Source: Catajapyx aquilonaris | Taxonomy: Eukaryota | Length of the DNA: 39,045 nt | Assembly (NCBI GenBank): GCA_000934665.2 | Contig: KZ538949.1 | Span: 1-39,045 of the forward strand | Direction of reading: 5' to 3' | In this document: in pieces, positions 1-39,045 of the stretch | How positions within the stretch are numbered: the stretch's first letter is position 1 | How the letters are laid out: every line of letters begins with the position of its first letter | The notes under the pieces: model-generated | The model's database searches: none | Seen by the model: only the letters and a program-made list of their open reading frames with translations | Told to the model about the DNA's origin: nothing | Program-made: the position numbers and the translations under genes

Positions 1-163
1 GCCGGTGGGCGAGCATGTGGGGGAGGGGGTGCGCACTACTTGCGACTACCGGCATCTAGCGTCCGGGGGGAGAAGCGCTCGTAGACTGTAGTTCGTGCGC
101 TGCCGCTGCGACATTTCTTGGTGGACCGATAGTACCAATACTACTTGGGTAGATGGTGTCAGT

Positions 164-317
164 CCCGGGTCTAATACCTACGGAAAAAATACGGACGGGA
201 TAAAATACCGACGGGAAAAAAGTGGAAAGGTATATGTTCTTTGTATATTTTCGGTAATAAAGCTGTCGGAAATTTATTCTGTCTGTATTATGTCTTTCGG
301 TATTACGTACCAGACCC
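164..317. mobile_element. Short degenerate inverted-repeat element (GGGTCT...AGACCC) between near-direct repeats
   Basis: AGATGGTGTCAGT (151-163) and AGATGGTGTGAGT (318-330) flank it. Internal AATACxGAC-like subterminal motifs occur in inverted orientation. Confidence 0.35.
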
Positions 318-380
318 AGATGGTGTGAGTAGGTGTCATTTTGGTATTCATAGGTGGAGAAAATAGAAGTAATATTTCAT

Positions 381-658
381 AATTGAGGAGCTCCGGAACA
401 AAATTATCTATGGATAAAAAACTAAAAAATCCTCGTATCACCAATAAATGATTAAAATCATCCCCCACGTGTCTTTATGCATATTCATTTATGTTTTAAT
501 ATCTACGTGTCTCTCATACATATATTCGCACCAACGATTTCAAAATAGTGTCATCTGTAGGCTACAAACAGTGAAGAAACACACGTAACTAACCACCTAT
601 CCCATTCTGACTCATTCTTTCATATACGTATACTACTTTGTTCCGGAGCCCTTCAATT
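381..658. mobile_element. MITE with 22-bp TIR AATTGA(A/G)G(G/A)GCTCCGGAACAAA
   Basis: 381-402 and 637-658 are inverted repeats with 2 mismatches. The terminal AATTGAAGGGCTCC is shared with the palindrome at 8085-8168. Confidence 0.6.
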
Positions 659-947
659 GACATACTCGTATTAGTAGCCTGAATCATCTAGTCAGACGTG
701 GCTTTCTAGCTGCAATCAGGCAGGCAAAATTAGTGGCATTAATTGTGGTAATGATACCTTATTTAAAGTATTATTCATGTACTCAATTTTGGTGCAAGTT
801 TAGCAGACAGCCCAAACGCTTCTGATTTCTACTTCAAAGTTTTGTTTTTGCAAATGTGGGCGATTCCCTTGTATTGGGATTAGGAGGGCTTATAGAGAAG
901 GCTGTTGCTTTATGCTATTCATTGAAGGTATTTTTTAACATGGCGAC

Positions 948-2114
948 ATGAACTGGAAGGATGGGACCCAGGAGGATTTCGGGAATGGCATCAGAGAAAC
1001 GCACCCGTGGGTTGATGTGGCTACACGATCTACAACATTGATTGTGGGAAACCTTGGTTTCACAGTGTCACCATCAGACTTGGAGGTGAGAAATGAGAAA
1101 GAATAATTAAAACTTTGATTCCATATCCTAATCTTGGGTTTTCAGAACCTGTTCCAGCATTTTGGGGCACTAGAGTCATGTTTCGTTAGGTACGCCGGGC
1201 GAGACATGAGCTGTGCCGACGTCATGTTTTCCAAGCACGAAGATGCGCTGCGAGCGAAAAAAGCACTTACTGGGTGGTGCTTCAATGGTAAGTTTGGGAC
1301 ATGAGATGGTTGCACAATAATGTTGTGGTTTTCAGGGGTGGAACATTACCTGTTGGAATCTTTGTAGGTCGAAAAATAAACATCGAGTTTGCCAAAATTG
1401 AGGCTCCAACAAGCCAGCACAGGAGCATGATAGCTGCATGCCGTGGTTTTGGGGGAGACCGTATTCAGGGTGACACTGCATTAGGCTCAAGGCGAGATGC
1501 GGATGGTGGCTGGGCACGAGGTAATGTTTTTGAATTTATGTCAAAACATTTCTTACCTTTTGCGTGCAGATAGAATATCTGAAAGTAGAGAGAGGCAAGT
1601 TATTTGAAACGGGAAAACTGACTAACAAGGCTAACCAAATATTTCCCTGAAAGATAAATGGGGGGCATTGAGAAACACAGCTTGGCTGCTGAACAGCAGA
1701 AATAGCAGCTAAAATAATACTAGACAATAATATTGTTTGTGTTGACCATAATATTATGAAATGTGAATCTTCTTTTAACCTCTCAGTTCTCTTGACGACT
1801 TGGGCAAAATTTGCATCACGACAGTTGTTCTGCAGTCATACAACCACTTATGGGACTGCAGGTGTATACTTTGCAATATATTATCTTGTTATTCTCATTT
1901 GTGAATATACCAAGTAGCCCTATACTGTATAAGTGTATATCAATAGTTGTTATTGCAGCGTAGCCCTATATGACCTACTATTTGCATTGATTCAACAGAA
2001 GGAGGTGGAGCCCGTGGCAGTCGAGGTGGCCAAACCAAAAGTTTTCCAACCCTGGAAGACTTAGGTGCTGAGCTTGATCATATCAACTTTGAACATAGAG
2101 GATGGCGTAGATGA
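948..2114 (+). CDS. ALY/REF (THOC4)-like RRM mRNA-export adaptor, divergent paralogue; exons 948-1085, 1146-1287, 1368-1520, 1999-2114 (182 aa)
   Basis: Manual splicing at GT..AG sites keeps one open frame: MNWKDG...TLIVGNLGFTVSPSDLE|NLFQHFGALESCFVRYAGRDMSCADVMFSKHEDALRAKKALTGWCFNG|RKINIEFAK...|EGGGARGSRGGQTKSFPTLEDLGAELDHI...*. The RRM resembles the ALY/REF pattern (LxVxNLxFxVSxxDxxxLFxxFGxL...ADVxF...DALxAxK...GRxxNI). It is followed by a Gly/Arg-rich linker and a REF-C-like motif (xEeLDAELD). The start is uncertain because of an in-frame TAA at 936-938. Confidence 0.78.
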
Positions 2115-2191
2115 GATGAGACCAGAAACAGTCCATCATGATCCCACGGTGGCAACCTCCTGACCAATAATTGGGGGGGGGGGGGGGGGGG

Positions 2192-2208
2192 NNNNNNNNN
2201 NNNNNNNN
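2192..2208. other. Assembly gap (17 N) after a poly-G run
   Basis: N characters in the sequence. Confidence 1.
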
Positions 2209-4279
2209 GGGAAGAAAAGTGGATTATTAAACATGGTATTTTGCCCATTGCAAGTAAACTATAGCCACTTTCCAGAGATATTAAGTCTTCTTTCTCTCCC
2301 CCCCCCCCCACCTTTTTCCCATTCTGCCCAACTCCCCTTCTCAAATCATGTTCAGGGACAATGAGACTTTTACTACTGTTCAAGAAATTGTGCAAAGTTT
2401 TTAATTTTTTGCACGAGGAAAGAAACAATACATGCAAGTACCGGCATCAGTTAATCTGAAAGCAGGTGTGCATGTCCAACATAATTATGGCTTTTAGGAA
2501 GTGTGACCATTATAATTATTAGTTTGTGATTGATATATTGTTTCATAATGGTGTGATTTCAAAGTTTTACCCTAGTATTTCTTAGCGTTTTTTCTGTTGT
2601 GTTGGCTGTTCCGCACAATTCCGTTGAATTAACAAATCGATGCAAATAATGTGACATGCAAGTGTATTGTTGTGGTTGACAGCAACACCGTTTGCACTAG
2701 CCTGCAACTGACTCGCATTACTCTTCTTTTGTGCCATATTTGTAAATGTGCCCACAAATTTCTGTTAATGAATAACTCTTTCGGAGGATGCAATGAACTA
2801 AGAGAGTTCTTTTAACTCCAGCGAAAGAGTTATTATTTAACTATATTTTTTAGAGAGTAAAAAATAACCACCATGGGCAAAATTTATACGATAACTCAAA
2901 CGACCAGGATACTTGGAACACACTACATTTCAAGTTAAATCACTATACTCCCCACCCTCAACATTATATTCCGAATCCCCCAGTCAATCTTGAGTCGAGT
3001 ATAATTTTGAATTTGCTTGAGCCATTTTACATGGCACTTTAGTGCCTGTTGCTGTAGTGAATCCGCAATTCATTACAATTCTTGCCAGGAATTATAGCAC
3101 TGCCCAATTTTTGATCAGAAGTGACAAGAGTGGGGAAGAAATATGTGAAGTGTTTTGTCCAGATTTGTTCAACTTGTGCATATACGCGTACATTGTGGCA
3201 TAATAGTGTGCATCAATATGGTTATTGATTTGTAATGTTTAAGTAATAAGAGAAAACATAGGGTATTGTGAGAAGCTAGTTCCCATAATCCATTGCATTG
3301 GTACACTAAGGAGGACACGCTATAATCAGGATTGTATCAAACTGTACCATTTCATGGTGATCAGGCTTAACATAAATTAACTGAAAGTCTCGTATATGTA
3401 ATTACATTAATCGTGATTGTTATTTTAAATTTGTTTCCCGTGGAAACTCGTGACATTAAAAATAATTTTATTTGGTATTTTGCTTTCTTTTCTTCTCTGA
3501 GCCTGGAATTGTGACATTCGTAGTATGAAATAATGTAACAATGGTACTGTATACTGTCAATAAGTTTTTGCCAAACGTATCCTAGGGTGATACAACTATC
3601 ATCACTCTTGTGCCCCCGCCCCATCGACTTAAGTTTGGGTGAGTGCTCCCTTCCTCAGAAGTGCCATAGAAATGTTATTCAGTAAAATATAGGAATAGGA
3701 GTCCTGCAAGGGCAAGCTCAATAAAGGTCTCATATTAGGTGACTTTCCTTGTCTATCTATGGGCATAATTTATAATATCGTCCAGTCATGACACTTTCGA
3801 CTGTGCCAAGTTTGGGAAAAATACGGAAGAGATAATTTTTAAAAATTCCTCTGACAATATATTATCGACTTCACAAAAAGAGATTTACCTACAGTACATT
3901 GGCAAACTTAAATGTGTAACTTTTATCAAATTACTCGAGGAAAGAACATCACAAATAGAAAATGTTTAAAACAGTTTAAATTTAAAACTGTAAGGAATGT
4001 GAAGTACTAATTACGCCCACTTTCCACCAACTCACCTTTAAGTAACAATAAACTTATACAGTAATTATTATTTACTGTACATCTACAGGATATACACATG
4101 CAGGCCTAGATAATTTTTTTAGATGTCCTAATTGGCTCTAGACCTGAAGTTTGCTGCATTTTTTTTTCCTCTGTAGGCTTACAACTTCCTCCTTGATTTG
4201 CCACTCCATACCTTTCTCCACACAAGCATAAGTTGAAGCAGTCCTAATCTTCTCTCCTGTATGGAATCAGCAGCCTTTC

Positions 4280-4600
4280 ACCATGTATGGCACTTTATCC
4301 TGCCGAACAGGGCAACCTGCGCAACGGATTAGAATGTCTGGTTTCAGAAGTCCAGGATGCAAAGTGCTCCACAGCAGTCGGATCCTTATTGAATTATTTT
4401 GATACTGTACTGGTAGTAGTTGAATCAAGGTTAAAATTTTGCAGTTACCAGTCCAGCTCCGATACATTCTATACATGTATGTATTTAAGATAATCTCTCT
4501 TACTAGTGGATTATCCAGCTGACAGAATAATAAAATGTGCCTGAAATGTTCAGGTGAGAAATGTCGATGCACCAATCTGTAACAAGGTACTGTACCTTTG
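4280..4600 (+). pseudogene. Possible decayed Mutator-like (MULE) transposase fragment
   Basis: Translation MALYPAEQ..GLECL..LLNYFDT followed by a frameshifted TAC TGG (YW) and a later R-x-TN loosely resembles the MULE C-terminal 'AL..LP...L...YF..yW...RTNN' region. This is an unverified resemblance. Confidence 0.3.
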
Positions 4601-4885
4601 TACCATACTCGTATTCGACGATGGACGTTTGGGTGACCCTTAGACAAACGCGTCTATCCACACTGCACCTTATTAATAGCGAGAGCGCCAGGGGCCTAGT
4701 TCGTAAATGCTATAACTTATTCAAGTGATTAATGTTTTGTTTCTCATTGAGAAGCACGACGCATTTACGTTTCATGAATATCCTTTCGAGACAAGTGCAG
4801 TATACCGGTACATACATATACGAGTAAAGCTTGAAGGCGAAGAATCCCATTTGATAATGAATTTCTGGCACGGTATATACTTGTA

Positions 4886-5525
4886 GAGACAGTCCCCGTC
4901 TTACAGTACGTACCTCCGCCACGTATTACAGTATAGATTCAGACTTAGGTATGCCTATTTTTTAAAATTCTATATGCGGAAACAAATTCCACGAAACTCC
5001 AAATGCCGGCTATTGCGGAAACACGCGTTTTTCTGCTCGTGGCAACACTAACCAGCCCGCTCCACGTACGAGATTCTCGCATACGAGGAGCCGCGAGGAG
5101 CCAACTGCCCATGCCCAGATACGAGGAAAGGAGGAAAAAGTTGAAAATTTTCAACTTTTTCCCCTTTCCTAGTATCTAGGCATGCGCAGTTGGCTCCTCG
5201 CGGCTCCTCGTATGTGAGAATCTCGTACGTGGATACCAGCCTTTATTTCCTTACTCACAAGTTTGTCAGTTTACACGTGACAGAATAGACAGACATTTGC
5301 GACCCCGCTTCTGGCCCTCGCGGGGAACACATTCCCGTTCGCAATTGCCTCAACTGAGTACTACGACAGTGACTCCAATAGAGATATACTCAAGGATGTA
5401 TACTGTACACGTACAGTACGAGTACAGTGCAGTATAATGTGTAATAAAAAAACAGGTTTCGAGTTACGCAAAATCGACTTGCGTGTAATGTTAAGGAACG
5501 ATCCACGTAAGTGGGGGACTGCCTC
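4886..5525. mobile_element. Tigger/pogo-like non-autonomous DNA element, TA TSD
   Basis: Left end TA-GAGACAGTCCCCGTCTTAC and right end GTAAGTGGGGGACTGCCTC-TA form an imperfect TIR of ~19 bp. Confidence 0.5.
5061..5233. repeat. 173-bp imperfect palindrome (hairpin-type MITE) nested in the 4886-5525 element
   Basis: TCCACGTACGAGATTCTC...GAGAATCTCGTACGTGGA, centred on GTTGAAAA|TTTTCAAC, with a few mismatches and a small indel. Confidence 0.85.
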
Positions 5526-5527
5526 TA

Positions 5528-5952
5528 CAGGGTGTATCTGAACTCAGTGCCCCGACGTATATGACAGCCTTCCTAGCCACCAGAGGATCAACTTATGTAG
5601 AGGAGTCTTTATGTCTGGGCAGCCTCATTACTGAGATACTCTCTTTAGCGATTTTTACCTAATCGCTCCTTCTGACTTTTAAATAGAATTTTCTGGTGTA
5701 ACTAGCCAAAGAGGCCTTACCACCTGTGGGCAACAAACCAACAAAGTCCCACCCCCAGACCTTCCAGAGCCTTCTGACTGGGGGAGGGTTCGATGGGTGG
5801 CCTAACCGACAGGATATTTTGTACTACATGTTTGCGGCCAATTATCTCCGTAATGCGGCGGCCAAACATAATGACTCCTGTACTTAAATCGATCCTCTGG
5901 TGGCTAGGAAGGCAGTCATATACGTCGGGGCACTGAGTTCAGATACACCCTG
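5528..5952. mobile_element. Tc1/mariner-type MITE (CAGGGTG termini, TA TSD)
   Basis: 62-bp TIRs at 5528-5589 and 5891-5952 with one mismatch, flanked by TA on both sides. Confidence 0.9.
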
Positions 5953-6028
5953 TATATTTTAAATAGTGTCACTTATTGCTGATATACAACCCATTGCAAA
6001 TCGCACGGAACTGAAGCCAGGCTGCTGT

Positions 6029-6538
6029 CAAGGGGGTAATCACTTCGGTACTCCGGTGTACACCTGGGAGTGGTACTCCCTGGTACTCCTCAGGCACCTC
6101 ACTCTTTATTACTCCGTGGTAAGGGGAGACTGAGTGGCGCCGCGGTAACGTGCGCGCCCACGGATGTTAAGGTCCCGGGTTCGATCCCAGCCCGGGGACA
6201 CCCCCTTCATCTCGTGCAGAGTTTAGGGCCATCTCTGACTTCGTCTAGGGTGGTATTTCCTATAGACTAAACCACCCAGGGGAGCTCACAAAATGACCAC
6301 ATATGTCATTGCACTGCACTTGCACATCCCCTCCTGTCATCCTCCCTATCGCTCGCGGTACCCGGGCGTTACGGCAAAAGGACCAACTGTATCAAGCTTG
6401 TACAAATTTAAGCATAAATAAAGGTACTGTGCCGATGCCCTAGGGCGGTGCACTAAGCCCCAATTATTTATTACTCCGTGGTACTCCTTGAATTTGGTAC
6501 TCCAGTGTACACTTTTCAGTCGAGTGATTACCCCCTTG
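6029..6538. mobile_element. MITE with 16-bp TIR CAAGGGGGTAATCACT and 8-bp TSD (hAT/P-type), interrupted by a SINE
   Basis: TSD GCTGCTGT at 6021-6028 and 6539-6546, internal GGTACTCC repeats, and an uninterrupted relative at 37189-37350. Confidence 0.88.
6122..6466 (+). mobile_element. tRNA-derived SINE, family A, copy 1
   Basis: A-box TGGCGCCGCGG, B-box GGTTCGATCCC, and 17-bp TSD TTTATTACTCCGTGGTA (6105-6121 / 6467-6483). Confidence 0.9.
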
Positions 6539-8084
6539 GCTGCTGTCCTGTACTTGGCGAATACTGCTATTTTATCACTGAAATAAAATATTAGGGTTAA
6601 TAATCGTTCTGTTAAATATGTGCGACTTGGACGAATGAAAAGCACCTAATTGTCAAGTTCTTGTTTCACATAACTTCACGAAATTACTGTAGTAAACAAC
6701 AAACAACAACAACACCATCGTGACATTTTCCTGTAAGGGGTAATCAGCGATGAAGGAGACGCAAGTTAACTCCACATAATTATGAACTAAAACAACACCC
6801 CAATTACATATATATCAGCAAAACAATTAAACAATTACACATTTTCATAAACGACTTGTAAAATTAAAAAGAATATAATCTAATTAGTGTAGTAGTCCAA
6901 CTAATAACTGATTGAGTGACAAAACTGATAACAGTGATAAGTAAATGGACCACTCACTTCCAAGTTGTCTGTTTCATAAAATTGGACAATTTACATGACT
7001 GAATTATTGTTGTTTTCAAGTGGTGCATTACAAAAACCCATCGATATGCGACAATACAATATTAATGTTATTTGACTCTCTGGGTAACAATCGCGCAAGG
7101 AAAAAATGTACTGCTAGCAACAGGAATTATTGTCACATACCAGTAATATAATTTTTGCAACAAAATTTCGATGGTCCAGCCACCACATTGCGTGCAAATT
7201 AATATTTTCTTTTGAATTCATTAGGAACTTGAGGATGTCCCCAGCAAAACTGGGGAGAAATGAAATAATAACAGTAACTTTTCTTCCAACATACAGTATC
7301 TTATTTAAATATTAAAACAGGTGTTCATTGAAAAATGAGGTCAAACGTCACAAGTCCCACCACAAGAAAAACATATTTCGCAATATGATTAGAACACTAC
7401 CTTTATCCATCGTAATATTGTACAATCATTCGATTTTGCTGATGCTTCCCAACAGTGCCTATTATAGGCACATGTCATAAATTAAAGTTATGAAGCAAAA
7501 ATATACGTACTACAAAATAATGGTTAGTGGGCCAAATTTTTAATACATACGCGGATCAACACGCGGATGGTTATATAGAATTGAAATTGCTTTCGGCCGA
7601 TCATTACGCAGCAAGAAATCCGTCATTCTCGTTATCTTTTGTGTATCTAATATAATTATTACGAGATACCCTGCCAACGCTCCTGAATTAATTTATACGA
7701 TTCCAGACTGAGAAGTGACCTGAAACAGCACTGAGGGAAATTGACAAAAAAATTATGAAATAGAAAGTTGCATGATTTCCCAAATGCAATATAAAAAAAT
7801 CAGAACCCTCAACTTGATCCTTGAGAGTTGTTTTTTGAGGGTCAACTTTGTCAAGGTTTCTTGGCGGTCACTATCACAGCACCCGCATTTATCCGCTATA
7901 ATCTAGTCCACAATAATAGGTTGCAAAATCTCAATGTCAGCCTGAATTTCAAGGTGACGTTCCTGCATCTTAATGAATACCAAAAAATTATATTACCCAA
8001 ACTGCAAGAACTCACACTGGATTATCAACTCCCGTACGTTACAACATCTTATTAATTAATATCAAAATACAACATAGGCCTAAT

Positions 8085-8168
8085 AATTGAAGGGCTCCAT
8101 GGAAGAAGGGGGTAACTAGATGGGAATTCCCATCTAGTTACCCCCTTCTTCCATGGAGCCCTTCAATT
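8085..8168. repeat. 84-bp perfect spacerless palindrome with MITE-like termini
   Basis: AATTGAAGGGCTCCATGG...GGGAA|TTCCC...CCATGGAGCCCTTCAATT. Confidence 0.92.
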
Positions 8169-9439
8169 GACATTAACTCTTTAGGGGACTGCCGCCGATC
8201 AGAAAAAATGAATATTCCATCGTTATATAATGCCTCATTTCATCGCTTACTGTATTATTACTACGCAGCTATTTTAAATTACACAGCAAATTGCCAATTT
8301 GTAATTAATGGGATGCAACCAAAATAAGAACTGTCATTAGCTACAAAAATGGCATATTGAAAATGTTATCTTTCATAATATCAAAATTAGTCATTGAAAG
8401 TAATTTCATCGCCGCTTTTGCTTTTATTATGAAAGCTCTAAAGCGGCGATAGTCCGAATGGCAGTTGTAAGCTATGAGATGAGAGCAAGTTTCCAAAAAT
8501 GTATACTGTACTGTAAATAACTTAAATCTACAAGTACTATCAAGCTTTTGTTCTGAGTTTTGAATCCCATCATGATTTTTATTATATTATAGTACAGTAC
8601 AATATATTACATTACACGGTACCGGTATATATTATTTGATATGTATTATTAAATCTTCATCTGTCAAGTACAAATTTTTACAAATGCAAAGTTGCCATTT
8701 TGAAATATAAATGTTGTAAGTCACCTCGACTGTGGCCTCAATATTAACAGATATGTACGATCTTCTACTTCGCATGATGGAGGTTATTCTAACTGCTTGC
8801 CTTCGTCACACTAAGGTATATACATACAGTAATAATTATGGAGTATCATAAAATATAATAGTCACCTTTAATCATAATGGTGTAGTGAAATGCACAATAT
8901 TTTCATTTAGCCCAAAAAACGAAAGTTTGGATATCTTTATAAAGCCGACTCCATACCATTTTCCTAAGAGGACAATGTACACTTCAAAGTAATTTAACTG
9001 TAGAAGTTTCGTATAAAATGTTCTGCAATTAATTTCGCCTTATTACCTTCAAAAACATCTGACCTCAAACCAAGAGAAAAAGATACGGTATACATTTTCT
9101 CCAAAATACTTGCATAATATTACTTTCTGAATTTTAAAAAAAAAACTTTTGAAAACTAATATAAAAACCACATGACTATAGTTGGGTGTGTCACATTTGT
9201 TCGCAAAAAAATGACAATGAGCCTAACCAAAATTATTCAAATTGCCTGAATTATAATGGAAGTAATCTCCTACAAAAATTCCAACCATCTTTTATCAGAT
9301 TACATTGTCATGTGATTATCATCATTCCGCCTTTAAGGTCTTCGAGGTTTTGTTATACACCAGCCTAATTATGACCACAGGCTTACGCGTCTCTTTCACT
9401 CAACTTCTTTAAGAAGTGAATTTTCCCATTTACAACTAA

Positions 9440-9441
<2 letters not shown>

Positions 9442-9515
<74 letters not shown>
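9442..9515. repeat. (TA)n microsatellite (SINE tail)
   Basis: Read directly from the sequence. Confidence 0.95.
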
Positions 9516-9519
<4 letters not shown>

Positions 9520-9836
9520 TGCATTACCCCATTGGGAGTTACATTTCCTTTAGGGGGGTGGAATACCACCATTTGGGTGGAACCGGTATACTAAGATAGT
9601 ATTTAGTGTGTTCCAAGGGTAGGTAGGAGGGGATGTGCAAAGTGCGTGTGCAATGTCGTTGATGTGCCGTTTTGTGAACTCCCCCGGGTGGCATATGTGG
9701 AAGGATCGCCACCCGAAACGAAGCCAGAGACGGTCTCACTCTGCGCGAGATGAAGGGGGGAACCCCGGGTTGGGATCGAACCCGGGACCTTAACATCCGC
9801 GGGCGCATACGTTACCGCAGCGCCACTTCGCCTCCC
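9447..9836 (-). mobile_element. tRNA-derived SINE, family A, copy 2, with (TA)n tail
   Basis: Head and body are homologous to the 6122 copy. TSD CAACTAACTTATAT (9433-9446 / 9837-9850). Confidence 0.88.
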
Positions 9837-10249
9837 CAACTAACTTATATTACACTTGACGAAGACGGTGGTACTGAATCCTCTTAATTGAGTTTACGAA
9901 ACAGAAGCCTCTTTGTGCATTGGAAATCGTTCGCGTAAAGCGGAATTCCAAGTAAGTCTTACATATTTAATCAATCTAAGTTTTCAAGGAAACTGAAAAC
10001 GTATAAGGTGAACAATTTCCATTTTGCTCTCAATTAAAAAATTACACAATAAAACAATTCTGAAAACAATATAAGCTTAAGTTTCATAAATGACGAAAAG
10101 AGACATACAATTTTGTAAAGTGTGCTTGCAGCCTGTCACTCAGTTAGTTTCATCCCGTTGGTAAAGCTTATTTCAGTTGTAATACAGCAGTAGAGTAGAT
10201 AAAATGTACCGACGCGACGTATTCGACTTAAGAGTAATATAAATTTATA

Positions 10250-10796
10250 CAGGGTGAAGGGAAACTCGCGCCCAATAGCCAAGTAGACTGATAGTAGCCT
10301 ACTCGAAAAACTAATATAGGGATGTGCAATTAGTTTTGGGCTCCGTTTCATAGTTAATGCGCACGGCGCCGTCAAAGCTTAGTGACGTCACATCCGTTCT
10401 GCTAGCTTCTAAGAAGCAAAAGTCAGTTAGAGGGCCTCCGGTCCCTTTCCTTGGTCCCCTAACACATCGTCCATGTGCAAAAGGCGATCAAATCCCGTCA
10501 GAGTAAGAATTAGGGTAATATACGAGAAGTAAAAACGAAAGCAAGAGTTCCAGATAAAAAAGATATGGTGGTATCCCACCCCCCTAAGAGGGCCCATGGC
10601 TCTAGCACGGGGTACAAAATAATAGTAAGAATTCGGGTACGACACCCATGCACTTTGTCGTTTTTGCCTCGTATTCCACCATCCGCATTAACTACGCAAC
10701 GGACCCAAAAACGAATTGAACATCCCTATATTAGTTTTGCGAGTAGGCCTACTATAAGTCTACCTGGCGATTTGGCGCGAGTTTCCCTTCACCCTG
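10250..10796. mobile_element. Tc1/mariner-type MITE (CAGGGTGAAGGGAAACTCGCGCC termini, TA TSD)
   Basis: Imperfect TIRs of ~110 bp (10250-10360 / 10684-10796) with TA flanks. Confidence 0.85.
10518..10623 (+). mobile_element. 5'-truncated retroposon 3' end inserted in the MITE
   Basis: 16-bp TSD AGTAAGAATT(A/C)GGGTA (10502-10517 / 10624-10639). It contains ATGGTGGTATCCCACCCCCCTAA, 22/23 identical to the tail of SINE copy 2. Confidence 0.65.
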
Positions 10797-10863
10797 TATT
10801 ATCATGTGATGGAGTGAAAAGAAGTTGATGGATTCTCTCCGTATTTGAGTGAGTTTTGAGTGA

Positions 10864-11069
10864 GCAAAGTGCATGTGCAATGTCTCTAACGGTCATTTTG
10901 TGAGCTCCCCCGGGTGACTTAGTCTGTCGGAAATTGCCACCCGAAATGAAGCCAGAGATGGCCCAACTCTGCCCGGATAAAGGTGGGAACCCCGAGTGGG
11001 GATCGAACCCGGGACCTTAATATCCGTGGGCGCGAGCGTTACGGTACCGCTGCGCCACTTCACCTCCCC
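10864..11069 (-). mobile_element. tRNA-derived SINE, family A, copy 3 (3'-truncated)
   Basis: GGGGAGGTGAAGTGGCGCAGCGGTA...GGTTCGATCCC head. The body matches 9637-9836. Confidence 0.88.

Positions 11070-11143
<74 letters not shown>
11070..11143. repeat. (AAT)n microsatellite
   Basis: Read directly. It is the source of the poly-I/N/Y ORFs in the track. Confidence 0.95.
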
Positions 11144-11144
<1 letters not shown>

Positions 11145-11806
11145 GGAAATAATAATTTTGTGGTGGAGAAAGTTCATGAATATCTACGGGTATGACCAAG
11201 TTTTTCATCTTCATCACCATGTAATTGCAAACCTAATCTGTCTAATTTAGTGTTAGTGCTGAAGATGACAACGGTGAGCGCTGCATGGCTTCTCAAGTAT
11301 TTTTTGTGACGGTTGTCAAAATTACTAATCAAGAGCACGCGAATGTACGTCCACAAAAGGATAAAATAATCTCGGAAGTGTATCTTAGCAATAAATTATT
11401 CTCAATAGTTTTATGCGATATATTAATAAAACTTATTTTAATATTACATTATTATTTCATTTACTTTCCAATGTTCCAACAAAATCTACCAGTGAGCACA
11501 TTTCTACAAATTATAATGTATTCAGTATTATAAAAAACAGAGTTGACGTCACTATGACCGCCAATAATATCAACAATAGAATTAACAGTTAAATGCTTTT
11601 GTGGCCCGTAACCCATTAAATGATTTCCACAAGCATTTTTTGATATTGTGGCAAATCTCACTGGTTACTTATCTTGCATGTGGATGCGGTACATGACTCC
11701 TTACGTGCACATGATGAAAGGAAAAATCGTGACAAAGATAACCTTTGACGTCACTCAGTAGAGGAGGGAGGACAGAGAAGGGCAAAAATGTAAGTTATGA
11801 AAAAAT

Positions 11807-11812
11807 TTTATT
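11807..11812 (-). terminator. Polyadenylation signal AATAAA of cuticle gene 1
   Basis: TTTATT on the + strand, ~130 nt past the stop. Confidence 0.55.
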
Positions 11813-11939
11813 CCACAAAATTAAATAATGGCAACAACGACCATCAGAAATGTACTAAAAAAACCATCCTACAACAAAACAGACCCGAACTTGAGGAGGT
11901 ATTAAGTACAATCTAGGTAATCAGCTGGAGGGGAACTGC

Positions 11940-12695
11940 TTAGAAAGCCTTAAGGCCATAGGCGCCGGCGAAGGCGGGGGCGTATCCGCCATAGTGAGCT
12001 CCGTATCCACCATAGTGAGCTCCGTATCCGTAAGCGGGGGCAGCGAAGGCTGGGGCATGGGCCACGGCCGGAACAATAGCCTTGGCCACGGGAGCCACGG
12101 CCACAGCAGAAGGATGGCGCACGAACGAGCTATGGCTGTATCCGGTCACGAGGGGAGCCTTGGCGACAACGGGAGCATGGGCGACGGCGACTGGGGCATG
12201 GGCAACTGCGACAGGGGCAGCATGGGCGACAGCTACGGGAGCATGGTGCACAAGAGGGGCGGCATGGTGCACGAGAGGGGCGGCATGGGCGACAGCTACG
12301 GGAGCATGGTGCACAAGAGGGGCAGCATGGGCGACAGCAATTGGAGCAGCGTGGTAAGCGGCCACTGGAGCACCAATGTATCCAGGGGCGCCAAGGTATC
12401 CAGCAGAGGCAACGGCCACCAGGGCAGCGAGGATCACCTGTACAACGGGAGAATTGCAAACGCCAACCGCATTGCTGGCAACAACCCCTAGTTTCACAAC
12501 AGAAAGTCCCCCACTCCCTAGTGACGCGACTCAGTCAATGCCCTTTGCTGGGAATCGAACCCAGATCCACTACTAAGGTAAGCAGTGTGTTCTGCCATTA
12601 AACTACAAAGGCGCGTGGGATGAGTATGCTGTCACAACTGAACCCTAAGTCCGTACCCCCCAACCTCCTTCCCTGCCACTCACCAGCTTGTACAT
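11940..12695 (-). CDS. Low-complexity Ala/Pro/Val/His-rich cuticular protein (no R&R domain), 169 aa; exons 12695-12684 and 12437-11940
   Basis: ATG TAC AAG CTG|GTGAGT, then a 246-nt intron ending tacag|GTG ATC CTC. Signal peptide [24 protein letters not shown] repeats, GYG-rich C-terminus, TAA at 11942-11940. TATA and AATAAA are at the expected positions. Confidence 0.93.
12540..12612 (-). ncRNA. Intronic tRNA-like cloverleaf homologous to 36308-36378
   Basis: The minus strand reads GCCTTTG TA GTTT AATGGCA GAAC A CACTGCT TACCTT AGTAGTG GAT CTGGG TTCGATT CCCAG CAAAGGG C. This gives a 6-bp acceptor stem, a D-stem, a 7-bp anticodon stem and a T-arm identical to the other copy. Confidence 0.7.
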
Positions 12696-12761
12696 GACTG
12701 CGGTTAATGGAATCAAAAACTGGCTGCTGGGTCAAGTTGTTGTGATGCTTGCAGTTAGAAC

Positions 12762-12798
12762 GACTGTGCTCTGCCACATCGGGCTGCACACCTTTATA
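12762..12798 (-). promoter_or_regulatory. Core promoter of cuticle gene 1: TATAAA (12798-12793) and Inr-like ACAGTC (12767-12762)
   Basis: TATA lies ~31 nt upstream of a motif resembling the arthropod TCAGT initiator and ~100 nt upstream of the ATG. Confidence 0.65.
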
Positions 12799-14832
12799 CT
12801 GACTCTCTCGACCCAGACCTCTTTTTGGGCGATCACTGTGAAGGACAGCCACATGGGCTGTACCACCGAAAGGTTATCTCTACCTTTCAACTTTTTTCTC
12901 CCCTCCCCCTTCCCACATTTTGCGAAGTGAGTGGCTTCCTCAGCGCCCCTAGCATATTATATACTGAATACGTATAGGGAAGGGCTATTTAGTAATTTAT
13001 GGATGCTGGCACAATGGAGAAATTTCACTGCCTCTCTGGGCTTCCCTCCTCAACTCATTCAGTTTTTTTTGGCAAGGTTGCTCATCCGTAAGTCCTACCC
13101 CCATGCCTATCTTTTCTCAAAATCTTGTATGCTCCCACCCTAAATATTGCATCCTCATATTGTATAACAACACTGGATGGAATCTTCTACCTATATGAAA
13201 TTTTAAAAGACTGTTAGTCATAATTATGTTGTCAATTAATTTTAAAGGTGGACAATAATTATTTGGTTACGTCGCATGATTTGAAGTGGACATACTGCAT
13301 TTCCTAATCAATTGATCAATATACTGTATATTTATCAAGATTTGCGTGCGAGAATTTTAAAATATCTAGTTATTCACAGTATAGCCTACAGTGTTCGTCT
13401 ATTAATTTCAAATACGTGTTTACACAATCATATTAAATCTATCGAACTTGTATGTAACTCGAGTGTTATAGTTTACATCTATACGTCTGTGCACGCTTTT
13501 GTGATGTCCTGAGGGTATTTGCTGCATTACGAAAGTGTTCAAGATTGCAACTTCAGCCACAAAATTTATTTTACCTCAGAGCAGATCGACACTTGATTAC
13601 CCTAAAACAGGTCCATTCCGATCTATATAGCCTCTCCCCCAAAAAAAACTCGTCAGAGAAGAACATGAACGCTCCAAATAGGATGAAAGTGAATGGTCAT
13701 GATCAGCACACCTTTTCCATATTAAGATACTTAGCACCCTACATTCAATTCCATTCAAAAGATCACTTCGTCATATGACTGGAAAAAAACTGATGCATCT
13801 AGAATTACGTACCCTGCTCCTATTACCTAAGAGCATCGCCGTATGCAAATCAGTTGGAGGAGGAGGGGGGGGGGGGTCTGGATGGAGGGTATGTCACTTT
13901 CAACCCCGTTATTCGACTTCCAAAACTGGTCTACTCCTGTCGCATGCAGTAATATGTCAGTGAACGGAGACGCCTCCCACATAGTAAACATTATATACCT
14001 CAGCGTTGTTTTACTTTTGGTGACACATATTTTTTGCAGTACATTACGTCATCAGAATATATAGAGTGAATACAAATTGAGGTAGGTGCGCAACACTTAA
14101 ACTAGTTCATTTTAAAATGCCTGAAGGGCTGCATGGAGAGGAATTCTAGGTGGCCTCGAGGTTCCGCTTCGAATCACATAAGTAAAGGCGTGAGAAATGC
14201 TGCCTTTGTTCATACAATTAGAAAAAAAATGATATCATAACTTAATTATTTTGCTATGTAGCCTGCAAGTCGCTTGCTACCAGAAGTAAATAGAGTCTAT
14301 TATAGTAACATGACGGATGACGGGAAGTCCAAATTCATAACCTACAGCTGGCTATATCCTAGACAAAACTTTACTAAATTTTGTTTTGCAAATTGTGTAC
14401 AAATTGATGAGGTATTTTCCAAATATAGGCCACAGCTACTTACTTTCTCCGTCCTTAATCCCTCTCCAGTGGAAAATGTATAAAAATATCACAATATTAA
14501 TAATCTCTCCCACAATACTGATGGCTCAACTGAAACTATTGTCCTTTTTCACGCAACTTACAGTTTATTTTTATTTGTTCTGTACAATAAATACGTTTAT
14601 CACAGAATTAGCACAATTTAGGGGTGTATTCACTGTACGTAAGGGTTGCATTTGCGGAGTCTCCCAAGCCGAACAAAGGTGAGGTCATTAACTTTAACGA
14701 ATTATAAATATAAACTTATTAAAACAAATAAAAAGTAAAAAAGAGATGTCCTATTCGTATCATTACAACGCCATGCCTTTCTGGAAATTAATACGCCTCT
14801 TTTAATTTCAGACTTTATTCATTAATACTCCA

Positions 14833-14998
14833 AGTTGATGGATTTTGATATCGGGAAGAAACATGGTTATTCCAAGAAAACTGGCATGCACTCGGACAGA
14901 ACCCATCAAAATTCTTTCCATTTGAAAGTCCTCCGTCCCACACGGGGATCAAACTCTGAACCTCAGTGATGGAAGTCTGTGCCGATAACCACTATAGC
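14833..14998 (-). mobile_element. Degenerate SINE, family B (V-SINE-like), copy 2
   Basis: Collinear similarity to 17600-17772, e.g. GAACCCATC(A/G)AAAT, ACCTCAG, ATAACC(A/G)CTA and ATTTTGAT..GAAAC. Confidence 0.6.
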
Positions 14999-16506
14999 AG
15001 TTTGAAGTCATAGTACTGGACTAATAACATAACACGTTGACTGCTTTAGGACTTGAAATGATTGTTCCTGTCAGTGCTGGGAACTCAAAGTAGGGCAATC
15101 GTGGCTCCTGGTTTTCCTTCGCGAGCTAAATGTGGCAGCAAATTATTCCTAAGACTTGCGCAATTCTATTCATGCGAGATTAAGATGCATAACCTCAGGT
15201 TCCGTGACAATACGTCCTAGAGGGAAGAAAGGCGTGGTCCATGGAAAAAAAAATCAAAGCACGAAACTATTATTGCTCCTGGGTTCTGAAATCTAAAAGT
15301 GAGGACAACGAGTACAATAAATTCACTTTATTACCTTGCATGTTGCATGTCTATTTGCACAAGCTAAATTTTAAGCTAAGTGTAAGGACGGTACTCTAAA
15401 CGTTAAATAATTATTTTAAAAAGTGTGGCCTTGGAAATTGCGATGTTTCTTGTTAGGGATGAAGAAAGCTGTAAAATCCGTATTCATGGAATAGGATGGA
15501 CGACTTAAAGCTCATTATCATTTTTGGAGATGTGTCAACTTTGTGAACTATCACAATTCCTCCTGACTTCCTCATGCAAATTTGACGTTACAGTCACAGT
15601 AGTATTGCAGGTATGAAGATATGAATAAAATACTCGTTTTGTATAGATCAGTGTTCCATTTGGTTCTTCCGGTTCACAGACACTGTATTGCCAATTAATG
15701 GATTTATTGCTGTCTATAAATGCTACTATAGCGGCAGAAAAATCTAAAGAATGCTAACAGCAACGACCTGCTTCCACTAAGTATAGAAATTGCTTTAGTA
15801 TAGCCGCTCTCACTTTCTATTACTTCCCTTCTGTTCCTTTTTAAATGACAGTTCTGTAAAATCTGACGTATTGCAACGCATAAATAAACCTTTTGTGCTC
15901 CACAAAGACTGTACAAGGACGGATGAAATAATGCCGTGTTGACGTTTTATGTTATGAGAATGTTTGAAAAATTGTCCATTCGTGATTGTGACAAATGTGT
16001 CAACGGTAGTAAGTTGCTTTCATAATATATTATACAGACGGTCATATTCTGACTTTTTACAGGGATAACAAATGAACAGTAGATGTTAATTTCAGTGATG
16101 CCAGTTTAATTGGCCATAAGAAACACTGTCAACATGTGGGCACGACTAAAATTATATATTAAGTTGCTGTATATATGACATTATGTAAATTATATGAATA
16201 TTTAAAACATACTACCGGTAAATACATATAGCTACTGCTTAACAAAATGGATACTACTCTATTTGCTAACTATAAATACTTTTTCAACACATTACAATCT
16301 TTGGACATTTTTAAAGTGAGACTGCACCCTTTAACTTTTACATAGAACTATTGCACAAGAAATATAGTTTGTTGGGCAACTTTCTTCCACACACTATTAA
16401 AATACTGCAAATAATGGCATAATATACTCGTACAAACCCTTATTATGATCGAATTAATGAATAAGTCCCTAATACAAATTGCATTTGCTACAATATGATC
16501 AACTAG

Positions 16507-16567
16507 GTAATTTGACAATGACATTTCCACCTGAGTAATTTGACAATGACATTGCCAGCTGAGTAAT
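16507..16567. repeat. 28-bp tandem duplication GTAATTTGACAATGACATT(T/G)CCA(C/G)CTGA x2
   Basis: Two adjacent copies with 2 mismatches, plus a partial third copy. Confidence 0.8.
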
Positions 16568-17147
16568 ATTGTTTTATTTTGCAAACCAACCCCTGAGAAT
16601 GTCACTCTGAAACTGTATAGAATTAATCCTCTGTAATTGACTTGATGTTTACACTTGGCCCTGACCTGCCATTAAGATTTTTATTGCTTCTTACCATTTA
16701 AAGAGAGTTTACGTGGACAATAATCACAAATGAACAGGACTCTCATTTGATAGGAGCTCCTTTTCTTTTATCACACATGCTAATTTGCGGAATTTTAATT
16801 TCTCATTTATTGGTAGACTCTCACTGGGCACTTCTGGCGTGCTGGCAAACATTAGTTTACATTTTATGTATTCCCACGTCTCTGCTTGAATTATCTTGTT
16901 CCACGATCTCAACACAAAAATTTTCCCTCCTGGACTGACACCTCACGGTCAAGAGTAATTATTGCTGAATGCATGTAATAAACACAATGGACTATTAAGA
17001 ATCCGTGACAGCAATATGAGCAGCTTGAAAATTATTAAATGCCTGACAATAAAACCTGTAGTGTACTTAAATCACAATTTCTGGAAAAGAATTTTGCTGC
17101 AACTGAGAGTTAAAAATATTCCGTAGCCCTAAGTGCTACTGCTACAT

Positions 17148-17196
17148 TGTTATTGTTATTATTATTATTGTTGTTGTTGTTGTTGTTGTTGTTGTT
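17148..17196. repeat. Compound (ATT)n/(GTT)n microsatellite
   Basis: Read directly from the sequence. Confidence 0.9.
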
Positions 17197-17599
17197 CAAC
17201 AGAATGCACAGAACATTCCTAGTGAACTGTAACTTTTTTTGGAACCACAAACACCAGCATTGTGTGGCTAATAATTGCTAATACTATTCCTATGACATAC
17301 TGTGTAGCTCATATCCATGTCAGTAAAAATCTTGAGGACTCTCATTTTTCCACTCGCTCCTGTCGCTGGACTTTTACGTGTAGGAGTGTGTTACATGCAC
17401 CGTTGGAAAGCCCATGGGCTATGCAGGTTTTACAACCCTCCATTTTACGACGTTTCGCATTAACGACTTTTTCAAAATTGCCTTTGAAATAGAAAACTGA
17501 AAAATTTTAAGAAAAAATCGAAACTATACATTATATACACCACAGCAACACCCGACTCCAAACACACTATTGGCGCTTATTTTGTTTTTCGTGACGCAC

Positions 17600-17772
17600 T
17601 GTGGCAGGAACTGATAGTGATGAATTTTGATTGTGGAAAGAAACTAAAAACTGAGAAAATCCACACGAACACGGAGAGAACCCATCGAAATCTAAACGCT
17701 CTGACTCAGCGACTGAATTCCGGACCTCAGAGGTGAAAGGCTGCTCCAATAACCGCTAAACCACCGTGCCGC
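17600..17772 (-). mobile_element. tRNA-derived SINE, family B, with V-domain-like core
   Basis: Minus-strand head GCGGCACGGTGGTTTAGCGGTT and core GTTCTCTCCGTGTTCGTGTGGATTTTCTCAG..TTTCTTTCCACAATCAAAA resemble the V-SINE consensus as recalled from memory. Confidence 0.6.
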
Positions 17773-17938
17773 ATGCGCCTTATCAATTATCTGTAGCAAC
17801 CAGACAATACAAACATGGCCTCTTCTGGCAGTTGTTTTTAAAATTATAGCCTAAGGTTTTCTCTGTCATTTAAACCTGCTATTTGCAAAATATTTATTGG
17901 GTAAAACTATACACATAAACCTGCAGCGTGGGATTTAC

Positions 17939-18018
17939 CGTACAATATTTAATTAATATCGGTATTAGTCGTGATGAATTCATCACGACTAATACCGATA
18001 TTAATGAAATATTGTACG
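17939..18018. repeat. 80-bp spacerless palindrome, one mismatch
   Basis: CGTACAATATTT...GTGATGAA|TTCATCAC...AAATATTGTACG. Confidence 0.92.
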
Positions 18019-18486
18019 ATCTCGACTGTAGTGTGAAGGCAGAATAATGCGTTGTCTCAAGAACTGACCACAGTTGAAATACCGAATCTCAGGCTACAAC
18101 TTTAACCTAGAAAAAATAAATTCAATCTAAAACACGACACCACCCCCAAAAGCAAAAGTATTGAAGAACGTTCATGTTTGCTCCCTAGTGAAACTCTTTA
18201 AAAGCTTCGATATAAAATTTTGCTCAGGTGTCGTACTACTGTCTCCTTCTCACGCCTTCAATTACGATCGATCTTTCCACACAATAAGAAAACACTACGG
18301 AAAAACCGGACCCGAACAAACATTTCCAGCGGGAGTGGTATCTACATTTCATTAAGCTTAAGGCGCAATAACCTGTTGAAAGGTGTAGCAATGGGCGTAT
18401 ATCGACAGGGTCTTACCATCGGCGCAGTGATTTACTATTCACTAAATATTTGTCAATTGCAATCACATATTATGATCCAGTGCTAA

Positions 18487-18794
18487 CAGGGTGGTCCACT
18501 AACTCCACTCTTCCGGAAGGTATTGGATCCACATGATTGCTTGCACGTAACTTTCTAAGTAAACCATATTATGCAAAATGAATTACGATTTTATGAAGGT
18601 TGAAAAGTCTTTGTTATCAATAATTACATTACTATAAAACGATTCACAGTAAACTGTGCTTAAGGCAATGTCAGATTTAAAAAATTTGCTGTATTTTGAT
18701 TATGTCTTTCATTCATGTGCAGATATTGTTATCAAGTGTAAACACTATCCACAGAGTAAAACAATAAGAGCCGGAATGTTGTTAAACCACCCTG
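18487..18794. mobile_element. Degenerate CAGGGTG-terminated MITE
   Basis: ACAGGGTGGT (18486-18495) is inverted at 18786-18795. The TSD is not intact. Confidence 0.35.
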
Positions 18795-21729
18795 TGAGTG
18801 TAGGAGTCGCATTAACATTTAATTGCGGGATATTAAACAAGTCACAAAGCTTGAAATGGGCGCACCCAACAGCCATATCGACTGGACCACCATAATTACA
18901 AAATATCCCTTAAAATTGGACATGTCCGGTCCGGTTTTGCGTACGACTCCATCTGATATCAATCTAAACCATTTTCTCACCGTGAAAGCGGTGCCGAACA
19001 GTGTGTGAGGGACCTTGGTTCCTCTCAACAATTCACTTCCAGTTCTCAAGACACCCCCGACCCCTTCCCTCCTCTCCTCCATCCTCTTAAAAAAAAAGAA
19101 AAAAAAACTTAAAAAAGAAGCGGGCGGCCTTCAATTCTGGCGATCTCTTCGTTTTCGCAGAGGGAAGGCGAAGGTTCAACTCCTTGAGCGAGAAAAAAAA
19201 TCTATCTCTACCTTTTATCGCAACTTTTGCGAGTTGGCTTGCTCAACAAGAAACTCCGGTAATACCGTTTGCATTTATTCGCGAAATAAAAGAACTGATC
19301 TTCGATTGAAATGATATGGCCTTGGCCTAACCTTGCTGATTTAGAGCGTGTATTCTTTTTCTTCTTTTTGAAAATTTTTCTATAGATGTAAGGTGGAAGC
19401 TGAACAATAAACCTTGTCTTCTATCTCTCGTATAAAGCCTTCTCCGGTATCAATATCATCGCTTATGTACGAGCCAATTTGCACTCGGAGCGACAATTCT
19501 TCGCAGCCAAGGCTTCCTATTCGCTAGTCAGAAATTTGAGCATGGTACAAGCTACTGATCATATTATCACGCCCTAGCAATAGCCTATAGAAACCCCCCC
19601 TCCTTTTGCTCCCAACGTCTTTCACTTTCACCTCTTTCCATTAGCAGGTATCGACAGCGTGGGTGAATATCCTAATAGGAGCAAGAAATCGACAGCTGGC
19701 AAGTTCACCAAAGGTGTGAAAATGCGGCCACCTTCACTTGCGCAATTCTTGCTCTTAAGCCAATTTTTTTTGCGATTGTCAATCATGTCATGATGTGTTG
19801 AAATGTGCAGGCGTGATAATATTGTGACAATATTGGCATACATGTGGACATTATTGGCAGCTTTTTAATATCGTCTAGTCATGGTTTCCAGAAAGCTTTG
19901 GGACTCAGGCACCCCATTCGTGTGAGTATAATTTTGTTTGGCCACATCAATATGCTGCAGAACTACAAGTGACAGAAGATCGCAGAAGATGGAAGTTGCT
20001 TCACAAAATTGGTATGTTTAGCAAATACTCCTTAGCTTTGGACGTTACAGTCACCAGGCAATAAACTGTCGCAATAAAAATTATAATCTCAGATAAATGT
20101 AACAGTTTTAGTGACAGAGACCCTGGGAGTATACCGTCATCAGCACTTGTCCATGTCAAGTATGTAAAAAAAAAGCACATGAGAGGTGATGATTGTATAG
20201 AACCAGAATACGTTTGATCGAACCTGTATTTGAGTAGGTCATTATCAAAACCAGGCTATCTGCTTCAATAAGAATCCTTCAGAAAACACGAATTTAAGAT
20301 TTAGTGAGTCTTTTCACGGCCTAGGTGACCTTGCCCAGTGAGAGGTAGATATATTTTAACGATTCGTTCTATCCAAAAAATTATATAGGGCATTGTGATA
20401 TTGGAATAGGCCAAGGAATTGCACCTTCTGCTTTCCATTATGGAATTGTTACTTGACACAGTTTTAACAGTAGCTAACTGATGTATACACAGCCACTAAT
20501 TGATTCAATTTCAATAATCTTCGCAACTTGTACTGTATAGGCTAAAATAGCTTAAGAGGTAACAAAATAACTAGTATTCATAATCTTAAAGCGGTTTGTG
20601 CCAGTTACTATCTACGCATAACCAACACTCTAACGACAAGTACATGCACCTAAATATGATGCTGCCTATTAACAGGATTCCAGAAAAATTGTTACTACGT
20701 ATATTAGTGGACGCAAATGTAAAGCGATGATCACATTTAACATTATTTTGTTGATGCCCTCTTTCCAGCGAGCTACACCTAAGAGTCGACTGCTGTGTAT
20801 GCAACCCATTATGCCCACACATAATATTCCACAATTCGGCGCGCGATTTCGTGACAGTTTTTCTATCAGAAGAAAGAGGGCACCCACGTACACATCTTGG
20901 AATATTACGACCACTTTCATTTTCGTCCAACTGTATACCAATTCACGCGGAAATCTCGTCTTTAGCAGGTACAGTTGGCCAATATTTTCAAGGTGCACCT
21001 TATATGCAGTATTTGTGGCAAAATTGTGGCTGGCACTGTCTTGAACTGATAACGAATAAAATTTATTCCATCACGTGATGAGCCTAGGATATGTATGGTT
21101 ATAAAATTAATTTATTCTCCTCTAATTGTTGGTGAAGTTTTACAATATTTGTTAATTGTAGAGAAATCTTGGAAATGAATTGCAAAAAAAAATCACAAAT
21201 CCCTGCCGCAATTTGTCAGTATATTGTTGCCAATATCCAGCAGCAGCAGCATCCAATAAACCCCCCGCATATTCCAGGGAGCTGACACACTCACAATAAA
21301 GGTAAATCACTTAATAACACACCCTCAATCCTTAATTACGCCCCACATTTTTTACGACCACATCAACACCATTGTTTCTATGAATCAAGTCACGCAAGTT
21401 CAACGCCACTGTCCCCGTCCAGCTACCCCCGATTTGAATCCCATCAAGTCAAGCAGTAGACCCTGGTTTTTCATTATGGAAAGGTCACCTGCAAATGCGT
21501 GACACACTCATTGCCAAGGCTACGAGGGCCAGCAAGTTCCTTCCAGGGGCCGAAAGACCAACTCGTCGAAGGTCCTACCTCTCACACATGCACGCCCTTA
21601 CTCTTTCACTCCTTTTTTATACTGTATCTCCTTCTGCTCAAGAACCCCCAAGCCCTGACTATTGGCTCTGACATTCATGATTGACGACCTTGCAAGATGC
21701 AGGAAATGGATAGGTGCCCTCTACCCGAC

Positions 21730-21767
21730 TATAAATTGGGGGGCTCGGATCGCCTAATGCATCAGAC
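21730..21767 (+). promoter_or_regulatory. Core promoter of cuticle gene 2: TATAAA (21730-21735) and Inr-like ATCAGAC
   Basis: TATA-to-Inr spacing is ~31 nt, and TATA lies ~100 nt upstream of the ATG. Confidence 0.65.
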
Positions 21768-21828
21768 GCTTACCATCCACGACACGCTATTTTTCCAGTC
21801 TTTAGGAAAACCTAACCTCATCATCATC

Positions 21829-23053
21829 ATGTACAAGCTGGTGAGTCACTTCTTGGTTAGAAGGGTTGCTTGGTGTGCAGGATAACGCTCAGGTTTTGGG
21901 AAAAGTGTAGCCTATAGCATACCTGTTTTTTATTCAAGAGCTTGGGTGTTTGTTCATAAGGGTTTTGATTAGATGGATAGTTCATTATCGTAATTAAATG
22001 AACACAAAAGATTTTATGCATCCAGTCGCCTTGGCGGAAGGGTTCATTTATAAAGCAAGCATTGGGTAGGATCCACAGAGTGGGGAATCAAATCAAATCA
22101 ACAAACAAATGTAGGCGCTGGCGCGCTTCAAAGGGGATCGCCTCATGTTGCACAATTATGGCACCTTTTAATTAGAGTATCGTTTGACACAGTGCCAATT
22201 CAATGGAATTCTTTCCACGCGGAGGCATTCCACTCACGAGTGTTAATGTAAATGCCACTTTCCCAATGAATAGAGTGAATACATAGAGGTGAATGTTAGG
22301 TAAGGGTACATCCAGGCGTTTTGAATTTTTATATTAAAAACTGTTTATTCCACGCTGAAATTCTTATTCTGTTGAAAAGCAGAGCAGTTTCTAAATCGGC
22401 AGGCGGATTGTCAAGTTTTTAAAAGTACTGTAAGGGTCTTACCATGATCCCATTAGCATTTATGAGCCATTTCTGGAGAGGTAAAAGCGGTGCCATACAC
22501 AAAAATTGTCACAAACTAGAAAAAGTCATATTTTGGCACATTTTGCGCCACTGATTCACTCGATTCACTGAAACATATTAGATATGTGGACCTAGGAGGA
22601 ATACATTATCAAAAATCTCTTTTCAAGGTGGTCTTCGCTGCCCTGATTGCTGTGGCTGCTGCCCGCCCTGGATTCTTGGGCACAGCAGTCCATCATGCCC
22701 CTGTTGTCCACGCTGCCCCTGTTGTCCACGCTGCCCCTGTTGTTCATGCCGCCCCTGTGGCTGTGTCGCACGCCCACACTCATCACATCGCCCGCACTGC
22801 CCATGTTGTCCATGCTGCCCCAGCTGTGGTCCATCATGCCCCTGTGGTCCATCATGCCCCTGTGGTTCATCATGCCCCTGCTGTTGTTCACGCTGCTGCC
22901 CCTGCAGTTGTGACCCACCATAGTACTTCTGCCTTTGTTCATCATGCCCCAGCTGTGGCTGCTGTCCACCACGTCGCCCCCGTCGTCACCGGGGTCCACC
23001 ACTATGCCGCACCTCTCCATCATGGTCATCATGGTTTCGCCAAGGTTCACTAA
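21829..23053 (+). CDS. His-rich low-complexity cuticular protein, 145 aa; exons 21829-21840 and 22628-23053
   Basis: ATG TAC AAG CTG|GTGAGT, then a 787-nt intron ending ttttcaag|GTG GTC TTC. Signal peptide MYKLVVFAALIAVAAA, (V)HHAPVV/HAAPVV repeats, 31 His by hand count. TATAAA at 21730 and AATAAA at 23115. Confidence 0.93.
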
Positions 23054-23114
23054 AGAATTTGCCTTCGCAATTTTATGTTTTATATTTAAATATCGCTCCG
23101 AGAGGCGGTCTTCT

Positions 23115-23120
23115 AATAAA
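23115..23120 (+). terminator. Polyadenylation signal AATAAA of cuticle gene 2
   Basis: About 60 nt past the stop, followed by a T/GT-rich tract. Confidence 0.6.
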
Positions 23121-25053
23121 CTGCGATTGTCATCCTCAATTCAATTCGAGTTTTATTGTATTGTTTACAGGTTACTGTGTGACATCGTACGTACGGTGAA
23201 AAGAGATGGGTTGTGGGAATGCATTACCTGATCCCCTTAAAGGTGCTCAGGGATATCTCAATACAATGCGAAAAAGATTTCCATGATGCCACTCATCGTA
23301 TACTATAGGGTAAGGTATTCCAGTGGGGGAAAAAATAAATCGGATGTAACCGCTTCAAAGAATTCCTGATAAGGACTAGGGTATGAGTAATTCCATGCGC
23401 TCCCAATTACACAAATCTACTACAAATAGTCTTTTGAGCACAACTTTAGTCCAGTCTATAGTTGGAAGGATACTGTCGAATGAAGACTATAGAGCTGTGG
23501 CTACAAAAAAATAATAACAAAACATTCCTTTTTCTGGGTATTTTCCCTTAAGTCCAAGTTTTGTTACTTGGAAGTAAAGCCTGACAAACGATTCCAGCCT
23601 TTTGAAACATCTTTCGAGTTGACATAGTACCAACCATCTCCCAACCTTTAGACAGTCCTCCCTTTAGTCCTTGTAACTTTATAACCGTCGGATTTCAGAC
23701 GTTTTTAGGGCAAAATTCCTTCCTTTGTAGCTTTGCTTCACCTACATTGCAGAAGGTCAGTTTTAAATCTCAAAGTGAAAGGAAGCAAACTGTCTAAATA
23801 GGTGGATTTCCTTGAGTGAGAATCTTTTTTACGGACTTCCAGATCACAATAATTAGGTCCCAATCAATCGGTGATAACAGTGTTTACATAAACACTGTTT
23901 GCCATGCCAACTCTCCGTGCCATAACGGAATAGGCAAGTGTTTAATGACAGCATTGAAATAATTATTGTACCTCCCTTCCTCCCGACCTCAAAGCCTATC
24001 CGACTCAAGATGGCAGCAAGTTTCCGCATAACCCAAGTTTATTGCGCAACATTTCATCAGACACTATACTACCCAGACAAGTAATTAGTGCGATGCGGGA
24101 ATTCGCAATGCGAAATGGAAGCAACTCTATTTTTTATGTCCTCTAAAGCTATAAAGCACATTACAGCTCATTATAAAAGTCCAGGTACGCATTCACTGGC
24201 GTCGTATACATGTGCATGCGGAGCCATATTGTAAATCTCACAAACTGCAAGGGTAGTTGACAGGCAAGAAATGCCAGCGTTGTCTTCGCGAAATAAATTG
24301 CCGCACGTTCTTCCCTCCAGCAGTCACAGGGATGGTCACATGTGGAACTGCAACTCCTCAAGACTGACACTATTCCTGCAAGGTGAACTACTATTTGGAA
24401 TGCCCGTATGTTTTTTTGTGATGACGACAATGGCTCAAAAGTGTGACATTAACCAAAATAGGCTGAGTAACTTTTATTAATGATATTTCTAACACATAAA
24501 GGGAGGACATGATGTCAAGACCTAGCCATAATTTCTCGCGAAATGTGTTTGCAAATTTATAGAGGGAGCATTTGCCATTTACAGGTTTTCATAATTTCAT
24601 CAGAGGGGCGGGGGCTATTAGGATCTGTGAGAAAATAGTTACAAAATCAGTAAAATATTCACCTTCAGAAAATATCGAATAATACAATGCTATACTGCTA
24701 TTATAGTGTTTATGTTTGAGCACATTGACATTGAATGTGTCCTTATAGCAACCACAGATCATTCATTTTTATACCCCTTCTTTCCGTGTAATAATGCGCA
24801 GGTGAAGTAGCAGTATTAACCAAATACCTTTTGAGTATTACAATTTGTGTACTAATAGATACGGTACCATAAAAATAAACATTATTGCATTACAACTCAT
24901 GCACAACGGAGCTCTAATGAGTGATTTGGCTCCAAGACTGGTGTTCTGCAACAATAATATAAAATTGATGAAATCGTTATTTAATTAAAATGAGGTGTAA
25001 TGTTAGAATGTAACATTAATGTAAAATCTTGTCAGTAATATATTACTGATGTA

Positions 25054-25407
25054 GAGGGAGACGGAGTGGCGCTGCGGTAACGTATGCGCCCACGGATGCT
25101 AAGGTCCCGGGTTCGATCCCAGCCCGGGGACACCCCCTTCATCTCGTGCAGAGTTCGGGGTCATTTCTGGCTTCGTCTCGGGTGGTATTTCCAATAGACT
25201 AAACCACCCGGGGGAGTTCACAAAATGACCACAGCTACGACATTGCACTGCACCTTGCACATCCCCTCCTGTCATCCTGCCCGTGGGCCCGGGCTTTCAT
25301 TAAATAGGCACCATGTACTTAACAACTTAAAATACAATAAAGGTCCATGCTATATACCCCGGAAGGGGTGAAAGCATTACCCACATATTATATTATTATT
25401 ATTATAT
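25054..25407 (+). mobile_element. tRNA-derived SINE, family A, copy 4, with (TAT)n tail
   Basis: A and B boxes present, body close to the 6122 copy, 13-bp TSD TATTACTGATGTA (25041-25053 / 25408-25420). Confidence 0.9.
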
Positions 25408-26582
25408 TATTACTGATGTAATAGTTTTGCTCTACTGTATTTGCAATTGATAGAAAAAAAAATACTGCGGCAAAAGCCAAGCCCTTAAAGTGCATTTCGA
25501 AATCGCCCCTGAAACAGATCTACAAATGACCTACATGTGATAAGCACATTCCATTTTTTTGCAGTAATTACTATAGCAGTCATGACAGTTCTCAGAGACA
25601 CGATTTCAGTCGTGAGCCTACAGGCAATGACACCGATGCATAACAGGTCTATCTAACCTTGATATGTAATAACGGTCATTGTTTATGCCATTTAATAACG
25701 CCCAGGTTCGCAGTCAAGGTGAATAATTTAGACGATCTCTCAGTGATAAACTTACAAAAAATCACACCTTATAATTTCGCACTATATCTTTAAAGTGCAA
25801 TTATTTATAGCACAAAAAATTTATTGCCAAACTGTACAAGAATTGTACAGTGTAAACAGCGCAGACATGTTTTCAATATATCAGTATATTAGATAAATGC
25901 GGTATTCCATGAAAAGCCATTAATTATTGCATTTTTGATGTTTTATGAGAATTTAGGCAAAACATTATGGCGAATTAAAGAGTAATCAGCTGACAGTTTC
26001 ACCTAAGACGGCCTAAATAAAAATCATATTCGTTCTTTCAGCATCAGGGTGTCCGGGTGATTATGCCAGAAACAACAACAAAAATCTCTCAAAATTGGTT
26101 TATCACACACATATCTGGATTATATCACTGTAAATGAAAATGCTTGACATTTTTTAAACATTTTTTACTAAATTTTAATGGGGGCTCCATACAGTTAGCG
26201 TGACAAATGAGAGAGACGATATTAGGCCTCCCTCCACGGTTTTGGAGTATGTTAGGTGTAACAGTAACCATTGCCTATCGTATGTGGGGTGTGAATTGCT
26301 TAAGGTCATTTCTGACCTTTACCTAGTACACATTGTTTTTCACACGACTCCACATGAAATTTATTCGAGTGAATTCTGGAGGCCTATACGAGACTCCGAG
26401 AACCACGCACCTGTCCCACCTCTGCTGATTCATCCCAGATAATTCATGATTCAGATGATGCTGACCCTAAAACTGTATTTTGGTTATACATGCATGCCAT
26501 CGTCTTCTTCTACTAACCAAATATTTTTATTTTTGCGAAAAAATTAATATTTTCCTTTGCAATGATGGAATACGGAAATGTC

Positions 26583-26680
26583 ATGTACTATGGGCGCCAA
26601 AAGAATTGACCGGAGTTGATGGGTATATGGCGCTATATACCCATCAACACCGGTCAATTCTTTTGGCGCCCATAGTACAT
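26583..26680. repeat. 98-bp palindrome, two mismatches
   Basis: ATGTACTATGGGCGCCAAAAGAATTGACCGG...GC|GC...CCGGTCAATTCTTTTGGCGCCCATAGTACAT. Confidence 0.92.
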
Positions 26681-29600
26681 TGATTTTCAGGCGTGGATTT
26701 CTATTTTTTGGGTCGTAATCACATCAGGACACCTTGCATTTGTGCTCCTAACGTGCATAGTGCAAGCATCCATTCTCCTCAATAATTGTGCTAATTCGCG
26801 ACTTCAATTTGATAGTTTAATGGTCAGTAATTTAGAACAGCTCGTTACTCGAGGAATGTTTGTATTCAGTTAAATTAATGGTACGACGCCTATGATATTT
26901 TTCTTCATTAATTACCTGTCGTCGGCTGCTCTTTAATTCGCATAAAAAGTTCCGAACCGGCGGCAAGTAACGGAGAGCAATAAAAAGATAATGAGCCAAA
27001 TGCCCAATTTTCTATCTCCAAGCACATATTGCTTCCCACGCTAAAACTGCTAGAAAATGGGTACACAGTAAATCCGGTTTTAGCCGATATCGATCACTCA
27101 AGAAAATAATAAAAACTAGTATACTATACAACTCTCCCATTCCAGGTCTATAAGTCCTCCCGTGAAGGTTTTCGACTCTACGCCACTCTCCATCATTGGT
27201 AAAATATATTACATGCCTGTTACTTGGCTTGAAGTTACGATATCAATTCACCGATGAGCACGACTTGGCCCAAACATACTCGGCTTCCAATAAGTCAGAG
27301 CAGGCCAACCACTGAAAAATCAATATCCAATAAAATCTGCTATCCCCTAATAGCACCGTGTAATGCGCCATATGCACCATGTTTACCATCCGTACCAATA
27401 AACTCTGTGTTATGTGACCTCATCACAAATCTGACCTAAAGATGACACACTAGTTGAATACCCGATTAGCATAACCGGAAAAGGTAGACATAACGGTTGG
27501 AGTAGTACAACGCCGTACTGACCTCAAGGGGTCGGACCACACTGACCTTCACATTAGACGTGATTCTATACGCGGTTCTAAACGGTAACTTACAACTGAA
27601 TGAATCCAAAGTCCAAGGTAATTTCACCTGCCTTAAGGGTGTGGTTGAACGATGAAAAGAAGCTCCCCCCCTACTATCACCCCCTACCTTATTTAAATTA
27701 GCGAAAGTGGAGGCGTATAGGTGTGGCATGTGTCAAAAAAACTTGAAGAAAAAAAAATCACATCTCCTTACCTTAAGAAATTCCGTGCATGTTTTATCAC
27801 TAGAACAGGTGACATCTCCAGTCGAGGGTCATCACGTTTTTGGAATTAATAGTCCCTGTCTGCGGTGAATCCAGCCATCCAAATTCAAATGAAGCTGCCT
27901 GATTGAGTCATTAGTGTTTGTGGCAGTCGTCTTGGGCATAAAACCTTGGTGTTTGATTTGGTGTCGTGTCCGTACGGAAGACGTGAAGAAGTGAAATTGG
28001 GTCATTACACGTGCAAGTTGAAAAATTGCGCAAAGTGCTACTGGGATTGGATATAAGATAGTGGTCAATTTTTCGCGCTTTGTTGTTACAAATTAGTGAC
28101 CACATTTTAAGCGGATGTGAAGTCGTTTTATGCACATTTATTACCTGGGTCATATAACTGGCTTTTGAAATGTGGGGGGTCGCTAAGAAGCGAATCGGGG
28201 GTGTGAAAATTTTCGTGCAACGTTCAATTTATTGTGAATGGACGCCAACAACTCTACATTAGCTCAAAAATCACGAAATAATTAAACTAGTTATGTAACA
28301 AACGGGGTTTGCTTCATCGGGATTATTTTGGCAAATACGAAAGAGTAAAGGGGAAAGGGACGGGGCTGATTGAAATAGGGATACGCCCTGCTCTTCGGTT
28401 TGTAATAATGGTAGACTACTTGTATGTAATCCCTAAGCAGTGAGCATAATTTATGTGAGATTTAAATGATCTATACAGCATGTATGTGTTTAATAGCATT
28501 GGACCACCTATTGAGTGGAAATATTCTGAGGATTAAAGTGTTCCATGATTATCTTTATTGTTATCTACGGTATATACAAGTATAAGTTTGTTAAGGTTTT
28601 AATATATCCTGACCTATTTATACACAAAAAGCTTCAAGGTATATTCACCTGCTGACTTTTTATGAGAAATGGTACAGTACATTCGATAATGACCTTAGAT
28701 ACATTTTGAACCCAAATGATCACTTTATTATTAATATTTACCCTCCCATCAACCACCTTTGCACATACACTTTCTAACAAATACTTACAACAGTTTGTCA
28801 AGCTAGAAAGTCATCAATATTGGCATCTGAAAACGAAAAAAGGACCTGGAAGAGTGTATCAAGCATTTCGAAACTCCAAACCCGACACGTTCACCTTCAA
28901 CCCTGAGATAACCTGAGTAACCTGCATGACTAATTCATCTCTCCCTTTTTTTGCACCATTCTTATCTGTCAAATCACCTACTTAACCCCGGACAACATGC
29001 TACACAACATCACTCACAACAAAATGACGTCAATTACGCACCAGCCTACGTCACACACATTGTTGCTATCCACACCTTTGAACTTCCCTTTATTCGAGAT
29101 TACCAAATTTTTTTCTTCTACTTCAAATGCATGTTTTTTTGTGCTGTTGAAGGTAAAGATAGGCGAGAGGTTATTTTTTCCTTCACTCAGCACGACTCCG
29201 CAAATTCATCCTTGATCATAATCGCCATTCCGCTTTTCCACAGTCAATCAGCATTTGCAGCTGACAGTCGTGAGATTGCAAGGGGAGAGGGCGGAGAGAA
29301 CCAATAGGATATATGTAGCATAAGTCTCGCTTCCTCCCAACTTCAATTGCTCCTTTCCAAGAAAGTAGGGTATGAAGCCTTGTAACAGTTACACTACATA
29401 AAAAAAATTCAATCATGGTGTTTGCGGGAAATCAGATCCACATTATTAGCATCATTATCATGGTGGCTGGCATGAAACATGAACTGGCAGTAAATGGTTC
29501 AGAAGGTTTTCGCACAGTGGCTCAATAGCCCCCCCTATTCATTAGCGGGGCTCTACAAAAATGCATATATCAATCACTACAAGTTTTGAAGTGAATAGGA

Positions 29601-30424
29601 TTGGATAACATGGATCATAAGCAGCTGCCAAAATTTCTAGGGTATATAAAGGACATCTAGTTTTTTTGTGTGTGGGGGCATGAGAGATGGTGGGTATAAT
29701 ATTGAACGTTCATAATTAATGAAGGGCTCTTCACACAGGCGGACGCCACCTTCTCTTCGTGGCATAATGGAACGAGTTAACACTTTCTAGAACTCCTGTA
29801 AATCACTCCAATTTCTCTAGTAAATTCTGGGTCATGTGTACGATAGGGTGGTGCTCATTCGTTCCTTTTATAGGCATAGATTTTTTTTAAGGCCCTCACG
29901 ATGTGTGCTATAAAATCGATTTGACGACACTATTATAGCGCATGTACCGTGGGAATTGTGCCACTGGGCATGTAACTCGTTATAGGGTGTGATTCAAACT
30001 ATCTTCCGTCTAGAAAATTGCACTCGAATGATGTATAATGTAACGAGACGCTTAAAATCACTCCCGTTCTATATCTACTTTCCATAATAAATTTCCTAAG
30101 AGGCTTAAGTGTTCGAATTTTTATTCACGCCCTAGTCAGTATGAAAAGTTAAGCTATATCAACTTTTTTTAAATACAGGTAGGCCTATAATGGAAAAATC
30201 TCCAGAGTAAAAAAAATTAGAATATAAACTTACCGGCGCGGCGAGAAGTGTAGTTTCTGGTTCAGAAGGGCTAGAAATACCACGTTATTCGAGAAAATTT
30301 ATTCTAATTTGGTTTGATGCAGAAAATATCAATCACTAATTAAATTCAAGGAGTGCTAGGAGCAGAGTTATGAAATTAATCCAGATGAGCGGGAAGATAT
30401 TTCACACAAATTGAGGCATGAATA

Positions 30425-30654
30425 CAGGGTGTTCCAAGTTTGCGGGTCACTTTTCTTATCTCTAATATTGCCTGAAGTGTTTATTTTTTGTAGCTTGTTG
30501 TGCTTCTAATCAGTTGCCCCATTACTCCCAGGCGGTCGAATATAGCATTTGCTATAGGGCAACTGATAAAAAGGGGCACAACAAGCTACCAAAAATAACC
30601 ACTTCTGGCAATATTAGTGATAAGAATACTGACCCGCGAACTTGGAACACCCTG
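30425..30654. mobile_element. Tc1/mariner-type MITE (CAGGGTGTTCCAAGTT termini, TA TSD)
   Basis: Imperfect TIRs of ~95 bp around a short spacer, with TA on both sides. Confidence 0.88.
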
Positions 30655-33600
30655 TATATACACTGCCTGGATTCGTCGTTTATTAAGTATTAAAATTAAT
30701 TACGTGATACAATGAGGAAGTTTATCTTGGCATAGGCCTACTGGGCTGGTATGATTTCTGGGTCTCGTGAAAATAAAAACCAAGATATACCTGATGATAT
30801 ACTGTATTTCAAAAGGTCCGTCATTCCAGGAAAGTGTATGTTAACCATATTACTTTTCAAGGGCAATAGGCCTAAAGTGGGTTAACAAAACAGTCCATGT
30901 ACAACATACTACGTATAAGTAATAAGTTGCACAAAAATATCCTGAAATGTATCTCATTATAATTATATACACTAGTACAGCTCTAAATGCTTGTTCATAA
31001 GCATTCAATAATTGAATTGCTATTAGTCATGTGACGAGAGTATACTTGGGTCACCTCAATAACTTTCATTTTATCTGACTCAGCTTTAAGAGGTAATTAT
31101 TGTATCCTATTTCCGACTGATTTAAAGGTGAGTAACATTCATCCTCTCACCACCAACTCTCTATGTCAAAACGCTACCTAAGACTATAAACGTGAATACT
31201 CTTGGACCCCAATTTTTCTAGTAGGCTACAATCACTATACATCCTTAGTAGTTTTCATAATTACGTTTTCATAATGTCATCATTCAACGTTAAGTTAATC
31301 CTGTAAGCATTTTAACCTACACCTCACAGTGCATAAGCTTCCTGTATAAGGAGACGTGAAAACAAATCTCCTTGAGTAGACTATACGCTACAGTTGCACG
31401 TCTCATTTACAGGTCGTATGTCAGTCACACACATATTTATGCACATCACTTTGAATGGCACTCTAAATTGCGACAATGATCAAAGTGAGTCCAATGGTCC
31501 TGTACACTAATGATCCAACTCGATTCCCAAATAATTCTGTCGTGATGGATGAGACCGACCGAAAAGCTGACAGGCGACATATTCCCCGTTTCATACTCCT
31601 GAAAATACCATTTCAGCTACCAACAGACGAGATTGCATTACGTGGAAGCCGTAGCAGAGGAAGTGACACAGGTAATCCAACAGGAGCATTGTGCCCTGTT
31701 TTGTATAAGTCCTACATATTGCTTTGTCACATTTTATGAAAGCAATTTGTGCGGCAGATAAGCCTCTCGGCACCGTATAAGTTCTAGTTTACATCATTCT
31801 CGGCAGTTTATAGTAAGCTACAAGTAGCATTAAAACGGGATTTCTTTACCTGCAAATTTTACTTACATAGTGCTTACAAGATGCGCAGTTTCCTTACATT
31901 ACAATTATTGTGGATGGATATAAAAAGTACTGAAAATTACTAACTTATTTCAGTTAGACAATATCCTAGATTACTTTATATTATATTTTTCAGATAATTA
32001 TATCGTCAGTTTTGTTTATCAAATATGTTTATTGAAATACCTTACATGATATAGGCACACTCATTAAGGTGGAGATTTTATGTGCGTCCCAATTAAGAAA
32101 TGAGTATTTCGCAAGCGTTCGATGTGAAAGGGAGATACGAATATCATGTTTTGTCGAATCATTGCAAATTACGAAATTAATATGATGTCAACTGGCAACA
32201 TAATACCGTTACGTTAATCAATTTTGGTCATACCATGCTAGGTAAATGAAACGTTAATCTCAATTCCATCGGATCAAACTCTATCATCCCCACCGGTAAA
32301 ATAACAATTACTGTTAGTATAGAATGATATCACATTAGGCTTAACGATTAGCATATTTTTAATCAGGGTACCAAGTTGCATGTAATCATGTTATTCCTCA
32401 TTATAATAGTCACGGTTTACGACCACCAGTATGTTTGCTATTTATGGGACAATTAAATATTTAGCTGTGATTTAAATTTTGAGCCTGAGCAGTTCGATAA
32501 AACAATTTTCGCATAAATATTTGTATTTATGATATGTCGAATCCATTCGACTCAAATGGATAAATCAGTTAGCTACTAAGGTTATAAAAAGCAGATTGTA
32601 ACTGTGCAAAACTCAAAGCAGCATCACGAAGGCAATTCTGTTGAAAAGCAATTACAAGTGTTTCAGACAAAAAATAGGCATTTTCTCTCTCGTAAGTGAT
32701 GTGTAATCACTCTGTAATCCCAAAGTAACTGACAACTCAAAATTGAGGGCATGATTTTGAACTCGTTCTTCACAAAGCTTCCACGCCCTTGCATACTTTC
32801 AGAAATATCACACCAGACTCGTTCCACGTCCAGATATAATCTGTGTTAATTGGTGAAAACAATCCGCAAAAACTTTTACATCCCAAAAAAACCTGGCAAA
32901 AACTCCTCTAAAAAAATGGTCCAAAGCCAACCGCCCCAGCAAATCAAAGACACCTGTAAGTCTGAATTGGTCCATTGGGGATAATGGCGGTTCTTAGGGG
33001 GTAGGAGACGAGGTGGGGTGAAACTGAAACATCCCGGCAGAGCGAAACTGACGACGGAAAAAGCAGGTCACGGCCGAAGGAACGAAGGTAAAGAGGGCTA
33101 CTGACTGGGAAAGTGGCTGGTTCCTTTTGGATGGGCGTGGGCAAGATGACCACTCAACATTTAACCCCTTCGTGATTTCTTTTAAGGATTGGAGGTGGGG
33201 AGGCCAAAGACGTCTATGTTTCAAGGGTACCGCACTGTGCTGTAAAAAAAATAGGCCTTGATTTTTTTTCCCCCAACTAATTGTTCCGGACACATTAGGT
33301 ACCATTCATATTTTGGTTGGAAAAATGGTTACGTGCCAGACACAGTTAATAATATCCTAATACATAAAACATGCCCTTCTTTTTTTCATAATCCTTGACT
33401 ATATCGACCTGAATGAAACAAGAGAAGGGACGTGAGAGGACTTTTTCGGAACAAAAATAATGCACACCTTCTAAAGGTCGTGTGTAACAACCTAGGCTCG
33501 GATGGAACGCGATAAATTTCAAAAAAAAAAAAAGCCTCGGCCCCCATGAACACTTGCAAAAATTCCAATGTCCAAATAGCATTAAGTTACTTTCACTCCA

Positions 33601-36152
33601 AAGTACTGGCCATTTTTCGCCCCCTTCCCATTCAGGACCAAGTAAACATTACCACAACGCAAGCCTCTTTAAAGTCACGATTTTCCTTCACCAGGGTTGG
33701 AAGAAACTTTTTTACCTTTTGACCCCCCCGTGACCCGGCTCATCACCATCAAAGAACCAACCGTCCATTATACATAATACAGCAGTGCAAGGTAGAGAAA
33801 AAAAAAAATCTTATCCTACCACGTCGGTTCGTGCTGACGGTCCATTAGTGACTTGAGGGCTTGAAAAATGACCGACTTGGCGGTTTGATTTATCTCATAG
33901 ATGACACACGAACGTTCTTGCTCTCACGGACACTCCATAAAGATGTTTGAGGGGTGACCTGTTGGCCACTTCTAATTGCTAGCCTTAGTCCGGCACCGCC
34001 CTGCCTACAATTAAACCGGACTTTCTAACAGATTAGGATACTCCTTGAAGATTGACGGGAGGAGCTTATGTTGCAAACCGGCTTGCAGTGTGTCACATTC
34101 TATCGATTACATTTTAACACCCAGACAAGAATTTATCTGAGTTATAGTGGACACAGTTTGTTCTAGTTTATAGTTTGCAGTAGTCTATAAGGTATTGCGC
34201 TAAAATCGCGCATTATTGTTTCGACATAAGTGCTGAGAAAATATATTTGCTGACTGCAATATATTCCTGGGAGTCGCAAACAAATATTATGCGTTACATA
34301 CTGAAAGTTTCGCCAATTAATGACATTGTTGAATATTACGCAAATCAGCTGCAATTATTTATAAATTTGTTTTATATTGGAGTAACTGCTGTCAGATTAT
34401 AGCTCATATTCGACGTACAAGCATGTAGTATTAAATAATTGATCTAAAAATATATCATGCAGTGAGAAAGTAATGCTCAATCAATGTTGCTGTCTATGAT
34501 GGCAGGCAATCTAAGACTAAGCTTACGTCAAGAGGTGGCTCAATTTATGAGACAATGAATAATCAGAGCAAGCCTATCACGGAGGTAAACCTACGCCATT
34601 TCTTGTGCAGGACAAAGATAGTATGAGGATAGAACATAATCACGTGGAAGATCTGGTTCAACTTGGTCAGGAAAGGTTTGAGCACTGGCAATGATCCTAG
34701 TCAAATGAGGTTGCTCCCCAAGGGGTCCAGGGGGTGATACCAACATTTTCATGCCATTATACTGCCACTCCCATATACTGATTCTGTGAGATATGGCTGC
34801 ACATAGAGTTGATTTTGTTACACATCACTGCGTAATTCACAAATGAGCAATAGGGTATATTTAACATGGTAATATCAATAACCCTTAAAGGGTTAATATG
34901 GCTGAATTACTTTTCCCAACTTTACCCCTAGTAACGGTTGATGAGTTTGGAAATAATTGGGATAGGGTTAGGTTAGCTAGGTTATGTTACTCACGTATTT
35001 ACTCACTCTAGTTAGGTAGTGGTACTGAGAAAGAGAGGATCAGTTTTGCAATAGTACATGTATACCATATTCTAAAGGCATTTCATTTTAAACATGAAAT
35101 TTTTTTGCTCTTTCCAAGATTGCAATGCCTGCAAAAAATTCTGAACTAATTTCGCAATGGAATTAATGATGATTTTATGTCGCGCGTCACTAGAAGCCCT
35201 TTCCTCGCCCACTTATTTATATTTCAGTGCAGCAGCGGTGTGTGCCCAGACCGCAATAATTTATTTATGGGATTTTTTATCGCTTTTTAAGCATCACCCA
35301 TGGTGCAGCAATGGGAGTGTCTAAACGAAAGTTGACCTTTATGAAGTTGGAAACTCTCCATACTGGCACATTCAGTCTATAAATTAGCATAGTCTAATGA
35401 CAGGTGTAACATATGAAGGTCTAGCTATTCTGCACTGTACAAAAAAATCTCAAAAAAATTTGACACCATCACTTCCTCAGTGATGTCATACTAAAAACCT
35501 TAACCCCCCCCCCCCCGCCCCCCCGCTTCGAATGAAAAATTACAGAGGGTAAGAAACGTGCTGAGATCCCTACCTCATTAAGAACCCATACAATGCCAAT
35601 GAGTCATACCTACACATTTATACATCGCCTCCGCCAAAAAGGGAAGTTTTCCCTGGAATAACCAGAAACTACAAAATATGCCAGTTAACCATGAACTCTG
35701 TAACCTCTTCCCCTATAGAGTCGTGCGTTTGCGGCCCACCTCAAACTTGGCAATTATATCGAACTTGGAATACACATTGTGTGCAGGCAGGAGGGGAGGG
35801 GGTGCATTGAATGTGTGTGTGTCAGATTAGCTCTCCCGCTAAGAAAGTAAAAGTACACAAGTGGAAAGGTGAAGGAATCATTTTGCCTGAGGACATGGGT
35901 CGGATGGATAAGCCCCCTCCAGGTACAGTAGAAAAAGGCGGGGAGAGAGAACACTACTCTCTCCCCCCTATACCCACCATCCCCAACTCCGGTCACTACC
36001 AGAATAATTTGTCTCGGAAAAGTTTTTGGTGCCGATATCGAGGCCACCTTCCCCCGCGGCTTCCGAAAAAGAAAGTGCGTGTGCCCCGGTCATGGCTTCC
36101 TATTACGTCAGGCCATTTTCCTCCGGATGGCTTCTAAGGGAGGCGTCAACCA

Positions 36153-36160
36153 TATAAAAA
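36153..36160 (+). promoter_or_regulatory. TATA box of cuticle gene 3
   Basis: TATAAAAA begins 87 nt upstream of the ATG at 36240. Confidence 0.6.
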
Positions 36161-36239
36161 GACCATACTGAACATGTGAGCACCACACTCTCTTCACAGC
36201 CTTTTGAGAAGTTTGATCAGCTCTCCAATCGACATCAAC

Positions 36240-36983
36240 ATGTACAAGCTCGTAAGTTATCCGTGGGTAGCAGCGGGTTGGCCGGTTGTGTGGACATGCG
36301 GTCTCAAGCCGCGGTAGTTCAGTGGCAGAACACACACTCAAGCAGTGTGGAACCTGGGTTCGATTCCCAGCTGTGGCCGGCCGGCATGTACCAAGTGGAA
36401 GTGTGACATTGGACGTAGCCGGTAAGACCTGCATATCAAGGCTCTCCGGCTGCGTCCAATCAGTGGCAACTTCAGGCATCATTTGAGACATTTATTGCTG
36501 CTAAATGACGTTTATCCACAGGCAATCTTCCTCGCGGTGGTGTCCGTGGCCTACGCTGGAGCTCCCCTGGCCGCCCCAGTGGGATACGCCGCCCCTTATG
36601 CCGCCCATTACGCCGCCCCTTACGCTGCACCTTATGCCGCATACGGTGCCGCATACGGTGCCGCATATGCTCCATATGCAGCACACGCCGTTGCTGCCCC
36701 AGTAGCCTATGCTGCACCAGTGGCCAAGGTTGCTGCTCCAGTCCTGGCTGCCCCAGCTTACCACGCATATGCCGCCCCAGCAGTGGCTAAGATTGCCGCT
36801 CCAGCATTCACCTATGCCGCACCCGTGGCCAAGGTAGCTGCCCCTGTTGCCGTCGCCCATGCTGCTCCTCTGGCTTATGCTGCACCAGTGGCTAAGGTTG
36901 CTGGTCCCGCCTACGGTTACGGCCTTGGCTATGGCGCCCATTATGGTGCCCACCACTATGGCGCCTATGGTGCCTTTTTGTAA
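36240..36983 (+). CDS. Ala/Tyr-rich (YAAP, AAPVAKV) low-complexity cuticular protein, 157 aa; exons 36240-36251 and 36522-36983
   Basis: ATG TAC AAG CTC|GTAAGT, then a 270-nt intron ending ccacag|GCA ATC TTC. Signal peptide MYKLAIFLAVVSVAYA, YAAP/AAPVAKV repeats, GYGLGYG C-terminus. TATAAA at 36153. Confidence 0.93.
36308..36378 (+). ncRNA. Intronic tRNA-like cloverleaf (tRNA-Gly-like scaffold, non-canonical anticodon loop TCAAGCA)
   Basis: Acceptor GCCGCGG/CTGTGGC, T8A9, D-stem GTTC/GAAC, anticodon stem CACAC/GTGTG with a 7-nt loop, 4-nt variable loop, T-arm CTGGG-TTCGATT-CCCAG. All four stems pair fully, allowing G-U. Confidence 0.75.
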
Positions 36984-37019
36984 GGAACAGGACCGGTGAT
37001 TATTGTATTACGTATTTGA

Positions 37020-37025
37020 ATTAAA
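37020..37025 (+). terminator. Candidate variant polyA signal ATTAAA of cuticle gene 3
   Basis: About 37 nt past the stop, with GT-rich sequence downstream. Confidence 0.45.
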
Positions 37026-37188
37026 AGAGATCATTTGTAAAAAAAAAGTCAATTGTGGTATTATTTACGACATTGCGTTGTTGTTTCCCTTGTTTCATGA
37101 GATTCCAAAAATATGTGTCAAATAGCAGCATTGTTTCGATTTCAATTGTTTACCGCAAAAATAGTCAACATGCCAGGCGTACGAGGTC

Positions 37189-37350
37189 CAAGGGGTTAAC
37201 CACTTCAGTACTCCTGTGTACACCTGCAGTGGTACTCCCAGGTACTCCTTTACTACTTAGGTACATTACTCTTTGGTACTCCTTGGTAGGCCCTACTCCT
37301 TGAATTTGGTACTCCAGTGTACACTTTAAAGTCGAGTGGTTAACCCCTTG
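37189..37350. mobile_element. Uninterrupted copy of the CAAGGGG-TIR MITE family (162 bp)
   Basis: TIR CAAGGGGTTAACCACT/AGTGGTTAACCCCTTG, internal GGTACTCC repeats shared with 6029-6538, and a degraded 8-bp TSD ACGAGGTC/CGTAGGTC. Confidence 0.85.
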
Positions 37351-38667
37351 CGTAGGTCACTTCTAGATTGTTACCTTCATTGGTGACGTGTGCAAATGAT
37401 TCCATTCATCACTGGGATATGACACTTTTTACATAGTGAGAAGCTTCGTTGCATAATTTGCCGGGCGAAATTGAGACCACAATGCCGATTGACCATTGAG
37501 AGTGTGGAAAAAGCATTTCCGAATCATTCAAAATTATTGTGCGAATTGATAATTATAATATTAATGCTTCGATAGAGATCATGAACTAAATGATTACCTC
37601 ACATCTTTGAAATGTGCCTTTTTTTTAACGAGCGCTATGACCGTATGGGCTGAGTTGTCAATAGTTCTCTAAGTCTCATGCACAAAGCTATAGGCCTATA
37701 CTGTATTATTATACACTATAGAGATAGACTTTTTCCCGGCTTTTTCCACTTATGACAGATTTAACGTTACATAATCACAAACATTTTCGTATAGGCCTAC
37801 TACTTTTTTGCATGATTATTAATCACGGCTAATCTCTTGCCGTGAGTCATGAATAATTGTTTTCTATTGGTTGATGCTTAGGTGATTTCACAACACTGCA
37901 ATAATGGGCATGAACAAAAAAAAGTTCATTATGATGCCTCAATTTCTTTTTATTCCTCAGGGACAATCTAGTCTTGGAGCTACAATAATGAATGCCTGCA
38001 AAATAAATCTAGGCTACGATTATTTCAATGTAACATATTTCCATCAATTTTATATCGCAGCTGATTCCGAATATGGAACACAAGGGCAATAAAATTCCGC
38101 CGATCATTCTCGTCACATATGGTTCTGCACTACATTATGCGTCAGTAATGGATGCCATTAAACTTAATTTGCTGACAAATTGATGTCCGACTGCCCATTA
38201 CTAATCGACTGTTGTGCTGCATCACGATTGTGACTTTCAAGGCGATGCTTGTGCACCAACGTCGGCACCAGCAATGCAGAGCCATATAGTGTTGAACGTG
38301 TGTAAAATTCCGACAGATGGGAGTCTCTGGGCTTCTTATAGGGTCTTACAGTTGGATGACACTTTTCTAGCATGATTCACTGTTATGGACTGTTTGGGTA
38401 GCTCCTGGCAGGGAGTACGTATATTGTCAAAGAACTTCAGAATTGGTTCATACAAAATAATGTGGATCCGAGTTTATAAAGTGCATGAGAAACTGCACAC
38501 TAAGCATAGTGTTACATAATAATGTGACAAGGTTTAGGGTGAACTCTTGGGGACCAGAGGCGTCATTTAGTTTCCGAATCGAGGCAATGGGCTTCAAACG
38601 TAATATATCCACTATAATTTGAATTTTCACAGCAGCTCCCAATTTTCAGACTTGCATAATATGCAAA

Positions 38668-38736
38668 TTAATTAAATTAATGAAAGTTTTAGTGAACTAT
38701 ATTATAGTTCACTAAAACTTTCATTAATTTAATTAA
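38668..38736. repeat. 69-bp AT-rich perfect palindrome with 1-nt spacer
   Basis: TTAATTAAATTAATGAAAGTTTTAGTGAACTATA-T-TATAGTTCACTAAAACTTTCATTAATTTAATTAA. Confidence 0.92.
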
Positions 38737-38786
38737 CGCTTGGGCATTACCGATTGTACCATACGTTATCAATGATTACAATGAAT

Positions 38787-38848
<62 letters not shown>

Positions 38849-38964
38849 CGTCGTCGTCGTCGTCGTAGTCGTGGTAGTGCCTGACCTTCTTATGAGGTGT
38901 GCAGAACGTGTCCAAGTCCGTGGGCAGGGGTAAGTGGGAGGGCTTGGTGATGGCATCGAATCCC
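38787..38964 (-). mobile_element. Probable retroposon 3' end with (TAC)n/(GAC)n tail
   Basis: A GC-rich ~85-bp segment directly abuts a (GTA)n(GTC)n microsatellite at 38787-38878. Confidence 0.45.
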
Positions 38965-39045
38965 GGTGTAACGGGCGAAACGTATCCCGGGCGAAATGTA
39001 CCCACCCCGGTACAAATCGCCCGGGTTATTTGTACCCCCCCCCCC
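38965..39045. mobile_element. Start of a DNA-transposon-like element with subterminal repeats (GGGCGAAA..GTA.CC), truncated by the window end
   Basis: CGGGCGAAACGTATCC and CGGGCGAAATGTACCC are direct repeats, followed by an inverted GGTACAAATCGCCCG. Confidence 0.4.

What the first reader, a model, noticed from the sequence alone, without database searches (positions are those of the whole stretch)
12540..12612. Second intronic tRNA mimic has an extended 7-bp anticodon arm with a 6-nt loop
Seen: in cuticle gene 1 the element has a CACTGCT/AGTAGTG stem with a TACCTT loop, a 3-nt variable region and a G-G mismatch at pair 1-72, yet intact D- and T-arms. This geometry is incompatible with normal decoding, but the added bases are paired. 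Inference: the anticodon arm tolerates length change provided it stays a hairpin, as expected for a structure recognised through its elbow and acceptor stem rather than by the ribosome. The third paralogue (21841-22627 intron) has no clear copy and so provides a natural control.
Basis: partly seen in the sequence, partly recalled or inferred. Interest (0 to 1): 0.7.

Follow-up and report, generated by a model that had tools for sequence, protein, structure and literature searches.

The report
tRNA-shaped element in cuticle-gene intron
A short tRNA-shaped sequence that cannot read codons lies in the first intron of a cuticle-type gene and of a very old sister gene; it looks preserved by selection, but no RNA data show what it does.

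Summary
Window 12540-12612 (- strand) scores as tRNA (Rfam 39.8 bits, threshold 29) and folds as a cloverleaf. It has a 7-bp/6-nt anticodon hairpin, a 3-nt variable region and a G-G clash (or bulged G) at the acceptor end.

It lies on the sense strand in the 246-nt intron that follows the fourth codon of a secreted Ala/Pro/Val/His-rich cuticle-type gene. A related element (36308-36378) lies in the same intron of a paralogue. The third paralogue has none.

The paralogues are old. Intron flanks, promoters and UTRs align no better than shuffles, yet the two elements keep identical T-arms and near-identical D-arms. Five stem pairs changed on both sides and still pair.

Contigs of the source sample show a small stand-alone family of about seven near-full-length copies, not a SINE. 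There is no Pol III terminator downstream and no target-site duplication.

Best reading (0.4): a conserved non-decoding tRNA look-alike acting as RNA in the host transcript, probably cut out by RNase P/Z, as with GUT15 or mascRNA. No RNA data or orthologues were available, so this is untested.

The scan noted similar sense-strand intronic look-alikes elsewhere in this genome (e1-7500675, e1-7682259).

The parts
12540..12612 (-). el1: non-decoding tRNA look-alike, 73 nt (74 nt if 12539 is taken as discriminator)
   Evidence: ARAGORN; Rfam RF00005 at 39.8 bits; cloverleaf fold
12567..12587 (-). extended anticodon arm of el1: 7-bp stem CACUGCU/AGUAGUG with the 6-nt loop UACCUU (12575-12580)
   Evidence: read; fold; pair list
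12438..12683 (-). first intron of gene 1 (246 nt, GTGAGT...ACAG, phase 0 after codon 4); el1 starts 71 nt into it
12684..12695 (-). coding part of exon 1 of gene 1 (ATG TAC AAG CTG = MYKL)
11940..12437 (-). exon 2 coding part of gene 1 with its stop codon: rest of the signal peptide plus Ala/Pro/Val/His-rich repeats
   Evidence: named relatives are insect cuticle proteins; no Pfam family
12793..12798 (-). TATAAA about 100 nt upstream of the gene 1 ATG
   Evidence: read
36308..36378 (+). el2: sister tRNA look-alike in the same intron of paralogue gene 2
36252..36521 (+). first intron of gene 2 (270 nt, GTAAGT...ACAG, same phase and position); el2 starts 56 nt into it
36522..36983 (+). exon 2 coding part of gene 2 with its stop codon
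21841..22627 (+). first intron of paralogue gene 3 (787 nt, same position), which carries no tRNA look-alike

Best explanation
el1 is a nuclear-type tRNA look-alike that cannot decode. It belongs to a small family of stand-alone, cloverleaf-sized elements.

It most likely already lay in the signal-peptide intron before cuticle-type genes 1 and 2 diverged. It has been kept since as an L-shaped fold with a working acceptor/T-arm stack and elbow.

The most likely mechanism is at the RNA level, inside the host's own Pol II transcript:
- The cloverleaf folds in the intron.
- tRNA end-processing enzymes recognise it by shape: RNase P at 12612, RNase Z near 12540, and perhaps the CCA-adding enzyme.
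- They release it as a small RNA of about 73 nt, from the excised intron or in competition with splicing.
- The anticodon arm serves only as a spacer hairpin, so its length and sequence are free to vary.

Shown here: sequence, fold, strand, position in the gene, the sister copy, covariation, family size, and the absence of a terminator and of target-site duplications.

Inferred: vertical inheritance with selection, transcription by way of the host gene, cleavage, and any effect on the host gene.
For: 1. It is a tRNA-class fold on the gene's strand. The sense strand folds better than the antisense strand in both elements: -22.8 against -17.8 and -26.6 against -20.6 kcal/mol.

2. The host genes are old paralogues.
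- Exon-2 proteins align only over short low-complexity stretches (E 5e-04 and 0.004).
- Intron flanks of gene 1 against gene 2 score no better than shuffles: upstream 425 of 500 and downstream 498 of 500 shuffles reach the observed score. For the elements themselves, 0 of 500 do.
- Promoters, 3' UTRs and gene 3's intron show no similarity either.

3. el1 against el2 (alignment, 84% mean column identity):
- Of 22 equivalent stem pairs, 15 are unchanged, 1 changed on one side, 5 changed on both sides and still pair, and 1 is non-standard (G1-G72 in el1).
- By my own arithmetic, five doubly changed pairs all staying pairable has a chance of about 0.013.
- The tertiary 15:48 pair also covaries, A:U against G:C. 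That is my reading of the sequences and rests on textbook tRNA structure.

4. Family size. In each of three runs of one DNA sample, about 256 Mb of contigs, 12 contigs were laid.
- One is the locus itself.
- Eleven match only inside 12542-12622.
- Six of those are near-full-length: 62-70 nt, 6-11 mismatches, 2-4 gaps. One of them must be el2.
- The flanks of the copies are all unlike one another.
- In one other copy the loose ends give a fully paired acceptor, GCUCUUG/CAAGGGC. That is again a two-sided change relative to el1.

5. There is no run of four or more T between el1 and the host's stop codon. After el2 the first T5 is 596 nt on. The 40 nt upstream of both elements are G+C-rich. An autonomous Pol III gene is therefore unlikely.

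6. Precedents:
- GUT15 tRNA-like. It is intron-encoded, has a non-canonical anticodon arm, is made from a Pol II transcript, carries CCA and is not Pol III-transcribed (PMC6152437; abstract and Discussion read).
- mascRNA. I know it only as cited in that Discussion.
Against: - No RNA evidence of any kind. No RNA run was listed, and only DNA contigs could be laid.
- No orthologous intron from another species could be fetched, so selection is inferred from two paralogous copies only.
- By global alignment el1 and el2 are 74% identical. That is only modestly above the highest of 300 pairs of unrelated tRNAs in a phage array (69%, mean 55%). They could descend from different family members.
- In the whole-intron minimum-energy folds the acceptor stems are replaced by other pairings. 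Intron 1 as a whole is no more stable than shuffles (z -0.08).
- el1 has a defect at the very pair next to the expected RNase P site.
- The D and T arms are invariant in sequence and do not covary. That points to sequence-specific DNA or protein recognition as much as to shape.
- Gene 3 does without the element.
- Cleavage before splicing would destroy the host mRNA.
Confidence: 0.4

Rival explanations
1. Neutral relic. el1 and el2 are tRNA pseudogenes or copies of a tRNA-derived repeat with no role. They either inserted separately or were inherited, and they have stayed intact by chance or by gene conversion from functional family members elsewhere.
For: - The genome holds other tRNA-derived repeats. 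Two SINE-like copies lie within 3 kb of gene 1.
- Earlier notes report more tRNA look-alikes in other genes.
- el1 carries a G-G clash or a bulge in the acceptor stem.
- Gene 3 lacks the element.
- Other genomic copies are as close to el1 as el2 is, or closer.
- el1-el2 identity is only modestly above the tRNA background.
Against: - Flanks, promoters, UTRs and proteins of the two host genes have diverged to noise, while the elements keep 15 of 22 pairs unchanged and 5 more compensated.
- The family has only about seven near-full-length copies in about 256 Mb. Two random insertions into the same ~250-nt intron of two paralogues, on the same strand, would be very unlikely.
- No target-site duplication was found. 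The longest flanking direct repeats were 6 nt and 5 nt, reached by 229 and 749 of 1000 shuffles.
- There is no SINE body or tail, because matches stop at the cloverleaf borders.
Confidence: 0.25
2. Uncleaved cis-acting intronic structure. The cloverleaf stays in the pre-mRNA and binds splicing-associated proteins that tune removal of the signal-peptide intron, as described for human nimtRNAs.
For: - Sense-strand cloverleaf with covarying stems.
- It lies 56-71 nt from the 5' splice site in two short introns.
- For nimtRNAs, the cloverleaf was required for a splicing increase, deletion of any arm lowered it, and they were reported as not processed like real tRNAs (PMC7722341; abstract and passages read).
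- The GUT15 tRNA-like also changes splicing of its host intron.
Against: - nimtRNAs derive from mitochondrial tRNAs, which lack the canonical D and T loops. el1 and el2 keep those loops, and a structure-only role would not need them.
- In that paper reverse-complement copies worked too, so the role does not explain the strand.
- Gene 3 splices a 787-nt intron at the same site without any such element.
- There are no splicing data.
Confidence: 0.15
3. DNA-level or Pol III element. The conserved D and T arms are internal A and B boxes. The element is then either a nested Pol III gene for a tRNA-like RNA or a TFIIIC-bound site about 120-230 bp downstream of the host's start site that shapes chromatin or transcription of the cuticle gene.
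For: - The T arm (18 nt) is identical and the D arm differs at only 2 positions between el1 and el2, while the other two stems covary.
- The T arm contains GGTTCGATTCC. That this is the B-box consensus is my recall.
- One stand-alone family copy has TTTT about 20 nt after its 3' end. Two single-read upstream loose ends are A+T-rich. Some members may therefore be Pol III genes.
- A same-direction arrangement avoids head-on polymerase encounters. This is inference.
Against: - There is no T4 run after el1 anywhere in the host gene, and none for 596 nt after el2.
- The upstream 40 nt are G+C-rich with no TATA-like stretch.
- A pure DNA site would not need compensated acceptor and anticodon stems or the 15:48 covariation.
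Confidence: 0.15
4. Unusual decoding tRNA. With the innermost U-A pair open, the arm has an 8-nt loop and a four-base anticodon (ARAGORN's 'acct'), as in frameshift-suppressor tRNAs.
For: ARAGORN's call.
Against: - The sister element has a different loop, 5 nt or UCAAGCA, with no U at position 33 and a pyrimidine at position 37.
- Rfam scores are low for a tRNA gene (39.8 and 49.3 bits).
- There is no terminator.
- The acceptor stem has a defect.
- Family copies vary across the loop.
Confidence: 0.02

Closest known systems
GUT15-encoded tRNA-like molecule of Arabidopsis (Plewka et al. 2018, PMC6152437; abstract and Discussion read)
   Same: A tRNA-like sequence on the sense strand inside an intron. 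Its anticodon stem-loop is non-canonical. It is produced from the Pol II host transcript and is not autonomously transcribed by Pol III. A similar copy lies in a related gene (CR20-1).
   Different: The host is a plant lncRNA and the intron is its last one. Expression, a CCA end and an effect on splicing were shown there; nothing of that kind is shown here. Here the hosts are protein-coding cuticle-type genes and the intron splits the signal peptide.
mascRNA / menRNA tRNA-like elements of MALAT1 and NEAT1 (Rfam RF01684)
   Same: A non-decoding cloverleaf within a Pol II transcript, recognised by shape by RNase P and RNase Z (as cited in PMC6152437).
   Different: Those lie at the 3' end of vertebrate lncRNAs, next to a triple helix. 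el2 reaches only 22.6 bits against a gathering score of 42.5, and el1 gives no match at E<=10. It is therefore not a member.
[quoted passage not shown] 2020, PMC7722341; abstract and passages read)
   Same: Intronic tRNA look-alikes that keep a cloverleaf despite base changes. The cloverleaf acts in cis on the host pre-mRNA.
   Different: They are of mitochondrial origin and work in either orientation. el1 and el2 have nuclear-type D and T loops, lie on the sense strand only, and belong to a small nuclear family.
tRNA pseudogenes and tRNA-derived SINEs of animal genomes
   Same: Derived from a tRNA, non-decoding, and present in several copies.
   Different: There is no tRNA-unrelated body or tail and no target-site duplication. 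Only about seven near-full-length copies exist. A true SINE-like family in the same window (9630-9850 and 10860-11080) looks quite different.

Membership tests
tRNA (Rfam RF00005) | Covariance-model score at or above the gathering score (29 bits) | tested here: met
   39.8 bits at 12539-12612 (-); 49.3 bits for the sister element
Decoding tRNA gene | 5-bp anticodon stem with a 7-nt loop, U33 and a purine at 37 | tested here: not met
   el1 has 7 bp + a 6-nt loop (or 6 + 8, or 5 + 10). ARAGORN gives no amino acid.
Decoding tRNA gene | Fully paired 7-bp acceptor stem | tested here: inconclusive
   Either G1 opposite G72 with six good pairs, or 7 pairs with one bulged G (Rfam alignment)
Decoding tRNA gene | Elbow and core tertiary signature: U8/A14, GG in the D loop, UUCGA T loop, purine 15 with pyrimidine 48 | tested here: met
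   Read from the sequences. The 15:48 pair is A:U in el1 and G:C in el2. The list of features is from textbook knowledge.
Autonomous Pol III tRNA-type gene | Run of four or more T shortly after the 3' end | tested here: not met
   No T4 between el1 and the host stop codon (600 nt). After el2 the first T5 is 596 nt on.
tRNA-derived SINE | tRNA-related head plus an unrelated body and tail, many copies, target-site duplications | tested here: not met
   Other copies match only within 12542-12622, with unlike flanks. 12 contigs were laid per run of about 890,000. Flanking direct repeats are no longer than chance gives.
mascRNA-menRNA (RF01684) | Score at or above the gathering score (42.5 bits) | tested here: not met
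   No match for el1 at E<=10. el2 scores 22.6 bits, E 2.6.
Intron-encoded tRNA-like RNA of GUT15 type | tRNA-like sequence on the sense strand inside a spliceosomal intron of a Pol II gene | tested here: met
   GT...AG intron 12438-12683 after codon 4. The element is on the gene's strand.
Intron-encoded tRNA-like RNA of GUT15 type | Stable small RNA made from the Pol II transcript, with a CCA end that is not encoded | not testable with these tools
   No RNA run was available
nimtRNA | Homology to a mitochondrial tRNA of the same organism | not tested
   No mitochondrial genome was at hand. The canonical nuclear-type D and T loops argue against it (inference).
Cuticle protein families (host gene) | Chitin-binding R&R domain (PF00379) or another curated cuticle family | tested here: not met
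   0 Pfam families for the exon-2 products of genes 1 and 2. Gene 3 has a sub-threshold PF22861 match. Of 48 proteins at E<=1e-3, the named ones are insect cuticle proteins matched over low-complexity AAPV/AHAAP stretches. 'Cuticle-type' is therefore likely but not a family membership.

The most novel reading that the evidence does not exclude
This arthropod uses sense-strand, non-decoding tRNA look-alikes in introns as a regular control module. The host pre-mRNA is offered to RNase P/Z, so that output of massively expressed moult genes (and, from earlier notes, of the RNase P subunit gene POP1 itself) is tied to the cell's tRNA-processing capacity, or yields a co-expressed tRNA-like small RNA. 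The module in the signal-peptide intron predates the divergence of these cuticle-type paralogues. Its anticodon arm is a free spacer.
Probability: 0.25. Interest if true: 0.75.

Novelty: new member of a known kind. Interest (0 to 1): 0.5.

Why it matters
Intron-embedded tRNA look-alikes with a shown role are few. I found GUT15 in a plant, nimtRNAs in human, and mascRNA at lncRNA ends.

This would be an animal case inside protein-coding structural genes, kept through an old gene duplication with compensated stems. It would suggest that shape-reading tRNA enzymes or splicing factors act on ordinary pre-mRNAs more widely than thought.

It also offers a natural experiment. Two paralogues carry the element and one in the same cluster does not.

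If it is only a relic, the case is still a useful warning. In this genome tRNA finders report non-decoding look-alikes inside genes.

Tried and rejected
- Whole genome: none is held for this window. No genome-wide census of copies, hosts and strands could be made.

- RNA evidence: no RNA holder was listed. Run X5, from another sample, had 0 contigs laid.

- Relatives in other collections. One pattern scan of metagenome contigs for the D-arm and T-arm motifs gave 5 loci.
  - In 4 of them the match lies in an ordinary tRNA: three tRNA-Asn(GTT), and one tRNA-Lys inside a 25-tRNA array.
  - In the fifth no tRNA was called at the match.
  - None is a relative of this element.

- Earlier-findings look-ups by sequence with el1 and with el2 found no look-alike windows. 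Look-ups by place found nothing near.

- SINE reading: rejected.

- mascRNA membership: rejected.

- Remnant copy in gene 3's intron: not found. The one marginal 16-nt antisense match (4 of 300 shuffles, one of four tests) I take as chance.

- Leader-trailer pairing or a downstream hairpin as a shared feature: only intron 2 has a strong hairpin (z -3.94). The stretch downstream of el1 does not (z -0.91).

- A 19-nt, 74% complementary match between gene 1's 5' UTR and the D arm of el1 has no counterpart in gene 2. I take it as chance.

- Table 3 lists differences only in the middle of the short matches, about 30 nt or more from their ends. It cannot be used to say that variation is concentrated in the anticodon loop.

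- Literature. These searches found no paper on tRNA-like elements in arthropod cuticle-gene introns:
  - 'cuticle protein' + intron + tRNA-like: 0 papers
  - 'cuticular protein' + 'intronic tRNA': 0 papers
  - tRNA + intronic + crustacean + pseudogenes + tRNAscan-SE: 3 papers, all irrelevant
  - tRNA-like + 'first intron' + arthropod: 2 papers, both irrelevant
  The library excludes most subscription journals.

Full report
**What is there**

The stretch 12540-12612 on the - strand is called a tRNA of undetermined type by ARAGORN, with a four-base 'acct' anticodon. It matches the Rfam tRNA model at 39.8 bits, where the gathering score is 29 and E is 4e-05.

Folded alone it gives a cloverleaf (-23.3 kcal/mol, z -2.08, 4 of 200 shuffles as good).
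- a 4-bp D stem with loop AAUGGCA
- a 7-bp anticodon stem CACUGCU/AGUAGUG closing the 6-nt loop UACCUU
- three bases (GAU) as variable region
- a 5-bp T stem with loop UUCGAUU
- an acceptor stem that is either six pairs plus G1 opposite G72 or seven pairs with one bulged G and A at 12539 as discriminator

No register gives a 7-nt anticodon loop, so the element cannot decode in the normal way.

**Where it lies**

Three paralogous genes in the window share one architecture. Each has a TATAAA about 90-100 nt upstream, a first coding exon of exactly four codons (ATG TAC AAG CTN, MYKL), a phase-0 GT...AG intron, and one long exon. That exon encodes the rest of a signal peptide and Ala/Pro/Val/His/Tyr/Gly-rich repeats.

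| Gene | Strand | ATG | Intron | Stop |
|---|---|---|---|---|
| 1 | - | 12695 | 12683-12438 (246 nt) | 11940 |
| 2 | + | 36240 | 36252-36521 (270 nt) | 36983 |
| 3 | + | 21829 | 21841-22627 (787 nt) | 23053 |

Pfam finds no family in the products of genes 1 and 2. A large protein search gave 48 proteins at E<=1e-3 among 8000 scored candidates. The named ones are insect cuticle proteins, matched over their low-complexity stretches. 'Cuticle-type' is therefore likely but is not a family assignment.

el1 starts 71 nt into intron 1, on the gene's own strand. A second tRNA-class element, el2 (36308-36378, 49.3 bits), starts 56 nt into intron 2, again on the gene's strand.

Gene 3's intron has none:
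- There was no tRNA match at E<=10 in two Rfam scans.
- There was no hit at E<=100 with a profile built from el1 and el2, which otherwise found only el1, el2 and weak T-arm matches in other repeats.
- Local alignments were no better than shuffles in 3 of 4 tests.
- The fourth test was a 16-nt antisense match that 4 of 300 shuffles reached. I take it as chance.

**How old the arrangement is**

The paralogues are very diverged.
- The exon-2 proteins align only over short repeat stretches (E 5e-04 and 0.004).
- Inside the introns, the sequence upstream and downstream of the elements shows no similarity between gene 1 and gene 2. For the upstream flanks 425 of 500 shuffles reach the observed score, and for the downstream flanks 498 of 500 do.
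- The elements themselves beat all 500 shuffles.
- Promoters, 3' UTRs and gene 3's intron are equally unalignable.

The element is thus the only non-coding sequence the two genes still share.

**How the two elements differ**

MAFFT gives 84% mean column identity. A plain global alignment gives 74%. The T arm (18 nt) is identical and the D arm differs at two positions.

Of 22 equivalent stem pairs, 15 are unchanged and one changed on one side (U-G to C-G). Five changed on both sides and still pair: three in the acceptor stem and two in the anticodon stem. One is the G1-G72 clash in el1.

By my own arithmetic, five doubly changed pairs all remaining pairable has a chance of about 0.013.

el2's anticodon arm is one pair and one loop base shorter (6 bp + 5 nt). 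The tertiary 15:48 pair is A:U in el1 and G:C in el2, which are the two usual combinations in real tRNAs (textbook knowledge; read).

Both elements fold better on the sense strand than on the antisense strand.

As a caution, 300 pairs of unrelated tRNAs from a phage array average 55% identity and reach 69%. The 74% figure shows relatedness, but not by a wide margin.

**The family**

No genome is held for the window, so I laid the contigs of public DNA runs on 12400-12720 at 80% likeness. Three runs of one sample, which may be the source of this DNA, each hold about 256 Mb of contigs at depth about 20-28.

In each run 12 contigs were laid:
- One covers the whole stretch without a difference.
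- The other 11 match only inside 12542-12622.
- Six of those are near-full-length: 62-70 nt, 6-11 mismatches, 2-4 gaps. One of them must be el2.
- One covers the D arm only.
- Four are not itemised. From the depth profile they cover only the T-arm half, and they may be ordinary tRNA genes.

The sequences beyond the matches differ from copy to copy, so the repeated unit is the cloverleaf alone. There is no SINE body or tail.

Flanking direct repeats at el1 and el2 are no longer than chance gives (6 nt, 229 of 1000 shuffles; 5 nt, 749 of 1000).

For one other copy the loose ends allow the acceptor stem to be read as GCUCUUG/CAAGGGC. It is fully paired, with another two-sided change relative to el1, and TTTT follows about 20 nt downstream. 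Some stand-alone members may therefore be Pol III genes.

A real SINE-like family with a tRNA-related head lies in the same window (9630-9850 and 10860-11080, 88% alike) and looks quite different.

**Which polymerase**

There is no run of four or more T anywhere between el1 and the host's stop codon. After el2 the first T5 is 596 nt on. The 40 nt upstream of both elements are G+C-rich.

This speaks against autonomous Pol III genes and for transcription as part of the host pre-mRNA. Against that, the sequence-level invariance of the D and T arms is what internal A/B promoter boxes would also produce.

**Reading**

Two copies of a family of about seven, in the same short intron of two ancient paralogues, on the same strand and without insertion scars, are best explained by presence before the genes diverged. 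Their preservation while everything around them decayed then implies selection. The compensated stems and the covarying 15:48 pair point to the RNA fold as the selected object.

The most likely mechanism is the one known for the GUT15 tRNA-like of Arabidopsis. That RNA is intron-encoded, has a non-canonical anticodon arm, is made from the Pol II transcript, is not Pol III-transcribed and ends in CCA (PMC6152437; abstract and Discussion read). The same mechanism is cited there for mascRNA. Recognition is by shape, RNase P and RNase Z cut, and the anticodon arm is a mere spacer.

I give this 0.4. The rivals are:
- a neutral relic, possibly maintained by gene conversion (0.25)
- an uncleaved cis-acting splicing element, as described for human nimtRNAs (PMC7722341; abstract and passages read) (0.15)
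- a Pol III or TFIIIC element acting at the DNA level (0.15)
- a four-base-anticodon tRNA (0.02)

Nothing here tests cleavage, expression or any effect on the host. No RNA run was listed and no orthologue could be reached.

The inference was that the arm may change length as long as it stays a hairpin. It agrees with el1 against el2, but it rests on two elements.

**Context from the scan**

Earlier notes on other pieces of this genome report the following:
- three non-decoding tRNA-shaped sequences on the sense strand in or beside chitin-binding genes, two of them in the same intron of old sister genes (e1-7500675)
- nine sense-strand look-alikes in POP1 introns (e1-7682259)
- glycine tRNA genes inside tandem Gly-rich peptide genes (e1-7595264)

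I could not see those sequences, and look-ups with el1 and el2 found no look-alike windows. These are leads, not support.

If they hold, sense-strand intronic tRNA look-alikes are a recurrent feature of this genome. My copy count argues against the 'repeated family' reading, at least for this subfamily.

**Novelty**

Four literature searches found no paper on tRNA-like elements in arthropod cuticle-gene introns. The library lacks most subscription journals.

I file the element as a new member of a known kind, intron-embedded tRNA look-alikes. The bolder reading, a shape-read control module conserved across paralogues, remains open.

Noticed in passing
window 36392-36486 (+), inside intron of gene 2: A strong hairpin begins about 13 nt after el2. 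Its core is a 15-bp stem, ATTGGACGTAGCCGG / CCGGCTGCGTCCAAT, extended to about 30 pairs. The downstream intron part has z -3.94 (0 of 200 shuffles as stable) and the whole intron z -4.46. No Rfam family matched. The layout, a tRNA-like element followed by a hairpin, recalls the viral tRNA-miRNA units of a murine herpesvirus (my recall). Gene 1's intron has no counterpart.
   Followed up: partly
window 9630-9850 (-) and 10860-11080 (-): Two copies, 88% alike over about 215 nt, of a SINE-like repeat with a tRNA-related head (GGGGAGGTGAAGTGGCGCAGCGGTA ... GGGTTCGATCCCC). They lie downstream of gene 1. One follows a long (ATT)n microsatellite. Neither reaches E<=10 for the Rfam tRNA model.
   Followed up: partly
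window 6119-6301 and 25051-25233 (+); 6482-6538 and 37294-37350: Two further dispersed repeat families (91% and 93% alike). The first contains a weak T-arm-like match to the el1/el2 profile (6166-6191, 25102-25123).
   Followed up: no
window 5087-5207: A long palindromic hairpin that matches unrelated miRNA-precursor models on both strands, far below their gathering scores (50.2 bits against 96). It is probably an inverted-repeat element.
   Followed up: no
window about 2200-2250: A run of unknown bases (N), seen as X in a translated frame.
   Followed up: no
window 12704-12722 against 12583-12601: A segment of gene 1's 5' UTR is 74% complementary over 19 nt to the D arm and 5' anticodon stem of el1, including a perfect 7-mer. 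No counterpart exists in gene 2, so it is probably chance.
   Followed up: partly

Follow-up and report, generated by a model that had tools for sequence, protein, structure and literature searches.

The first introns of two cuticle-like genes of Catajapyx aquilonaris each harbour a tRNA-derived sequence in sense orientation, here called copy A and copy B. By their Rfam scores both belong to the tRNA class, yet as judged from the sequence they lack the features that define a decoding tRNA gene, namely a canonical anticodon loop and a terminator. The reading that we favour, tentatively and short of calling it probable, is that both are tRNA-derived, non-decoding elements kept in these introns, which would be made within the host pre-mRNA and would play a role at the RNA level. 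The analysis covered the window KZ538949.1:1-39045 of GCA_000934665.2, by which we mean the whole stretch of 39,045 bases; it is eukaryotic, with a G+C content of 40% and 17 N.

Three genes of one layout are present in the window. Each consists of a TATA-like motif, a short leader, a micro-exon, a phase-0 intron and a long exon 2. The micro-exon comprises 12 coding bases, which specify MYKL in all three genes and are followed by GT[AG]AGT, and exon 2 encodes in every case a hydrophobic N-terminus together with a repetitive protein rich in Ala, Pro, Val, Tyr and His. For gene 2, a motif scan located the TATA-like motif near 36153, upstream of the micro-exon. The features of the three genes and the elements within them are as follows:

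36240..36251, plus strand: MYKL micro-exon of gene 2, four codons (sequence and motif scan)
36252..36521, plus strand: first intron of gene 2, 270 nt, with copy A at intron positions 57-127
36308..36378, plus strand: copy A, a 71-nt tRNA-like cloverleaf (ARAGORN, full Rfam tRNA model; the minimum-energy fold is the cloverleaf)
36392..36485, plus strand: long imperfect hairpin directly 3' of copy A, in the gene 2 intron only (fold and depth)
36522..36983, plus strand: exon 2 of gene 2, an open frame for a low-complexity protein rich in Ala, Pro, Val and Tyr with a signal-peptide-like start
12684..12695, minus strand: MYKL micro-exon of gene 1 (sequence and motif scan)
12438..12683, minus strand: first intron of gene 1, 246 nt, with copy B from intron position 72
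12539..12612, minus strand: copy B, a tRNA-like sequence of 73-74 nt (ARAGORN at 12540-12612, Rfam tRNA, pair table and fold)
11940..12437, minus strand: exon 2 of gene 1, an open frame for a low-complexity protein rich in Ala, Pro, Val and His
21829..22627, plus strand: MYKL micro-exon (21829-21840) and first intron (21841-22627, 787 nt) of gene 3 (motif scan), whose exon 2 extends to 23053 on the same strand

Composition, gene layout and one lead from the protein atlas make a cuticle-protein identity of the host genes plausible. In the atlas, gene 2 is closest to an arthropod cluster that was automatically named 'cuticle protein 16.5-like' (score 0.90, to be taken as a lead only). Pfam placed the products of genes 1, 2 and 3 in no family above threshold, and the product of gene 3 gave a sub-threshold match to GEO12453p1-like (18.3 bits vs 32.2). 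The proteins encoded by exon 2 of gene 1 and of gene 2 did not align with each other (E = 1.4), and the host genes are therefore old duplicates. In the open-access papers searched, we found no report of a tRNA or a tRNA-like element in the introns of cuticle genes.

Copy A starts 56 nt past the donor of the first intron and matches the Rfam tRNA model (RF00005) over model positions 1-71 of 71 with 49.3 bits (E = 9.7e-08; gathering score 29). Its stems of 7, 4, 5 and 5 bp are pairable at all 21 pairs and its variable region measures 4 nt, which bears out the original prediction of a 7/4/5/5 cloverleaf with a short variable arm. The same prediction had described the anticodon loop as non-canonical, with C33, AAG and C37, and this holds in the standard register, where the loop reads T-C-AAG-C-A. 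ARAGORN uses a different register, which sets the anticodon CAA at position 32 between U33 and G37; according to our reading of the sequence, this register costs one A-A mismatch in the stem and leaves the molecule without a nucleotide 26. In neither register does the sequence of copy A read as that of a normal decoding tRNA.

Copy B likewise lies in sense and starts 71 nt past the donor, so that the predicted distances of about 56 nt for copy A and about 70 nt for copy B were reproduced almost exactly. It matches the full tRNA model with 39.8 bits (E = 4e-05; gathering score 29). The prediction of a homologue of copy A in the intron of gene 1 thus stands with respect to the ARAGORN and Rfam matches, but not with respect to a clean cloverleaf. 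While the D and T arms are intact, the 3' strand of the acceptor stem contains one extra G, which forms either a bulge or, in another register, a stem of 6 bp. The anticodon arm is 20 nt long and can be drawn with 7 bp and a 6-nt loop or with 5 bp and a 10-nt loop, and a 4-base anticodon is another reading. With the exception of the one bulged G, the stem pairs of copy B are as pairable as those of copy A.

The energy of the folds is ordinary in both cases: the z-score is -1.69 for copy A, with 14 of 200 shuffles folding equally well, and -1.97 for copy B, with 7 of 200. It is because of the covariance-model scores, and not of the fold energies, that the two sequences are significant. A chance origin of the tRNA likeness was considered and is ruled out by the two Rfam E-values given above. 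Throughout the window, A and B are the only tRNA matches, as the Rfam tRNA model gave no further hit at E<=10 and ARAGORN reported exactly two. The same holds for the first intron of gene 3, where an Rfam scan of 21780-22700 at E<=10 returned no tRNA match; the proposed tie between the element and the MYKL gene family is hence seen in genes 1 and 2 and fails in gene 3. An open frame of 127 aa that runs antisense over the element was also used as a protein query and retrieved no candidate among proteins of 69-223 residues.

A straightforward explanation of these matches would be two working, decoding tRNA genes nested in introns. Both sequences do pass the Rfam tRNA threshold as well as ARAGORN, and the U33-CAA-G37 loop of copy A in the ARAGORN register is of the expected kind. 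This register, however, has to be paid for with the stem mismatch and the missing nucleotide 26, and the standard register puts C at positions 33 and 37. A Leu anticodon combined with a variable region of 4 nt is also at odds with the class II structure of tRNA-Leu. Copy B adds a loop of 8-10 nt or a 4-base anticodon, together with the bulged acceptor stem. Moreover, no run of four or more T follows the element for 597 nt (copy A) or 660 nt (copy B), in line with the predicted lack of a nearby TTTT; the first such runs begin at +597 and +660, and therefore neither copy has a Pol III terminator. By an estimate rather than a formal test, a stretch of 597 or 660 nt without T4 is nothing unusual in a region this rich in G+C. 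All in all, we regard working tRNA genes as very improbable. An idea related to decoding, the charging of copy A with alanine via its G4:U69 pair, was dropped, as the corresponding pair of copy B is U4-A69.

The comparison of the two copies confirmed the figures of the original prediction and changed their meaning. The T-arm is identical at 17 of 17 positions and the D-arm at 13 of 15; overall identity amounts to 74%, and over 61 nt the copies are about 79% alike. As predicted, the acceptor pairs 4-6 are changed on both strands and the anticodon arm stays paired: among the 21 stem pairs, five are double-changed (acceptor pairs 4-6 and anticodon-stem pairs 4-5, all still pairing), one is changed on one side and none is broken. 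These compensatory changes and the identical T-arm had been put forward as evidence of selection, and this part of the claim did not survive a control. Here, metagenome contigs were scanned with two words common to A and B, 9 nt from the D arm and 15 nt from the T arm. The scan yielded 22 loci; for 19 of them ARAGORN predicted a tRNA at the matching site, with identities such as His, Gly, Thr and Asn. All 22 have different anticodon arms and acceptor stems and are unrelated to A and B beyond the arm words; nevertheless, their global identity is 64-76% to copy A and 62-75% to copy B. Since unrelated tRNAs are equally similar, the double changes and the identical T-arm prove no selection in the intron. 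Shared arms and compensatory pairs are, from these sequences, what is to be expected of any two tRNA-derived sequences of such an arm type; what they do prove is the descent of both A and B from properly folded tRNA-type genes. A strict pattern gave 0 matches in the metagenome contigs, and a pattern specific for the family of copy A gave 0 in the genome contigs collection and 0 in the viral contigs collection.

Four sequencing runs of one sample, a possible source of the window, contain the locus; all four are DNA, and no run recorded as RNA was among them. Copy number was estimated from their contigs, which were aligned on 36100-37400 at a likeness of at least 80%; the contigs of each run total about 256 million letters. 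The single-copy flank had a depth of 29.5 in run X1, 27.3 in X2 and 24.8 in X3. In the bin 36320-36363 the depth rose to 636.9, 550.4 and 503.3, respectively, which is a 20-22 fold increase, and at position 36340 it was 17-19 fold over single-copy. The core of copy A corresponds to about 17-22 single-copy equivalents at a likeness of at least 80%, a figure that leaves more diverged copies uncounted. As the bins 36232-36275 and 36408-36451 lie exactly at flank depth, only a tRNA-sized unit is common to the relatives; from the partial bins, the common stretch spans about 36310-36371. A MITE at 37189-37350 served as positive control and reached 177,708 in X1, about 6000-fold, and by this measure copy A is not a high-copy SINE. 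The family of A and B is small, with about 20 copies per genome. The original prediction had named hundreds to thousands of copies as the outcome that would speak against it, and the count came out at 17-22 equivalents.

Differences among the relatives of copy A are listed at 36339-36344, in the anticodon loop, and in addition at 36349 and 36351. In X1, they include A>T at positions 36340 (in 9 contigs) and 36341 (in 7), G>T at 36342 (in 4) and C>G at 36343 (in 4), together with several one-base indels at 36339-36344; one-base deletions are recorded at 36349 (3 contigs) and 36351 (11). Variation in the loop fits a fold that is kept while decoding is free, as far as these sequences indicate. 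Its concentration in the loop is partly a reporting effect, because the listing omits differences close to the ends of the short aligned pieces, and the same listing cannot be used to judge how well the D and T arms are conserved across the relatives. The joints table contained no contig that joins across the element and would represent an empty-site allele, which is no proof of absence. In run X5, which is of unspecified library kind and does not cover the gene, look-alikes of 36314-36378 and 36314-36368 occur on a contig of 1798 nt (depth 113) and on one of 1172 nt (depth 2298).

A family of this kind raises the possibility that A and B are inert tRNA pseudogenes, i.e. dead copies of a small dispersed family that landed in the introns, hitch-hiked or were gene-converted and have no role for the host. 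The roughly 20 look-alikes with unrelated flanks in the genome would fit such a history, as would the non-canonical anticodon loops, the bulge and oversized arm of copy B and the lack of a terminator. Compensatory differences are typical of any two tRNA-derived sequences, and one of the three MYKL introns has no element. tRNA-derived repeats are abundant as well: the window contains four copies of a tRNA-headed SINE of about 210 nt, whose likeness to A and B is limited to T-arm matches of 14-24 nt. Intronic tRNA genes are also common in C. elegans, where they make up 44-47% of the tRNA genes (PMC4999229).

Several observations weigh against inert pseudogenes. Retroposed tRNA copies are expected to carry a CCA, an A-tail or a target-site duplication, yet no CCA, no A-rich tail and no target-site duplication was found at A or B. 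Adjacent direct repeats of at least 6 nt are missing beside both copies, apart from one 6-mer at -28/+1 beside copy A, as the original prediction had stated for target-site duplications. It had also seen no SINE body, and the likeness between A and B indeed ends at the borders of the tRNA. The tertiary-contact nucleotides U8, A14, G18 and G19 and the T-loop are all intact in both copies, and the 15:48 pair is G:C in copy A and A:T in copy B; together with the non-canonical loops, this agrees with the view that the tRNA body is kept and decoding is not.

The strongest point against dead copies is position. Both elements lie in sense in the first third of a first intron, at distances of 56 and 71 nt past its donor, and their hosts share the TATA-like motif, the identical MYKL micro-exon and the phase-0 intron. 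That two independent insertions should have hit equivalent positions in equal orientation in two of three neighbouring paralogues is very unlikely: of the 39,045 bases, 1303 (3.3%) belong to the first introns of the three MYKL genes, and the chance that two random matches both fall there in sense is about 3e-4, by a simple calculation made post hoc. With about 20 family members and contigs of about 256 million letters per run, two independent landings there are not credible. The likeness between A and B is equalled by unrelated tRNAs, and descent in place is therefore deduced from position alone. Position is thus a stronger argument than covariation for an element that is kept in introns.

The simplest history is one in which the element predates the separation of genes 1 and 2. 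A neutral element inherited in this way should have decayed like its surroundings, because the flanks and exon 2 have diverged beyond recognition. In accordance with the original prediction, the intron flanks of A and B are not alike, with 68 of 1000 shuffles scoring as well upstream and 988 of 1000 downstream, in contrast to the elements themselves (z = 18.5 in the shuffle comparison). The tRNA body would then have been kept intact by selection or by repeated gene conversion from other copies. On balance, inert pseudogenes seem an unlikely explanation, though by no means a far-fetched one.

A further alternative places the function at the level of DNA. The promoter boxes in the D and T arms could recruit TFIIIC and Pol III, and the copies would then give rise to an independent tRNA-like RNA or act as a chromatin or boundary element for host genes that would be highly expressed. 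The T-arm with its B-box, identical at all 17 positions, agrees with the consensus, and the D-arm with its A-box differs at two of 15 positions. One family member in X5 has a T4 run about 24 nt downstream. A and B themselves, however, are without a T4+ terminator for about 600 nt. Working Pol III genes very rarely lack a terminator in this way. A role at the DNA level, moreover, needs no stem complementarity, yet the five double-changed pairs do pair, which different source genes could also explain. In C. elegans, the host promoter affects the expression of intronic tRNAs and pairings of tRNA and host are conserved, but intronic tRNAs on the same strand as the host show a lower Pol III occupancy (PMC4999229). 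We consider a Pol III- or TFIIIC-based element improbable.

We therefore return to elements that are kept in the introns and work as part of the RNA. The inferred Pol II start lies about 125-155 nt upstream of the copies, which, owing to the sense strand and the lack of a Pol III terminator, are most likely made within the host pre-mRNA. In the proposed scheme, an ancestral cuticle gene of the MYKL type would already have carried the element in its first intron and passed it on at its duplication; selection would have preserved the tRNA shape, whereas the remaining intron sequence and exon 2 diverged. The element would be transcribed as part of the host pre-mRNA, and its cloverleaf could serve as a substrate of RNase P and RNase Z, so that the intron would be cut and a tRNA-sized RNA of about 71-73 nt released. 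RNase P and RNase Z are known to recognise a complete tRNA body. Alternatively, or in addition, the folded intronic element might tune the splicing of the four-codon first exon. Further observations count against kept elements. Copy B is imperfect, with its bulged acceptor stem and oversized anticodon arm; one of the three MYKL genes has no element; and when the whole introns are folded to minimum energy, the acceptor and D arms are predicted to find other partners, so that the modelled cloverleaf is not kept.

The intron of gene 2 contains a second structure directly 3' of copy A. The fold of 36379-36521 has an energy of -54.8 kcal/mol (z = -4.47), and none of 200 shuffles was as stable, whereas the matching part of the copy B intron is unremarkable (z = -0.79). 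The hairpin region at 36392-36485 has single-copy depth in the contigs. Murine gammaherpesvirus 68 has tRNA-linked pre-miRNAs, a Drosha-independent route to small RNA. A more far-reaching and, in our opinion, doubtful extension of the above scheme would bring these observations together. The roughly 20 copies would all be non-decoding, tRNA-shaped RNAs in MYKL-type first introns, made only at the moult, and RNase P and RNase Z would cut them out of the pre-mRNA or of the intron after its excision. They might serve as a tRNA mimic expressed together with the Ala/Pro/Val-rich cuticle proteins, or as a cleavage and splicing gate on the first exon. The cut of RNase Z at the 3' end of copy A would, in addition, leave the hairpin of about 94 nt with a free 5' end and could thereby open a Drosha-independent way to a small RNA.

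mascRNA and menRNA are tRNA-like RNAs that RNase P and RNase Z release from MALAT1 and NEAT1. A and B resemble them in having a cloverleaf-like fold within a presumed Pol II transcript and as possible substrates of the enzymes that form tRNA ends (RF01684). mascRNA is located at the 3' end of a lncRNA, whereas A and B are intronic. Copy A scored 22.6 bits against the mascRNA-menRNA model (threshold 42.5, E = 2.6) and is therefore no member of this family. With tRNA-derived SINEs the copies share the tRNA origin and D and T arms that resemble promoter boxes; unlike SINEs, they have no unrelated body, tail or target-site duplication and number about 20 rather than thousands. In C. elegans, similar to the situation found here, tRNA-type sequences are nested in introns, with a pairing of host and tRNA that can be conserved (PMC4999229). 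Those tRNAs, however, decode and are transcribed by Pol III with terminators of their own, in contrast to A and B with neither a canonical loop nor a terminator.

The closest parallels come from tRNA look-alikes with an effect on the host transcript. In human, nimtRNAs promote splicing and need the cloverleaf for it (Hoser et al., 2020; PMC7722341). According to that paper, nimtRNAs are look-alikes in introns of protein-coding genes that keep the cloverleaf despite base changes, as do A and B, and they influence splicing from within the intron in a manner that depends on fold and intron position (PMC7722341). They stem from insertions of mitochondrial DNA (PMC7722341), whereas A and B have D and T loops of the cytosolic type, and we infer from these canonical loops that A and B are probably of cytosolic-type origin. 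A and B also differ from the nimtRNAs in that they reside in arthropod cuticle-like genes, at a constant place close to the first intron's 5' splice site, and in that their effect on splicing is a proposal.

The Arabidopsis GUT15 tRNA-like RNA comes from a Pol II transcript without autonomous Pol III transcription and inhibits splicing of the intron that hosts it (Plewka et al., 2018; PMC6152437). It shares with A and B the tRNA-like sequence, the intronic location and the sense orientation (PMC6152437). GUT15 is a single locus in the final intron of a plant lncRNA, for which a stable, CCA-bearing RNA was shown (PMC6152437); in contrast, A and B are two copies in protein-coding paralogues, belong to a family of about 20 and are known here from DNA alone. 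Based on their sequence, A and B are best described as a variant of the intronic tRNA look-alikes that shares the location and the maintained cloverleaf with the nimtRNAs.

Only few cases of intronic tRNA look-alikes acting on their host transcript are known, namely the nimtRNAs and GUT15, with mascRNA and menRNA as examples outside introns. If the other copies, about 20 in number, turned out to be scattered outside such introns, A and B would belong to an ordinary small family of tRNA pseudogenes and carry little weight. If, on the other hand, the favoured reading is true, a cytosolic-type, non-decoding cloverleaf would have been kept at a constant place beside a micro-exon's 5' splice site across old duplications, and C. 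aquilonaris would offer a natural multi-copy system for testing what a tRNA fold does inside a pre-mRNA, be it in splicing, in cleavage by RNase P and RNase Z or as a mimic tied to moulting.

The acceptor stems of the two intronic tRNA-like sequences differ in their pairing. Copy A (36308-36378, plus strand, first intron of cuticle-protein-like gene 2) carries G:U at 4:69 (window positions 36311/36376) and at 6:67, whereas copy B (12539-12612, minus strand, first intron of gene 1) has U-A at both positions. In some animals, G4:U69 can permit mischarging by alanyl-tRNA synthetase. As a side observation, the host genes of both copies encode Ala-rich proteins, with G4:U69 being present in copy A only.

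The window contains one further gene with the 12-base coding micro-exon reading MYKL:

21829-22627, plus strand: micro-exon and first intron of the third MYKL-type gene

Its first intron is A+T-rich and, with 787 nt, far longer than in the other MYKL genes, and no tRNA-like element was found in it. Either the element was lost from gene 3 or it was acquired after this gene had branched away.

Directly past the 3' end of copy A, the intron continues with a second structured segment:

36392-36485, plus strand: long imperfect hairpin, inside 36379-36521

The region 36379-36521, including the hairpin, folds with -54.8 kcal/mol (z = -4.47), and none of 200 shuffled sequences was equally stable. For the corresponding part of the gene 1 intron the structure was ordinary (z = -0.79). 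Contig depth classified the hairpin as single-copy. By analogy, the arrangement, with the hairpin placed right behind a tRNA-like unit, may be likened to tRNA-linked pre-miRNAs; Rfam gave no miRNA match in this segment.

The window also harbors a repeat of about 210 nt, present in four copies with a likeness of 80-91%:

6123-6346, plus strand: repeat copy
9625-9843, minus strand: repeat copy
10861-11074, minus strand: repeat copy, adjoined by a long trinucleotide repeat
25056-25282, plus strand: repeat copy

Because it combines a tRNA-like head, including a T-arm-like box, with an unrelated body, it is a tRNA-derived SINE. It shows no relationship to copies A and B, and it was missed by both ARAGORN and the Rfam tRNA model in the window scan.

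Other repeats are a MITE-like element and six near-perfect palindromes:

37189-37350: MITE-like element bounded by terminal inverted repeats, a short way 3' of gene 2
5061-5233: palindrome
8085-8168: palindrome
17939-18018: palindrome
26583-26680: palindrome
30414-30668: palindrome
38668-38736: palindrome

Summed contig depth of the MITE reached about 6000 times the single-copy level, with many internal-deletion variants, and fragments of this repeat flank the SINE copy at 6123-6346 (near 6029-6090 and 6482-6538). The palindromes are 69-255 nt long with an arm complementarity of 80-100%. All except 8085-8168 gave sub-threshold Rfam matches to assorted miRNA families; the six are probably foldback or MITE-type repeats and not miRNA genes.

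Among the 22 metagenome-contig loci matching two D-/T-arm words common to copies A and B, seven (L001, L003, L011, L013, L017, L021 and L022) share a repeated tRNA-like unit, which occurs on several long contigs from two metagenome assemblies. ARAGORN called it Asn or Ser in five loci, leaving L001 and L021 uncalled. Acceptor strands are near-identical in most of the seven, and an A-rich sequence and a long T run follow 3' in every case. The unit resembles a eukaryotic repeat of the Pol III type; beyond the common arm words, it has no relationship to copies A and B.

In X5, a sequencing run with the same species label, two look-alikes of copy A (over 36314-36378) lie within longer contigs of 1798 nt (depth 113) and 1172 nt (depth 2298); about 24 nt 3' of one look-alike there is a T4 run. 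MITE-bearing contigs in this run have depths of 5-262. If X5, a library of unknown kind, represents RNA, an abundant long transcript would contain one member of the copy A family.
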